Assembly: GCA_031409655.1 (NCBI GenBank) | Contig: JANNXQ010000102.1 | Location: 1 to 64,000 of the forward strand | Reading direction: 5' to 3' | DNA: 64,000 nucleotides | From: Chthoniobacteraceae bacterium | GTDB lineage: Bacteria > Verrucomicrobiota > Verrucomicrobiia > Chthoniobacterales > Chthoniobacteraceae | In this document: positions 1 to 64,000 of the stretch, piece after piece | Layout of the letters: the number at the start of each line of letters is the position of its first letter | How positions within the stretch are numbered: position 1 is the stretch's first letter | Made by a program: the position numbers and the translations under genes | The notes under the pieces: generated by a model | Told to the model about the DNA's origin: nothing | The model's database searches: none | The model's input: the letters and a program-made list of their open reading frames with translations, nothing else

Positions 1-279
<279 letters not shown>

Positions 280-368
280 TGCGCATGCGTTCGATGAGCG
301 GAAGCCGCAAGGAGCGGCGGAGACAGGACAACGCCCAGCGTTGCCCGGAGGGCGATGCTGCGCCGGAC

Positions 369-476
369 GCAGCATCGTCAACATCACCGCTGACGCCCGC
401 AAATACGCCGCCGAACAGGCGGATCTCCGAGGAAGAGGCGTTGAAGAAAGGCATGGAGGAGAAGTCGAACGATTAG
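369..476 (+). pseudogene. Degenerate second copy of the thiC 3' end
   Basis: NITADARKYAAEQ plus frameshifted ISEEEALKKGMEEKS aligns with Thi[30 protein letters not shown] just upstream. Confidence 0.8.
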
Positions 477-605
477 GGCGAGGGTGCGCTCTTGGAACGA
501 AGATTCAAGGCGGCGGTGCATTGCTAAAAGCGCTTCGCTAACTTTGGAACGAGAGAAATCTCGTGACTTCCCCTAGCCGGTTATGAATAACGGTATGTGA
601 TACCT

Positions 606-1529
606 ATGATTCGCACAAATTATCTTGAATCAATCACCCGCGGAGGTTGGGCCTCAGCACACTGGTGGACGGCTGTGTTCGGTGTCTGCGTTATATACGG
701 CATGAATCACTCAGTCCTTGGGGCGGAAACTGCGATGAGCGGCTCGTCCAGCAACTCAGGCGCCTTTCGCGCATACAGCAACAGTGGAGCAACCCTCCAA
801 GACGAAGTGGGCGCCGGCTTTCATCGTGCGAGCGCTCGGGCATCACTCGGTTCGGTTGGTGCGACGGCAGTCGCGATTTTTCACAAAGGAAAGGGCGTGC
901 CCATCGGCGGGGATGCGATGGCGGGAGCATCGTTCTCCGATGAAATGGTCATCACTGCGGATCGAGGATTTGGTAGCATAGCGCACTTCTCGCTGCAGCT
1001 TTTTGTTACTGGTCATCTCGTTCAGTTCGTATCGGATCAACCCAATGCTCATTTTGGCGCGTTCGCGGCGGTGGATTGGTTTTACGTGGCATATGCTCCC
1101 GCCGGCGTTGACCAACCCCCTCTGAGCGCATCTGGAAGAATGGAATTTGGTATTGGGTTTTACGGCAATACTCCCACGCCTGAGGAGATCGATCCCATAG
1201 GTAGCGAGTGGGGTTTCTATGTGGGTGGAAGAGTAGGATTTTCGGTTGGACTTCACGTGGAAGTGGCGGGGCAGATTGGCATGATGCCCGAAGATGAGTT
1301 TACGATCCCCGCTGGAGGCGCGTCCTACTTTGGCAACACCGTAAACTGGGGAGGAATCACAGGCGCAGTGGACTCGGAGGGAGTTGCGCTTCCCGGCCTT
1401 TCGATCACGTCGCCATCCGGTGTGGACTATTCCCAAGCCATTCCGGAACCTTCGACCACGATTCTCGCCGTGCTCGGCTTCATTGTCGTTTCTGCGCGCC
1501 GAAAGCGTTTCGGACTCGACGGCCGATGA
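606..1529 (+). CDS. PEP-CTERM sorting-domain surface protein
   Basis: C-terminus IPEPSTTILAVLGFIVVSARRKR (PEP, TM helix, basic cluster); visibly more AT-rich than neighbours; start uncertain (597/606). Confidence 0.85.
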   Translation: MIRTNYLESITRGGWASAHWWTAVFGVCVIYGMNHSVLGAETAMSGSSSNSGAFRAYSNSGATLQDEVGAGFHRASARASLGSVGATAVAIFHKGKGVPIGGDAMAGASFSDEMVITADRGFGSIAHFSLQLFVTGHLVQFVSDQPNAHFGAFAAVDWFYVAYAPAGVDQPPLSASGRMEFGIGFYGNTPTPEEIDPIGSEWGFYVGGRVGFSVGLHVEVAGQIGMMPEDEFTIPAGGASYFGNTVNWGGITGAVDSEGVALPGLSITSPSGVDYSQAIPEPSTTILAVLGFIVVSARRKRFGLDGR

Positions 1530-1548
1530 GGAGCATTCCGCGGTATCT

Positions 1549-1653
1549 ACAACCCTTTCAGAGTTGGCGGTTTTGTTGGGGTGGGATGGACCCAGGGTAG
1601 TTTCGTTGGAACGAAACAACCCTGGGCTGGATGATGGAACGCCGTTGGCGTTC
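1549..1653 (+). repeat. Three-hairpin REP-like repeat, copy 1
   Basis: AACCCTTTCAGAGTT...CCCAGGGTAG..CAACCCTGGGCTGGATGATGGAACGCCGTTGGCGTT, homologous to 2329-2426. Confidence 0.85.
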
Positions 1654-1699
1654 ACGCGTGCACTTCGCGCCGCGCCATTCCACTACGCAGCCACGGCAC

Positions 1700-1798
1700 A
1701 ATCCCAACGGGATTGAATCAACCAGCCCAGGGTTGCCCGCCGCGGGCTACCCTGGGAACCCGCCCACAAACGCGCCCCAACCCTGAAAGGGTTGAATC
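1700..1798 (-). repeat. Three-hairpin REP-like repeat, copy 2 (inverted)
   Basis: AATCCCAACGGGATT..CCAGCCCAGGGTTG..CTACCCTGGG..CAACCCTGAAAGGGTTGAATC is the reverse complement of the copy 1/3 consensus. Confidence 0.85.
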
Positions 1799-1844
1799 CA
1801 TCGGCCAACGAACAACCGCGACCCGCACCACCGCCGGGCCGGCA

Positions 1845-2300
1845 TCAATCCCAAACATACCGCTCATCGAACGCGATCTCGTAACGCTGCAACAACCGGC
1901 GGAATTCCTCCTGAAACGGAATCTTCCGATGATGCTCCTCCTGCACGGCGATGTAGGCGCGCACATCCTCGAGCTGCGATTGTCCGATCGAAAAAACGCC
2001 ATAGCCATTCTGCCACGCGAACTCCGCGAGCGCGGGGGATTTGGGTTTCAGCCACACGGTCGATCCGCGTTTCAATTCCTTCACCACGTCCGCCACCATG
2101 GCGGTGCGGGAATGCGCGAAGAGCACATGCACGTGATCCTCGACCCCGCCGATGATGAGGGGCTGGCATTCGAGATTCGTGAGGATGCCGCCGAGGTAGC
2201 GGTGGAGTTCTTCGCGGAGCGCTTGGTCTTTCAGAAATGGCCGCCGTTCCTTGGTCGAGAAGACCAGATGCAAAAGGATCTTTGCGAGCGATTGCGCCAT
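1845..2300 (-). mobile_element. tnpA: IS200/IS605-family HUH (Y1) transposase TnpA
   Basis: MAQSLAKILLHLVFSTKERRP...EDHVHVLF...WQNGYGVFS...YIAVQEEHH; HUH motif and catalytic Tyr present; flanked by hairpin repeats. Confidence 0.92.
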
Positions 2301-2328
2301 GGGGGGAGGGTGCGGGTTTTGGCGGCGT

Positions 2329-2426
2329 GATTCAACCCTTTCAGGGTTGGTCGCTGTGGGACCGATATCCCAGGGTAGCTCGTGCCTCGCAACCCTGGGC
2401 TGGATGATGGAATCCCGTTGGGATTC
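2329..2426 (+). repeat. Three-hairpin REP-like repeat, copy 3
   Basis: GATTCAACCCTTTCAGGGTTG..CCCAGGGTAG..CAACCCTGGGCTGGATGATGGAATCCCGTTGGGATTC. Confidence 0.85.
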
Positions 2427-2448
2427 GCAGACATGACCTCCGAGCGCC

Positions 2449-2600
2449 TGATGACCTCCGAGCACTTGATAGCCATCGCGCTGCAAACCGGACGCGCCAA
2501 GGACCACGCGCCGCTGGTCATGTTCGTCGGCGCCGGAATCGCCGCGAAGGTCGGCAGCCTCACGGAATCGTTGCGCGAGCACGGAGTGATCGAGTCGGGA
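2449..2600 (+). pseudogene. Probable gene fragment, C-terminal part of a nucleotidyltransferase-like hypothetical protein
   Basis: Protein-like stretch EHLIAIALQTGRAKDHA with no convincing N-terminus, abutting repeat copy 3; family call from memory only. Confidence 0.35.
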
Positions 2601-2658
2601 ATAGCTGCTTCGCCCTTTGTGGATGGAAGTCCGGGGCGATTGAGGAAACATTTGCGGA

Positions 2659-3120
2659 ATGAAACCAGTGACCGGTTATCACCTTATCGGGCCGGACGAC
2701 TTGCAGTGGCGTCCGTCGAATTTGATGCGCATCCCGAACGCCGATTTTCTGGAACGGACGGGGAGCGAGAACCTCGGGGCACGGCTGTGGCGGTTGCCGC
2801 CGGGGAGCGCGAATACGCTGCACCGGCACATCCGGCAGGAGGAGTTTTACTTCGTACTCGAAGGCGTGGGCCGGATGCGCGTCGGCGGCGAGACGCTGAC
2901 GGTGCCGAAGCACGGCGGGGTGCTCGTGGGTCCGGAGCAATTGCGGCAGGTCTTCAACGACACGGACTCCGAGACGCTTTGGCTGATCGTCGGCGCGCCG
3001 GAGGAACTGGAATTCCTCCAAGGCTCGAAGTCGCAGATGGACCTCTCGCCCTTCTACCCCGAGGACCCGACGCAACTCCCGCCGGAACTCGCGGGAAAAC
3101 AGTGGCCGCCGAAGGAGTGA
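2659..3120 (+). CDS. Cupin domain protein
   Basis: LHRHIRQEEFYFVLEGVG...GGVLVGPEQLRQV cupin motifs. Confidence 0.85.
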   Translation: MKPVTGYHLIGPDDLQWRPSNLMRIPNADFLERTGSENLGARLWRLPPGSANTLHRHIRQEEFYFVLEGVGRMRVGGETLTVPKHGGVLVGPEQLRQVFNDTDSETLWLIVGAPEELEFLQGSKSQMDLSPFYPEDPTQLPPELAGKQWPPKE

Positions 3121-3204
3121 GCGAGCAGGCGAAGTGGGCGCGCGTGGCGGCCATTTCGACTGACAAGTCGGCGGGCTCCTGGCGTCCATGGCGGCGGCTT
3201 GCAT

Positions 3205-3385
3205 CGCTACGGAGTCGCCGGATTGGCGCAAGGTTGAGTTTCGCTGGAAGTCGGGTGGGCCTTTGATCGACGGGAAGGCGCCGCGCGCCGCGGCCGCCCC
3301 TGCCGTGACCCGGAAGGACCCGAAGATCGTCTTGCACGACGGGCACTGGTATCGCTTCGGCACGCTGCGGATGAAGTCCGACCGC
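3205..3385 (+). pseudogene. Fragment of a GH62/GH43-like five-blade propeller glycosidase N-terminus
   Basis: FRWKSGGPLI...RKDPKIVLHDGHWYRFGTLR resembles the KDP catalytic-base region; similarity then breaks off. Confidence 0.5.
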
Positions 3386-3509
3386 AGGAGCATGCAAGAG
3401 CGCTGGAGCGAAGGTGCTCCCATGCAACCGGGTCGCACCGGCGTTCTTGGGGCTGGGCAGTGCGGGGCGCTTGCCCTGCCGTCCGCTCTGGCTTAAAACC
3501 GCCCCTCCT

Positions 3510-4394
3510 ATGTTCCAAGGCACTCACACTGCGCTCGTCACGCCCTTCACGAATGATCTCGTGGACGAGGCGGCCTATGCGCGACTCATCGAGGCGCAGG
3601 TCGCCGGCGGCGTCACCGGGATCGTTCCCGTGGGCACGACCGGCGAATCGCCCACGCTCACCCACACTGAACACATGCGAGTCATCGAACTCGGGGTGAA
3701 ACATGCGGCGAAGCGCGTGCAGGTGATCGCGGGCACGGGATCGAACTCCACGCGCGAGGCGGTGGCGATGACCGAGGAAGCGGAGCAACTGGGCGCGGAC
3801 GGCGCGCTGCTCGTGGCGCCTTATTACAACAAGCCTTCGCAGGAAGGGCTCTACCGGCACTTCGCGAAGATCGCGGCGAGCACCAAGCTGCCGCTCATTC
3901 TCTACAGCATCCCCGCCCGCTGTGGCATCGAGATCGGAGTGGAGACCACGGCGCGGCTGGCGCAGGAGTTTCCCAATATCGTCGCGATGAAGGAAGCCGG
4001 CGGCTCCGTCGAGCGCGTCAGTGCGCTGCGCGCGGCGACTCCTCCGCAGTTTGAGATTTTGTCCGGCGACGATTCGCTGACGCTGCCTTTCATGGCGGCG
4101 GGCGCGGTGGGCGTGATCAGCGTCGCGTCGAATATCATCCCCGAGCAGGTGGTGGCGCTGGTGCAGGCGGCGCTCGCCGGGGATTTCGGAAAAGCGCGCG
4201 GGCTGCACTTCCAGCTCTACACGCTTTTTAAGGACCTCTTCATCGAGCCGAATCCCGCACCCATCAAACACGCCCTGGCGCTCCAAGGCCGGATGAGCGG
4301 CGAGGTGCGTCTCCCGCTCTGTGAAATGGCGCCCGCAACGGCCGCAAAGCTCCAGGCAACGCTGCGCCAACTCCAACTCATCTCGGAGCGATGA
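3510..4394 (+). CDS. dapA: 4-hydroxy-tetrahydrodipicolinate synthase
   Basis: TALVTPF, GTTGES, PYYNKP, YSIPAR, MKEA (Schiff-base Lys), SGDD. Confidence 0.97.
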   Translation: MFQGTHTALVTPFTNDLVDEAAYARLIEAQVAGGVTGIVPVGTTGESPTLTHTEHMRVIELGVKHAAKRVQVIAGTGSNSTREAVAMTEEAEQLGADGALLVAPYYNKPSQEGLYRHFAKIAASTKLPLILYSIPARCGIEIGVETTARLAQEFPNIVAMKEAGGSVERVSALRAATPPQFEILSGDDSLTLPFMAAGAVGVISVASNIIPEQVVALVQAALAGDFGKARGLHFQLYTLFKDLFIEPNPAPIKHALALQGRMSGEVRLPLCEMAPATAAKLQATLRQLQLISER

Positions 4395-5134
4395 CCACTC
4401 CACTCCGCCTCCTCGTGAACGGCGCCAAAGGGCGCATGGGTCAGACGATCATCGAGTGTGCGCGCGCCGATGCCGCCTTTCAGGTGAGCGCGCAGATCGA
4501 TGATGGCGACGACTTCGCCGCGGCCTTGCCGGGCTGCGATGCGGTCATCGACTTCAGCCACCATGCCGTCGTCGAACCGGTGCTCGCGCGCTGTCTGGAA
4601 CATCGGAAGACGCTGGTCATCGGCACGACGGGGCACACCGACGGACAACTCGCCGCGATCCGGCACGCGGCCGCGCAGATCCCAGTGGTCTTCGCGCCGA
4701 ACTTCAGCATCGGGGTGAACGCCCTCTTTTGGCTCACGCAGAAGGCGGCGGAGATTCTCGGTCCGGACTTTGATCTCGAAGTCGTCGAGATGCATCACCG
4801 GCTGAAGAAAGACTCCCCGAGTGGTACGGCGCGGCGTCTCGCGGAGATCCTCGCGGAAGCGCGCGAGCTGGATTACGCGAAGGACACGCGGCACGGCCGG
4901 CACGGCATCGTGGGCGAACGCACGAAAACGGAGATCGGCATGCACGCGGTGCGCGGCGGCGATGTCGTGGGCGATCACACCGTGATCTTCGCGGCGAATG
5001 GCGAGCGCGTGGAACTCACGCACAAAGCTTCAAGTCGCGAGACCTTTGCCCGCGGGGCCATCCACGCCGCTGCCTGGGCGCACGGCAAGCCCGCCGGGCT
5101 CTACGACATGCAGGACGTGCTGGGGCTGAAATGA
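4391..5134 (+). CDS. dapB: 4-hydroxy-tetrahydrodipicolinate reductase
   Basis: GAKGRMG, GTTG, EMHHRLKKDSPSGTA; overlaps the dapA stop. Confidence 0.97.
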   Translation: MTTPLRLLVNGAKGRMGQTIIECARADAAFQVSAQIDDGDDFAAALPGCDAVIDFSHHAVVEPVLARCLEHRKTLVIGTTGHTDGQLAAIRHAAAQIPVVFAPNFSIGVNALFWLTQKAAEILGPDFDLEVVEMHHRLKKDSPSGTARRLAEILAEARELDYAKDTRHGRHGIVGERTKTEIGMHAVRGGDVVGDHTVIFAANGERVELTHKASSRETFARGAIHAAAWAHGKPAGLYDMQDVLGLK

Positions 5135-5198
5135 AGGATGAAGTGGTGCGTCGAGCGCTGCTCAGCTTCATTCTTCAGCCCTGATCCTTCATCCTTCC
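5127..5198. repeat. Heptamer-based inverted repeat (GATGAAG / CTTCATC arms)
   Basis: TGAAATGAAGGATGAAG...CTTCATTCTTCAGCCCTGATCCTTCATCCTTC between dapB and folK. Confidence 0.6.
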
Positions 5199-5202
5199 AT
5201 AG

Positions 5203-5709
5203 ATGCGCACCGGGCTCGCACTTGGCTCGAATCTCGGCGACCGGCTGGGGAATTTGTGCGCGGCGCGCGCGGCGGTGTTCGCTTTGCCCGGGGTCTCCGC
5301 ACCACACCTGTCTTCGCGGATCTACGATACCGAGCCGGTGGACACGGAGCCGGAGGCGCAGCCGTTTCTCAATGCGGTGATCGAGGTGGAATACAACGGC
5401 CCGCCGATCGCGTTGCTCGCTGAGTTGCAAGGCATCGAGCAACGACTCGGGCGCGCGTCGAAACATCCGCGCAATGCTCCGCGCACGATCGACCTCGATA
5501 TCCTCTACTGCGGCGACCTTGTTCTCGCGCGCGACGAAATCGCCATCCCTCATCCTCGCTTGCACCTGCGCCGCTTCGTCCTCAGCCCGCTCGCCGATCT
5601 CCGCCCAAACTTGGTGTTACCGGGGCAGACGCAATCCGTGGCCGCGTTGCTCGCGGGCTTGCACGATCCTGCGGGTGTGAAACTCTCGCGCCTCACCTGG
5701 CCTGCATGA
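5203..5709 (+). CDS. folK: 2-amino-4-hydroxy-6-hydroxymethyldihydropteridine diphosphokinase
   Basis: ALGSNLGDR, FLNAV, PRTIDLDIL, IPHPR. Confidence 0.96.
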   Translation: MRTGLALGSNLGDRLGNLCAARAAVFALPGVSAPHLSSRIYDTEPVDTEPEAQPFLNAVIEVEYNGPPIALLAELQGIEQRLGRASKHPRNAPRTIDLDILYCGDLVLARDEIAIPHPRLHLRRFVLSPLADLRPNLVLPGQTQSVAALLAGLHDPAGVKLSRLTWPA

Positions 5710-6464
5710 GCGTCCCCATTTCCCAACTCCGTGCCATGAAAGAGCGCCGTGAGAAAATCGCGGTGCTCACGGCGTACGATTATCCCACGGCGCGACTGCT
5801 CGACGAGAGCGGCATCGACATGGTGCTCGTGGGCGACTCCGTGGGCATGGTCGTGCTGGGGTATCCGGACACCACTTTGGTGACGATGGAGGAAATGCTC
5901 CACCACACGCGAGCCGTGGCGCGCGGGATTCAGCGGGCGTGCATTCTCGCCGATCTGCCCATCGCGAGCTACGACACGCCGGAGCAGGCGGTGGCCAATG
6001 CGCGGCGGTTCATCGAAGCCGGCGCGCACGCGGTGAAGCTGGAAGGCGGCGCTTCGCACGAGGCGCAGATCCGCGCCCTGCGCGCGGCGGGCATCGAAGT
6101 GATGGCGCACATCGGCATGCAGCCGCAGCGCGTGCGGATCGAGGGCGGCTATCGCGTGAAAGGGAAGACGCCGGAGGAAGCCGATCGGCTGCTCGCCGAT
6201 GCTGCCACGGTCACGGAGGCGGGCGCCTTTGGTCTGCTGCTGGAGCTGGTGAAAGCGGATGTCGCCGCGCAGATCACGGCGTCGATCCCGATCCCGACGA
6301 TCGGCATCGGCGCCGGCCCGGACTGCGACGGACAGGTGCTCGTGATCCACGATCTCATCGGCCTCTTCCCGTGGTTCACGCCGAAATTTGCCAAGCCGCA
6401 AGCGCACGTCGCGGACGAAATCCGCGGTGCGGTGGCAAAATATCTCGCGAGCGTGCGCGGCTAA
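5706..6464 (+). CDS. panB: 3-methyl-2-oxobutanoate hydroxymethyltransferase
   Basis: LTAYD, LVGDS, VKLEGG, HIGMQPQ, IGIGAG...DGQVLV. Confidence 0.97.
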   Translation: MSVPISQLRAMKERREKIAVLTAYDYPTARLLDESGIDMVLVGDSVGMVVLGYPDTTLVTMEEMLHHTRAVARGIQRACILADLPIASYDTPEQAVANARRFIEAGAHAVKLEGGASHEAQIRALRAAGIEVMAHIGMQPQRVRIEGGYRVKGKTPEEADRLLADAATVTEAGAFGLLLELVKADVAAQITASIPIPTIGIGAGPDCDGQVLVIHDLIGLFPWFTPKFAKPQAHVADEIRGAVAKYLASVRG

Positions 6465-6471
6465 GCGTCGG

Positions 6472-8295
6472 CTACTCCGGCCACTCGCCTGAGCCGAGCA
6501 GGCGCAGGGTGGTGAGACCCTCGATCTCGGCGACGTGCGGATCGGCCGTGCCGGTGACGAAGAAGACGCGGCCATTCTGAGTTTGGGCGAGGCCGCGCGG
6601 CTGAGGACCGGTCGGGACAGTCAACGCGATCGGCAGATTCACGGCGGCAAGAGTCAGCGAATCCGGCGAGGCGGTAATTTTCACCTGACCAATTCCCGCC
6701 ACGCTGAGCATCCATTCATTTTTCGGCGGCAGCACGGACGTTGGCGCATCGACTGTCTGCCAGTCGCCGGGCGTGCGTCTTTCAAAGAAACGCCGCACAG
6801 AGGTACCGTCCGCTGCCGTCGTGCTGACGGCGAGGATCTGACGCCCACTTTCTTCGATGAACCGCGCGTCCTCCATGCCTTCTCGCGTGATTACTCCGAC
6901 ACACGCCGACTCACCCGTCGCGCGATCAATCCGCCATTCGCAACCCTGCGCAATCAAGATCCCCGGATCACCTGGGAAAACCGCGGCGCCGGTGTTTCGC
7001 TGGTCAAGCGGGCCGAAGTGCTCGCGCACGAGTTGCGCTTCTTTTCCCGAGGTCGTCCACACGCTGAAACGCTTTGGCCACGCACCGCCTTCGGCCACCC
7101 AGAGTTGGCCGCGCGCATCGATGGCCAGGCTGCGAATGTCGCGGAGGGCACGCGCTTCCCAGGCACCGAGTTCTTCGCGGCCACCGGGCTTGCCGACGCT
7201 GAAGGTATAGCCGCTCGGGTCCGCCGCGGGGCGCACCTGCACTTGCGATTGCGGCGCAGCGAGACCGAAGAAGAGCTGCACGTCACCGCTCTTCATCGTC
7301 TCGGCGCGCATGGTGAAGGCGGTGATGCGCTCGTCTTCCGCGAGGCGCCGCGTGGTATTCATCGCCACCCATGGCGGATCGTGCGGCATCACAAAGTAAC
7401 TCGCCGCGCGGCCCATGAGCACGGCAACTCCGAAGTCCGCAACTTCCATGGCGCCGGTGTCGGGCGCTTGCAGCGGCGTGGTCGAGAGGGCCATCGGGCC
7501 GGGCTCCGGTGCGGAGAGCGTGGTGACGTAATGGCCAGCGCGCGCATCGAGCACGGCGATGAAGCCGGGCTGCGTGAAGCTGAGATAGAGACGGTCATTG
7601 CCCACGGCGAGGGCGTCGGCGGAGATCGGCTGCAGGTCGGCATCCGCAGGCCAGAGGCTGGCGATGCGGAGAAAGCGTTCGCCCTTTCCCTCCCAGGGCA
7701 GCGGCGCGCCGGACTTTGCGTCGAGCTTGTAGAGCACGCTGCCGGGCGTCGATGCAGCGCCGCCGTGGCCAAGCACGAAGACCGTGCCTTTCTCCGCCGC
7801 AAGGGCGCGCACTCCGCACGGCCCGGTCTCGCGATGGGTCCACTGAACGGTGCCGTCTGGGTCCACGGCCACGAGCGGCGTGCCGGCCAGCGCACCGCTC
7901 CAGCCGAGGTACACTTGCGCTGCGTCCGCGGCCACGGCACTCGGAGTGCCATCGTCGCCACCGAGCACCACGTCAGTCGGCCCGCCCGTGAAGCCGGAAA
8001 AACCTGCGCCTCGCGGTGCGGACCGGAGCTCTCCGTGCGCTCCCGCAGTCCATTGCCACGCGCCTGCCGGGAATTCACCCCGCGGCTCACCATCCACGAA
8101 CAGCTTCCCCTCACGCGCTGCGACGACGTGCTCGGCGGCCGTGAGCTTTTCGCCGTCGAGCACCCGGTGCCGCTTGCCACCCGCATTGCGCAGTTCAAAG
8201 GTGACGAAAGCTTCCCGCTCAAGCGTGAACTGGACGCCGGGATGGCGGGAGCAACTGGCGAGCAGCACGAGTGCGAGCAGAAGGAAGGGGCGCAT
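6472..8295 (-). CDS. Hypothetical lipoprotein with beta-propeller (NHL/PQQ-like) region
   Basis: MRPFLLLALVLLASC lipobox; repeats such as SLAIDARGQLWVAE. Confidence 0.75.
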   Translation of the reverse strand: MRPFLLLALVLLASCSRHPGVQFTLEREAFVTFELRNAGGKRHRVLDGEKLTAAEHVVAAREGKLFVDGEPRGEFPAGAWQWTAGAHGELRSAPRGAGFSGFTGGPTDVVLGGDDGTPSAVAADAAQVYLGWSGALAGTPLVAVDPDGTVQWTHRETGPCGVRALAAEKGTVFVLGHGGAASTPGSVLYKLDAKSGAPLPWEGKGERFLRIASLWPADADLQPISADALAVGNDRLYLSFTQPGFIAVLDARAGHYVTTLSAPEPGPMALSTTPLQAPDTGAMEVADFGVAVLMGRAASYFVMPHDPPWVAMNTTRRLAEDERITAFTMRAETMKSGDVQLFFGLAAPQSQVQVRPAADPSGYTFSVGKPGGREELGAWEARALRDIRSLAIDARGQLWVAEGGAWPKRFSVWTTSGKEAQLVREHFGPLDQRNTGAAVFPGDPGILIAQGCEWRIDRATGESACVGVITREGMEDARFIEESGRQILAVSTTAADGTSVRRFFERRTPGDWQTVDAPTSVLPPKNEWMLSVAGIGQVKITASPDSLTLAAVNLPIALTVPTGPQPRGLAQTQNGRVFFVTGTADPHVAEIEGLTTLRLLGSGEWPE

Positions 8296-8539
8296 CGCGG
8301 CTTCTTTTAGGGGCGCGAGGGAGCGGTGGCGAGCCTCCGCAAAGCGCCAATCGCAAGCGGTTCGCTCGCCGCATTTTTGATAACGAGGAGAATGGCAGGC
8401 GGGCACATTTAGTATGAGACCCGCCGCAAAATGACCACACACCACAGCCCCTAGTGGGACCCTTCGGTGGCACATTCTAGGCTTGAGAGATTGACCGGTC
8501 CTTTCATCCGGGCTTACGAACAACTCCATCCAAGCACTC

Positions 8540-10591
8540 ATGTCCTCACTTTCGCTCTTTTCCCGCCGCTCCTGGTGGCTCCTCCTCACGGCTTGGACGA
8601 TCGCGGCGGCTGGCCCGGCTCAGGCGGCGCTGAATGCGCAGGAGCAGGAACTCGCGAACCGCGTGATCAACGACGCCGGCCAGTCGCGCGCCTCGGTCTC
8701 GATCGATCCCATCCTCTCCACCGTGGCCCGCGCAAAAGCCGCCGACATGGCGAACCGCGAATATTTTGCCCACACCGATCCCGACGGCCACGGCGCGAAT
8801 TTCCTCGTCCGCCAAGCTGGCTACACGCTGCCCGCGGACTACTCGACCTCACCCGCGGCCAATAACATCGAGTCCCTCGCCGCCGGCTACGCGACGGTCG
8901 CCGATGTCTGGGAAGGCTGGATGGATTCGCCATCGCACAAGACGCACATCCTCGGGAAGAGCACTTTTTTCGCCGCGCAGACCTCGCTCGGCGTCGGCTT
9001 TTATCAAAAGAGCGACGCCCCGTATCGCTACTATTGGGTGATCCTCACCGCGCCGGCGAGCGCCCCGAAGCTGACCATCGCCAGCCCCGCGGCGGGTGCC
9101 GCACTGACGAGTTCGGAAGTGGAAGTCACCGGGACCATGGGCGGCCTTCCGCTGGCGGCGCGCGTGGAGGTGCAGTTGGAGAATGCCGCTGGCACTGGCG
9201 CCTTCGCCACCGCGACCGGGACCACGGGTTGGAGCGCCACGGTGTCGGGCCTCATCCAGGGAAAAAATACGATCCGCGTGCGCAGCATCGGCAGCGGCGG
9301 CAACGTCCTGCTGACCCTGGCGCGGGAAGTGCGGCTCATCGTCACCACGCCTTTGACCGTCGCGATCGAGGGCGACGGCGCGGTGACGAAAGGTTTCGCC
9401 GGAACGTCCACCCGCGAAGTCGGCGTGAATTTCACCGTCACCGCGACCCCCGCTGCGGGCTCGATTTTCGCCGGGTGGGCCGGTGGCTCTAGCGTGACCA
9501 CCCCCGCGTTGACGATGCGCATGGCGGAGGGCCTCACGCTCACCGCGCGTTTCGTCGCAAATCCCTTTCTCACCTTGAAAGGCGGCTACAATGGGCTGCT
9601 GGAATCCGCAACTTCCGACCATGACACGGCCGGTCTGGTGCGCGTGACTTTGGCCACCACGGGTGCGGTCAGCGGCAAAGTCACGGTGGGCGGGCTGACG
9701 TATTCATTCACTGGGAAGCTGAACGTCGAGGGCAACGCGACGATCGCGGTCAGCCGCGGAAAACTGACGCCGCTGACGCTGACTCTGGACCTCGACACGA
9801 CGGGCGGCTCGGAGCGCATCACCGGCACCGTGAGCGACGGCTCTTTCACGTCGGAATTTTCCAGCGATCGTGCCTGGCAGCCTGGCAGCGAACCGAGCGC
9901 CTATGCGGGCCGCTACACCGTGGTGCTGCCCCCTGATCCAGAGGATGGGAACATGCCGAATGGCGCGGGCTGGGCCACGCTTACCGTCTCGGCCAGCGGT
10001 GTCGCCTCGCTGGTTGGCGCGCTGGCCGATGGCTCCGCGATTTCCGCGAGCGCGACCGTTTCAAAAGACGGCGTGTTGCCGATCTACCGAGTGCTCTTCG
10101 CGCCCGCTGGTTCCATCGCCGGCAAGATCCTTTTCCGCGCAGGAAACGGCAGCGACCTCGACGGCACCTACCTGTGGACAAAGCCCGAGCGCCCCACCAG
10201 CCGGACTTTTCCGGGTGCTTTCAGCGCGGCCAAATCGTTCATCGGCAGCCGCTACACGGCACCGGTTTCGGGGCAGACCGTGCTCCCGGTTTCGTCCAGC
10301 GCGAACAATCTCATCGTGACGGTGACGGGCGGAAATCTGGAGTCCCCCGTAGCCCAGCCCGCGACGCTCGCGACGAACAATCGCGTGACGATCCCCACGC
10401 CACTCTTGAAGGGCTTCGCCACCACGATCACCGCCTCCACCGGCCGTTTTTCGGGCAGCTTCGCCGATCCCACGACGAAAGCGGTGCGGCGCTACTACGG
10501 CGTGCTCTTGCAGAAGCAAGGACGCGGCTTCGGCTACTTCCTCGGGACGGATTCCAGCGGCCACGCAGAGCTCGCTCCGGGCGGCGGATAG
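8540..10591 (+). CDS. Secreted CAP/SCP-domain protein with Ig-like and internally repeated beta domains
   Basis: Signal peptide; ARAKAADMANREYFAHTDPDG...WMDSPSHKTHIL...YYWV; FAGW bacterial-repeat-like segment. Confidence 0.85.
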   Translation: MSSLSLFSRRSWWLLLTAWTIAAAGPAQAALNAQEQELANRVINDAGQSRASVSIDPILSTVARAKAADMANREYFAHTDPDGHGANFLVRQAGYTLPADYSTSPAANNIESLAAGYATVADVWEGWMDSPSHKTHILGKSTFFAAQTSLGVGFYQKSDAPYRYYWVILTAPASAPKLTIASPAAGAALTSSEVEVTGTMGGLPLAARVEVQLENAAGTGAFATATGTTGWSATVSGLIQGKNTIRVRSIGSGGNVLLTLAREVRLIVTTPLTVAIEGDGAVTKGFAGTSTREVGVNFTVTATPAAGSIFAGWAGGSSVTTPALTMRMAEGLTLTARFVANPFLTLKGGYNGLLESATSDHDTAGLVRVTLATTGAVSGKVTVGGLTYSFTGKLNVEGNATIAVSRGKLTPLTLTLDLDTTGGSERITGTVSDGSFTSEFSSDRAWQPGSEPSAYAGRYTVVLPPDPEDGNMPNGAGWATLTVSASGVASLVGALADGSAISASATVSKDGVLPIYRVLFAPAGSIAGKILFRAGNGSDLDGTYLWTKPERPTSRTFPGAFSAAKSFIGSRYTAPVSGQTVLPVSSSANNLIVTVTGGNLESPVAQPATLATNNRVTIPTPLLKGFATTITASTGRFSGSFADPTTKAVRRYYGVLLQKQGRGFGYFLGTDSSGHAELAPGGG

Positions 10592-10665
10592 CCGCGCTGA
10601 TCGGGCTCTTCGTGGGGGTGTAAAGGGGTTGCGGTTTTTGGGGGCAACGCGAGGTGCGTGCGGTG

Positions 10666-10758
10666 CTAAACGCCAAACTTCAAACTTCAAACGCCAAACG
10701 CCAAAGGACTGCCCGCCTGGCGCGAGCCTGCGTTTGGCGTTTGAAGTTTGGCGTTTAG
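10666..10758. repeat. Heptamer tandem inverted repeat (AAACGCC/AAACTTC arm, then GTTTGGC/GTTTGAA arm)
   Basis: Read directly; same units as 37713-37834. Confidence 0.9.
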
Positions 10759-10868
10759 CTGCGTGCGACTTCACAACCATCCCGGCTCTGTACTCCATCA
10801 GCCCGGCGCCCCCACGCTCGGAATCTCCTGCTTCCCGTCCCTCCCTGGATCACTCACACTTCCCCACC

Positions 10869-12350
10869 ATGACTCCCTTCTCCCGTCGTCGTTTCCTCCA
10901 CGTCACCGGACTCAGCCTCCTCGCAGGTCGCGCCGTCTCCGCCATCGAACCCTTTCCCCGCACCGGCCCGCCACGGCTGCAACTCAGCCTCGCCGCGTAT
11001 TCCTTCCGCCAGTTTTTTAAGGAAGAGAAAGGCAAGCCGATCGCCAATGGCACGCTCGAGATGCCCGCGTTCATCGACTACTGCGCAAAGCAAGGCTGCG
11101 CCGGCGCGGAACTGACCAGCTATTACTTTCCGAAAGATGGGACGCGCGAGGATCTGCTGAAGGTGCGGCGGCACGCGTGGCTGCGCGGCGTGGCGATCAG
11201 CGGCACCTCGGTCGGCAATACTTTCACCCACGACGCCGGGCCGCAACGCGCAGAGCAGATCGCACTCGTAAAGCAGTGGGTGGATAACGCGGCGCTCCTC
11301 GGCACCTCGCATGTGCGGGTCTTTGCCGGCGCGGCGCAGAAAGGGATGAGCAACGAGCAGGCGGTGAAAAATTGCATCGCCGCACTGGAGGAGTGTGGGG
11401 CCTACGCGGGCCAGCAGGGCGTCTTCCTCGGCATCGAAAATCACGGCGGGATCGTGGCGGAGCCCGCGGGATTGCTCGCGATCGTGAAAGCCGTGCAGAG
11501 CCCGTGGGTCGGGGTGAATCTCGACACCGGAAATTTCCACGGCCCCGACCCGTATGCCGACCTCGCCCTCTGCGCCCCCTACGCGGTGAATGTGCAGGTA
11601 AAAGTGGAGATGAAGCGCGGCACCGCAGCACGGGAAGCGGCGGACCTCCCGCGGCTGGTAAAAATCCTGCGCGACGCCAAATACCAGGGCTGGGTGGCGC
11701 TGGAGTATGAGGCGAAGGAAGATCCCTGGGCAGCGGTGCCCCGGCATCTCGCAGCGCTCAAGCAGGCGATCGACGGCGGTGCGCCGGTGGCGCAGAAGTC
11801 GGAGTGGACGCCGCTCTTTGACGGCCAGACGCTCACTGGGTGGAAGCTCACGGAATTCAGCGGCCAGGGCGAGGTGAAGGTGGAAGACGGCGCCATGATC
11901 CTAGACATGGGCGGCGATATCACCGGCGTGAATTTCACCGGCGAAACGCCGAAGACGAACTACGAAGTCGCGCTCGAAGCGCGGCGCATCCAAGGCTCGG
12001 ATTTCTTCTGCGCCCTGACTTTTCCCGTCGGCGAATCCCACGCGACGCTCGTCGTCGGTGGCTGGGGTGGCGGGCTCGTGGGCATCTCGAACATCGATGG
12101 CAATGACGCCTCGGAGAACGAGACCACGCAGATCATGAAGTTTGACGCTGGGCGCTGGTATAAGGTGCGCGTGCGGGTGACCCCGGAGCGCATCGAGACG
12201 TGGATCGACGACGAGCAGATGGCGAAGGTGGATCTGAAGGATAAGAAGATCGAAATGCGCGCTGGGGAGATCGAGCTCTCGAAACCCTTTGGCATCGCGA
12301 CCTTCCGCACCCGCGGCGCGCTGCGGGACATCAAACTCCGCCGTCTGTGA
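10869..12350 (+). CDS. Tat-exported sugar-phosphate isomerase/epimerase (TIM barrel) fused to a DUF1080 domain
   Basis: SRRRFL Tat motif; IENHG, NLDTGNF, ALEYE; then WTPLFDGQTLTGW DUF1080 start. Confidence 0.88.
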   Translation: MTPFSRRRFLHVTGLSLLAGRAVSAIEPFPRTGPPRLQLSLAAYSFRQFFKEEKGKPIANGTLEMPAFIDYCAKQGCAGAELTSYYFPKDGTREDLLKVRRHAWLRGVAISGTSVGNTFTHDAGPQRAEQIALVKQWVDNAALLGTSHVRVFAGAAQKGMSNEQAVKNCIAALEECGAYAGQQGVFLGIENHGGIVAEPAGLLAIVKAVQSPWVGVNLDTGNFHGPDPYADLALCAPYAVNVQVKVEMKRGTAAREAADLPRLVKILRDAKYQGWVALEYEAKEDPWAAVPRHLAALKQAIDGGAPVAQKSEWTPLFDGQTLTGWKLTEFSGQGEVKVEDGAMILDMGGDITGVNFTGETPKTNYEVALEARRIQGSDFFCALTFPVGESHATLVVGGWGGGLVGISNIDGNDASENETTQIMKFDAGRWYKVRVRVTPERIETWIDDEQMAKVDLKDKKIEMRAGEIELSKPFGIATFRTRGALRDIKLRRL

Positions 12351-13252
12351 AACGCCTGCTCCTTTTGGCGCTCGCGCCCGTCGCCGCCCACGCCTGGGAT
12401 CCCGCCGGACACATGCTCGTGGGGCAAATCGCGTGGACGCACGCCAAGCCCGCCACCCGCGAAAAGGTCGCGGAACTCGTCCAGCACCTCGACAACCGCT
12501 TCAACGAAATGCAGCCGTACAATTTCATCACCGCTGGCTGCTGGATGGACGACATGCGCTCGCTCGGACGCGACTACCAGTGGGGCCCGCTGCACTACGT
12601 CACGATCCCGTGGACCGAAAGTGGCGAGCCCGCGGAGATCCCACCTGCGCCCAACATCGTCACCGCCATCGACGCCAATCTCGTCACGCTGCGCGATCCG
12701 CAATCCAGCTTCGATCAGCGCGTCGAAGCCGTCGGCATGCTCCTGCATTTCGTCGGCGACATCCACCAGCCGCTCCACGCCACCGATCGCAATGGCGACC
12801 GCGGCGGCAATGCGCTCCTCATCGATGGCATCCCCTTCTCCGATCTGAAATCCAAGCGCGGCCACAATCTGCACACCTATTGGGACAAGGCGTTTCGCTT
12901 CACCGGAAAGGACGGCACCATCGCCGAATTATGGCCGGCACCCGAACTCCACGAGCGCCCGACGGCGCCCGATGAAGGGGTGATCGCGGCCCAAGCGACG
13001 AAGCTCATCGCGGATTTTCCGGCGTCCCTTTTTCCCGAACTCCAGACCCCCGCGTCCGCTGCGACGATGGCCCAGGAAACGCACCGACTCGGCTGCAAAT
13101 CCGCCTATCCGCCCGGCGACGATCCGGCGGATACGGGCGTGCGCAAGCTCACGCCCGAGTTTGTCCAGACCTCGCTGCCCATTGCCCGCGGTCGCGTCGC
13201 GCTCGCCGGCTACCGGCTCGCTGCGCTCCTCGATTCCATCTTCGCTCCGTAG
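12347..13252 (+). CDS. S1/P1 nuclease
   Basis: AWDPAGH, WMDD, HFVGDIHQPLH, GGN, NLHTYWD, AGYRLA. Confidence 0.95.
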   Translation: MKRLLLLALAPVAAHAWDPAGHMLVGQIAWTHAKPATREKVAELVQHLDNRFNEMQPYNFITAGCWMDDMRSLGRDYQWGPLHYVTIPWTESGEPAEIPPAPNIVTAIDANLVTLRDPQSSFDQRVEAVGMLLHFVGDIHQPLHATDRNGDRGGNALLIDGIPFSDLKSKRGHNLHTYWDKAFRFTGKDGTIAELWPAPELHERPTAPDEGVIAAQATKLIADFPASLFPELQTPASAATMAQETHRLGCKSAYPPGDDPADTGVRKLTPEFVQTSLPIARGRVALAGYRLAALLDSIFAP

Positions 13253-13282
13253 TGCGGAGCCGGGGCGCGCTTTCGTTGGCTG

Positions 13283-14059
13283 ATGAGTGATTACGCGTCC
13301 CGCTTTGGCGGCCTCGCCCGGCTCTACGGAAGCGAGGCGCTCCCGCGACTACAGGCCGCGCACGTCTGTGTGATCGGCGTGGGCGGCGTGGGTTCGTGGA
13401 CCGTCGAGGCGCTCGCGCGCTCCGGCATCGGCGCGCTCACGCTCATCGACCTCGATGATGTCTGCGTGACGAATGTGAACCGCCAGCTCCCGGCACTCGA
13501 TGGCGAGATCGGCCGCGCGAAAATCGATGTCCTCGCGGATCGCATACGACTCATCAATCCCGATTGCCGCGTGGAACGGCGGGCCGAATTTTTCACCGCC
13601 GCCACCGCCGATCGCCTGCTCGCGACGAATTCCGATTTCGTGGTCGATGCGACTGACAAGCTCACGAACAAATGCCTGATCATCACCGGCTGCCGTCAAC
13701 GCGCCATCCCGGTGCTGACCGTCGGCGGGGCTGGCGGACGGCGCGACGGCACCGCGGTGCGCGTCTGCGATCTCGCCCACTCCGAGATGGATGAACTGCT
13801 CCGGCAAGTGCGGCGGAAATTGCGCCGCGACTTTGGCTTTCCCCGCGAGCCGCAGGCGGACTTCGGCGTGCCCTGCGTCTTTACGCCGGAGCCACCGGTG
13901 TATCCCTGGGCGGACGGCGCCTGCCGCTCCGAGCCCGAACCGGAAAGCACGCTCACGCTCGACTGCGCGACCGGCTTCGGCACCGCGAGCTTCGTCACCG
14001 GCGCCTTCGGATTCGCCGCCGCCGGCGAAATCGTCCGCCGCATCGCGCTTCCACAGTAG
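13283..14059 (+). CDS. tcdA: tRNA threonylcarbamoyladenosine dehydratase (ThiF family)
   Basis: GVGGVGSWTVEALARSG, DLDDVCVTNVNRQ, FVTGAFGF. Confidence 0.88.
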   Translation: MSDYASRFGGLARLYGSEALPRLQAAHVCVIGVGGVGSWTVEALARSGIGALTLIDLDDVCVTNVNRQLPALDGEIGRAKIDVLADRIRLINPDCRVERRAEFFTAATADRLLATNSDFVVDATDKLTNKCLIITGCRQRAIPVLTVGGAGGRRDGTAVRVCDLAHSEMDELLRQVRRKLRRDFGFPREPQADFGVPCVFTPEPPVYPWADGACRSEPEPESTLTLDCATGFGTASFVTGAFGFAAAGEIVRRIALPQ

Positions 14060-14075
14060 CGATCCGCCCCCTCAA

Positions 14076-14130
14076 GGAGTAGGGGCGCCCTCGCCCCGAG
14101 TTGATCATTGCGCGGGCGCGCCCCGACTCC
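14076..14130. repeat. GTAG-type REP-like palindrome
   Basis: GGAGTAGGGGCGC...GCGCCCCGACTCC inverted arms; inner hairpin GGGGCG-CCCT-CGCCCC. Confidence 0.55.
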
Positions 14131-14186
14131 TTCTCGCAAGCCTTGGTGCTTCTCTCGCAGGACCGCGCCCACTAGCCTCATCCCAC

Positions 14187-15269
14187 ATGTTTAAGACCCG
14201 CCACTCGATCCCCGGCACGCCGCCAGGCACGCTCATCCCGAGCACTTCGAGTGACCCATCCCGCAAACCGATCCTGAAAGTGGTGGAGTATCACGAGGGC
14301 GATCTTCAGGAACGGACCGTCGGCTCGGTCGCAGAGTTGCCCGAGTGCACGGCGGACGGCCGCATGTATTGGATCGAAATGAACGGCACCGGCGACGTCG
14401 AAATGCTGCGCGCGCTGGGCGAAAAATATCACCTGCATCCGCTCGCGCTCGAAGACGTGCTGCACACTGGCCAACGACCGAAGGTGGAGCAGTATGAGCA
14501 CAGGCTCTTCATCGTCGCCCAGATGCTCTACCGCGACGAAGAGGAGCACATGTGTGGCGAGCAGGTCTCGATGTTTCTCTCCCACAATCTGCTCATCACC
14601 ATCCAGGAAGATGCCGAGGCGGATGTCTTCGAGCCCGTCCGCGCGCGCTTGCGCAGCGGGCGTGGTTACATCCGCAAGCTCGGCCCGGACTACCTCGCCT
14701 ACGCCCTGCTCGATTCCATCATCGACCACTGCTTCCCCATCCTCGAAGCGCTCGGCGACGCCCTCGAAGACATGGAAGACGAACTCCTGGACCGCCCTTC
14801 GCACGCCACCGTCGCCACCCTGCACAACTACCGCCGCACCCTCATGCAGATGCGCCGCCTCGTCTGGCCCGAGCGCGACGTGGTGAACAGCCTCCTCCAC
14901 GACGACAGCGGCCTCGTCTCGAAGCAGACCAAAGTTTTCCTCCGCGACTGCTACGATCACACCGTGCAGATCATGGACCTCATCGAGAGCTATCGCGACG
15001 TCACCGGCGGGATGATGGAACTCTACCTCTCCGCCGTCGGCCAGCGCACGAATGAGATCATGCGTGTGCTCACCGTGATGTCGTCCATCTTTATCCCCCT
15101 CACCTTCCTCGCCGGAGTCTATGGGATGAACTTCGCCGGCGGCGAAACCGATCATCCGCTGAACATGCCCGAACTCTACATGCCCTACGGGTACATCGGC
15201 GTCCTCACCGTCATGGCCACGGTCGCGATCGGCATGCTCCTCTTCTTCAAACGGAAACGCTGGTTCTGA
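14187..15269 (+). CDS. corA: Magnesium/cobalt transporter CorA
   Basis: LHPLALEDV, QRPK, PLTFLAGVYGMNF, MPEL. Confidence 0.96.
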   Translation: MFKTRHSIPGTPPGTLIPSTSSDPSRKPILKVVEYHEGDLQERTVGSVAELPECTADGRMYWIEMNGTGDVEMLRALGEKYHLHPLALEDVLHTGQRPKVEQYEHRLFIVAQMLYRDEEEHMCGEQVSMFLSHNLLITIQEDAEADVFEPVRARLRSGRGYIRKLGPDYLAYALLDSIIDHCFPILEALGDALEDMEDELLDRPSHATVATLHNYRRTLMQMRRLVWPERDVVNSLLHDDSGLVSKQTKVFLRDCYDHTVQIMDLIESYRDVTGGMMELYLSAVGQRTNEIMRVLTVMSSIFIPLTFLAGVYGMNFAGGETDHPLNMPELYMPYGYIGVLTVMATVAIGMLLFFKRKRWF

Positions 15270-15325
15270 GGCGCGAGGACAAAAGCCCGAATTCGAAACG
15301 AGCGAATCGCTCGTCTCGAACGACC

Positions 15326-15353
15326 CATCACCTATCACCAATCACTAATCACT
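15326..15353 (+). repeat. Short heptamer tandem (ATCACC/ATCACT core, 4 units)
   Basis: CCATCACCTATCACCAATCACTAATCAC upstream of ftsY. Confidence 0.6.
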
Positions 15354-15366
15354 GCCGTCTCACCCA

Positions 15367-16215
15367 ATGGCCTTCGGCTTCTTAAAATCCATCATCCAAA
15401 AGTTCACCGGCCGTCCCGTCGATTGGGAGGAACTGGAGGAAATGCTCATCCGCGCCGATCTCGGCGTGCCCATGGCCACCCGCATCCTCGCCGCCTGCCG
15501 CGAGCGACCGGAAAAGCTCACCGCGGAAACAGCGGCGACCATCGCCCGCGAAGAAGTCCTCAAAGTGCTCCCGCGCGACAATCTCCAGCTCCGCCCTTTC
15601 CCCTCCAAACCCAAGGTCGTCCTCGTCGTCGGCGTGAACGGCACCGGCAAAACCACCAGCACCGCCAAGCTCGCCTACTTTCTGAAAAGCCGCGGCCACA
15701 GCGTCCTCCTCGCCGCTGCCGATACCTTCCGCGCCGCCGCCATCGAGCAACTTGGCGTGTGGGCAGACCGGATCGGGTGCGAGATCATCAAGGGCCAATA
15801 CCACGCCGACCCCGCCGCCATCTGCCACGACGCCTACCGCGCGGCCGAGAGTCGGAACATTGAGTTTGTCATCTGCGACACCGCTGGCCGCCTGCACACG
15901 AAGGCAAACCTCATGAGCGAACTGGATAAGATCAAACGCGCGCTCAGCAAGTGCGACCCCGATGCCCCGCACGAAAGCCTGCTCGTCGTCGATGCCACCA
16001 CCGGCTCCAACGCCGTGCGGCAAGCGAAGGAATTCGACCTCGCCGCGAAGCTCACCGGCGTCATCGTCACGAAGCTCGATGGCAGCGGCAAAGGCGGCGT
16101 CGTCGTCGCGATCAAAAACGAACTCGGCCTCCCCACGCGCTTCATCGGCACTGGCGAGAAGCTGGAGAACTTCGCCTTCTTCGAAAGCCGATCCTTCGTC
16201 GAACAGATGCTGTAG
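15367..16215 (+). CDS. ftsY: SRP receptor FtsY (NG domain only)
   Basis: GVNGTGKTT, DTFRAAA, DTAGR, TKLDGSGKGG, GTGE. Confidence 0.96.
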   Translation: MAFGFLKSIIQKFTGRPVDWEELEEMLIRADLGVPMATRILAACRERPEKLTAETAATIAREEVLKVLPRDNLQLRPFPSKPKVVLVVGVNGTGKTTSTAKLAYFLKSRGHSVLLAAADTFRAAAIEQLGVWADRIGCEIIKGQYHADPAAICHDAYRAAESRNIEFVICDTAGRLHTKANLMSELDKIKRALSKCDPDAPHESLLVVDATTGSNAVRQAKEFDLAAKLTGVIVTKLDGSGKGGVVVAIKNELGLPTRFIGTGEKLENFAFFESRSFVEQML

Positions 16216-16290
16216 CGAGGGTCGGCCCCGAGCAGGCAGGGGATTTTCGGGTTTCGCAAAATCGGGCTGAAGCCGCCGCCACCCGGCCAG

Positions 16291-18657
16291 CTATTCAGTG
16301 TGCGGAGCGGCGGACGGTGCTGAGGAGAGCGGAGCGTCACCAGCCCAGTGCCGTGCGAAAAACTCCATGCGCCGACGGTTCGCATAGGGAGTCTCCGCCG
16401 CGCCGTGGCCGGCGCCGGCGACCACGAGCAGGTCGAACGGCTGGCCCGCCTTTTGCAGCGCGTGGACGACTTGCATGGTCGAGGCGGGATCGACGTTGCG
16501 GTCGAGTTCACCGACGCAGAGCATCAGCGCGCCGCGCAGCTTCGCGGCGTCGGTGACGTTCGACGCGCGCACGTAGGAGTCGTCCACGGGCCAGCCGAGC
16601 CACTGTTCGTTCCACCAGATCTTGTCCATGCGATTGTCGTGGCAGCCGCAGTCGGCGAAGGCGGCTTGGTAGAAGTCGGCGTGGTCGAGCAGTGCGCGCA
16701 TCGCGCTCTGTCCGCCAGCGCTGCCGCCGTAGATGCCGACGCGTGCGCGGTCCAGCCAGGGACGCGTGGCGGCAGCGGTTTTGATCCATGCGATGCGGTC
16801 GGGGAAGCCGGCGTCCTGCAGGTTTTTCCACGCGACATCGTGGAAGGCTTTGCCGCGATGGTTCGTGCCCATGCCGTCGGCTTTCACGACGATGAAGCCG
16901 AGCTCGGCGTAGGAGTGCTGGAGCGCGAGCGTGCCAAAGGTCTTCGGCGAAAACGCACCGTGCGGGCCGGCATACACTTCCTCGAGCACGGGATACTTTT
17001 TCGCCGGATCGAAGTGCGAGGGCTTGATGAGGACGCCGTGAATGTCCGTCACGCCGTCGCGCCCTTTCGCGACGAAGCGCTCGGGCAACGTCCAGCCCGT
17101 GGCGAGCAGCGCGGTGGCGTCGGCGCGTTCGAGTTCGCAGATCATCTGGCCGTCGTCGCTGCGGCGCAGTTCGGTCACGGGCGGGTGATCGGCGCGCGAC
17201 CACGAGTCGGTGAAGAAGCGGTGATCCGGCGAAAACGCGACCGCATGATCGCCGTCGCCCGCGGTGAGTTGCACGAAGCCGCTGCCGTCGAAGTTCACGC
17301 GGCAAAGTTGGCGGTGATAGGGGTCTTCAGCCGCGCGCAGGCCGCTCGCGAGGAACCACACCTGCCGCTTCGCTTCATCCACGCGCTCAACTTTCCGCAC
17401 GATCCACGCACCGCGCGTGACCTGATTTTTCACCGCACCCGTCGCCGAGTCGTAGAGCCACAGGTGGCACCAGCCATCGCGCTCGCTCATCCAGAGCAGC
17501 TCGCGCGCGTCGTCGAGCCAGTGGCGCCACGTCTTGTTCGTGTAGTCGATGAACGTGCGCGCCGTTTCCTCGACGATGGTGCGCACCGCGCCGGTCTGTC
17601 CGTTCACCGCGAGGATGCGCCAGAGCTGATGCCCGCGCTGATTGTAGTCGAAGAAAAACTCGTCGCCGCGTGGCGACCAGCGGAGGTCGAGCGTGCCGCC
17701 GGGCGTGAAGGGATTTGGAAACAGCTCATCGGCGATGCGCAGCGGCTGGCGATCCGCGAGGCGGAAGAGCACCAGGCGCGGATGAGGCAGTTCGTCGCCG
17801 GGCTTCGCGTAGTCGAAGGTGTGGGTCTTCGGCTGCGTCTGATCCGCGGGCTTCGCCTCGACGATCGTCACCTTCCGTACCGGCGCGTCCTTCACCGAAA
17901 GCACCACGAAGCTCTGCCCATCCGGCGACCACGCGCTCGGGCCGCGATACGGCTGCGCTGCGGTGGCGTCCGCGGTGAGCGTCGTCGTTTCTCCAGTCGT
18001 CTTGTCGCGCAGCACCACCTGATTTTTCTCGAAGCGCACCTGCCAGCGGCCATCCGGTGACGTGTCCCGCGACGGAGTCTTCCGTGGTTTTACGGGCTGC
18101 CCCTTGCCGTCGATCGTGAGTTCGAGCGCCTCGGCTTTTGCTTCGATCACCGCGAGCGGATCGCCCTTGGCATCGGCCACCAGCCAGACATGCCCGTCGA
18201 AGCTGTGCATGGTTCGCGTCCCGGCGGGCGCGATCTTGCCGTAGGATTTCCGCTGTCCCTGTTGATCGACCCAGAAGAGTTCGATGGGCCCCGCGGTGCC
18301 GTTGGTGAACGCGACCTGCGTCTCGTCTCCGGTCCGCTGGGTCCGCCGAATCTCCAGCGTCGTGCCCGAGGACGGAGTGAGCGCGGGCTTCGGCAGGTCC
18401 AGCGTCGCCGCTTCCGCAGCTCGGGTGATCTTCCCCGTCTCCGCTTCGACGCGCACGTATTCCCAAGTCTTCGGCCCGGTCTGCACACGATACCAAAACC
18501 GCTGCCCATCCGGCAGCCAGTGCGGTTCGACTTTCGCGCGGAAGACTTTCCCCTCCACTTGCTTCGCAAAGGCGATCGCGCGGTCGATGCCAGGAGTAGG
18601 AGCCTGCGCGTGCAGGGTCGTCGCGGCGAGCAGGGAGAGCAGGATGGAGCGCGTCAT
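16291..18657 (-). CDS. S9 (DPP-IV-like) peptidase with inserted VHL-beta-like domain
   Basis: GIYGGSAGG nucleophile motif, DRNVDP, AGHG; propeller N-terminus; segment FTNGTAGPIELFWVD...SFDGHVWLV. Confidence 0.9.
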   Translation of the reverse strand: MTRSILLSLLAATTLHAQAPTPGIDRAIAFAKQVEGKVFRAKVEPHWLPDGQRFWYRVQTGPKTWEYVRVEAETGKITRAAEAATLDLPKPALTPSSGTTLEIRRTQRTGDETQVAFTNGTAGPIELFWVDQQGQRKSYGKIAPAGTRTMHSFDGHVWLVADAKGDPLAVIEAKAEALELTIDGKGQPVKPRKTPSRDTSPDGRWQVRFEKNQVVLRDKTTGETTTLTADATAAQPYRGPSAWSPDGQSFVVLSVKDAPVRKVTIVEAKPADQTQPKTHTFDYAKPGDELPHPRLVLFRLADRQPLRIADELFPNPFTPGGTLDLRWSPRGDEFFFDYNQRGHQLWRILAVNGQTGAVRTIVEETARTFIDYTNKTWRHWLDDARELLWMSERDGWCHLWLYDSATGAVKNQVTRGAWIVRKVERVDEAKRQVWFLASGLRAAEDPYHRQLCRVNFDGSGFVQLTAGDGDHAVAFSPDHRFFTDSWSRADHPPVTELRRSDDGQMICELERADATALLATGWTLPERFVAKGRDGVTDIHGVLIKPSHFDPAKKYPVLEEVYAGPHGAFSPKTFGTLALQHSYAELGFIVVKADGMGTNHRGKAFHDVAWKNLQDAGFPDRIAWIKTAAATRPWLDRARVGIYGGSAGGQSAMRALLDHADFYQAAFADCGCHDNRMDKIWWNEQWLGWPVDDSYVRASNVTDAAKLRGALMLCVGELDRNVDPASTMQVVHALQKAGQPFDLLVVAGAGHGAAETPYANRRRMEFFARHWAGDAPLSSAPSAAPHTE

Positions 18658-18861
18658 GGGCTTGGGAATAGAGGGCTGTCGTTTCATCAACACAGAGACA
18701 TCACTCACGCAATCCCGGAACGTGGAAGCGGTCTTGGCTTCCTCCGTCGCAAACTGCCGTAGAATCAGCCAACTCACCCGTCCGGCGCTCCGCACTCAGT
18801 CGCTCATGGCGATCTGCGGCCATTATCGCCACGGCGCACGCGATAGTATCATCTCTCCGTT

Positions 18862-20685
18862 ATGCGCCCCTCTGCTCGTTTCTTCGTGCTCACCTCGTCG
18901 CTCGGGATCGCGGCCCTCGCTGCTGAACTCGGCCCGCAGGATTTTCTCCCGCCGGTCCCGCCGTGGCACGGCGCGAGTGAGTCGCTCGTCGTCGCGGCCG
19001 ATCACCCGTGGATCACGCCTGCGGAGAAAAGCGGCCTCACCGATTCGCCGGGTTACGACGAGACCGTCGCGTGGCTGGGGAAACTCTGCGCCGCCACGCC
19101 GCTCGTTTCGATGGTCGAGTGTGGCCGCACGGCGCAGGGGCGGGCGCTCTATCTCGTTATCGCCACGCGGGAAAAGGCGCACACCGCCGAAGCTCTCCGG
19201 GCGGGCGGAAAACCCACGCTGCTCGCGCAGGCCGGCATCCACTCCGGCGAGATCGATGGCAAGGACGCCGGACTCATGCTGCTCCGCGATCTCGCCTTCG
19301 GCGGAAAGAGCGCGTTGCTCGACCGCGCGAACTTTCTCTTCATCCCCGTGCTCAACGCCGATGGCCACGAGCGCACCTCCGAGTGGAATCGGCCCAACCA
19401 GCGCGGCCCCGTGCGCCAGGGGTGGCGCACCACCGCGCAAAATCTGAACCTCAACCGCGACTACGTGAAGGCCGACTCCCCCGAGATGCGCGCGCTGCTC
19501 GCGGTGCTTAACATGTGGTCGCCTTCGCTCTACTTCGACATCCACGTCACCGACGGCCTCGATTACCAATACGACATTACTTACACCCATCACGGACACG
19601 CCGGCGAGGCCGCGTGGTCGCCGCAGATCGGCGCTTGGCTGGACGGCGTATTCAGCCCCGCAGTGGATGCGGCGCTCACGGCGCAGGGCCATGTGCCGCT
19701 CAACTTTTACATCAACGCTCGCGACAAAGGGGACTTCACCCGCGGCCTTGAAAACCGTCATGCCGCGCCGCGCTTCTCGCATGGCTACGGCGATCTCCGC
19801 CATCTGCCGACGGTGCTCGTCGAGACGCACTCGCTGAAGACTTACCGCCAGCGCGTGCTCGGCACTTATGTGCTCCTCGCCGCGACGCTCGAAGTGCTCG
19901 GTCGCGACGGACCCGCGCTGCAAGCCGCCATCGCCGCCGACCAGGCCGCGCGCACGCCGGCGGTCACGCTCTCGTGGATCGACGGCGGCCCGCGGCGCGA
20001 GATGGATTTCCTCGGCATCGACTACGAGACCTACGACTCGCCCGCCTCCGGCACGAAGGAAGTGCGCTGGCTCGGTCGTCCGAAGACTTATCCGAAGTTC
20101 CCCGTCTTCACCGATCGCCCCGGCCTTTCCGTGAAACGCCCCACCGCCTACTGGGTGCCTGCGTCCAAGCCCGAAGTGATCGACCGACTGAAGCTCCACG
20201 GCATCCGCGTCGAGCCGCTCGCCGCACCGCACACGGTCGAAGTCGAAATGCTGCGCCTCGTCGATCCGCAGCCGCTCACTCCGGGCCAGCCCTTCGAGTC
20301 ACGCCACCTGCTCAAGCTCGCCGGCGTGAAATCGGAGACGCGCCGCGAGACCTTCCCCGCCGGTTCCGTGCGCGTGCCCACCGATCAACCACTCGCTAAT
20401 CTCGCCATCATGATGCTCGATCCGCAGGGCGCGGACTCGCTCTTCGCGTGGGGCTTCTTCCACGAAATCCTCCAGCGCACCGAATACATCGAAGGCTACG
20501 TCATCGCCCCGCTCGCGGAAAAGATGCTCGCCGACAATCCCGCGCTGAAAGCCGAGTTCGAGGCAAAGCTCGCCGCCGAGCCAGCCTTCGCCGCCGATCC
20601 CGCCGCGCGCCTGCAGTGGTTCTACACGCGTACGAAATTCGCCGACGACCGCTTCCTCCTCTACCCCGTCGGGATAGAGCGCTGA
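18862..20685 (+). CDS. M14 zinc carboxypeptidase
   Basis: GIHSGEIDG (HxxE), NADGHE, NLNRD, DIH. Confidence 0.9.
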   Translation: MRPSARFFVLTSSLGIAALAAELGPQDFLPPVPPWHGASESLVVAADHPWITPAEKSGLTDSPGYDETVAWLGKLCAATPLVSMVECGRTAQGRALYLVIATREKAHTAEALRAGGKPTLLAQAGIHSGEIDGKDAGLMLLRDLAFGGKSALLDRANFLFIPVLNADGHERTSEWNRPNQRGPVRQGWRTTAQNLNLNRDYVKADSPEMRALLAVLNMWSPSLYFDIHVTDGLDYQYDITYTHHGHAGEAAWSPQIGAWLDGVFSPAVDAALTAQGHVPLNFYINARDKGDFTRGLENRHAAPRFSHGYGDLRHLPTVLVETHSLKTYRQRVLGTYVLLAATLEVLGRDGPALQAAIAADQAARTPAVTLSWIDGGPRREMDFLGIDYETYDSPASGTKEVRWLGRPKTYPKFPVFTDRPGLSVKRPTAYWVPASKPEVIDRLKLHGIRVEPLAAPHTVEVEMLRLVDPQPLTPGQPFESRHLLKLAGVKSETRRETFPAGSVRVPTDQPLANLAIMMLDPQGADSLFAWGFFHEILQRTEYIEGYVIAPLAEKMLADNPALKAEFEAKLAAEPAFAADPAARLQWFYTRTKFADDRFLLYPVGIER

Positions 20686-21114
20686 TCGTGCGGGCGACCT
20701 CAGCCCGGCCCGATCTCGAAGAAGACGAGGCCGCCTTCCCAGTGGATGTCACGGAAGGCTGCGGGGAAGGTGCCCGCTTCCGGCTCGATGGTGAAAGCGC
20801 GGGTGTTGGCCAGCAGGCTCCTGGGCTCTCGGCTACGGGCGCGCCGGCGACTATTGACCTGTCCCATTGTACGCAAACCGCAGAACGCGAAATCGACGAT
20901 GAACGGGCGCCGAACTCTGCACGTATGCACGGACCCCTGCCCTGCTCCCCGCGATTTCACGAAAAAATCGCTCGCACCCTCGACACGCTCGACGTGTGAG
21001 CCGGAGCGACGACCGCAGCTTCGAAGACCATCAATAGTAAGCTCTGACCCCTACCGCGCCTTCCGCCTGATCAACGGCCTGCGGCGTAAGCGGGGGCTTT
21101 TCAGACGTCCTCTG

Positions 21115-21276
21115 AGCAGTCTGTTGAAAAACTGCCTTGGTGGATGGCGCACTCCGCTGCGCCATGCCTGGTTCTGCGCGACGGCGCCACTTTGGGGAAG
21201 TGCGCCTTTGGCGAGCGTTTTGCCATGGCGCGGCGGAGCGCGCCATCCACCGTGTCAGTTTTTCAACAGGCTGTTA
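21115..21276. mobile_element. MITE/REPIN-like palindromic element, copy A
   Basis: Terminal IR AGCAGTCTGTTGAAAAACTG / CAGTTTTTCAACAGGCTGTT (18/20); inner IR GGTGGATGGCGC...GCGCCATCCACC. Confidence 0.8.
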
Positions 21277-22650
21277 CGCAGCGGCCACGACCACGCCGGT
21301 GCCGTCCACGGCAACGACGCGGACGCGGGCTCCGGCTTCGATCAATTCGCCGCCGGTGATGACGTCGCAGCGCTGGCCTTCGAATTCGGCTTTGCCGCTC
21401 GGACGCAGCATCGTCTGCGCGACGCCGGTGGTGCCGAGGGCGAGGTGGCTCTTCACCGTGGGCACGCGGGAGACGGAGGCGGAGCCGCTGGCGGCGCCGA
21501 GGACGATGTGGCTGTAGAGGGCGGTCTTGGGGAGGAATTTGGCCAGGAGGTAGATCGCGAGAGTGCCGCCAAGGAAGGCGAGGCCGAGATTGATCAGGGG
21601 ACGGGTGACCATCTCATCCGTCGGCCACCAGGAGTCGCCGGGATAGCGGTCGATCATCGCCCAGATGAGGCCGCCGATCATCAGGAGCGCGCCGAGCAGG
21701 CCGGGGAGGATGGTGCCGGGATGGAGGAAGACCTCCCCAATCACGAGGAGCACGCCGAGGGCAAAGATGGCGACTACTTCCCAGCCCGCGAGCCCGGCGA
21801 GATAGTGCCCGAGGAAGAAAATGGCAAAGCAGCAGAGGGCGGCGAAACCGGGCAGACCGAAGCCGGGTGTCTTGAATTCCAGATAGGCGCCGACAATTCC
21901 GCCGAGCATGAAAAGCGGGGCGAGCGCGGTGATCCAGAGGGCGAGTTGCTCGAAGCCCGAGGGTTCGATCCGCCGCACGGCGCCGGGGAGACCGGCAGTC
22001 GTCAGCATTTCCTCGAGCGTCGCCACGGTGCCAGTCGAGAGCAGGGACTTGCCGTCGTAGAGGCGGGTGGCTTCGGCGGCGCTGAGGGTGAGCAGCGAGT
22101 CGCCTTTGTGGATCACGGTCTCGCCGATTTTCACTTCCTTCGCTTTGTTGATGAAGGCTTCGGCGACATCGGAGTTGTGCCCATTTTTCTGCGCGGAAGC
22201 GCGGGCTCTGGCGGAGAGCATGGAGATGGTTTTCTCGCCCATCGTTTTCGAGAGATCCTCGCCGCCCGCCATGACGGGTGCCGCCGCGCCGATGACGGCC
22301 GTTGGTGACATGAAAATCTTCTTAGTCGAAAGGGCGATCAGAGCACCTGCGGAGATGGCGCGGTCATTGATGTAGGTGAAGGTGGGGATCTTGGTCTTTT
22401 CGAGCGCCTCCATGTTGCGCGTCGCGGCATCGACGGCCCCACCGTTGGTCTGCATGTCGATGACGAAGGCGCTCGCTCCGCTGCGCTCGGCTTCCTTGAG
22501 GGCGCGGCGGAGGAGGAAAAATTGGGCGTTGGAAACTTCACTGCGCAGGGGGACAACGATCACGGGTCCGACATCGCTCGCGGGCGCGGCAGACACGACT
22601 CCGGCAATCAGCAACACGGAGAGAAAAGACAACCACAGACGGGATCTCAT
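21274..22650 (-). CDS. NfeD-family membrane-bound serine protease (ClpP class)
   Basis: DMQTNGG, AISAGALIAL, IGAAAP, TM block, LRPSGK...DVITGGE C-terminal OB domain. Confidence 0.9.
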   Translation of the reverse strand: MRSRLWLSFLSVLLIAGVVSAAPASDVGPVIVVPLRSEVSNAQFFLLRRALKEAERSGASAFVIDMQTNGGAVDAATRNMEALEKTKIPTFTYINDRAISAGALIALSTKKIFMSPTAVIGAAAPVMAGGEDLSKTMGEKTISMLSARARASAQKNGHNSDVAEAFINKAKEVKIGETVIHKGDSLLTLSAAEATRLYDGKSLLSTGTVATLEEMLTTAGLPGAVRRIEPSGFEQLALWITALAPLFMLGGIVGAYLEFKTPGFGLPGFAALCCFAIFFLGHYLAGLAGWEVVAIFALGVLLVIGEVFLHPGTILPGLLGALLMIGGLIWAMIDRYPGDSWWPTDEMVTRPLINLGLAFLGGTLAIYLLAKFLPKTALYSHIVLGAASGSASVSRVPTVKSHLALGTTGVAQTMLRPSGKAEFEGQRCDVITGGELIEAGARVRVVAVDGTGVVVAAA

Positions 22651-22767
22651 AAGCTCAGAACCTTCGGCGAGGGCGACACCTGCACAAGAGAAAAGCCCGC
22701 CCCGGATCGGGCGAGCGCAGCGGCATGTGGCGTGCTCTCTCATTCGCGCTCTAGCCCTCCGCCACGC

Positions 22768-24828
22768 ATGGCAGCGAACCCACTTTCCAACATCTGCCCC
22801 AGCCCACGCGACAATTCCGGTGGGAATCCGCGCGTCCTCGTCGTCGAAGACAGCAGCGCCGCGATCCAGGAATTCCGCGCGCACTTGGGGGCCGCCTTTG
22901 ATCTGACGGAGGCGCTGGAGTGCGGACTGGCGGTGAAGATCGCCCACGACGGCCTCCACTCCGGGCAGCCGTTTGCCCTCGCCTTTGTGGAAGTGCGCAC
23001 GGGTCTGGCTTGGGACGGCTTGGAGACGATCACCCGGCTTTGGAAGATCGACCCGACGCTCCAAGTCGTGATTTGCGCGAGCGCCGCGGATTACTCGTGG
23101 TCGCAGATCACCGCGAAGCTGGGGGTGAACGAGAACTTCCTGATCCTGCAAAAACCTTTTGCGCAGATGGAGGTGCTGCAACTCGCGCATACGCTGACGC
23201 GGAAATGGCAAACGGCGCGCGAGGCCGGGGAGCGGCTCGCGGTGCTGGATCGTCGGGCAGCCCGACGCGCGGCGGAACTCGAGACTTCCCACGCTCAACT
23301 GCTCACGTCCGAGGAGCGCTTCGCCCGCGCCTTCCGCTCGAGCCCCATCCCACAGGCCATCCAGACGATCATCGGCCAGCGCTTTGTGGAGGTGAACGAT
23401 GCCTTCCTCGCGCTCACCGGATATCCGCGTCGGGAGTTGGTCGGCAGCACGCCGCTCGAACTGCGGCTCTGTATTGATTACGAAACGCGCTTCCGCCAGC
23501 GGGCGCTCGGCGGAGAGCCGATCCGCGAAGTCGCGGGACAAATCAGCACTCATGATGGCCGCCTGCTCGACGCGCTGATCTCGCTCGAGCGGATCACCTT
23601 TTCCAATGAGCCGCACACCTTGCTGCTGGTGCAGGACATCTCGGAGCGGCTGCATCTCGAAAATCAACTCCGGCAGGCGCAGAAGATGGAAGCCATCGGC
23701 CAGCTCGCCGCCGGCGTGGCGCATGACTTTAACAACATGCTCACGATTATCCAGGGTCACGCGAGTCTCCAGCTCTCGTCTTCGGGACTGAGCAAGGACA
23801 CGACGGAATCGCTGGAGCAAATCACCCTCGCGGCCGACCGCGCGGCGAATCTGACGCGACAGCTCCTCGCCTTCAGCCGACGGCAAATCCTGCAACCGCG
23901 CGTGCTCGTGCTCAATGAACTCCTGCGGGACCTGACGACGATGTTGCGCCGACTGATCGGGGAGAACATCGAGCTGAAGTGCGCCTTCGCCGAGGGCCTG
24001 CCGCCGGTCTGGGCGGACAGCACCGGGCTCGAACAGGTGCTCATGAATCTCACCCTGAATGCGCGCGACGCGATGGCCCGCGGCGGGCGGATCACGATCA
24101 GCACCGAGACCGTCGCCGTGCGGGCCACGGAAGCAGCCTGCGCCGCCGGGAAACGAAGCGGCCAGCACGTCGTCCTCCGCGTCCGCGACACCGGCAGCGG
24201 GATGAATGCGGAAACGCGCGCGCATATTTTTGAGCCCTTCTTCACGACGAAGGATGTGAACAAAGGCACTGGGATGGGGCTGGCCACGGTCTATGGCATC
24301 GTCTCGCAGCATGAGGGCTGGATCGATGTGGACACAGCCCCCGGCGTGGGCTCGACGTTCTCCGTCTTCCTGCCCGTCACGGATCGCGTGGCCGAGCAAG
24401 TTGTGCCCGAGCCGTTCGACTGCGAGTTCACCAATTCCCAACACACCGTCCTCGTCGTCGAAGATGATCGGGCGGTGCGCTCGATGGTCCGCGATGTCCT
24501 CGCCGACCAAGGCTACAGCGTGCTGGAGGCCGAAGACGCGCGGGATGCGCTGGAAGTCTCGCGGGCGCACCGCGACGAGATCGAACTCCTGCTGACCGAT
24601 GTGGTGATGCCGGGCGAGATGGATGGCCTGGAACTGGCCCGCACTCTTTCCGCAGAAAACCCGACGCTGAAGATCGTCTATACGACTGGCTATAGTGCCG
24701 AGCTTTTCACCGGGGAGATGCAGATCGAGGAAGGGGTGAACTACCTGCCGAAACCGTATCCGGCGATGAAGCTGCTCTCGATCGTCCGCCGGGCCTTTGA
24801 CCCCGCGGAAGATCTCGTGGAGCGCTAG
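22768..24828 (+). CDS. Hybrid histidine kinase REC-PAS-HisKA-HATPase-REC
   Basis: GVAHDFNNML, NARDAM, FEPFFTTK, GTGMGL, LLTDVVMP. Confidence 0.93.
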   Translation: MAANPLSNICPSPRDNSGGNPRVLVVEDSSAAIQEFRAHLGAAFDLTEALECGLAVKIAHDGLHSGQPFALAFVEVRTGLAWDGLETITRLWKIDPTLQVVICASAADYSWSQITAKLGVNENFLILQKPFAQMEVLQLAHTLTRKWQTAREAGERLAVLDRRAARRAAELETSHAQLLTSEERFARAFRSSPIPQAIQTIIGQRFVEVNDAFLALTGYPRRELVGSTPLELRLCIDYETRFRQRALGGEPIREVAGQISTHDGRLLDALISLERITFSNEPHTLLLVQDISERLHLENQLRQAQKMEAIGQLAAGVAHDFNNMLTIIQGHASLQLSSSGLSKDTTESLEQITLAADRAANLTRQLLAFSRRQILQPRVLVLNELLRDLTTMLRRLIGENIELKCAFAEGLPPVWADSTGLEQVLMNLTLNARDAMARGGRITISTETVAVRATEAACAAGKRSGQHVVLRVRDTGSGMNAETRAHIFEPFFTTKDVNKGTGMGLATVYGIVSQHEGWIDVDTAPGVGSTFSVFLPVTDRVAEQVVPEPFDCEFTNSQHTVLVVEDDRAVRSMVRDVLADQGYSVLEAEDARDALEVSRAHRDEIELLLTDVVMPGEMDGLELARTLSAENPTLKIVYTTGYSAELFTGEMQIEEGVNYLPKPYPAMKLLSIVRRAFDPAEDLVER

Positions 24829-24993
24829 CAGCCTTTTGAAATCCCCGGCGCTCGGTGGATGGCGCGCTCCGCCGCGCGATGCCAAACGCACGCTGCGGGC
24901 CCATCTTCTGAGCGTGGCGCTGCGCGCGGAGGTTCTCATGGCGCGACGGAGCGCGCCATCCACCGAGCGCTGGGAGGTTTTTCAAAAGCCTGC
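24826..24993. mobile_element. MITE/REPIN-like palindromic element, copy B
   Basis: GCAGCCTTTTGAAA / TTTCAAAAGCCTGC ends; the same GGTGGATGGCGCGCTCCG inner IR as copy A. Confidence 0.8.
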
Positions 24994-24995
24994 CG

Positions 24996-26444
24996 CTACC
25001 GCGCCTTTCCACCTGGAGCCGGGCTGAGCCGGACCCTGGCGAGATAGGCGCTCAGCGTCTCCAGATTCTGCGCGAAGACGGCACTGGCGAGGTACTTTTC
25101 GCCGACGGCAAACTTCGGCTGACCGACGATCATCGCGCCGTCGAAGGCACTGAGCCAGCGACCTTCCGCGTCCAAGTCGCGCACGAGCTGGCGGACTTCC
25201 GCGTCGGAAACGGGCGGCGGAACGGCGACCGGCTTTCGCGCCTTGGCCGCGGCGAGTGCGGTCGCGAGCTTTTCGATCCCGGCCTCGGTCTTCCAGCCGT
25301 AGTGTGCCGGGACGTGCGAGTCGTCGTTGGTGAGCTGATAGTCCTCGGTCATGTAGAGGGGCACATTTGTCCGCAGCTCATAGTAGCGAGCGAGGCGGCC
25401 GTCCGGCAGGAGGGAGCGGCGGAGCCAGGCGAGAGCGGGCGGAAATGGGGCGAGGTATTTCGCGTCGCCGGTGAGCGCGTGGACGCGGAGCAATGTTTCG
25501 AGGGCGTCCTGCGTCTCGCGCCCGGCGATGGCTGGCGGCTCAAATTTCCGCGCCCAAATCGGCCGCATCCTGGTGTCGTATTGCTGAGCCCAGGCGGGTT
25601 GCGGCTCGGGCATTTGAGCGAGGAGGAGAAAGTCGCCGAGCTTCACGAGCGCGGTGCGGCACTTCTGATCCCGATAGATTTCCGCCGCGTCCAAAAGCGT
25701 GCGCGCCACATTTCCCGCGAGGCCGTCGTTCAGCGTCGGCAGGTCCCAGTATTCCTTGAGGCGATTCTCGGTGCGCCAGTCGTAGTCGGGATAGCTGGCC
25801 GGCACCGGCGGGTGCGCGCGCACCGGCCCGGTCCAGACTTGCGGGAAGCCGCCGGATGGAAACTGCGCGGCGAGCAGCGCCGCGCGCGCGACTTCCACCG
25901 CGTCGTGAATTTCACGGTGCTGAAAGCCCAGCGCCCGATCCGCGTGCATCAGGAAACGCAGGGCCTGCTGGGTGATGCCGTCGTCGAGCGTGGAGTTATT
26001 GCGGTCGCCCCTGCCCTTTCCATTGCGGTAGCGCTGCACGCGCGGACCTTGCGGGTCGAAGTCGATGGACGCCGTCCAACCGCCCGAGGCGAGTTGTCCG
26101 TGGACCAGGGCCTCGGCGGCTTCGCGGGCGGCGTCGAGGTAAAAGGCGTCGCCCGTCGCGGCATGGGCCCGCAGATAAGCGAGTCCGACAGCTGGCGTTC
26201 CCGGCGCTTGCACCCAGATCTCCTGAGGCCCGGCCTTGCCCTCGCCGAAGCGGCGCGCGAGATCGGGCGAGTAGTAATAGACGTAGCCGCCCCGCACTGC
26301 GGCCTTGCTGCGGTAAAAAGTCGCTGCCTGGCGCAGGGCCGCCTGGGCTTGATCCGGGAGCGGTACTTCCGCCGACACCACGAGCACGCTCGAGGTGGCG
26401 GAAACAGTGAGCGCGAGCACGCGCAAAAATCGCGAGGGGTTCAT
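24996..26444 (-). CDS. Pectate-lyase-like protein (PL10/PelA type)
   Basis: [29 protein letters not shown]...WARKFEPPA. Confidence 0.8.
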
Positions 26445-26498
26445 GCCCTGAGTGTTTCGTCGGCGCCGAGTCGCGGCAAGCCCGCGCTGCCGCGGCGC

Positions 26499-27755
26499 TC
26501 AGTGAGGGAGCGGCTTGCGCAGTGCAGACACGTTACCCAGCCACGTCGAAGCGAGGCAGCCAATGCCGCCGAGCGTGAAAACACTGTCCGCCGCTTCCTT
26601 CGAAACGAATGGGAGCGCGGACAGCAACGCGCCGAGGAGCGTGACGACGGCAATGGAACCGAAGAGCCAGGCCCCCACTCGCGAGCCATTCGTGAAAGTG
26701 AGCGCCAGCGGGAAACTGGCGGCGATGAGCCCGAGACCGAGCGCGCCGAGGGCGCCCGAGTTCACGAAGAAGCTCGCGCCGAAAAGGGCCACGCCGACGA
26801 TGATGCCGCCGCCCACCGCCGCCGCTTCCATTTTCTCCCGCCGGCGCAGCGCATGGCGGGCGAAGCGGTCGAAGAGGAGCAGGAGATTTCCGACTGGTTT
26901 GGCGACCCAGACCCAAAGCACGAAGAGGAAATAGAGGACGATGATGGCGAGCCCGAGGCCGCCCTTGAGATATTTGGCAAACTGCGCTGCGGCGTAGAGG
27001 CCGATGATCAGCGCCCAGCGCGAGCCGGAGCTGAGGCGCTGCATGAAAAAGCAGTACTGGAGGTAACCGCGGTAAAACGGCGAGCGAGCACGGAAGCTGG
27101 TGAGCAGCCCTTCGCGCGCCGATTCCATGTCGGGATCGAGACGCAGGGCCTCGCGGAAATGCGGCTCGGCATCGCGGTACTTGTTGCTCTGGAGAGCGGA
27201 CCAACCGGCATTCGCGTGCGTGAAAGCGTCTTCGGGATCGCGGGCGAGCATCGCGGCGAGATGCCCGGCGTTCTCGTCCATTTTGTTCTGCAAGCGCAAC
27301 GCCTGGGCAAGTTGATTGGCGGCGGCGCCATTGTCGGCGTCCAGGGCCAGGGCTGCGCGGGCGGAGCGTTCGGCATCCGGCCAGCGGGATGATTGCAGAT
27401 GCGCCTGCGCTTCGGCGGAAAATGCGGCGCTGCAATGCGGGTCGAGATTCAGCGCGGACTGCGCGGAGGCGAAAGCTTCCCTCGGACGATCGAGCGCGCT
27501 GAGGATGAAACTTTGGAGCACATGGTGATCGGCCTCATTGGGCTCGATGGCGATGGCCTGCCGGATGGTCGGCAGGGCATCCCGGCGGCGCTCGGGGATC
27601 TGAAACTGGCAGCCTGCGAGATGGTGGAGCGCGAAGGCATCATCCGGATCGGCGGCGAGCGCTTCCTCAAAGGCCTTCAGCGCATCGGCATAGCGGCCCA
27701 ATTCCTTGAGCTGCAAGGCGCGGAGAAGCTGTGGCGTCGGCCCGAGCCCGCTCAC
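26499..27755 (-). CDS. TPR protein with C-terminal multi-pass membrane domain
   Basis: Repeated AL..DP TPR units followed by several hydrophobic segments. Confidence 0.85.
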   Translation of the reverse strand: MSGLGPTPQLLRALQLKELGRYADALKAFEEALAADPDDAFALHHLAGCQFQIPERRRDALPTIRQAIAIEPNEADHHVLQSFILSALDRPREAFASAQSALNLDPHCSAAFSAEAQAHLQSSRWPDAERSARAALALDADNGAAANQLAQALRLQNKMDENAGHLAAMLARDPEDAFTHANAGWSALQSNKYRDAEPHFREALRLDPDMESAREGLLTSFRARSPFYRGYLQYCFFMQRLSSGSRWALIIGLYAAAQFAKYLKGGLGLAIIVLYFLFVLWVWVAKPVGNLLLLFDRFARHALRRREKMEAAAVGGGIIVGVALFGASFFVNSGALGALGLGLIAASFPLALTFTNGSRVGAWLFGSIAVVTLLGALLSALPFVSKEAADSVFTLGGIGCLASTWLGNVSALRKPLPH

Positions 27756-29116
27756 TTCTTGATTCCCATGAAGGTGAGCACGTCGTCGTAAAAGCCGCTC
27801 TGATTCGAGTAGATCGCGTAGTTTTTCGCGCTCTCAAACCACGCGCGGCTCGAAGGCTTCACGTCCTTCGCGGCTTTCAGCAGATCATCGGTGCCCAGCG
27901 GGATGACGCGCCCTTCCTGCATCGCGCGAGCCAGCGAACGCTCGATGGCGATGTCGAAGACGGCCTTCAAATCCGCGCCGGAGAAATCCTTGGTGCGCTT
28001 GGCGATGCCGGCGATGTCGAGGTCGTGGACGGGTTTGTTGCGTGCCATCACTTCGAGGATCGAGCGGCGCGCGGGCTCGTCGGGCGGCGGGACGAAAAGG
28101 ATGCGATCGAAACGGCCCGGACGGCGAAAGGCAGGATCGAGATGCCACGGGGCGTTTGTCGCGCCGAGGATGAGCAGGCCGTCATTGTTGCCGACGTTGC
28201 CGTCCATCTCGGCCAGGAATTGATTGATGAGCGTGCGCCCGGCGCTGCGCTTGAGATCGTTGCGGTCGGCGGCGAGGGCGTCCACTTCGTCGAAGAAAAG
28301 CACCGCGGGCGCGTGGCTGCGGGCGAGTTCGAAGATCGCGTGGAGATTTTTCTCCGAATTGCCGAGATAGAGGTCGAGGATCTGGTGGATGCCGATGGAG
28401 AGGAAATTGGCCTTGATCTCGCCAGCGGTGGCCCGGCTGAGCAGGGTCTTGCCGCAACCGGGCGGGCCGTAGAGCAGCACGCCGCCGCCGATCTTTTTGC
28501 CGTAGGCTTGGAAGAGCTGCGGGTTCTTCAGCGGGTGGATGATCTTCATCCGGATCTCGTCCTTGACCGCGTCCATCCCGCCGACTTCAGCGAAGGCCAG
28601 AATCGGGCGCTCAATCTCGGTCGCCCCGCCGGGCGGGTTTTCCGCGGTTTCGGATTCCGGCACCCAACCCGGACCGGATGCGGTTACTTTCTCCGGCTCG
28701 GCCTGGGAAGTCTCAGAAGCCACCGGCGCGCCGAGGCCTTTTTCCAAAGCCGGATCGCGGAGGGTCGGATCAAGCTCCAAGGCTCGCGCGTAGCTGGCCT
28801 CGGCGGCCGCACGCGCACCTTCGCCGGCGTGGAGGCGAGCGAGGAGCAGGTGCGCCGGAGCGTGCGCGGGATGCTGGGCGATGGCGGACTCCACGCGGAC
28901 AAAGGCTTCGCTGGTGCGCCCGGTGAGGAGGAGGACGTGGGCGATGCCGACCTTGGGCTCCGGCCGCAAGGGCTCGGTGGCGAGCACGCGCTCGAAGACT
29001 CCGCGCGCTTCATCGAGCGACCATTCGTCGAGGCAGGCCTGCGCGAGCAGGAGCAGCAGCGGGACATTCGCCGGGGAGACGGCGACGGCCTGGCGGAGGG
29101 GATCGAGCTTGGACAT
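27752..29116 (-). CDS. TPR-containing classical AAA ATPase
   Basis: GPPGCGKT, FFDEVD, ATNAPW..DPAFRRPGRFD. Confidence 0.92.
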   Translation of the reverse strand: MSKLDPLRQAVAVSPANVPLLLLLAQACLDEWSLDEARGVFERVLATEPLRPEPKVGIAHVLLLTGRTSEAFVRVESAIAQHPAHAPAHLLLARLHAGEGARAAAEASYARALELDPTLRDPALEKGLGAPVASETSQAEPEKVTASGPGWVPESETAENPPGGATEIERPILAFAEVGGMDAVKDEIRMKIIHPLKNPQLFQAYGKKIGGGVLLYGPPGCGKTLLSRATAGEIKANFLSIGIHQILDLYLGNSEKNLHAIFELARSHAPAVLFFDEVDALAADRNDLKRSAGRTLINQFLAEMDGNVGNNDGLLILGATNAPWHLDPAFRRPGRFDRILFVPPPDEPARRSILEVMARNKPVHDLDIAGIAKRTKDFSGADLKAVFDIAIERSLARAMQEGRVIPLGTDDLLKAAKDVKPSSRAWFESAKNYAIYSNQSGFYDDVLTFMGIKK

Positions 29117-29232
29117 GGCAGGAGAGTGGGAAGTGCGGAGGAAAGTGGAAGAGGAAAGTGCGGCCGTGGCGGTGGCCGGAATCCTCCCCTCATTTGACCG
29201 CGTTCCGTGGCACACGCATTGCTAATTTTCGG

Positions 29233-29646
29233 ATGTCGGATTCCAAAAAAACCACCCAAATGAACTTCCTCGTTGTTGATGATAATCGGCTTCTCAATCG
29301 CTTCCTCACCACCTACCTGCGCGGCAAAGGCCACTCCGCCCACTCGCTCACGGACAGCTCGAAAGTCGAGCCCTGGCTGGAGCTGAACCCCTGCGACGGT
29401 CTGATCCTCGATATCGGCATGCCGAAGATCGACGGACTCACCCTGATCACCCTGCTCCGCACCAAGCACACCAATCTTCCAATCGTGATGTTCACTGGGC
29501 TCGGCTATGATGAGGACGCGATGCAAGCCGCGCGCAAGGCCGGCGCCAATGGCTACGTGAGCAAGGGCCTCGGACCTTCCGAGATCTACTCCGCGCTGAT
29601 GCGGGTGATCCAGCCGCAGCAGGCTCAGCAGCACGCCGCAGCCTGA
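29233..29646 (+). CDS. Single-domain response regulator
   Basis: LVVDD, LDIGMPKIDG, FTG, GYVSK. Confidence 0.92.
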   Translation: MSDSKKTTQMNFLVVDDNRLLNRFLTTYLRGKGHSAHSLTDSSKVEPWLELNPCDGLILDIGMPKIDGLTLITLLRTKHTNLPIVMFTGLGYDEDAMQAARKAGANGYVSKGLGPSEIYSALMRVIQPQQAQQHAAA

Positions 29647-29668
29647 TCGAGAACGCGTCCGGCGCGTC

Positions 29669-30334
29669 TCAGCTCTCCTCGGAACTCAACTCCGAGACCC
29701 GCGCCTTCAAAAGCCGGGCTTCCCACTGCCCGCTGGCATTTGGGCGATGGAGATAGCCGTAGTTCAGCACGGAACCGACCCGCGCAAAAAGCAGGCGCGA
29801 CATTTTCCCGTATGGTCCCATGCCCATGACGCTGAGGGGCAGCGGTGGGCGCGTGGCGAAAAGCGCGAGCAGACGACCGAGGTCCGCGGCCGTGTGAACG
29901 TGCGCCGCCAGCTTGCAGACATCGGCCCCGGCGCGGTGCGCGAGACGGATGCGCTGCTGAAGATAGGCGGCGCTCGGCGTGCGGCGGAAGTCGTGGGAGG
30001 AAAGGATGACCTTCACTCCCGCAGCGCGCGCGGTCGCGAGCAGCGCGCCGAACTTTGGGACCGAGCGCAGCTCCACGTCGAGGTAGGCAGCGTGCGGGAG
30101 AAACTGCAGGTAGAGCGCGCGCCGACGCGCAAAGCCGAGGTCGTGGGCACCGCCTTCCGCCGGATGGCGCACGGTGACGACGCTGGGCACCTTCAGGCGC
30201 GGGGCGGCGCGGAGCAGCGGCGCGAGGCCGTCGGCGAAGGCGTCAATGCGGAGTTCGACGAGATCGAGTTCGCCGGGGCGGAGTCGGAGCGCGGCGGCCA
30301 GCGAACCTGAAGAGTGAATGGTCCCGACGATCAT
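29669..30334 (-). CDS. aroD: Type I 3-dehydroquinate dehydratase
   Basis: VELRID, TVRHPAEGG, SSHDFRRTP, CKLA, MGMG..GKMSR, ASGQ. Confidence 0.9.
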   Translation of the reverse strand: MIVGTIHSSGSLAAALRLRPGELDLVELRIDAFADGLAPLLRAAPRLKVPSVVTVRHPAEGGAHDLGFARRRALYLQFLPHAAYLDVELRSVPKFGALLATARAAGVKVILSSHDFRRTPSAAYLQQRIRLAHRAGADVCKLAAHVHTAADLGRLLALFATRPPLPLSVMGMGPYGKMSRLLFARVGSVLNYGYLHRPNASGQWEARLLKARVSELSSEES

Positions 30335-30535
30335 CGTTTTATCAGTAAAAGTCTCGAATTGTGCCGTTCGGCCATACTCATATGCCAGCGCACTCCGCAC
30401 CGATGCTCAACCCTCTGCTCGATGACAATCTCGAAATCCCGCGATCAGGCTCTCTAAATCGTCCCTCATCACCGCGTGCCCGGAGGCTTCAGGCCTGCTA
30501 GTGTCTGAAGAATGGGCGCCCAGCCGCGAGCACCA

Positions 30536-31927
30536 ATGATCGGTCGCAAACAAGAACTCAGCCTGCAACTCCTCCAGATTGCCGACGGGATCCTGCTCGC
30601 CGTGGCCTTCTGGCTTGCCCACACCCTGCGCTTTCTCGGCGCCAATTGGTTCGTCTTTCAAAAGCCCATCGGCCCCTTCGCCGACTTCCAGTGGCTGCTC
30701 TTCATCATCCTCCCGTTTGGCCCGATCTTCCTCGATCAGCAGGGCTTCTACGCGCACCCGATGCACAAGAATGTGCGCAAGACCTTCGAGCAACTCGGGC
30801 ACGCCGCCTTCTGGCTCGGCCTCGTCATCGCGACCACCTCGTATTTTCTCAAACTCGACGTGCCCAGCCGCGCGGTCATGCCGCTCTTTGCCGTCATCGG
30901 CGGCGCCTTCCTCATCGCGCGGGAAAGGTTCACCATCGCGCGCTTCCGGGCGCTGGCGAAACGCGAAGACCTGCGCGAACGCGTGCTCATGGTCGGCACC
31001 CCAGCGGACTTGCAGACGCTCCGCCAGAGCATCCCGGCCGAGCAGCTCATGGAATTGGTCGTGGTGGAGGATTTCGATATCGAGACGAAGGACGTCGGCG
31101 AACTCGTCGAAGCCCTCCACAAACACAGCGTCTCGCGGGTCATCTTCGCCGGAGGTCACAGCCATCTGGATCGGCTCCAGGAAGCCATCGGCGCGTGCGA
31201 GATCGAAGGCGTCGAGGCCTGGCTGATCGCGGACTTCATCCGGACCTCGATCGCCCGCCCGGACTTCGATGTCTTCGGGACGCGTCCCGTGCTGGTCTTC
31301 CGGACGACCCCAGAACTCTCCGTCGCCCTCGCCGTGAAGAGCCTCATCGACCGCACCGGCGCGCTCATCCTCCTGGTGCTCGCCTCCTGGATCATGGTCC
31401 TCACGGCCATCGCCATCCGCCTTTCCTCACCGGGACCGATCGTCTTCCGCCAAAAGCGCGCTGGAAAAAATGGCCATCCCTTCACGATGTACAAGTTCCG
31501 CTCCATGCAGACGAATGCCGAGATGCTGCACAGCGAACTCGCGGCGTACAATCAGATGAGCGGCCCGGTCTTCAAGATCGACAAGGACCCCAGGGTCACC
31601 CCGATCGGCCGCCTCATCCGCAAGACCAGCATCGACGAACTGCCCCAACTCCTGAACGTCCTGCGCGGCGATATGAGCCTCGTCGGACCTCGTCCGCTGC
31701 CCATTTACGAGGTGGAGAAATTTGAGAGTCCGGCCCAGCGGCGGCGGCTTTCGATGAAGCCCGGCCTCACCTGTCTCTGGCAGGTCAGCGGTCGGAACGA
31801 CGTGAAGAACTTCGACCAGTGGGTGAAGCTCGACCTCAACTACATCGACAACTGGTCGCTCCTGCTCGACCTCAAGATCCTCTTCAAGACCGTGCCCGTC
31901 GTGCTCTTTGGCTGGGGCGCAAAGTGA
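30536..31927 (+). CDS. Polyprenyl glycosylphosphotransferase (WcaJ/WbaP family)
   Basis: [41 protein letters not shown]. Confidence 0.95.
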
Positions 31928-31981
31928 AGGTGCGCGGGCATTGATCCCGCTCCCTGCTTCCGCCAAGCTCCCGCACCCTGC

Positions 31982-32830
31982 ATGGAAATTCGCAAAGCCC
32001 TCATCACTGCTGCCGGCAAGAATCAGCATTCCCTCCCGCTCCAGACGCTCGTGGACCGGGACGGCGTCACCAAGACCGCTCTCGCGATCATCATCGAGGA
32101 AGTGCTCGGAGCAGGCATCGAGACGATCGGCCTCGTCATTGCCCGCGGCGACGAACCGGCCTATCGCGCTGCCGCCGGCCAGCACGCGGGGCGGCTGACT
32201 TTCATCGAGCAAAGTGCGCCGCTCGGTTACGCGCACGCCATTCATTGCGCGGCGGCTTTCTGCGGAAACGATCCCTTCCTGCTTCTCGTCGGTGATCATC
32301 TTTACCTGAGCAGCACGCGCACTGGCTGCGCCCAGCAACTCGTGGAAATCGCGCGCGCAGAAAAGTGCGCCGTCTCCGCGGTGCAATCGACCCACGAGAG
32401 CAAGCTGCCCTACTACGGCGCCATCGGTGGCCAGCTCGTGGACGCGGCTCGCCGACTCTATCAGGTCGATACCGTCCTCGAAAAACCCACGCCCACGGAA
32501 GCCGAGCAGAAGATCGACGTGCCGGGCCTGCGGGCCGGCTACTACCTGTGTTTCTTCGGTATGCACGTCCTCACCCCGGCCGTGCAGCGGATGCTTGGCG
32601 AGGCTTTTTCCAAAGCTGGCGCCACGGTGAACTTCCGCTCCATGCTCGCCGAACTCGCCCGCCAGGAGCGCTACCTCGCCTGCGAACTCGAAGGCCGCCG
32701 CTACGACTTCGGTGTGAAATACGGCCTGCTCACCGCGCAGCTCGCCCTCGCCCTCGATGGCACCGATCGCGATGAAGTCCTGCGCGGCTTGGTGGAGCTG
32801 ATGGCCACCAGCAAACAGGTCGCGAAGTGA
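31982..32830 (+). CDS. GalU-like sugar-phosphate nucleotidyltransferase
   Basis: [33 protein letters not shown]. Confidence 0.85.
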
Positions 32831-35800
32831 GCGGCCCCGCAGGTCCGAAGACCATGAACTTGCTCGGCCTCATCACCAGCCCCAATCCGGCAATCCGGGA
32901 TCGCTCGCTCGATGATCTCGTGGCGGCTGCTTCGCTCGAAGAACTGCTCGCCGAATGCGAGGCGCTCGACGCCTTCCGCCGACAATCTCCGAATCTCTAC
33001 GAGCGGGTCCGCGCGCTCTTTTTTCTCTACGCGCTCCATCGTTTCCATTTGCCAACGCGCGAAGGGCTGCGGACCAGCGGGCTCATCCCATTTCAAGGTT
33101 TCGAGCATCTGCTGGAGCGACGGTTTGCCGAGGCGATCGAAGTCTTTTCGCAAACGCAGAAAGCCGAAGGCGCGAGTGACGCGCTCTCTTCAGCCCTGGC
33201 GGCGGCGTATCATCGGCTGGCCTTTCAGACCCTCGCCGATCAGGTGCGGCGCAGCGTGCGTAGCGTGCGCGGCAATCAATGGATGTTCCGCATGGGCCAT
33301 CCGAAAGATCAACCGCTGCGCTTCCGTCCAAATCTCTTGCAGCGTTCAGCGGATGGCTCGTATCCGATCCTCCGCGAGCTGACGCCAGTGCGGATGGATC
33401 TCACCCACTCCGCGTGGAGCGACATCTTTTTCCTCGGCATGGACTACCCCGAGGGCGCGAAGGTGCTGAACATCTCCGTGGATCTCGGCGTGCATGGCCG
33501 CGACGCCGATCCGCAGCCGCCGGTGAGCGCCTGGCTGCGCGTGATCGAGGAGCCCGTGCTGCGACTCGTCTCCGTGGATCTCGCGGCAAGTGCAGAGATC
33601 TCGTCGCTGGCGGAGGTTTTCGACTTTGCCAAAGACTACCTCGGACTGCTCAAAGCCGCGGTGATCGCGAGCGGCGTCGTGCCGCCGGGGATCGAAGGCT
33701 CGGGCCAGTCCCTCGGCGATCTGCTCGCGCAGATGCTCGGCCCCGGTCGCGGTCTCGAACTCGTCTCCAGCGTGAACGACATCCCGAAAGGCTCGCGCCT
33801 CGCCGTGAGTACGAACCTGCTCGCCGCGCTCGTCAGCGTGCTCATGCGCGCCACTGGCCAGGCCGAGTCGCTCACCGGTCCGCTGCGGGAAGAAGAGCGC
33901 CGGCTCGTGCTCGCGCGGGCGCTGCTCGGCGAATGGCTCGGCGGCAGCGGCGGCGGCTGGCAGGACTCGGGTGGCGTCTGGCCAGGGATCAAGGTGATCG
34001 AAGGGGTGGCGTCGCTCGTCGGCGATCCGGAGCACGGCATTTCGCGGGGTCGGCTGATGCCGAAGCACCACGTCTTTTCCCGCGACGAAATCCCCGAGTC
34101 CGCCCGCGAAAAACTCCAGCAGTCGCTCGTTCTCGTGCATGGCGGCATGGCCCAGAATGTCGGCCCAATCCTCGAGATGGTGACGGAAAAATATCTCCTG
34201 CGCAGCGGCGCAGAATGGGAGGGTCGTCAGGAAGCGCTCGGCTTTCTCCAAGAGATCCTCGACGCCCTGCGCGTCGGCGATATCGCGCGCGTCGGCGAAG
34301 TCACCACGCGCAATTTCAGCGGCCCGATCCAGACGATCATCCCGTGGGCTTCCACCCATTACACCGAGCGGCTCATCGAGCAGGTGCGCGCGGAATTTGG
34401 CCCCGACTTCTGGGGCTTCTGGATGCTCGGTGGGATGAGCGGCGGCGGCATGGGCTTCATCTTCGCCCCGCAGCGCAAAGCCGAAGCCCAGGAGCGACTC
34501 GCCGCCATCATGTCGGCGACGAAACGCGAACTTTCCGCCTCGCTGCCCTTCGCCATGGAGCCGGTCGTTTACGATTTCAAAATCAACGAACGCGGCACCT
34601 TCGCCGACCTGCTCACGGGCGATGCCGCGCTGATGCCGAAAGGCTACTACCTGCTCACCGCTCCCGCGCTCATCCGCACCGATCGCCGCCAGCTCTCCGC
34701 GCTGCGCCGGGCCGATCTCGATAAATTTGCCGCCGCCTGCCGCACCCGGCCCGAACTCAGCGGCGTCGTGCAGGAACTCTTCGACAACCTGCTCCCGCGC
34801 ACCAAGGCCGACCGCAACGAAGGCCAGGGCACACTGGAAGAATTGCTCACGCAAAATGGCTTCGACCGCGAAGCCCACGAGCAAATCCGCGGCGATCTCC
34901 GCGCCGGCCGCATCGGCCTCGCGCAAAATCGCCTGCCCGCGAATGCCGTGATCGAAGACGTGCGGCCGGAGGACGTCAGTAGTAGCGCAGGCTTCCAGCC
35001 TGTGGGAGTGCCGCAGGCATCCCTGCCTGCCGGGGCGTCAGCACCAGATCCGTTCCACCCTTTCGAAGAGGAAACCCCCGCCGCCGTCCGCGCCCGCCGC
35101 CTCCCTCACTGGGAGCAGGACGGAGCCACCTATTTCGTCACCTTTCGCCTGGCCGACTCGCTGCCGAAGGAGGCCATCGTCTCGTGGCGCACCGAACGTG
35201 ATGCCTGGCTGCGCACGCATCCGCGTCCATGGACACCCAAAGTCACGGAGGAATACTACCGCCGCTTCCACGAAGCCATCGAAGAGCAGCTCGACAAAGG
35301 ACAGGGCGCTGCCGTGCTTGCCGACCCGCGCGTCGCCGAAATCATCGAAGCCGCGATGTGCCACTTCGACGGCGAGCGCTACGTGCTCGGCAGCTACGTC
35401 GTCATGCCGAATCACGTCCACGTCCTCGTCATTCCGCAGGATGAAGAGGAACTCTCGAAGATCCTCCATTCGTGGAAATCGTATTCGGCCAACAAGATCA
35501 ATGAACTCCTCGATCGAGACGGACCGCTTTGGCAGCGGGAAAGCTTCGATCACATCGTGCGGCACGAGCACGAGTTGCTGGCGATCGAACGCTACATCGC
35601 GGAGAACCCTCGGAATGCGCGGCTAAGTGAGGGGAAGTATCGGTTGGGGAGTGGCGCGGAAGCTCGGAAAGAGGGGCAGGCAAGGATGCCTGCGACACTC
35701 CTACAGGCTGGAAGCCTGCGCTACTACGAGCGCGGCCTCGCCGCCTTGCAGGCTGGCGAAGCCGCCGTCGTGACGCTCGCCGCAGGTGCCGCATCGCGCT

Positions 35801-36900
35801 GGACGCAAGGCGCGGGCGTCGTGAAATCGCTGCATCCCTTCTGCAAACTCGGCGGACGACATCGCACTTTCCTCGAGACGCATCTCGCAAAATCGCGACG
35901 CATCTCGCACCTCGCGGGCACTGCGGTGCCGCACATTTTCACCACGAGCTACCTCACGCACGGCCCGATCTCCGCGATCCTCTCAGCGCGCGGAAACTAC
36001 GGCTACGAAGGCCCGCTCGTTCTTTCCCGCGGCAAGAGTGTCGGCTTGCGACTCGTGCCGACCGCGCGCGACCTCCGTTTTGCGTGGGAAGAAATGCCGC
36101 AGCAGGTGCTCGACGAGCAGCAGCAAAAGGTGCGCGATTCGGGCCGCAAGGCGCTGATCGGCTGGGCCGAGGGCGCAGGCGAAGCGACCAACTACACGGA
36201 CAATCTCCCGCTCCAGTGCATGCACCCCGTCGGGCACTTCTACGAGATCCCGAATCTCCTCCGCAATGGCACCCTGGCCGCGCTCCTCCGCGAGCGCCCG
36301 CAACTCACGACGCTGCTCCTGCACAATATCGACACCGTCGGCGCGGACCTCGATCCCGCCTTGCTCGGACAGCATCTCGAAAGCGGCGCGACGCTCACCT
36401 TCGAAGTCATCAATCGCCGGCTCGAAGATCGCGGCGGCGGCCTCGCCCGCGTCGATGGCCGGGTGCGGCTGGTGGAAGGTCTCGCCATGCCGCGCGAAGA
36501 ACTCGAGTTCGGCCTCACTTACTACAACACGCTCACGACGTGGATCGACATCGACGGCCTGCTTGCCGCGCTCGGCCTGACGCGCGCGGACATTCTCGAT
36601 CCCGAGCCCGCCGCCGAAGAGCGCATCCTCGCCGCCATCCGCACCCTCGCCGCAAAGGTGCCGACCTACATCACGCTCAAAGACGTGAAGAAGCGCTGGG
36701 GCCATGGACAGGAAGACATCTTCCCTGTCGCGCAATTTGAAAAGCTCTGGGGCGACCTCAGCGCGCTGCCCGAAATCCAGAGCCGCTTCGTCGTCGTGCC
36801 GCGCCTGCGCGGGCAGCAACTCAAGGAACAGGCGCAGCTCGACGGCTGGCTCCGCGACGGCTCGGCTGGCTATGTCGAGTCGCTCTGCGAGTGGACGTAG
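32827..36900 (+). CDS. GHMP sugar kinase / UDPGP-type pyrophosphorylase fusion carrying an in-frame Y1 transposase domain
   Basis: [27 protein letters not shown] (GHMP); [23 protein letters not shown] (UDPGP family); start 32827 or 32854. Confidence 0.85.
34978..35727 (+). mobile_element. REP-flanked RAYT-type HUH transposase element inserted in frame
   Basis: [47 protein letters not shown]; 53-bp terminal IRs at 34979-35031 and 35675-35727 (50/53). Confidence 0.92.
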
Positions 36901-36984
36901 CGCCTGCGCCCGACGCCCATCCGGACGCCCGCGAGCCCTTGCCGCCGCATTGACGCCTCCCACACGCTCACCCACAGTGCCGGG

Positions 36985-37686
36985 ATGCTCAAAGTCGTCG
37001 AACAGCTTCTCATCATCCAGGATCGCGACCGAAAGATTCGGGCGCTCAAGCAGGAGTTGAAGTTTGCGCCGCAGCAGCGGAAGGAACTCGACGAGAAACT
37101 TTCCTCAACGACGAAGCACTACGAGGCGGTGAAGCTGAAGGGCAAGGAGCTCGAGGTGGAGCGCAAGCGGCTGGAAGTGGAAGCGCAGGCGAAGCGCGAG
37201 CAGATCGCGAAGTTGCAGACGCAGAAATTTCAGACGCGAAAGAACGAAGAGTTCGCGGCTTTCAATCACGAGATCGAGCGCTTCGAAGGCGACGTGCGGA
37301 CGATCGAAGATCGCGAACTCGAACTCATGGAGGAGGCGGAGAAGATGAAGGTGACCGTGACGGCAGCGGACAAGGACGCGCAGGCCGTGAAGGCGCTGGT
37401 GGAACGGCAGATCGCGGACCTGAACGCAAAGATCGCAACCGTTGAAGGACAGCTCAAGGAGCTCGATGCCGAGCGGACGAAACTCGGCGCGGACATTGAG
37501 GAAGATCTCTTCGACACCTATTCGCGGCTCTTTCAAAACAAGGGCGAGGCCGTCGTCGCGCTCGATCACGAAGTCTGCACTGGCTGCCACATGAAGGTCA
37601 TCCCGCAGACTTCGGCCAACGTCCGCGCCCGGAAGGAAGTCACGCACTGCGAGCAGTGCGGGCGGATCCTCTATGCGGAGATTTGA
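36985..37686 (+). CDS. Coiled-coil + C4 zinc-ribbon protein (DUF164/CT398-like)
   Basis: Long coiled coil then CTGCH...CEQCGRILY. Confidence 0.9.
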   Translation: MLKVVEQLLIIQDRDRKIRALKQELKFAPQQRKELDEKLSSTTKHYEAVKLKGKELEVERKRLEVEAQAKREQIAKLQTQKFQTRKNEEFAAFNHEIERFEGDVRTIEDRELELMEEAEKMKVTVTAADKDAQAVKALVERQIADLNAKIATVEGQLKELDAERTKLGADIEEDLFDTYSRLFQNKGEAVVALDHEVCTGCHMKVIPQTSANVRARKEVTHCEQCGRILYAEI

Positions 37687-37712
37687 GGGTTGATGGACGC
37701 TTCATGAATTCT

Positions 37713-37834
37713 CGTTTGAAGTTTGGCGTTTGGCGTTTGGGGTTTGGCGTTGAACTTTTCTGCGGGTGCTGGCTAACGCCAAACTTCAAACGCCAAACTT
37801 CAAACTTCAAACGCCAAACTTCAAACGCCAAACG
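37713..37834. repeat. Heptamer tandem inverted repeat (GTTTGGC/GTTTGAA arm, then AAACGCC/AAACTTC arm)
   Basis: Read directly; arm order reversed relative to 10666-10758. Confidence 0.9.
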
Positions 37835-37888
37835 ACGGAATCTCGCCCGGCGCGCCTGGCCTTCGACGGTAAACCGGCTTTTTTTCCC

Positions 37889-39283
37889 GTGACCCGCATC
37901 GTCGGCATCGAAACTGAGTACGGCTGCCTGGTCGCCAATGACCCGCAGCACGGGACGGATTCGTGGCCCGCGCGGGTGAAAAATTACCTCTTCCGGAAAG
38001 CGCAGGCTGGCGCGATTGATCTCCACTATCGCGACTATGAGGAGCCGCCGGGCAATGGCGGATTTCTCCTGAATGGTGGGCGGCTCTACATCGACATGGG
38101 GCACCTCGAGTACTCGTCGCCGGAGTGCCTCACGGTGCGCGACATCGCGAGCTACGATCTCGCCGGAGACGCCCTGATCCAGAGCGCGCTCGAAGCCCTC
38201 GGCGCCACCGAGGAGGTCGCCTTCATCAAAAACAACATCGACCACCACACCGGTGCGACCTTTGGCTGCCACGAGAACTATCTGATGCGGCGCGATCTGC
38301 AATTCAACGCGCAGATCCTCGGCACGCTCCTCTCCTTCCTCGCCACCCGCCAGCTCTTCACCGGGGCCGGTCGCGTAGGCCAGGCCAGTCCCCTGACCTT
38401 TGATTTCGAGCCCGCAGCCGCGACGGATCAGGTCCCCTTTCAGCTCAGCCAGCGCGCGGATCACATCGTCAACGACATCTACCAGTGGGTGCAATTTAAC
38501 CGCGCGATCATCAATGCACGCGACGAACCGCTGGCCGACTACCGGCGCTATCGGCGGCTGCACCTGCTCATCGGCGACTCGAATATGAGCCCTTTCGCCA
38601 CAGCGCTCAAAACTGGTACCACGGCACTCATCCTCACGCTGCTCGAGGAAGGCGAACTTCCCGACGACGTGCTCCTGCAGGATGCCGTGATCGCCACGCG
38701 CCAGATCTCCCACGAAGGCACGGGCCACGCCGTCGTGCCGCTCGAGGACGGACGCACCCGCTCGGCGCTCGATATCCAGGAGACCTTCCTGGCCCACGCG
38801 CAGCAGCATCTCGGCGGCACCGATGAGGAAACGGATTGGGTGCTCCAGCAATGGGCCTTTACCCTCGAAGCCCTGCGCACGAAGCCTGAGTTACTGATTG
38901 GCGGCGTCGATTGGATCTCAAAGAAGTACCTGCTCGACACCTTCCGCGAAGCCGAGGGGCTCGCCTGGAATGATCCGTGGCTGCAAAGCCTCGACCTCGA
39001 ATATCACAAGATCGATCCAGCCAAGGGCCTCTTCTTTGCGCTGACGCCGGGCAAGGTCATTGGCGAGTTCAATGACAGCGTGCGGCGCCCCGAAGCGTGC
39101 CGCATTGCTCCCGCCGACACCCGCGCCCATGGTCGCGGCCAGGCCGTGGCACTTTTCCAAAAAGGCCAGCTCCCCTACGTGATCAACTGGGATTCCATCG
39201 CCGTGGAGAATTCGAGCAGCCTCGCGATGTCCGACCCCTTCGACCCCTACACGGATCAAGCAAGCGCGCTCTTCGCAGAGTGA
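37889..39283 (+). CDS. Pup-ligase/Dop family protein (PafA-like)
   Basis: GIETEYG, NGGRLYIDMGHLEYSSPEC, KNNID, GCHENY, SQRADH, RAIINARDEP, RLH..GDSN, LDLEYH, TRA; GTG start. Confidence 0.92.
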   Translation: MTRIVGIETEYGCLVANDPQHGTDSWPARVKNYLFRKAQAGAIDLHYRDYEEPPGNGGFLLNGGRLYIDMGHLEYSSPECLTVRDIASYDLAGDALIQSALEALGATEEVAFIKNNIDHHTGATFGCHENYLMRRDLQFNAQILGTLLSFLATRQLFTGAGRVGQASPLTFDFEPAAATDQVPFQLSQRADHIVNDIYQWVQFNRAIINARDEPLADYRRYRRLHLLIGDSNMSPFATALKTGTTALILTLLEEGELPDDVLLQDAVIATRQISHEGTGHAVVPLEDGRTRSALDIQETFLAHAQQHLGGTDEETDWVLQQWAFTLEALRTKPELLIGGVDWISKKYLLDTFREAEGLAWNDPWLQSLDLEYHKIDPAKGLFFALTPGKVIGEFNDSVRRPEACRIAPADTRAHGRGQAVALFQKGQLPYVINWDSIAVENSSSLAMSDPFDPYTDQASALFAE

Positions 39284-39356
39284 ATCCCCCTCGGCGGCTG
39301 GCGGGCGCAAGTTCGGGGTTGGACTGGATTCGCCCGTGCCGCATCCTCCCGCGTTC

Positions 39357-39833
39357 ATGCCTGATGACCCAAGCCTTCCGTCTCCGCCCGCCCCGCGCAA
39401 GCGTCTGCCCGTTCTCCTCCGACGCTCCTGGTATGGTCTGAATCAAGCATTCCGCCAACGCGTCGCCCATCTGAAGATCACCCCCGACCAATTCAGCATC
39501 CTGCGCTGGCTCAGCGAAGGTGATCCCGCAGGACTGACGCAGCGCGCCATCACCGATCTCATGGCCAGCGATCCAAACACGATCACCTCCACGCTTTCGC
39601 GGATGGAAAAGAACGGCCTCATCACGCGCCAACCGCACGAGCACGATCGGCGCGCGCACCGGGTGCGGATGCAGCCCGCCGGGCGGAGCCTTTTTGAAAT
39701 GGCGCGCATCATCGCGATGGAGCTCCAGGACCAAATCCTCGCCGCCCTCCCGGAAAGCAGCCGCACCCGCTTCCTCCAGGAACTAGAAACCGTCGCCGAT
39801 TCCTGCGCCGCGGCGTCGGATCGAGCGAAATGA
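39357..39833 (+). CDS. MarR-family regulator
   Basis: ITPDQFSIL, LSRMEKNGLITR...DRRA; start uncertain (39336/39357). Confidence 0.9.
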   Translation: MPDDPSLPSPPAPRKRLPVLLRRSWYGLNQAFRQRVAHLKITPDQFSILRWLSEGDPAGLTQRAITDLMASDPNTITSTLSRMEKNGLITRQPHEHDRRAHRVRMQPAGRSLFEMARIIAMELQDQILAALPESSRTRFLQELETVADSCAAASDRAK

Positions 39834-39846
39834 ACGGGGCCCGCGC

Positions 39847-40665
39847 TTAGCGACGCGTCTTCTTTGCCGGAGCCTTCTTCGCCGCCGTTTTCCCGGGCTT
39901 CTTCGCCGCGGGCTTGCGCGCTTTCGGCTTCTTCGCGGGCGCTTTCTTCGGCGCTGGTTCAGGCGTGCCGAGATCGATGCCGAAGAGGGCGCTGAGGTCT
40001 TCGCCGGCGAGCGCGGTGTCCGTACCCTGTGCGCGGTCGAGGGTGTCGCGAGCAGCGGTGGAGAGAAGTTCGGAAGGATCGACGCTGCGCAGGACGAAGA
40101 AAAGATCGGGTGCACTGTCGAGTTTCACGCCGACTCCGTAGAGCACCGCGGCGACGTGCTTGCACATATCAGCGTAGTCCGGGCAGGAGCAGGAGAGGTG
40201 GATCTCCTTTGGCTTGGGGAAAAGACCGCGCGCCGGATCGGCGATGGCGCGCAGCATCCCGTCGCCAAGCTTGCCGGCGAGCAGATCGAGCAGGCTGGCG
40301 ACCTGGCCGGCGCAGTCTTGCTTGAGGCATTTCCACGCCGCTTTGGCGAGCGGCTGGATGGTGACGCACACTTCGTAGAGCGCGGAGCCGGCGACCTCGG
40401 CGGTGATGACCCCGGGCTCGATCGCGAGGTTATAGACGTTGCCCTGCCGGAGGTAGCTGCGACCGCGCGGCAGACGGTAGGCGTAATTCGAGTGACTCTC
40501 GAGATGGTCACACCACGCCTTGCCCCAAAAGGTTTGCGCGAGCTTGCGACTGCCCTGCGGAGTGATCAGCGCCTCGTATTTCTCGCCGCGCTTCCGGCGC
40601 TTTTCGAGGTCGCGCTGGAGCTGCGCTTTTATTTCGCGGGTGTCTTCGTAGTAATACCAGGACAT
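39847..40665 (-). CDS. SWIM zinc-finger protein with Lys/Ala/Pro-rich tail
   Basis: RLPRGRSY, CSCPDYADMCKHVAAVLY; KKAPAKK repeats. Confidence 0.92.
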   Translation of the reverse strand: MSWYYYEDTREIKAQLQRDLEKRRKRGEKYEALITPQGSRKLAQTFWGKAWCDHLESHSNYAYRLPRGRSYLRQGNVYNLAIEPGVITAEVAGSALYEVCVTIQPLAKAAWKCLKQDCAGQVASLLDLLAGKLGDGMLRAIADPARGLFPKPKEIHLSCSCPDYADMCKHVAAVLYGVGVKLDSAPDLFFVLRSVDPSELLSTAARDTLDRAQGTDTALAGEDLSALFGIDLGTPEPAPKKAPAKKPKARKPAAKKPGKTAAKKAPAKKTRR

Positions 40666-40677
40666 GAGTTCGGTTGT

Positions 40678-43371
40678 TTAAGGCGCGGCGGCGTTCAGGT
40701 CGAGTCGCACGAAATCGAGCAGCTCTTCGTTACTCATGTCGGTGAGCGCTTTCTCCGCGCCGCTCTGGCCGCCGAGCACGTCATCCGCAAGCGCGCGTTT
40801 GCCGGCGATGAGCGCGTCCACTTTCTCCTCGATCGTTCCGGGGCAGACGAATTTGTGGACGAGCACGTTCTTTTTTTGCCCGATCCGAAAGGCGCGGTCC
40901 GTCGCCTGATTTTCGACGGCGGGATTCCACCACCGATCAAAATGCAGGACCTGGCTCGCGGCCGTGAGGGTGAGCCCGGTGCCGCCCGCTTTCACGGTGA
41001 GGACGAAGAAGGGCGGACCATCCGCGCGCTGGAAATCCTCGACGAGTCGCGCGCGCTGTTTCACCGGCGTGCCGCCGTGGAGCACGAGGCCGGGTCGTCC
41101 GAAGACGGTGGCGAGATGCGCGGCGATCGGCGCGGTGATCTCGCGGAATTGCGTGAAGACGAGGCAGCGCTCCTGCCGCTCGGCCAGCTCGGTGGCGAGC
41201 TCGGTGAGGCGCGCAAATTTTCCGCTGTCCTCCGGCGCATAACGTCCGTCGCCGCTCCAGTGGCTGGGGTGATTGCACACTTGCTTGAACTTCACGAGAT
41301 AGCCGAGGACGAGCCCGCGGCGCACGTTTGGGTCGAGGTCGTCATTGGCGAGATCGGCCTTCAGTTGCTCGACCATCCGGCCGTAGAGCACGGCTTGTTT
41401 TTTGGTCAGTGGGCAGTGTGCGGTCACTTCGGTTTTCTCCGGCAGATCGGCGATGATGCGGCGGTCCGTCTTTAGCCGACGCAGCAGATACGGGGCGATG
41501 AGGCGGCGCAGCGGCGCGTAGCCGTGCGGATGGTTCGGCTCACCGAGTTGCTTCGTCACCCGGGCAAAGTCCGGCGCCTTGCCGAGCAGGCCGGGATTCA
41601 GGAAATCGAAGAGACTCCAGAGATCGCCGAGACGATTTTCGACCGGTGTGCCGGTGAGCGCGAGGCGCGCGCGGGCCTGAAGTTTCTTCACGGCGCGGGC
41701 CTGCGCGGTCGCGGGATTTTTGATCGCCTGCGCTTCATCGAGCACCGCCAGATCCCACGTGTGCTCCTGCAAAAGTTCGCTGCGCTGGAGCAATCCGTAC
41801 GTCGTGAGCAGCGCATCGTAGCCGCGGAGCGCGGTCGCGGGATTGGCGGCGAGGGCATCGAGTTTTTCGCGAGGGATCGCGGAGGGATGCGCGGCGAGGA
41901 TGCTCAGATGCGGCGCAAATTTCGCGAACTCCGCGAGCCAGTTACCGATGAGCGACGCCGGGACGACGAGGATGCTCGGCGGCGCTTCGGTCGCCTCGGC
42001 GTGGCGCAGGCAGAGCAGCGCGATCACCTGCGCGGTCTTGCCGAGGCCCATGTCATCCGCGAGACACGCGCCGAGCCCGAGCCGGCTCACGAAATGCAGC
42101 CAGCCTGCGCCGCGCTTCTGATACGGGCGCAGCTTTGCTTCGAGTCCCGGGATCTTCTCCACATCCGCCGGCTCGCGAAGTTGATCGAGCAGCGCGCGCA
42201 GATTTTTTCCCGCGATCACTTCCGTCCAATCGCGCCCCGTCTCGAGATCGAGCGCTGGCCCACCCTCCGCGCCGAGCGCCGGAAAGCCCGCGAGCCAGCG
42301 CATCCCTTCGTGAAAAGACAGCCCGCCCGCGCTGTGCGCCGTCTGCACTTTCGTCCAGTGATCGAGCACCTGATCGAGCCGCTCGCGATCCACCTCCACC
42401 CACTGCCCGCGCAGATTCACCAGCCCCGTGGGCGACGCGCGGATCAGCTTCCACTCAGCATCCGTGAGCTTCGTGCCATCGAGCGTCACATTCGCCTGGA
42501 AGGCCAGCAGCGCATTCACGCCCACCCCGCCGGCCTTCGCCGCATCCACGGTCACGGAGACCTGTGGCCGCGAGGGTCGCCGGCTTTTCCACCAGTCCGG
42601 CAACTTCACCACGAGTCCACTTTCCTCGAGCTGCGGGATCTCGCGGATGAAGTGATACGCCTCCTGCGGCGTCCAGGCGAGAGCTTGGAAAAGCCGGCGC
42701 GTCTCGAGCAACTCGCGCACCAGCGCGCTCCGCTCCGCCGCCGCGCGCACCGGCGCGAGCAGCGCATCGAGCGCCACCTGATCCTTGCGCGATTGCTGCA
42801 CCTGGAGCGCCCGCCCGAGCGGTGTGTGCTGGAGCGTGCCGGTGGCCGAGAGCTGATCCGTGTAGGTGGCGAGAAAGGCGAAGGGCACCTGCTCGTTCCG
42901 CTTGTTCTCCGCGAGATGGAAGGTGACGCGCCCGACGAGATGCCAGAGCGGACTCCGCGCGCGGAGCCACCCTTCGAGCCCGCCCGCGGCCGCTTCCGCC
43001 GCGACCAGCACGCGCATTTCCTCCCAGAGCCGCAGGAGCAGCGCCTCGCTCAAGTACTCCGCACCGCGCATCGGCGGTGCCTCGGCGATCAAGGCCAGAC
43101 GGGCCTCCGCGGGCGGCGGCTCCACCGTGGCCGGATCACGCGTCTGGCAGAGCCGGGCAAAAAACTGCCGCCCCCACTCCCGCGCCCAGGCCAGCGGCGC
43201 GTCGAGTTCCTCCTTCAGCGCGACCGTCGCAAGATGCAGAACCCCGGCGGCATCACTTTCCGCAAAGGCCGCCCCGAGCGCGCGCGCCGCCTGCTCCCCG
43301 ACGACGAGCCGCGGCTCCGGCGTGCAGCCGAGCGCGGAGTTTTCGGAGGCGGATCCTGATTCATTGGGCAC
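40678..43371 (-). CDS. SNF2-family helicase/ATPase
   Basis: LADDMGLGKT, LDEAQAIKN, TGTPVEN, WWNPAVENQATDRAFRIGQ. Confidence 0.96.
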   Translation of the reverse strand: MPNESGSASENSALGCTPEPRLVVGEQAARALGAAFAESDAAGVLHLATVALKEELDAPLAWAREWGRQFFARLCQTRDPATVEPPPAEARLALIAEAPPMRGAEYLSEALLLRLWEEMRVLVAAEAAAGGLEGWLRARSPLWHLVGRVTFHLAENKRNEQVPFAFLATYTDQLSATGTLQHTPLGRALQVQQSRKDQVALDALLAPVRAAAERSALVRELLETRRLFQALAWTPQEAYHFIREIPQLEESGLVVKLPDWWKSRRPSRPQVSVTVDAAKAGGVGVNALLAFQANVTLDGTKLTDAEWKLIRASPTGLVNLRGQWVEVDRERLDQVLDHWTKVQTAHSAGGLSFHEGMRWLAGFPALGAEGGPALDLETGRDWTEVIAGKNLRALLDQLREPADVEKIPGLEAKLRPYQKRGAGWLHFVSRLGLGACLADDMGLGKTAQVIALLCLRHAEATEAPPSILVVPASLIGNWLAEFAKFAPHLSILAAHPSAIPREKLDALAANPATALRGYDALLTTYGLLQRSELLQEHTWDLAVLDEAQAIKNPATAQARAVKKLQARARLALTGTPVENRLGDLWSLFDFLNPGLLGKAPDFARVTKQLGEPNHPHGYAPLRRLIAPYLLRRLKTDRRIIADLPEKTEVTAHCPLTKKQAVLYGRMVEQLKADLANDDLDPNVRRGLVLGYLVKFKQVCNHPSHWSGDGRYAPEDSGKFARLTELATELAERQERCLVFTQFREITAPIAAHLATVFGRPGLVLHGGTPVKQRARLVEDFQRADGPPFFVLTVKAGGTGLTLTAASQVLHFDRWWNPAVENQATDRAFRIGQKKNVLVHKFVCPGTIEEKVDALIAGKRALADDVLGGQSGAEKALTDMSNEELLDFVRLDLNAAAP

Positions 43372-43413
43372 GGGCGATTTCGCGCCACCGCCCGCCTCGG
43401 CGTCAAGCCGCGC

Positions 43414-44676
43414 CTACTTCACATCAAAGCACGCCGCTTCCTTGGTGCTGCGGACGTAGATGCGGCCATTCGCCAAAACCGGCGTCGTCCAGCATTTCCC
43501 ATCGAGGACCTTCGCACGCGCCACTTCCTTGTACGCTCCGGGCTGCGGGTCGATGAGCACGAGTTCGCCCGCGTCACTCAGGGCGAGAAGTTGTTCGCCC
43601 ACGAGGATGACGTGGCCCGGGCCGAAGCCTTCGCGCTCCCACTTCACCGTGCCGTCCTTGATGTCCACGCACTTCATCGGGCCATTGCCGTATTCCTTAA
43701 ATTGAAAGAGCCCATACATCATCCCGTCCTTCAGGACGGGCGTGCTCCAGTGGTTCGCGAGCGGCTTGTTCCCGCGGAAACGATAGATCTCCGTCGCTTT
43801 GAAGCCGCTGCCTTCCTTGGTGATTTTCACCGCCCCCGCGCCCACGTCGTAACCCGCGGAGCAATAGACGATGTCCCCCGAGACGACCGGCGATGCGGCG
43901 GACGAGATTTTGAAAGGGAAGACGTAACGCCAGAGTTCCTTGCCGGTCTTTGGCTCCACGGCAAGGAGGCCGCTCTGGAGGAAAAAAACGATCTGCGGCT
44001 GGCCGAGGATATTCGTGGCGATGGGCGTCGCGTGGGTGATCTGCTCATCAAAGGCCTTCCACACGACCTTCCCATCCTTCGGGTCGAGCGCGAGCACGCT
44101 CTCGCCCGCACCGCCGCCGGCCACATAGAGCAGGCCGCCCGCGAAAAGCGGCGAGGCCGCATTCTGCCATTTGATATTCCGTCCCGCGTGCTCCTTCATC
44201 AGGTCGCGCTTCCAGACCACTTTGCCATCCGCTGCATTCAGGCAGGTGAGCGCGAGCTGCGAGGACATCACATAGACCTTGTCGCCCACGATCGTCGGCG
44301 TGCTGCGCGGGCCGTCGCCGCCCTTGTTATCCGCCGTGCCCGCGTCGCCACCGCCGTCGTACTTCCCGAAGGCCAGCGGCGCTGCCCACAGTTCCTTGCC
44401 CGTGGCGGCCTCATGCGCCACCACACTCTCCTGCTTCGCACCGTCGATCTCCTTCAGGCTCAGCGTAAAAGCACGATTGCCCGCGACCGCAAAGGAGCTG
44501 TAGCCACCCTCGCTCGGCACTTTCCAGACCTGCTTCGGTGCCCCGCTACTCCAGGGCTTGCCGATCTTCTCGGCGGTCACGCCGTTGGTCAGCGTTCCGC
44601 GATATTGCGGCCATTCGAGAGCTTGGGCGGTGACGGTGGTGAGGATGCAGGCGGCGAGGATGCGAGGGGTGGTCAT
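43414..44676 (-). CDS. PQQ-like beta-propeller secreted protein
   Basis: Signal peptide, WPQYRG, GPRSTP, repeated G...W blades. Confidence 0.88.
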   Translation of the reverse strand: MTTPRILAACILTTVTAQALEWPQYRGTLTNGVTAEKIGKPWSSGAPKQVWKVPSEGGYSSFAVAGNRAFTLSLKEIDGAKQESVVAHEAATGKELWAAPLAFGKYDGGGDAGTADNKGGDGPRSTPTIVGDKVYVMSSQLALTCLNAADGKVVWKRDLMKEHAGRNIKWQNAASPLFAGGLLYVAGGGAGESVLALDPKDGKVVWKAFDEQITHATPIATNILGQPQIVFFLQSGLLAVEPKTGKELWRYVFPFKISSAASPVVSGDIVYCSAGYDVGAGAVKITKEGSGFKATEIYRFRGNKPLANHWSTPVLKDGMMYGLFQFKEYGNGPMKCVDIKDGTVKWEREGFGPGHVILVGEQLLALSDAGELVLIDPQPGAYKEVARAKVLDGKCWTTPVLANGRIYVRSTKEAACFDVK

Positions 44677-44705
44677 GGGATGATGAAGAGGAGGAGGATG
44701 AAAAC

Positions 44706-45344
44706 TCAGGAAGCCGGGATGAGCAGCAGCTCGTCGAAGCGGATGAGCGTGCCGGAAAACGGGCTGCCCCAGATCCCCGCGCGGCCCGCAGGCGGCTCCT
44801 CTTTCACCGCAAAAGTGATCGTCCATGCCGTCGGCTCAGGCGAGCCAGCAGGCCAGGCTTTCCCCTCCACCACCCACCCCTCGCCCGCTTTGCGCGTCTG
44901 GATGCGCAGGCTCGTCCAGGAGCCATCGGTCCAGGCAAAAGGCACGCTCTGCCGGCCTTCGTCGCCCTGGAAAATTTCCAGCGCCTTCTTGGCCCCACTG
45001 ACTTGCAGACGATAGCCCCCCACCCCGCCGAGGCTCACCCCGAAGCTCGGATACTTGCGCCCCACTTTCGTCCCGAAAAAGCGCGCACTCGCCGAGACCC
45101 CGGCCTTCTGCGAAGTGCCGAAGAGCAGGCCATACGTGTCGAGTGGGTCGCCCGGCAGTTCGAGCACTCTGCCGTCCTTCTCCTGCTTCACCTTAAAATC
45201 CCCAGCCGTGATCAGCATCCCCGCCGGCTCCTTATCCACCTCCGCGGAGTCAAAGCTCTCCTGAAAGATCGGCGCCTCCGCCGCCTCGAGCACCGCGATC
45301 GGCAGGAGGACAAAGAGCGAGAGCAAAGGTCGGAGGGCAATCAT
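44706..45344 (-). CDS. Secreted hypothetical protein, ConA/beta-sandwich-like
   Basis: Signal peptide; KAWPAGSPEPTAW...GRAGIWG...IRFD. Confidence 0.75.
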   Translation of the reverse strand: MIALRPLLSLFVLLPIAVLEAAEAPIFQESFDSAEVDKEPAGMLITAGDFKVKQEKDGRVLELPGDPLDTYGLLFGTSQKAGVSASARFFGTKVGRKYPSFGVSLGGVGGYRLQVSGAKKALEIFQGDEGRQSVPFAWTDGSWTSLRIQTRKAGEGWVVEGKAWPAGSPEPTAWTITFAVKEEPPAGRAGIWGSPFSGTLIRFDELLLIPAS

Positions 45345-45639
45345 GCGAGGGACGAAGACGGAATAACGCGGAGGGTCGGATGTCGAGACCGTTCACACGG
45401 GCGCAGTATTAGAGACTGTCCTGCACTTTCTCGACGCAGAGGCAGCGAGTTCCATGATACCCTGCGGCCAGCGTGCCGATCAGGACCGGGAGGTATCGCC
45501 GGGCATCCTCGCAGCGCCCGTTGGAATAGATGCCGTCGGCCCCCCCGAAGACGCAGGCCTGGCTCCGCAGATCGCGCCCCTTCCAATCCCCAAACTCCTG
45601 CGGCCAGACTTGCTTGCCGCGCACGGCACCCCGGCCAGT

Positions 45640-45775
45640 CTATTTCTCCTTGCCCGTCGCGAACGTCCGCACATAGTAGCGCTCGTTTCGATGCTTATTG
45701 AGAATTTGAACACTCGTCGGACTCCAGACAGTCTGTTTTTTAACGGTCGTTTGCGGGGCTTGCAGGCGGATCATA
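45640..45775 (-). pseudogene. Possible relic of a tyrosine-integrase N-terminal arm-binding region
   Basis: WSPTSVQILNKHRNERYYVRTFATGKEK* next to a tRNA; resemblance recalled, not searched. Confidence 0.4.
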
Positions 45776-45827
45776 AAAACGCCAAACGCAAGTGCCCGCC
45801 TCATACTTGAGTCTTTATAAATGAATA

Positions 45828-45919
45828 GGAAGGGTGGCTGAGTCCGGTCTAAGGCACTCGACTCGAAATCGAGCGTGCTGTAAAAGGCACCGTGGGTTCG
45901 AATCCCACCCCTTCCGCCA
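45828..45919 (+). tRNA. tRNA-Ser(CGA)
   Basis: GGAAGGG/CCCTTCC acceptor stem, CTCGA-CTCGAAA-TCGAG anticodon arm, long variable arm, GGTTCGAATCC, encoded CCA. Confidence 0.97.
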
Positions 45920-46012
45920 TTTTCACAATACGCTGAAAATGAAGGATATGCAGGAAATGGCGCAACGCGGAATTTAGATAGTGACAACATAAGCACCAAC
46001 GTCGAAATCTCC

Positions 46013-47275
46013 TCACTGCTGGCGATCGAGGTATTCTTTGAGGCTTTGCCAGACGATCAGCCGGGTGCCTTTGCCGCCTTCGCGCTTGCGCAGGCACTTG
46101 CTTTCCACCGGTGGACGATACGAATTTCGCTCTGTCGGAAGGATTAATTCGTTGAGCGCGGAGCGCGTCATCCCGGTGCGGGAACAACGCTGACCGGCCT
46201 TCGGGAGGCGCAGGTAGAGAGGCTCGTCGCCTGCCGCTTCACTCGGCGATCGCGAATTTGTTGGCCCCGGAGAATGTTGGGCCTTCGCTCTTCTTTCAGA
46301 GGGATCTCTGAATTTGTAGGAGAACTCGATTTCGTCTTGCGCGACGACAATTCGGCCAACGAATGAGCGGGCGATCTCACTTCGGATTTTCGCCGGCATG
46401 TCAGGCCAGCGCTTCCGCAGCGCAGTTGGATCGAACGGGGTCTCGCTTTGCTCAGCCGCTGGCTTTGCTTGCAGTCGCGTCAGCCGGGCTTTGATGGTTC
46501 CGAGTTCACGCTGGACGGTTCGGCGCTGGTCTTCGAGGGGCCGGTGGAGTTGCTCGAAGCGCTCGACGGATATCCGATTGTCCATGTAGAGGCGCTCGGT
46601 CTTCGCGATTTCCTCGTCGATGACTCGGGCTTTTTCTTCCGTGCGCAGCAAGATCTGGCGTTGCGCTGCGAGATCGGGGTCACCCGAGATGATCTCCGCC
46701 GCAGTGTGCCTGCGCGTATGCAGGAAACTCGTGACCTCATCGAGGAACGCGGTTTCGAGATCGGCCATCGGAATGCGATTGCCGCATTGCGCGCAGACAT
46801 ATTTGGCGGACGAACTCGCGGCATTCATCCGCGCTCCGCAGCCGCAAAAAAGAAGGCCCGTGAAGGCGTGAGATCCGGTCGCGGCTGACGGCGCAGATGG
46901 GGCCTCGCTCGCAAGCGCCGCTTGCACCTTTTTCCAAAGTTCCTCGGTGACGATCCGTGGACACGGAATGAACTCCCACTCGTCCTGCGGCTTCTCGATC
47001 CGCTCGCCAGTGCTGTTGAGGACCGTCTTGTTGACCGCGTAGAGCCCATTGGCTGATGGGCACGACAAAAGCCGGGCCACCGTCACATCGCGCCACTCGC
47101 TCTCACGCCGTGTCCGGTAACCGAGTGCGTTGAGGCGCTTGGCGACGGTCGCTTTGTTCTGAAGATCAGCGAACAGCTCGAACGCGAGCCGCCGGATTCG
47201 CGCCTCCACTTCCACGACACAGAGCGCATCCTCTTTCCACTCAAACCCAAAGGGAGCCTGGCCGGGATGCCTCAT
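46013..47275 (-). CDS. Large serine recombinase C-terminal domains (no catalytic domain) fused to an Xis/HTH-like tail
   Basis: GQAPFGF, recombinase domain, FTGLLFCGCG...CAQC zinc ribbon, coiled coil, FVGRIVV; tail YLRLPKAGQRCSRTGMTRSALNELI. Confidence 0.8.
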   Translation of the reverse strand: MRHPGQAPFGFEWKEDALCVVEVEARIRRLAFELFADLQNKATVAKRLNALGYRTRRESEWRDVTVARLLSCPSANGLYAVNKTVLNSTGERIEKPQDEWEFIPCPRIVTEELWKKVQAALASEAPSAPSAATGSHAFTGLLFCGCGARMNAASSSAKYVCAQCGNRIPMADLETAFLDEVTSFLHTRRHTAAEIISGDPDLAAQRQILLRTEEKARVIDEEIAKTERLYMDNRISVERFEQLHRPLEDQRRTVQRELGTIKARLTRLQAKPAAEQSETPFDPTALRKRWPDMPAKIRSEIARSFVGRIVVAQDEIEFSYKFRDPSERRAKAQHSPGPTNSRSPSEAAGDEPLYLRLPKAGQRCSRTGMTRSALNELILPTERNSYRPPVESKCLRKREGGKGTRLIVWQSLKEYLDRQQ

Positions 47276-47279
47276 CGGT

Positions 47280-50200
47280 TCATTCGCCCCGGAGCGCCCG
47301 GCGGATGGCATGGAGAATTTCGTCCTCCGCGGCCGGTGCCCGGTCGTCCGCGGCGGGCTCCGAATACTTGCGTTTGATTTTGTAACCACCACTGCGCGGA
47401 CCGGTGGAATCGGAGCCCTGCGCGTGGCGCGTCAGCCGCTTGAGCACCGAGCTGAAGCGGCCTGGCAGGCAGACGTGAATGCGAGCCACCTCCTCGGCGC
47501 TCAGATTGGCCTGAATCGCCCGCGCCATCTCCACGACGGAGTCCTTCGTCGTTCCAACGGCGATAACCGCTTCGTAGCCGGCGGCAAAGCACATCCGGAA
47601 CTTCGCCGCTTCGTAGTCGGCTTGGGTTGTCACCGAAATTTCGCAGGCAATTTTCTGCCCGTCGCGTTCGAGCGAAACGTCCACGATACCCGCGCCGCCG
47701 AGAACTTCCTTTTCAGTCTCTGCGCGGAAGCCAAGTTTTTCGGCAGACTCCTTGATGTCTTGCTGAATCGCGGTGTGTTCAGGCCCGCCGCGCCCGAATC
47801 CGAGTCGCGATTTCGGAATCGCAGGCAGCTCTTCCACAGCAAGCGGTGGCGGTGCATTCGCTGGCATTGCGGCTCCGGCATCAGCGGCTGCTTCGGGAGG
47901 TTGCGGAGGCGCCGTTTCCGCAACCGTCCGTGGCTCCGCCATTTCGCGCGCGACAGGTGCGGCCTTTCGCGTCGTGGGCTCGGGCTCTTGCCGTCGCATT
48001 CTGGCCAGCAGTTCCGCCTCGACCTCGCTTCTCGGTCGCGCGTAGCGAGCATGAGATGCGCGGATCGCCGCTTCGCGAGCGCCGGGGATTTCGACTTCGC
48101 CGTAGGCGTCAGACTCTGGCACGCCGAGATTGAAATCCGCTTCGCTGCGACCCACCCGGCAGATGGCCTCGCCGACGCCGAGATTTTGGAGATCCGCTGC
48201 GGCGAAGTGCGCGAAGCCGGATTCCAGTTCGCGGGCATCGCGATCACTGACGCGGAAGACGACGCGCGTGCAGCAGTTCGCAAGCACGGCACTCGCCACG
48301 TCGCGGTCGGCGTCGAGTTGATGAAGCTCCTGATGGGCGAGGACCAGGCCCACGCGATACTTGCGGGCACCGGTCAGGATCTCCGCCATCGACGGCGTGA
48401 TGAAGTAGTGGAACTCGTCCAGATAGACCCAGAAATCCCGCCGCTCGGATTCCTGTATCCGCTGCCGGCTCATCGCCATCTGCTGGATCTTCGACACGAT
48501 CACGGAGCCGAGAAGATTCGCGTTCTCCCGTCCGAGTTGTCCCTGCGCCAGCTTCACGAGCAGGATTTTTCCACGGTCGAGGATTTCGCCAAAATCGAGC
48601 CGATTCTCCTGCTGCGAGACCATGTAGCGGATCGGCTTTCGGCTGAGAAATTCATCGAGCCGTGTCTGGACGGGACCAATGGATTTGTTGCCAGTGAGTT
48701 GGGGAAACGCGCGCTCCCAATAGAAGACCACATCCGGATCGGTGACGGTGGTCAGGAATTCCTTCCGATACGCGGGATCGAGCAGGAAATAGCGGAGATC
48801 GGCGAGCGTGCCGCCGCGTGAGCTTTCAAGAAAAGCGAGGATCGCATTGCGCAGCACCGAATTCATCTGCTCGCCCCAACTGGTCGAGAGCCGTCGAAAC
48901 ACCGACACGAGATCGGAGGCGAGCAGGTTGCGCTCAAAGTCGGAATGCGCGGCAAGGATGTTGAATCCCACGACGTGCGCTTCGTCGGACGGATCGACGA
49001 GCACCACATCGTCGCGTCGTTCCGGCGGAATGATGCCGAGCACGCGGTCCACGAGGTCTCCGTGCGGATCGAGCACCGCGACACCCTGGCCTTGGTCGAT
49101 GTCCTGGCGGATCAGATTGAAGAGCAGCGTGCTCTTTCCGGTGCCGGACGCACCGACGAGGTGCATGTGGCGCACGCGGTGTTCTGGGGTGAGCCATACG
49201 GGTTCCATGCGTCCGGCATGGAGGTTTGCTCCGAGCAGGAGTGAACCTCGATGCCGCAGTTCCTCCGGCACGGGATGGGATCGGGCCGTGTCGCGACGCA
49301 GGCGGCGCGAGACGGCCGCGGTGGGGAAGGCCAGCAGGGAAGTCAGCTCCGCGGCATTGAGCAGCATCCCAGTGCGCCGCGAGGCGCGCAGAAGGATGTC
49401 TTCCTCATGATCTCCCGCGTCGTAGCCTTCGTTGGACAACGGGATGAAGTAGTTCGACCCGCGCTTGGCCAACGCACTGAAGGGCGCGGCCAACTCCCGA
49501 ACGATGTCCCAGCACCGCCGGAGATCTTCGGCGCTCGCCACGAGCCTCACGACCACGGCAAGAAAAGCGGAGGTCAATTTGCGTTCGGTCCCGGCGATGA
49601 GTTCCGGACGGTTGATGAAAATAGGTTTGCCGTCTGCGTATTGCAGCGCTGGTGCGAGGTTCTCTTCCCACGGGTTTTGCGCCGGCTCGATGAGCACTTG
49701 ATACAGGCCAAGCTCGCCGTCGCGTAGCCCTTCGAGCGCGTTCACGACGCCGTTCAAGATGGAAGCGCTCGTTTCTCCGAGCGGCAGCATGAATTCCTGT
49801 CCGAGCGCGAGTTCGATGGCCGCAAAATGCGGCGCACTCTCCGACCACTCCCGGTGCAAATTCTTCGTCGCGGGTAGCGCCGTGATGCCTGGGAAGAACT
49901 GCGGGAGCGCCCGTTCGATGCGCTCCAGAGAATCCGCCGACGCCACAAACTGCGGCACGATCTCGCGGGACGTGCCGAGCAATTCAAAAATAAGCGGCTC
50001 GTTGAGTCGGAGGACTTGATGAAAGAACGGCTCGTAGGCGGCATCCGGGAAAGGCTTCACCTCCGGCAACGTGAGTTGCAGCTCCGCGTATTCCTCGGGG
50101 TCGCGATAGAACGGCCCCTCCTCCTCGATCTTTGGCTTCTCGGGGCGCGGTGCGGGCGGTGGCGCGGTCAAGCCACTCCAGAACCGACTCAAGACGGTGG

Positions 50201-50360
50201 AGCGGCGACCGTCATCCACGGCTGGCTGCGAAAGATCGTAGCCGGGGAAGGGCAGGAAGGGCGGCTCCAAGGACACGGGCCGGTCGAAGAGCCGTCCGCC
50301 GCGTCCACGCATCTCCCATTCGAGAAACTGCCGGCTGATCCATTCGTCCAGCTTGCTCAT
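47280..50360 (-). CDS. VirD4/TraD-HerA-like ATPase with C-terminal PD-(D/E)XK-like domain
   Basis: HMHLVGASGTGKS, LDPHGDL, YLDEFH, ARKY...LAHQ...Q; C-terminal EH...VDVSLERDGQKIACEIS. Confidence 0.88.
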   Translation of the reverse strand: MSKLDEWISRQFLEWEMRGRGGRLFDRPVSLEPPFLPFPGYDLSQPAVDDGRRSTVLSRFWSGLTAPPPAPRPEKPKIEEEGPFYRDPEEYAELQLTLPEVKPFPDAAYEPFFHQVLRLNEPLIFELLGTSREIVPQFVASADSLERIERALPQFFPGITALPATKNLHREWSESAPHFAAIELALGQEFMLPLGETSASILNGVVNALEGLRDGELGLYQVLIEPAQNPWEENLAPALQYADGKPIFINRPELIAGTERKLTSAFLAVVVRLVASAEDLRRCWDIVRELAAPFSALAKRGSNYFIPLSNEGYDAGDHEEDILLRASRRTGMLLNAAELTSLLAFPTAAVSRRLRRDTARSHPVPEELRHRGSLLLGANLHAGRMEPVWLTPEHRVRHMHLVGASGTGKSTLLFNLIRQDIDQGQGVAVLDPHGDLVDRVLGIIPPERRDDVVLVDPSDEAHVVGFNILAAHSDFERNLLASDLVSVFRRLSTSWGEQMNSVLRNAILAFLESSRGGTLADLRYFLLDPAYRKEFLTTVTDPDVVFYWERAFPQLTGNKSIGPVQTRLDEFLSRKPIRYMVSQQENRLDFGEILDRGKILLVKLAQGQLGRENANLLGSVIVSKIQQMAMSRQRIQESERRDFWVYLDEFHYFITPSMAEILTGARKYRVGLVLAHQELHQLDADRDVASAVLANCCTRVVFRVSDRDARELESGFAHFAAADLQNLGVGEAICRVGRSEADFNLGVPESDAYGEVEIPGAREAAIRASHARYARPRSEVEAELLARMRRQEPEPTTRKAAPVAREMAEPRTVAETAPPQPPEAAADAGAAMPANAPPPLAVEELPAIPKSRLGFGRGGPEHTAIQQDIKESAEKLGFRAETEKEVLGGAGIVDVSLERDGQKIACEISVTTQADYEAAKFRMCFAAGYEAVIAVGTTKDSVVEMARAIQANLSAEEVARIHVCLPGRFSSVLKRLTRHAQGSDSTGPRSGGYKIKRKYSEPAADDRAPAAEDEILHAIRRALRGE

Positions 50361-50363
50361 GCG

Positions 50364-51080
50364 TCAGCCGGACCAGCGTTTGAGCATCGCCGCGAGATTG
50401 CCGATGGCCCGCGGCTTCAAGCTGTCGATTTCCACCATTTGGATGCCCTGGCTGCCCGTGACCTCGTCGATCTTCCGTTCGACGATCCGCTTGACCGTCT
50501 CGATATACATCGTGCGCGTGTCGATCCGGTAATAAGTCTCCGGTCGAAAAAACGTTTCATACACGATGCCGAACACCGGCACCTGAATGAGAAAGTCGTC
50601 GAGCCGGTTCAGTTTCAAGGCCGCGAGATTGCGGAGCAGGACGAACAGCGCCATCACATTGAGCAGAAACATCGTGGCACCCCACACGACGCCCAAGAGG
50701 CTCCAATACACGGCCGCAACTCCGGCCAGCAGGAGCAAGACGAGGATGAGCTGCCAGATATAGAGGAGGACGGGGATGACCGCGAAGCGCGTCGAGAAGA
50801 AGAACGATGTTCCAAAAGGCGCGGCGCAGATGTCGAAGACGTAGGATTCGCGCCGCATGCGCAGATACTCGCGCTTGGAGGAAAGTAATCCCCCTTCGGC
50901 AAAGAGTTCGCGCGTGATGGTCAGATCGGGAATCTCCTTCGCGGCGAGTTCCTCTTCGATCGCGCGGTAGAAGTCATCGGTAGAAATGGAATAATCCTCA
51001 AGGATGAGGCCTTTCACCGGTTCCAGAAGCTCCGGGCTCTTCTTCCGCCAAAATCCGAACGTGCCGAGGTAAGGTATCAC
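50364..51080 (-). CDS. Hypothetical membrane protein
   Basis: Protein-like ORF with a central hydrophobic hairpin, tightly packed in the operon; GTG start. Confidence 0.8.
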   Translation of the reverse strand: MIPYLGTFGFWRKKSPELLEPVKGLILEDYSISTDDFYRAIEEELAAKEIPDLTITRELFAEGGLLSSKREYLRMRRESYVFDICAAPFGTSFFFSTRFAVIPVLLYIWQLILVLLLLAGVAAVYWSLLGVVWGATMFLLNVMALFVLLRNLAALKLNRLDDFLIQVPVFGIVYETFFRPETYYRIDTRTMYIETVKRIVERKIDEVTGSQGIQMVEIDSLKPRAIGNLAAMLKRWSG

Positions 51081-51081
51081 G

Positions 51082-53496
51082 TCAGAAGTTCGGTGGATTG
51101 CTTTCGCCCCGCTGCTTCTCGCTCTCCCGTGACACGGAGTTTTGCTTCACGATCAGTGGACCTGCTGTGGTCATTTCAATCTCCAACATCACATCCGCGG
51201 CACCGGTCGCCCACGAGCCATCCGGCTTCACCCGCAGGAAGATCAGCTCATATTTTGCCTCCGTGCGCGACGGGGACAACCGGCGAAACTGAACCCGTCC
51301 GCGCACCCGTTCGGTGACACGGTAGCCCGGCGCGTGATACTTGATTTCCTCCGCGCGAACCGCATCGCGAGAGATCACGCCAGCCTGATAGTGCTCCACC
51401 CGGTCTCCGTAGTCGCGCATGAGACTGTCTAAGTTTCCCGCGGTGGATTTCTCGTGATGCCGAACGATGAACTGACCAATGATCGCGGCGTAGTTCTGCG
51501 GCGCCGGTATGGTGGCCGGTGGAAGCGGCGGTTGTTCCGCTGGACGGAACGTGCTGCGCGAAGGTTGCGACGAACGCACCTCACTCCCGTGGCTCCATGG
51601 CTCCGAGGGCATCCAGTGTCCGTAGGTGCCGGATCGCGATGAAAGACTCGGCCCGATCTCCAAGTGCGGATAGCCATTCGCGAGCGCGGCTGCTTCTCCC
51701 GATGCATCCACCTGCGCTCCCAGCCCAGCCCACCAATCGGGAGCGGCTTTGTCGGCCAAGACTTTCAGTTCGCTCTTCTCCCAAGTGTGCAGCACCGACG
51801 CCACATCCCCCGATCCGATTGGAGCAAACTCTTCCTGCATCACCACCGTCGCGGCGGAGCCTTCCCACGAAAGGAAACGCACGATTCCTTTCACCTGCGA
51901 ACCCATTGCACCCACAACTTTGTTATTCAGCGGATTGAGCAATGGCGCAGAAACAAAGGCGCACAGTTGTTTGCCTTCGAGTTGCTTTCGGATCTCCTCC
52001 TTTTGTGGAAAATCTTCGATCTTCAGTTTCGTATCGAACCGGCGCACCGCCGACGGAAGGTCGCGCAAGCCGAAGTAATAGACCGTGGCATCCGAACCTT
52101 GGACGACGACGGCCTTGGTGCCATCCGGCGCAAAGATTGCCCGTTGCTCTCCGGCGATGGCCACCTCGCGGAGGTGAGTGCGTGCCCCATTGGTCCGATC
52201 GGTGACGGCAAGTCCGGGCGCCGCGGCGCTCTGAAACTCCGGCTTTCCCTCGACGAAATGGGAACCAGCGGCAGTAACCGCCCACGCCAGCCCGAACGAC
52301 CACTTCGCGGTCTGGCCGACGGTCGCGCCGGGAAGAACGCTCACCTCTTTCTTCTTCGCATCCGCCAACGTCGTGAAAAACCCGGCGCTACTGAGCGGAC
52401 GCAATTCCAGTCGGTCGAGATTCAGCGCGAGCGCGGGCTGCCCCGGCGGATGGAGCACGACTTCATCGGTGACCGGCCAGGAGATGCCGCCATCGAGAAT
52501 CGCGCTACTCTCCGGTCGGGGCAGTGGGATGATCCTTTGCTCCGCCGGCACCGCGATCGCAACCATGCGGCCATCGTCGCCGCGCAGGATGGCCGCGAGT
52601 CGTTCGCCATCAGGTGACCAGGCGAGCGCGCTCGGTGATCCGGGTAGGTTGATCCGCGCCTTTTCCGAAAAAGCGTCGAGATCGAAAATAACCAATCGCG
52701 GTGGTTGGGCAGATTCACTGCGAAAGGCCAGGAGGCGCCCGTTGGGCGACAGCAGCACCGGCGAGGCGGAGTCAATATCACTCAGCGCCTTCTGGGTGAG
52801 AACCTGCACCCGCGCTCCTTCGGCCAAACCAAAGCCCGCTGGAATTTTGTAAGCGAAAGGCGGCTCGGGCGGGGAAGTGACAAGAGGCTCCGCGGAAACT
52901 GCGGGCCGTGGCGTTGGCCTGGGGGTAGAAACCACGATCCGGGGCGGTTCGGGCCTGGAGACAAAGCTCGGTGCAAACGGCGCGAGGAACGCCAGCGCAC
53001 AGCCGATATACAGGGCGTGGATCGGCTGAAAGGTGAAGGCCGGCCGACCGAGATCTGGATTACCGCGAAACGCGATGCTTCCGGCACCGCTGAGCCCGCC
53101 CGTGAACATCGCGAAGAGCGTCGCGGGCAGCAGCGTCACGACGGCGTGAAAAAGAGTGAGCAGCGCGAGTCCGGTGACCTGACCAGGCACGGCGTGAAGC
53201 ACCGTCGTCCGGATCACGAGAATCGCCGCAGCGACCAGCGCTGTGACGAAACCCGCGCGCGTCGCCGTTTCCTTAAAACCCTGCTCGCTCCCTGGTTCCG
53301 CGTTCGCGGAAGCGACCGCACCCACGACGAGACCAGTCAAAGAGGAAGCGACGAGGATCGGGACAATGGTGGCCGCCGGTCCGGGAATGAGGCTGAAAAT
53401 GCCCGATTTGAAGAGCGCAGCCACAGGCCACGCCAGCAGGCCGATGGCCGGAGCCACGGCGTAAACCAACCGCGCATCTGACTGAGGGGAAGTCAT
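51082..53496 (-). CDS. Membrane protein with WD40-like propeller and C-terminal NTF2-like domain
   Basis: Several N-terminal TM segments; LSPNGRLLAF, AWSPDGERLA blades; YGDRVEHY C-terminal region. Confidence 0.75.
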   Translation of the reverse strand: MTSPQSDARLVYAVAPAIGLLAWPVAALFKSGIFSLIPGPAATIVPILVASSLTGLVVGAVASANAEPGSEQGFKETATRAGFVTALVAAAILVIRTTVLHAVPGQVTGLALLTLFHAVVTLLPATLFAMFTGGLSGAGSIAFRGNPDLGRPAFTFQPIHALYIGCALAFLAPFAPSFVSRPEPPRIVVSTPRPTPRPAVSAEPLVTSPPEPPFAYKIPAGFGLAEGARVQVLTQKALSDIDSASPVLLSPNGRLLAFRSESAQPPRLVIFDLDAFSEKARINLPGSPSALAWSPDGERLAAILRGDDGRMVAIAVPAEQRIIPLPRPESSAILDGGISWPVTDEVVLHPPGQPALALNLDRLELRPLSSAGFFTTLADAKKKEVSVLPGATVGQTAKWSFGLAWAVTAAGSHFVEGKPEFQSAAAPGLAVTDRTNGARTHLREVAIAGEQRAIFAPDGTKAVVVQGSDATVYYFGLRDLPSAVRRFDTKLKIEDFPQKEEIRKQLEGKQLCAFVSAPLLNPLNNKVVGAMGSQVKGIVRFLSWEGSAATVVMQEEFAPIGSGDVASVLHTWEKSELKVLADKAAPDWWAGLGAQVDASGEAAALANGYPHLEIGPSLSSRSGTYGHWMPSEPWSHGSEVRSSQPSRSTFRPAEQPPLPPATIPAPQNYAAIIGQFIVRHHEKSTAGNLDSLMRDYGDRVEHYQAGVISRDAVRAEEIKYHAPGYRVTERVRGRVQFRRLSPSRTEAKYELIFLRVKPDGSWATGAADVMLEIEMTTAGPLIVKQNSVSRESEKQRGESNPPNF

Positions 53497-53750
53497 GGAA
53501 TCGTTGCGTTGAATCCTGCCGCGGATTGACGGCGTTCCGGGCGAAGAGGTCAATCTTCAACCGCACGGGCTGAAAGCCGACACGCCTGATGTTCTTTCCG
53601 AAGCCGTTCGCATCTCCAAGGACTCCATCCGCTCGAAGCGCGAAGAACCGGTTCCTCGAATCGATGCGTGGGCAATGTTTGTCCGCTGAACCTTCGGCCA
53701 TTTGAACAAGGCGGATCGCATTCACGTCTGACTTCCTGGGAGTCACTACC

Positions 53751-53817
53751 GGCGGCAGCGGTGCAAATCCGCTGAAACCCGAGACGAATCCGGGTGAGGT
53801 TGAAATCCTCAGCCGCC
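53751..53817 (+). ncRNA. Candidate four-way-junction RNA with two T-loop-like hairpins
   Basis: GGCGGC/GCCGCC closing stem; AGCGG-TGCAAAT-CCGCT; ACCCG/CGGGT; GAGG-TTGAAAT-CCTC. Confidence 0.45.
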
Positions 53818-53875
53818 GCCACCCCACGAGTCGAGAAGCGCACATCCGTTGTCCGCGCACTTGCACGGCGCCCAA

Positions 53876-53914
53876 TAAAAATAGACCCCGACCGGTGTAA
53901 ACGGTTCGGGGTCT
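53876..53914 (-). terminator. Intrinsic terminator after radC (possibly bidirectional)
   Basis: AGACCCCGA-CCG...CGG-T-TCGGGGTCT stem followed by ATTTTTA on the minus strand. Confidence 0.6.
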
Positions 53915-53933
53915 TGGGTTTTGCGCGCGCGGC

Positions 53934-54446
53934 CTACATCAGGCCCGCTGCGACGAAGGAACAATGTTGCGGATCGCCGACGATCACATGATCGACGACT
54001 TCGATTTGGAGGATGCGTCCGGAATCCTGGAGCCGCTTCGTGACCTGCAAGTCAGCATTCGAGGGACTCGGATCGCCGCTGGGATGGTTGTGCATGAGCA
54101 CGACGCCCCAAGCGGCCCCGATCACCGCGGCTCGGAACACCTCGCGAGGATGCGCGACGGTCTCATTCAAGCCTCCGATGGAGACGAGATGATGGCCGCG
54201 AATCCGGCGCTTGATGTTCACCAGGATGACGGCGAAGCACTCCACTTCGGAATTGAAGTGTGGCGCGGTCGCGATGTGCGCCCGCCAATACTCCACGGCG
54301 TCCTCCGGCTTCACGCAATAGAGCGATGTGTCGGGTGCGGACTCCCGCACCGCGACGATCTTCCATTCCCGTGCGCCTTTGGGTCGCGCCGGTCTTCTTC
54401 GCTGCGGTCGCCACGAGAACAAGTCGAGTTGGGAGTCCTTCAGCAT
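53934..54446 (-). CDS. RadC-like JAB domain protein
   Basis: ECF, HPREVF, HNHPSGDPSPSNAD, DHVIVG. Confidence 0.93.
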   Translation of the reverse strand: MLKDSQLDLFSWRPQRRRPARPKGAREWKIVAVRESAPDTSLYCVKPEDAVEYWRAHIATAPHFNSEVECFAVILVNIKRRIRGHHLVSIGGLNETVAHPREVFRAAVIGAAWGVVLMHNHPSGDPSPSNADLQVTKRLQDSGRILQIEVVDHVIVGDPQHCSFVAAGLM

Positions 54447-54769
54447 GGCCGAAGCCGCTTGCCAGCGTCCTCCGGTTCGCGGATCGCCTGCAACGCTTGA
54501 TCAATCTCCCGACTGGTCAGTGTCCAGTTGCCGCGCCATCCAGCGATGACCGCAAACTTAAAGCGTTGGTAGAACTCCAGCGCTTCTTCATCGTCGGCCA
54601 GGTGATCGGCCAACAGGGCCAAGGCCAGTTGTGCAGGACCGCTGCCGATGTAGCCCCACTCAAACCCGGTCGGACTGTGATTCCACAAGTCGAACCGGGG
54701 ATTGAGTGGACGGCCATTGACCGTGACATCGACCGCGTGTCCACAGCGCCGACCTTGATAGGTCTTCAT
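54440..54769 (-). CDS. DUF6166-like protein
   Basis: NHSPTGFEWGYIGSGPAQLALALLA motif. Confidence 0.75.
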   Translation of the reverse strand: MKTYQGRRCGHAVDVTVNGRPLNPRFDLWNHSPTGFEWGYIGSGPAQLALALLADHLADDEEALEFYQRFKFAVIAGWRGNWTLTSREIDQALQAIREPEDAGKRLRPC

Positions 54770-55077
54770 CGCCGCCTCCTTTCGCGGTGCCCGCATCGCC
54801 TTGTCTGCCCAACTCTGCGATTGAGGATCTCAATCTCGGAGTTGGCCGCGATGCGGATCGTCTTGGGGGACGGGCGGAAGCGGACGCGTTTGTCGAACAG
54901 CGTCGTGAACTCCCTCGGCGGCTGATTCACGAGCACGACGGCGGCAGACTCCGTGACCCGGATGACTCTGCCGAGCTTGCCTTCGATCCGAACGTAGTCA
55001 TTCACGCGCAGCTTGAACGGATAGCGAAGAGGCGGCTTCCAGATGGGCAACTCCGCTTGATCGGCGTCGGTGCTCAT
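54766..55077 (-). CDS. Small hypothetical protein
   Basis: 4-bp overlaps with both neighbours. Confidence 0.7.
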   Translation of the reverse strand: MSTDADQAELPIWKPPLRYPFKLRVNDYVRIEGKLGRVIRVTESAAVVLVNQPPREFTTLFDKRVRFRPSPKTIRIAANSEIEILNRRVGQTRRCGHRERRRR

Positions 55078-56108
55078 GGCGTGCCTCCTCGGATTTCATC
55101 CAACTCCGCAGCACTCAGATTTTCCGGCTGCATCTCCGGTTCAGGGAAGACGAACGTCTTGAGGAAACAATGCTTCGACAGACGCGCCGCGATTTCATCC
55201 CGAGCCGTCATGCCGGCGTCATCCTCATCGAGCATCACGACGATGCGTCCATCGGGCGTCACCGCCTTCTGAATCAGCGCGGCCTGATTCGGCGACAACG
55301 TGCTGCCCATCAACGCAACGACCCGGCGAATGCCGTGCTGCCACAGCCAGATGCAATCGAAGAAACCCTCGACGACATACAGCGGTGCCGTTTGCGGCTC
55401 ACGCATCGCGCGGTGGAGATTGAAAACCTCCTGCGCTTTGCGAAAGCCCGGCGGCAACTTGTATTTCGGCGTGTCCTCATCTGGCGGCGTGCCGGGCCAG
55501 CGTCCCGCGTAAGCGACAAGCTGGCCTTCGGCATTGTGAATCGGGACGACGATGCGCCCCGTCATGCTGCCTTTCTGGCAATAGCCGAGGCCGAATTCCG
55601 CGATGGTCTCCGCGCTCAACCCGCGCTCCGCAAGATACGGATGCTCGGTGTCGAGATTCTGCAACGCGAAGCCGAGCGGCTTGTTCGGCCCGTCCTCCTC
55701 GGGACTGGGCGCTTTCGCCTTCGCTGCCTTCGGTCGGGGCTCCGCTTTCGGCGGTGCCTCCGGCGTGGGCGGTTCTCCGGCGTCCCTCGCGGGCCGCGCC
55801 GGCTTCTCCTGCATCGGCAACTCAAACCAGTCGCACAACGCGAGCGCCGCTTCGCGGAGGGAACACCCCTCCTTGCGCGCGACGAAGTCCAGAACGTTTC
55901 CGCCACCCTTGCAGGTGCCGAAACAATTCCAGCAGTTCTTTTCCAGCGAGACGCGAAACTGCGTCCGGTTCTCTCCCCCATGAAGCGGGCAAGGCCCGCT
56001 GAGGCTGTTCCCCGTGCGCTTGAACGATTCGGCAAGGCCGTAGTGTTCGAGCACCTGGAGCATGGTGACGGCAGCCTTCACCGCTTTGAAGTCCACGAAT
56101 CGGGACAT
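55074..56108 (-). CDS. DnaG-like primase (CHC2 zinc finger + TOPRIM)
   Basis: CPLH...NCFGTC, YLAERG, YAGR, PKY, VVEGFFD, MLDEDDAG. Confidence 0.92.
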   Translation of the reverse strand: MSRFVDFKAVKAAVTMLQVLEHYGLAESFKRTGNSLSGPCPLHGGENRTQFRVSLEKNCWNCFGTCKGGGNVLDFVARKEGCSLREAALALCDWFELPMQEKPARPARDAGEPPTPEAPPKAEPRPKAAKAKAPSPEEDGPNKPLGFALQNLDTEHPYLAERGLSAETIAEFGLGYCQKGSMTGRIVVPIHNAEGQLVAYAGRWPGTPPDEDTPKYKLPPGFRKAQEVFNLHRAMREPQTAPLYVVEGFFDCIWLWQHGIRRVVALMGSTLSPNQAALIQKAVTPDGRIVVMLDEDDAGMTARDEIAARLSKHCFLKTFVFPEPEMQPENLSAAELDEIRGGTP

Positions 56109-56280
56109 GGCGTTTTCCTCCTGTGAAGGTTCTATGGGTGGCCGCGCGAATGTGCCCGGCTGATTCCCATGGCGCATTGTACCCCGGATCGTTTTTTTTG
56201 TTAAGGTCACGCCGCGAGTGCGTGTGTCCCGCCATTCCGCTTCCACTGATTGCGCCCACTGCATACGCTTCCAAATCCTT

Positions 56281-58962
56281 ATGCCCAATGAGAGCGAGTG
56301 GCAAACGCGGAAACAGCGAATCGACGCGCGGCTGAAAAAGCTGGGATGGAAGGTCGTGCCGTTTTCCAACGCACTGGACCTCGGATCGCTGGACAAGATC
56401 GCCGTGGAAGAATTGCCGACAGCGAATGGGCCGGCTGACTACGCCCTTTTCGTGGGTGGCAAGCTGCTCGGCATCATCGAGGCGAAGAAGGTGACGGTGA
56501 ATCCGCAGAACGTCCTGGAGCAAGCGAAGCGTTACGCCGAGGGCGTGTTTGCGGCGGTCGGCGAGTGGGATGGACTGCGCGTGCCGTTTCTCTACGCGAG
56601 CAACGGGACGATCATCTGGCACTTGGACACACGGCCATCGAAACGAGTCTCGCGACCGATCAGCGACTTTCACACACCCGAAGCTCTCGCTGGCCGGTTC
56701 AACGACAACGCGCAGCCCGCACACGATTGGCTGCTCGCCACGGCGCCGGAGCAAATCGGGCGGCTGCGCCCCTACCAGCGCGACTGCATCGTTGCTGTCG
56801 AGAGCACCATCGTCGGCGGAAAGCGCGATCTCATGGTCGCGATGGCAACCGGCACCGGCAAAACGTTCCTCACCGTCGCGCAAATCTACCGGCTGCTCGA
56901 ATCGAAGCTCGTCCGGCGCATCCTTTTTCTTGTGGACCGAAAAGCACTCGCCGCGCAAGCCGTGCGCGAGTTCAATGCCTTCAACACGCCCAAGGGCAAT
57001 AAGTTCACGCAGGAATACGAAGTGTATAGCCAGCGGTTCCAGCGCGAGGACTTCGGCGACGACGATCCGTTCGATCCGAAGGTGCTGCCGAACGAATACC
57101 TGACCGCGCCGAAGCCGAGTCACACCTTCGTCTATGTCTCCACGATTCAGCGCATGGCGCGGAATCTTTTCGGCGCACAGGGAGCGTTCGCGCAAACCGG
57201 TGGCGATGGCGAAGGCGAGGACGACGCTGATGCGCTCGACATTCCCATCGACGCCTTCGATCTCATCATCGCGGACGAGTGCCACCGCGGCTACACCGCG
57301 CAGGAGACCAGCATCTGGCGCGATACGCTTCAGCATTTCGACGCGATCCGCATGGGCCTCACCGCCACTCCCGCCGCGCATACCGTCGCGTTGTTTGGCG
57401 AGCCGGTGTTTCGCTACGGCGTCGAGCAGGCGATTCGCGATGGCTGGCTCGTGGACTACGAGCCGGTCGTCATCACGTCGCAAGTGAAGATGAACGGCGT
57501 ATTCCTGCGCGAGGGTGAGCAGGTCGGCAAAGTGGACACGCAGACCGGCACCGAGGCGCTCGATCAGATGGAGGACGAGCGGACGTTCGATGCCACGACC
57601 GTCGAGCACGACATCACCGCGCCGGACTGCAATCGAAAGATCATTCAGGAGATCGCGAAGCACGCCTACAAGCACGAGCAAGAAACCGGGCGCTTCCCAA
57701 AGATCCTCTTCTTCGCCGTCAACGACTTGCCTCACACCTCGCACGCCGACCAACTCGTGCGCATTTGCCGCGAGGTTTTCGCGCAGGGCGACGATTTCGT
57801 AAAGAAGATCACCGGCAACCCGAACGTGGACCGACCGCTCCAACGCATCCGCGAGTTTCGGAATCGCCCGAACCCGAAGATCGTCGTGAGCGTGGACATG
57901 CTCACGACCGGCGTGGACATCCCGGCGCTGGAGTTCATCGTTTTCCTGCGCCCCGTGAAATCGCGCATCCTTTGGGAGCAGATGCTCGGTCGCGGCACGC
58001 GACGCTGCGACGAGATCAACAAATCAAAGTTCGTCGTCTTCGATTGCTTCGACGGCACGCTGCTCCGCTACTTCCGCGACGTGTCGAATTTCCAGATCGA
58101 GGAGCCGCGCGCTGATCCCCTCACGATCCCGCAACTCGTCGAAAACATCTGGCAGAATATCGACCGCGATTATCACGTCCGCCTGCTCGTGAAGCGATTC
58201 CGCCGGATCGAGCGCGACATGAGCGGCTCCGCCCGCGAGCAGTTCGCACGATGGATTCGCGACGGCGACGTGGGCCGCTTCGCCGGTGAGCTGACGAAGA
58301 ACCTGCGGGAAAAGTTCACCGACGCGATGAAGCTCCTGCACAATCCCGAGTTCCAGGATTTGCTCCTCAATTACGAACGCGCGAAGCGCCAATTCATCAT
58401 CGCACACGAGACGCAGGACACCGTGACCTCTCGCGTCGAGGAGCGTTATGGCCAGCAACCTTCCGCCGAAGACTACCTCGCGGCCTTCTCCGCCTTCGTG
58501 CAAAACAAGGCCGATGAAATCGAGGCCCTGCGCATCCTCATCAGCAAGCCGGAGGGTTGGAACCCTGACGCGCTCTTTGCCTTGAGGATAAAACTCACGG
58601 AGAACGGCTACGACGAAAAGACCCTTCGCCGCGCGCACGAGCGTGTTTATCGCAAAGCGCTCACCGACCTTATATCGATGGTGAAGCACGCGGCGAACTC
58701 TGCGGCACCCTTACTCACGGCCGAGGAACGTGTGCAGGCCGGACTCACGGAGTTGCGTGCATTTCACACTTTCACTCCCGAGCAGGAACAATGGCTCGGC
58801 CACATTGCACGTCACCTCGTCGAAAACCTCTGCGTGGACACGAGCGACCTAGAGACGCAGCCAGTCTTCACGAGCAAGGGCGGCCTTGGACGCGCGCGCA
58901 AAGTCTTCGGTGATCAACTAGGGTCCCTGATAGAGCGGCTCAACTACACGCTCGCGGCATGA
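56281..58962 (+). CDS. hsdR: Type I restriction endonuclease subunit R
   Basis: ADY...IIEAKK, MATGTGKT, DECHRG, GLTATP, QMLGRGTR. Confidence 0.95.
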   Translation: MPNESEWQTRKQRIDARLKKLGWKVVPFSNALDLGSLDKIAVEELPTANGPADYALFVGGKLLGIIEAKKVTVNPQNVLEQAKRYAEGVFAAVGEWDGLRVPFLYASNGTIIWHLDTRPSKRVSRPISDFHTPEALAGRFNDNAQPAHDWLLATAPEQIGRLRPYQRDCIVAVESTIVGGKRDLMVAMATGTGKTFLTVAQIYRLLESKLVRRILFLVDRKALAAQAVREFNAFNTPKGNKFTQEYEVYSQRFQREDFGDDDPFDPKVLPNEYLTAPKPSHTFVYVSTIQRMARNLFGAQGAFAQTGGDGEGEDDADALDIPIDAFDLIIADECHRGYTAQETSIWRDTLQHFDAIRMGLTATPAAHTVALFGEPVFRYGVEQAIRDGWLVDYEPVVITSQVKMNGVFLREGEQVGKVDTQTGTEALDQMEDERTFDATTVEHDITAPDCNRKIIQEIAKHAYKHEQETGRFPKILFFAVNDLPHTSHADQLVRICREVFAQGDDFVKKITGNPNVDRPLQRIREFRNRPNPKIVVSVDMLTTGVDIPALEFIVFLRPVKSRILWEQMLGRGTRRCDEINKSKFVVFDCFDGTLLRYFRDVSNFQIEEPRADPLTIPQLVENIWQNIDRDYHVRLLVKRFRRIERDMSGSAREQFARWIRDGDVGRFAGELTKNLREKFTDAMKLLHNPEFQDLLLNYERAKRQFIIAHETQDTVTSRVEERYGQQPSAEDYLAAFSAFVQNKADEIEALRILISKPEGWNPDALFALRIKLTENGYDEKTLRRAHERVYRKALTDLISMVKHAANSAAPLLTAEERVQAGLTELRAFHTFTPEQEQWLGHIARHLVENLCVDTSDLETQPVFTSKGGLGRARKVFGDQLGSLIERLNYTLAA

Positions 58963-60083
58963 ATGCGTCTGAGCCGACCCTATTTCGCCTCTTTCGGCGC
59001 AGTGGCTATCGCACTCCTCAGATTTCCGAGGATAATAATGAGACCGATGAGGAAAACGACGCGCGCTCCGAGCGAGAACGCTTTGCCGCAGCCGCCGTCG
59101 GGTTCGTCCTCAAACACAGCCCAGAGTTCCGAATGCACTTTTGGAAACGCATCTGTCGTGCGGATGCTGACCCTTCAATAATGCCGGCGCTTAGTATTGC
59201 GCTCGAACCACCGCGATGGGCCGACCTTCGGCTGATCGGCCAAGCGTCTCATCGTCGAACAATTTGGGTCGTTGAGTTCAAGCTCGATTCCGATCTCGCC
59301 AAAAAACAAAATCCAACCGTCCCCGACTCATTCTGCGAACCCGGAACAGGATACGGCGCTTTGTTCCGTTCCTCTGAGGCCAGTCGCAAAGCCGACTTGC
59401 GTTACGTGGTTCTTGGTTCCCGAACTCTTCCCGAGGGCCATGGCGAAATCGGTAGCCTGAAAATTCACTGGCACGCACGACGCTGGGGTGATCTTCGAGA
59501 AGATGCTCCGCTAAAGGACAGCCTGACGGCCGATCTTTTTCACACACTTGGAAACCTTGGCCTCCCAACATTTCGCATGAACGCCACCAAAAGTATCACA
59601 GTCGCAGGCAGCTTCGATTCAGCGGCAAATGCCTGGCAAGTGTTGAATGCGCTCGGCGGTGAAGACGTTTGCAAATTCCCAGCACGTTCGTGGCGCATAC
59701 GAGCGGAAACCCCCGAGGAAGGCCACTTCAACGTGGGTGCCTATCTAACGTGCCCGCGGGAAAGCGAAAAGACATCTGGCCTTTACCGCGATTTGGTTGA
59801 GCAAATCGGAGGGAATGCCGAGCGCATCATCCTCTGGGCTGGATACGAGTCTGGACAAAAGGTGGAAGGCTTCCGCAGAAGCGTCTGGTGCTACTTTCGA
59901 AAAAAGACGGTGGCACTGCTGGCTCGGATGCGCCTACGAAATGTAGCCACGGTTGGTGACCTGTCTATCGACGCTGGGGCCTTATGCCTTGTCGCAACCA
60001 ATTTGGCGAACTCGAAAGAAAAGGATCTCGATTGGTTCAAGAACGTCCTTCGCGCGGTTGGCACTTCTAAGGCAAAACGGTAG
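58959..60083 (+). CDS. Hypothetical protein with PD-(D/E)XK-like N-terminal motif
   Basis: ERERFAAA...ADLRL...WVVEFKL; overlaps the hsdR stop; more AT-rich codons. Confidence 0.7.
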   Translation: MNASEPTLFRLFRRSGYRTPQISEDNNETDEENDARSERERFAAAAVGFVLKHSPEFRMHFWKRICRADADPSIMPALSIALEPPRWADLRLIGQASHRRTIWVVEFKLDSDLAKKQNPTVPDSFCEPGTGYGALFRSSEASRKADLRYVVLGSRTLPEGHGEIGSLKIHWHARRWGDLREDAPLKDSLTADLFHTLGNLGLPTFRMNATKSITVAGSFDSAANAWQVLNALGGEDVCKFPARSWRIRAETPEEGHFNVGAYLTCPRESEKTSGLYRDLVEQIGGNAERIILWAGYESGQKVEGFRRSVWCYFRKKTVALLARMRLRNVATVGDLSIDAGALCLVATNLANSKEKDLDWFKNVLRAVGTSKAKR

Positions 60084-60086
60084 CGC

Positions 60087-61502
60087 ATGTCCGACATCGT
60101 CCAAAAACTCTGGGGCTTCTGCCACACGCTGCGCCACGATGGCGTGGACTACGGCGACTACATCGAGCAGCTCACCTATCTGCTCTTTTTGAAGATGGCC
60201 GAGGAGCGGGGCGCGGACGTGCCGAAGGGTTGCGACTGGCCGAGCCTAAAGGACCAATCCGGCACCGCGCTCACCGACCATTACGCCGACATCCTGCGCA
60301 AGCTGCGCGAGGCCGGCGGACTGCTTGCCGACATCTTCGCACAGGCCACGCCGCGCTTTAACAACCCGGTTAATCTCAAGCGCATCATCGCGATGATCGA
60401 CGAGGAGGACTGGTCTTCGATGGACGTGGATGTGAAGGGCGCGGCCTTCGAGGGCTTGCTGGAAAGGGCGGCGAGCGAGGGCAAGAAAGGCGCGGGCCAA
60501 TACTTCACGCCGCGCCCACTCATCCAGACCATCTGCCGCGTGATGAAGCCCGACCCGCGCGGCAAGCCCGACTTCAAAATCGCCGATCCTGCGTGCGGCA
60601 CCGGCGGCTTCCTCGTCTGCGCTTACGAATGGCTCGTCGCGGAATCCAAGGGCGTCTTCGACCGCGCTGATGCGAAGCGCATCAAGACCAAGACCTACTT
60701 CGGCCAGGACCTCGTCGCGCGCCCGCGCCGGCTCGCGCTGATGAATCTCTTCCTCCACGGCGTCGAGCCGCACATCGCGCTGGGCGATACGATCTACGAG
60801 CCGGATCGCGGCGACCGCTTCGATTGCATCCTCACCAACCCGCCTTTCGGCACCAAGGGCGCGAACCAAGCGCCCGATCGCGACGACTTCACCATCGAGA
60901 CGAGCAACAAGCAGCTCAACTTCGTCCAGCACGTCCTCACCACGCTCCGGCCCGGCGGACGCGCCGCGATCGTGCTGCCCGACAATTGCCTCTTCGAGGG
61001 CAAGGCCGGTGAGGTCTTCGAGATAATGATGCAGGACTGCGCGCTGCACACCGTCCTGCGCCTGCCGCGCGGCACCTTCACGCCTTACAGCCAGGGCGTG
61101 AAAGCAAACGTCATCTTCCTGCAAAAAGGCCGGCCCACCGAGCACGTCTGGATTTTCGACGCGCGCTCGAACGTTCCCGGCATCACCAAGAAAGATCGCC
61201 CGCTCACCGCGCAGCACTTCGCCGAGTTCGAGCAGTGCTACGGCGCCGACCCGAACGGGCTGAGCAAACGCAACGACCTCGGCGAGACGGGCCGCTTCCG
61301 CCCCTTCTCCCGCAGCGACATCGAGGCGCGCGGCTACAAGCTCGACGTGACCTGGATCAAAGACGACTCGCTCGAAGACAGCGACGACCTCCCCGAGCCG
61401 CAAGACCTCGCCGCCGAAGCCATCACCGAACTCGAAGCCGTCGTGGACGACCTGCGCGAAATCGTCGCGCTTGTGGAGAAGGAGGAGGCGGTCGAGGTAT
61501 GA
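60087..61502 (+). CDS. hsdM: Type I R-M N6-adenine methyltransferase
   Basis: GQYFTPR, DPACGTGGFL, TNPPF. Confidence 0.96.
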   Translation: MSDIVQKLWGFCHTLRHDGVDYGDYIEQLTYLLFLKMAEERGADVPKGCDWPSLKDQSGTALTDHYADILRKLREAGGLLADIFAQATPRFNNPVNLKRIIAMIDEEDWSSMDVDVKGAAFEGLLERAASEGKKGAGQYFTPRPLIQTICRVMKPDPRGKPDFKIADPACGTGGFLVCAYEWLVAESKGVFDRADAKRIKTKTYFGQDLVARPRRLALMNLFLHGVEPHIALGDTIYEPDRGDRFDCILTNPPFGTKGANQAPDRDDFTIETSNKQLNFVQHVLTTLRPGGRAAIVLPDNCLFEGKAGEVFEIMMQDCALHTVLRLPRGTFTPYSQGVKANVIFLQKGRPTEHVWIFDARSNVPGITKKDRPLTAQHFAEFEQCYGADPNGLSKRNDLGETGRFRPFSRSDIEARGYKLDVTWIKDDSLEDSDDLPEPQDLAAEAITELEAVVDDLREIVALVEKEEAVEV

Positions 61503-61544
61503 GATTCGGCCTGACAAATCCGCGCGCCTGAGCCAGCTTCCCCC

Positions 61545-61757
61545 ATGAGCAAAGCCGAGATTCTTGACGAAATTCCGAAGCTCACGCCCGAGGAGCGGGA
61601 GGAGATTCGCGCGCGACTGGACGAACTCGACGACTCGCTGACCCCGGAGGAATGGGCGTTGATCGACCAGCGTATCGCCGAGCACAAGGCCGATCCCGCG
61701 TCCGCCATTCCGATCGAGGAAATGAAGGCCGGCTTGCGTGCGCGCTTCGCTCGATGA
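61545..61757 (+). CDS. Addiction-module antitoxin component
   Basis: 71-codon acidic ORF, LTPEER...IDQRIAEH...AIPIEE; overlaps the toxin start. Confidence 0.85.
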   Translation: MSKAEILDEIPKLTPEEREEIRARLDELDDSLTPEEWALIDQRIAEHKADPASAIPIEEMKAGLRARFAR

Positions 61758-62062
61758 GCTGGCGAGTCGTCGCGCGGCCCGAGGTGGATGGGGACGTGGC
61801 CGAAGGCGCGACATGGTATGAAGACCAGCAGCCTGGGCTCGGCGCCGAATTCATCGAGGAAGTTTTCCGGGTGTGGGACGCCCTCGCGCAGAATCCCCGG
61901 CTGAATTCACGCCGGACGCTGCGCAAAAACGTCCGCTGGCGTTACCCGGAGCGATTCCCCTACCGCGTCATCTACGAGATCGACGAAGCCGAAAGCACTG
62001 TCATCGTCCATGCCGTATTGCACGCGGCCCGACATGATCGGCACTGGCGACGGCGCGTATGA
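61754..62062 (+). CDS. RelE/ParE-family toxin
   Basis: WYEDQQPGLGAEF...RFPYRVIY...VHAVLHAAR. Confidence 0.9.
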   Translation: MSWRVVARPEVDGDVAEGATWYEDQQPGLGAEFIEEVFRVWDALAQNPRLNSRRTLRKNVRWRYPERFPYRVIYEIDEAESTVIVHAVLHAARHDRHWRRRV

Positions 62063-63447
62063 GCGACGCGCTGCCGGCTGGGTGGGCGACGGCTCGCCTC
62101 GATGAAATCGCTGCGTTGAATCCCCGGCACCAGCGCGACCTCGACGGCAAGCAGTCGGTGACCTTCATTCCGATGCCGGCGGTCAGCGAAACCAGCCCGC
62201 TGCTCGACACGTCGCAGGAGCGCGCTTTGGAATCCGTTCGCACCGGATACACGCACTTTGCTGAAGGCGATGTGCTGTTCGCGAAGATCACGCCTTGCAT
62301 GGAGAACGGGAAAGGCGCCGTCGCCACCGGCCTGCGCAACGGGCTCGGTTGCGGGACGACGGAATTGCACGTCGTCCGTCCACACACCGCGATTTATCCG
62401 CACTACCTCTATCGGTTCCTCGCGCAGCGTTCCGTCCGCAAGGCGGCCAAGGAAAACTTCACCGGCTCGGCAGGCCAGGCACGAGTGCCGATGAGCTTCA
62501 TGGAAGAGCTGGAGATTCCGGTTCCGCCCTCAAACGAGCAGCGGCGGATTGTGGCGAAGCTGGAAACGCTGCTGGGCAAAGTGGACGCCTGCCAGCGGCG
62601 ACTGGCGAAGATTCCGCGCCTGCTCAAACGCTTCCGCCAATCCGTCCTCGCCGCCGCCTGCTCTGGCCGCCTCACAGCCGACTGGCGCGGCCAAAACTCC
62701 GCGTCCTCCGCGCCTCCGCGCGACATTGATGACTCACGCGGAACCGCAGAGAACGCTGAGGATTTGCCGGACAAGTGGCAAGCTACGACGCTCGGTGCTC
62801 TAACATCGCTGGTGACAAGCGGCTCTCGCGGTTGGGCCGAATATTACTCCGATACCGGCGCGATCTTCATTCGTGCCCAAGACATCAGCGGAGACACCCT
62901 CGATCTTTCCGGCATTGCTCACGTGACGCTGCCGAACAAGGCTGAGGGTCTTCGCACGCGGGTGAAGCGCGACGATTTGCTCATCACGATCACGGGCGCA
63001 AACGTGACAAAATCCGCGCGAGTCGAAACCGAACTCAACGAAGCCTACGTTAGCCAACACGTAGCCTTGGTTCGGCTGAAAGAACCGGCGCTTTCGCGGT
63101 TCGTTTTCTTTGCGCTAATCAGCCCGGCTCACGGAAGAAAGCAGCTTACCGAAGCAACATACGGCCAGGGGAAACCCGGCCTGAATTTGGACAACATTCG
63201 GAGTGTGCAACTGGCCCTTCCCCCGCTCGCCGAACAACACGAAATCGTCCGCCGCGTGGAGCAGTTGCTCACCTTCGCCGACCAGCTCGAAGCCCGCTTC
63301 GCCAAGGCGCAGGCGCACGTGGACAAGCTCACGCAATCCCTCCTCGCCAAAGCCTTCCGCGGCGAACTCGTCCCCCAAGACCCGAACGACGAACCCGCAG
63401 AAAAGCTCCTCCACCGCATCTCCACGCAACGAACGAAGGCACCATGA
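62059..63447 (+). CDS. hsdS: Type I R-M specificity subunit
   Basis: LPAGW, PPSNEQRRIV, LPDKW, PPLAEQHEIV, SLLAKAFRGEL; two TRDs. Confidence 0.95.
   Translation: MSDALPAGWATARLDEIAALNPRHQRDLDGKQSVTFIPMPAVSETSPLLDTSQERALESVRTGYTHFAEGDVLFAKITPCMENGKGAVATGLRNGLGCGTTELHVVRPHTAIYPHYLYRFLAQRSVRKAAKENFTGSAGQARVPMSFMEELEIPVPPSNEQRRIVAKLETLLGKVDACQRRLAKIPRLLKRFRQSVLAAACSGRLTADWRGQNSASSAPPRDIDDSRGTAENAEDLPDKWQATTLGALTSLVTSGSRGWAEYYSDTGAIFIRAQDISGDTLDLSGIAHVTLPNKAEGLRTRVKRDDLLITITGANVTKSARVETELNEAYVSQHVALVRLKEPALSRFVFFALISPAHGRKQLTEATYGQGKPGLNLDNIRSVQLALPPLAEQHEIVRRVEQLLTFADQLEARFAKAQAHVDKLTQSLLAKAFRGELVPQDPNDEPAEKLLHRISTQRTKAP
62697..62760. repeat. Imperfect palindrome (CTCCGCG units) inside the hsdS central linker
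   Basis: 27-bp arms at 62697-62723 and 62734-62760, 21/27 complementary. Confidence 0.65.
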
Positions 63448-64000
63448 AGCTCAGATTTGACTCCATTCTTTCACTTCCTTCTAAGACCCAGCTGGACTCC
63501 AGCGATCGGTTTCGGCTGAGGCTGGACGAAACGAGTTCTTACTTTGTGGCACCGGAAGGTGTCTGGCGCGGTCCCGCGATATTGGCGCCCGATGTGCGAT
63601 TGGTGCCATTGAAACTCCCAGCCGGCGCGATCGAAAACTTTTACCTGGCCGACGATGCGTGGTTTCTTTTGAAAGAGCATGGCAATGACGGACGCGTCTT
63701 CTTGCGGTCCGACGACGAGGGAAAATCCTGGCAACCCTGGGATGACGGGCTGGAGGTGGAATGGGGTGGAAGGAAGTCCCGCATGGTCCCAACGCGCATG
63801 GCGTGGCAGAATGGTGTCGTATTCCTGAACGCGGGCGGCGGGCGCAACTTCATGTCATCGCGGGATGGCGGGAAGCATTGGGCCTTGCTGGCCGGAAGCT
63901 GGGGAATGCAACCGGCGTCCGCTGGTGAGTTTTTAGTGGGTGGCGCTGACGTGCTCCTGGGCGGTGAAGCGCCACTGGATTTCGCCTATCTGAATAAGGG
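63444..64000 (+). CDS. BNR/Asp-box beta-propeller protein (partial, runs off the window)
   Basis: My translation from ATG 63444 stays open to the end: MKLRFDSIL...RSDDEGKSW...SSRDGGKHW. Confidence 0.75.
   Translation, partial: MKLRFDSILSLPSKTQLDSSDRFRLRLDETSSYFVAPEGVWRGPAILAPDVRLVPLKLPAGAIENFYLADDAWFLLKEHGNDGRVFLRSDDEGKSWQPWDDGLEVEWGGRKSRMVPTRMAWQNGVVFLNAGGGRNFMSSRDGGKHWALLAGSWGMQPASAGEFLVGGADVLLGGEAPLDFAYLNK

Follow-up and report, generated by a model that had tools for sequence, protein, structure and literature searches.

Within the 64,000-nucleotide stretch of DNA analysed here (the window), a REP-RAYT-REP cassette is embedded in frame in the flexible interdomain linker of a two-domain sugar-activating enzyme of sugar-nucleotide biosynthesis, and sequence comparison makes it probable that this cassette is an autonomous REPtron that is translated as an internal domain of its host protein. 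A preliminary description of the locus had proposed a frame-preserving selfish element that uses host expression. This proposal is supported by the in-frame state of the insert in all filled orthologues, the dN/dS ratios of both insert and host, the lack of any start codon before the transposase core in half of the cassettes analysed, the existence of empty alleles, and in-frame copies of the cassette's REP family in other genes of the same genome.

A stop-free cassette lies in the linker of a two-domain enzyme

The host ORF and the parts of the cassette are listed in Table 1. When the N-terminal part of the host protein was compared with NCBIfam, a partial match to the fucokinase model was obtained (69.6 bits versus a cutoff of 721), while Pfam returned no domain for this part. 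The cassette had been placed at the junction between a kinase and a pyrophosphorylase domain; its position in the linker between the N-terminal part and the UDPGP-like domain holds, but the kinase label derives solely from the partial fucokinase match.

Table 1. Features of the host ORF and its cassette, in coordinates of the window
Feature	Position	Strand	Remarks
Host ORF, 1357 aa, GTG start	32827..36900	+	overlap with the upstream NTP_transferase gene at its stop; cassette in frame
Host N-terminal part, 717 aa	32827..34977	+	partially matches bifunctional fucokinase in its GHMP-kinase part
REP-RAYT-REP cassette	34978..35727	+	750 nt = 250 codons; no stop; no ATG before the catalytic core
Left REP arm	34979..35031	+	two tandem hairpins, GTAG foot; translated as a linker predicted to be disordered (pLDDT <50)
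Folded RAYT core (predicted)	35080..35676	+	model residues 40-238, pLDDT ~90
HUH motif, His-Val-His codons	35413..35421	+	invariant, 22/22 aligned relatives
Catalytic Tyr codon of the Y..NP motif	35593..35595	+	invariant, 22/22 aligned relatives
Right REP arm	35675..35727	-	inverted copy of the left arm, 50/53 bases; translated as a linker predicted to be disordered
C-terminal host domain, UDPGP-like nucleotidyltransferase, 390 aa	35728..36900	+	-

The two arms are 53 nt long, 94% complementary and separated by 643 nt, and the full insert length is reached once base 34978 is counted together with the inverted-repeat span. The arms, each of which holds two tandem hairpins, gave -14.8 and -14.4 kcal/mol when folded with DNA parameters, and both are open in the host frame with no stop in either, which confirms the stop-free inverted-repeat arms of the preliminary description. 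That description had also noted that the element has no stop of its own and no ATG upstream of its motifs. Both observations stand, and in the copy of the source genome (G000) we additionally found two in-frame GTG codons before the RAYT core, both within the left arm, at which separate initiation might occur. The first residue of the insert is Ser and its last residues are Tyr-Tyr, followed by Glu, and no second ORF product is encoded between the arms.

The insert is predicted to encode a RAYT-type transposase

The insert matched the Pfam family Y1_Tnp at 35.1 bits (cutoff 23), and its best NCBIfam model was REP_Tyr_transpos, at 71 bits and under that model's cutoff of 80. A profile search of solved structures gave 4ER8 as the top match (E 2.4e-7); the same structures searched with the single insert sequence yielded no match, a profile being required to reach 4ER8. 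This structure was again the top match when an AlphaFold model of the insert was submitted to Foldseek (E 2.3e-6, TM 0.59 on the target), and the arm-encoded residues 1-28 and 239-257 of the model had pLDDT values below 50, in contrast to its confidently modelled core. The earlier recognition of a Y1 transposase with intact HUH, WQ and Y..NP motifs is thus borne out by the Pfam match, the invariance of the HUH motif and the catalytic Tyr, and the fold match, and the insert is predicted to encode a RAYT-type (TnpA-REP) HUH/Y1 transposase. An IS200/IS605 insertion sequence was considered and rejected, as the IS200 model reached only 20.8 bits, far under its cutoff of 55, the two ends are REP doublets in inverted orientation and nearly identical, whereas such elements have differing left and right subterminal hairpins and often TnpB, and there is no second ORF.

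REPtrons and RAYTs (Nunvar 2010, PMC2817692; Bertels & Rainey 2011, PMC3116915; Quentin 2018, PMC6006769), exemplified by TnpA-REP (E. coli YafM, PDB 4ER8), share with the cassette the HUH/Y1 fold, the HUH, WQ and Y..NP motifs, and GTAG-footed inverted REP hairpins that flank the gene and recur dispersed in the genome. Known RAYTs are free-standing genes, whereas the cassette RAYT is a stop-less and often start-less internal segment of a host protein, and its lineages, unlike known RAYTs, each keep to a single site in a single host gene. According to PMC3479197, TnpA-REP of E. coli is monomeric, a state compatible with insertion as a domain. The literature covered, including text passages of PMC6006769, PMC3733652 and PMC3479197, contained no account of an in-frame RAYT within a host gene, though the supplements of these papers may list such long proteins. 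Transposases of this type are seen as free-standing, single-copy and domesticated, and the cassette suggests another niche for them.

The insert is in frame in all filled orthologues and under purifying selection

The host gene was present in 99 of the 151 genomes of the family, and 15 of these, probably with 4 more, gave an uninterrupted match across the insert; none of the 99 had a filled site with stops. Linker sites could be extracted as 15 filled (246-278 aa), 22 empty (8-16 aa) and one REP-only site (60 aa). Beyond the source genome the same architecture was found in 14 other genomes and 30 other database proteins, and the insert kept the frame and contained no stop in any filled orthologue found (15 genomes; 43 sequences with database proteins included). 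The empty alleles that had been predicted therefore exist, and one of them belongs to G003, a genus mate with 92-93% identity to the source genome in the host parts and with 8 unrelated linker residues at the position of the cassette. We also sought the exact ends of the element by comparing empty with filled sites, for which the linker proved too variable. The outer inverted-repeat span is not divisible by three in 12 out of the 15 cassettes, and the position of the cassette within the linker varies by several codons from one cassette to another, so that the element ends given here should be taken as approximate.

Purifying selection acts on the insert in the host frame. Its dN/dS was 0.11-0.33 in all eight orthologue pairs, with a dS equal to that of the host in five of them, and the host parts gave 0.04-0.25 in the same comparison. 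Across 14 cassettes, the flanks outside the core contained no stop in 1250 codons of the host frame, versus 13 and 26 stops in the two other frames (1222 codons each), and seven of these cassettes had no ATG, GTG or TTG before the core. A scan for promoters and terminators revealed one promoter-like site within the RAYT (0.4 expected) and four terminator-like sites (3.4 expected), with no site at the cassette ends.

These results also bear on whether the cassette could be a chance in-frame hit in a dying gene, or an artefact of assembly. Long chance open frames are common at the genome's GC content of 63.4%, where the median random open frame is ~114 aa, and unitigs break within the repeated arms. 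We nevertheless consider such an origin extremely improbable: the architecture recurs across independent assemblies, filled sites bearing stops were absent from the genomes with the host gene, and the host dN/dS indicates that the gene is not dead, so that the relaxed selection on the host domains named in the preliminary description as evidence against its reading was not observed.

We infer that the host ORF is translated across the insert into a single polypeptide. Because the cassette is stop-less, and start-less in many relatives, production of the transposase would depend entirely on translation of the host ORF, and the transposase would form a folded internal domain with the two translated REP arms as flexible tethers. 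The host enzyme would remain functional, while the fused RAYT, which retains its catalytic residues, would be active and serve the REP family of the genome, and expression of the REP-mobilising enzyme would be tied to expression of the host gene.

Contigs cross both junctions and contain no joint between the host parts

Logan contigs from runs X1 and X2 crossed from host to arm at both junctions with no differences (34437-35008 and 35699-35889), and depth was ~13 across host and insert alike, although both runs are possibly the source of the assembly and so lend no independent support. In run X3, positions 34924-34978 were uncovered among the pieces listed, and run X4 had four bins without depth. 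A stop, a frameshift or a misassembly had been named as findings that would count against the element; the contigs of X1 and X2 show no difference from the assembly over the two junction spans given above, and independent support for the architecture comes from its recurrence in other genomes and proteins. No host-to-host joint was present in the contigs of the four runs, which drop rare variants, and the joints in these contigs that skip ~650-700 nt have other letters between their two sides, such that we attribute them to REP pairs at other places in the genome. A search of 34500-36200 against Rfam on both strands returned nothing at E<=1, and Pfam detected no Hint or intein domain in the insert. 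Together with the residues at the ends of the insert, this confirms the earlier observation that intein ends and group I/II intron features are absent. An intein, for which both a Hint domain and a C-terminal His-Asn are lacking, was accordingly rejected, as was a group I/II intron or IStron, there being no Rfam match in this interval.

Removal at the DNA or RNA level, which had been offered as an alternative, thus found no support, but it remains as a rival in a broader form, in which the mature enzyme would lack the segment owing to its prior removal, either by precise excision from single-stranded DNA by the RAYT in some cells, by mRNA processing at the 53-bp stem or by proteolytic release at the tethers, the in-frame status being only a fail-safe. 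IS200/IS605-type elements excise seamlessly, which we count in favour of such removal. The arms are able to form the 53-bp stem in mRNA as well, the peptides they encode are predicted to be disordered and hence accessible to proteases, and close relatives carry empty alleles. Removal is nonetheless unlikely in our view, given the lack of any intron or other Rfam family, of intein end residues and of a Hint domain, and given equal depth over host and insert with no joint between the host parts; moreover, the complete absence of stops from the flanks of the 14 cassettes would be needless if the segment were gone before translation.

Cassette lineages and empty sites are intermixed among closely related host genes

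Identity between host parts was nearly uncorrelated with identity between RAYT domains (Spearman 0.135, 903 pairs). For example, one relative (G001) is 94.8% identical to the source genome in its host parts and only 44.5% identical in its RAYT. Host genes as much as 95% identical carried one or the other of two deep RAYT lineages (~45% identical) or no cassette, in a mixed pattern, suggesting that the cassette can be acquired, lost or replaced in the way of an allele. In a well-supported host clade of 32 rows, 12 empty sites, 11 cassettes of lineage IIa and 9 of lineage I were intermixed, and the starred branches in this clade force at least nine changes for lineage IIa and at least six for lineage I, in trees built on a biased sample for which the database proteins were found via the RAYT itself and the best 120 of 3333 were examined. 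Simple vertical co-divergence as the whole story is ruled out by the weak correlation and the intermixed states. Sliding-window identity of the source-genome flanks to carriers of lineage IIa versus genus mates revealed no clear imported recombination tract around the junction.

We infer that, at the population level, the cassette acts as an allele of the linker, a site that can be occupied by any of at least two old RAYT lineages or stay empty, with exchange or loss that would greatly outpace divergence of the host gene. Living in a conserved gene that tolerates in-frame states only would protect the element from deletion, in the manner of an intein. Inteins resemble the cassette in being selfish, residing in frame in a conserved gene and being expressed through the host ORF, and also in their patchy presence, site-specific lineages and disagreement between element and host phylogenies. 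They differ in possessing a Hint domain and splicing residues, which the cassette lacks, and nothing indicates that the cassette is removed from the protein; furthermore, the nuclease of the cassette is an HUH single-strand DNA enzyme, whereas that of inteins is a LAGLIDADG or HNH homing endonuclease. IStrons, which combine an IS200/IS605-family element with a group I intron (available part of bioRxiv 10.1101/2023.11.20.567912), likewise belong to the IS200 superfamily and lower the cost to the interrupted host gene, but do so by RNA self-splicing and carry TnpB, while the cassette has no intron family and no TnpB and would avoid this cost by staying in frame. A whole transposase unit within a host protein, with expression by read-through only and allele-like turnover, would constitute a second route besides inteins by which a selfish nuclease can find shelter within conserved genes.

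The RAYT domains grouped by host gene, among them the host gene of the cassette, DinG, DnaE, CarB and ClpB, and in a tree of 141 cores the host-gene labels required 18 changes versus a shuffled mean of 89.4. A RAYT domain was detected at E<=1e-10 in 3333 proteins of at least 376 aa, and among relatives, cassettes occupy mid-ORF positions in CarB, ClpB, ValRS, LeuRS and AlaRS. Thousands of long proteins in public data thus carry a RAYT domain, and their present annotation names either the host enzyme or a 'RayT transposase'; for protein engineering they offer many natural cases in which a 200-residue HUH nuclease is tolerated as an internal domain. More speculatively, the RAYT cassettes in this clade may behave as homing alleles in the manner of inteins, in which each lineage is bound to one site in one conserved gene, is expressed only via translation of that gene, spreads to orthologous empty sites of related bacteria and occasionally jumps to a new gene, as from the host gene of the cassette to DnaE, while the same fused enzyme maintains the REPs of the genome. 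We put this forward tentatively; were it true, translation of the host gene would act as the switch for an entire family of mobile repeats.

The cassette arms belong to REP families dispersed in the genome

The source genome contains 35 arm copies of the cassette's REP family in 22 clusters, mostly as close inverted pairs. Of its five RAYT homologues only that of the cassette is flanked by this family, the others having different arms, and judged by these flanks the RAYT domain of the cassette is the only candidate enzyme for the REP family. The preliminary description had suggested searching the genome for the arm and checking the frame of intragenic copies; this revealed non-autonomous copies of the family in frame in DnaE, in an Lhr-type helicase and in a PKS/NRPS linker. 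Inverted-repeat arms were present in all 15 cassettes examined, matched at 85-98% within a genome and differed between genomes, and the arms of the cassettes of two relatives (G001 and G002) are REP families within their own genomes.

A further explanation is domestication, whereby the RAYT domain has taken on a role for the host enzyme or the cell, for instance in tethering the enzyme to DNA or in regulating it, and is no longer selfish. The purifying selection on the insert and the specificity of RAYT lineages for a host gene are consistent with this, and RAYTs in general are described, in the available part of PMC5581495, as single-copy, vertically inherited, domesticated transposases, which we count in its favour. 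Close relatives manage without the cassette, however, as illustrated by the 22 empty sites, which include genus mates; the two lineages replace one another at the same site despite their low identity; like cassettes reside in functionally unrelated proteins; and the arms track genome-wide REP families, which argues for a transposase role. We therefore regard domestication as improbable, and an autonomous in-frame REPtron as the probable identity of the cassette.

Palindromes read through in frame, as the cassette arms are, have precedents in the Rickettsia palindromic elements (RPEs) and the intragenic GTAG REPs of Opitutus terrae, which according to the available part of Di Nocera 2013 (PMC3733652) are translated as short loops, often in genes of replication and repair. 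Those elements are non-autonomous and span 20-80 residues, whereas the segment here, at 250 residues, would be a whole autonomous unit that includes the transposase, and it may bear on the question of why proteins of replication and repair carry REPs so frequently. At the linker site occupied by the cassette, one relative (G006) carries a REP-only insert.

Architecture of the insert and its probable translation within the host protein

As the preliminary description had proposed from inspection of the sequence, the insert is bounded by inverted repeats (94% complementary) and, including base 34978, spans 750 nt or 250 codons (Table). Folding with DNA parameters placed two tandem hairpins in each arm (-14.8 and -14.4 kcal/mol), with a GTAG foot at the start of the left arm, and neither arm interrupts the frame of the host ORF with a stop codon. 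The arms enclose a Y1/HUH transposase (Pfam Y1_Tnp, 35.1 bits, cutoff 23) whose top NCBIfam match is the RAYT model, at 71 bits and under its cutoff of 80; the IS200 model scored only 20.8 bits. Using a profile of 22 relatives, E. coli TnpA-REP (4ER8) was identified as the best relative of solved structure (E 2.4e-7), and 4ER8 was also the top Foldseek match (E 2.3e-6) of an AlphaFold model with a mean pLDDT of 77.7 and a core of ~90. All 22 of 22 aligned sequences share the HUH histidines and catalytic tyrosine, in agreement with these motifs having been described as intact.

Table. Coordinates of features in the window and of related loci in G000 (the genome holding the window), G002 and G006 (related genomes)
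Feature	Locus	Position	Strand	Remarks
Host ORF		32827..36900	+	open frame, 1357 aa, cassette inside
Cassette		34978-35727
Inverted repeat arms		34979-35031 with 35675-35727		53 nt, 643 nt between
Pup-ligase family gene		37766-39283		PafA/Dop-like, 419 bits
RAYT-less REP pair	L010	G000:C103:56885-56993		in frame in DnaE, between NTPase and finger domains
RAYT-less REP pair	L007	G000:C196:34099-34210		in frame in Lhr-type helicase
RAYT-less REP pair	L014	G000:C55:18696-18803		in frame in PKS/NRPS interdomain linker
RAYT homologue	L003	G000:C213:32861-33445
RAYT homologue	L002	G000:C187:31241-31819
Y1_Tnp-like segment	L004	G000:C138:15809-16147		in frame in alanyl-tRNA synthetase
REP-only linker	L043	G006:C11		60 aa, in frame
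Second REP pair	L037	G002:C111:8349-8455		in frame, near residue 79

Intein end residues were absent from the insert and no intron family matched the region, as had been noted earlier; a Hint domain was absent as well. We consider removal of the cassette, whether from DNA, RNA or protein, unlikely. Contigs from two sequencing runs (X1 and X2), which are possibly the source of the assembly, spanned both cassette junctions with no differences and equal depth. Chance or artefact appears highly improbable as an explanation.

The best-supported reading, which we judge probable from sequence comparisons, is that the RAYT and its REP arms (together a REPtron) live in frame in a permissive linker of the host protein. 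The RAYT would be translated as an internal domain, with the arm-encoded stretches, predicted to be disordered (pLDDT <50), serving as tethers. E. coli TnpA-REP is a monomer (PMC3479197), which is compatible with work as an inserted domain. This frame-preserving reading, already favoured in the preliminary description, draws on the filled sites being in frame and on constraint across genomes. Insert dN/dS was 0.11-0.33 in 8/8 pairs and that of the host parts 0.04-0.25 in the same pairs, indicating that neither is decaying and speaking against a dead host gene under relaxed selection. In 14 genomes, the cassette flanks outside the RAYT core contained 0 stops in 1250 codons of the host frame, versus 13 and 26 stops in the other two frames (1222 codons each). 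ATG, GTG and TTG are all absent before the core in 7/14 cassettes; the G000 cassette has two GTG codons inside an arm.

The C-terminal 390 aa of the host protein match UDPGP. For the N-terminal 717 aa, Pfam gave no domain and NCBIfam only a partial match to the kinase portion of bifunctional fucokinase, making "kinase" a weak label. Bacterial sugar transferase and NTP_transferase genes lie upstream, placing the host gene within a sugar-nucleotide or polysaccharide cluster. Two genes downstream is a Pup-ligase family gene; the best-known examples of pupylation genes come from Actinobacteria. The G002 orthologue carries a second in-frame REP pair in its N-terminal part, and host-gene matches in several further genomes likewise begin at residues 74-81, which may mark a second insertion hotspot.

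Occupied and empty sites in related genomes

The host gene is present in 99/151 family genomes (E<=1e-90). Among the matches listed, at least 15 of these 99 genomes, and probably four more, showed a match unbroken across the insert, with no stops in the filled sites. Extraction of the linker revealed 15 sites filled with a RAYT cassette (246-278 aa between host parts), 22 empty sites (8-16 aa) and one site, in G006, with REP sequence only; the last holds three GTAG-footed hairpins and no RAYT, and is either a cassette remnant or an independent REPIN insertion. The empty alleles sought in the preliminary description thus exist, including in the genus mate G003 (host parts 92-93% identical). Exact junctions were less well defined, as the cassette position within the linker differs by several codons and G003 carries eight unrelated residues there. 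Of the top 120 among 3333 database matches, another 30 proteins have the same architecture. Source names attached to database relatives indicate Chthoniobacterales (Verrucomicrobiota).

Host and RAYT identities were nearly uncorrelated (Spearman 0.135, 903 pairs): between the related genome G001 and G000, host parts are 94.8% identical and RAYTs 44.5%, and the RAYTs nearest to the G000 copy (64-65% identical) reside in hosts 83-84% identical. The RAYT tree comprises two deep lineages, I (9 rows) and II (34 rows), with the window RAYT in a 12-row subclade, IIa (99% support). In the host tree, 12 empty sites are intermixed with 11 sites of IIa and 9 of lineage I inside a single clade of 32 rows (99% support), where the starred branches require a minimum of 9 changes for IIa and of 6 for I. 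Insert dS equalled host dS in 5/8 pairs, which fits co-inheritance, and was two to four times host dS in two, which fits exchange; no imported tract was seen in the flanks around the cassette. Exchange could proceed by recombination on short flanks or by re-insertion. Domestication of the RAYT for a host function, with which the constraint on the insert would agree, seems unlikely given this turnover. Inverted-repeat arms of 20-111 nt were kept in 15/15 cassettes examined, matching 85-98% within one genome yet differing between genomes.

Relation to genomic REP families and to other host genes

The arm family has 35 matches in 22 clusters, mainly close inverted pairs, in the 6.85-Mb G000 genome. 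Only the window copy among five RAYT homologues is flanked by it, the other four bearing different arms. On the suggested frame check of intragenic copies, three RAYT-less copies (37-38 residues each) sit in frame within other proteins, at positions that separate recognised domains, and two more cases are uncertain. In-frame intragenic REPs of this type are already known; the verrucomicrobium Opitutus terrae is particularly rich in them, as are genes for replication and repair (PMC3733652). Likewise, the G001 and G002 arms each represent a REP family of the respective genome, with 4 and 18 other copies. Of L003 and L002, one is free-standing, in an open frame of 225 aa, and bears REP arms of its own. 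The other lies C-terminally in an open frame of 528 aa, the first 320 residues of which gave no Pfam match. The more divergent segment in the G000 alanyl-tRNA synthetase sits between the class II core and tRNA_SAD domain and carries separate inverted repeats of 24 nt; at least 10 relatives have comparable AlaRS matches with long open frames.

In relatives, RAYT homologues occupy in-frame, mid-ORF positions in CarB, ClpB, ValRS, LeuRS, AlaRS and others, most with flanking inverted repeats; these loci were picked for long open frames, so the fraction is a biased estimate. The 141 cores in a FastTree phylogeny group by host gene, with 18 label changes versus a shuffled mean of 89.4, and the 38 DinG rows form a single clade. 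A 47-row clade (97% support) contains the 34 rows of the window's host gene and a nested DnaE clade, a topology that suggests a RAYT jump from this gene into DnaE.

No description of a RAYT read in frame inside a host gene was found in the literature searched; a passage of Quentin et al. 2018 explicitly sets unexpectedly long Y1 proteins aside as fusions or annotation errors (PMC6006769). Our analysis adds a metabolic, non-translation host gene, a three-state allele-like pattern on the host tree, RAYT clades specific to host genes, dN/dS, stop and start statistics, and an in-frame RAYT tied to its genomic REP family. P0003, a 1682-aa restriction-modification methylase, scored far above what 50% identity would suggest and linked otherwise unrelated host proteins in a "mixed" cluster; two or more RAYT cassettes may be present in this protein.
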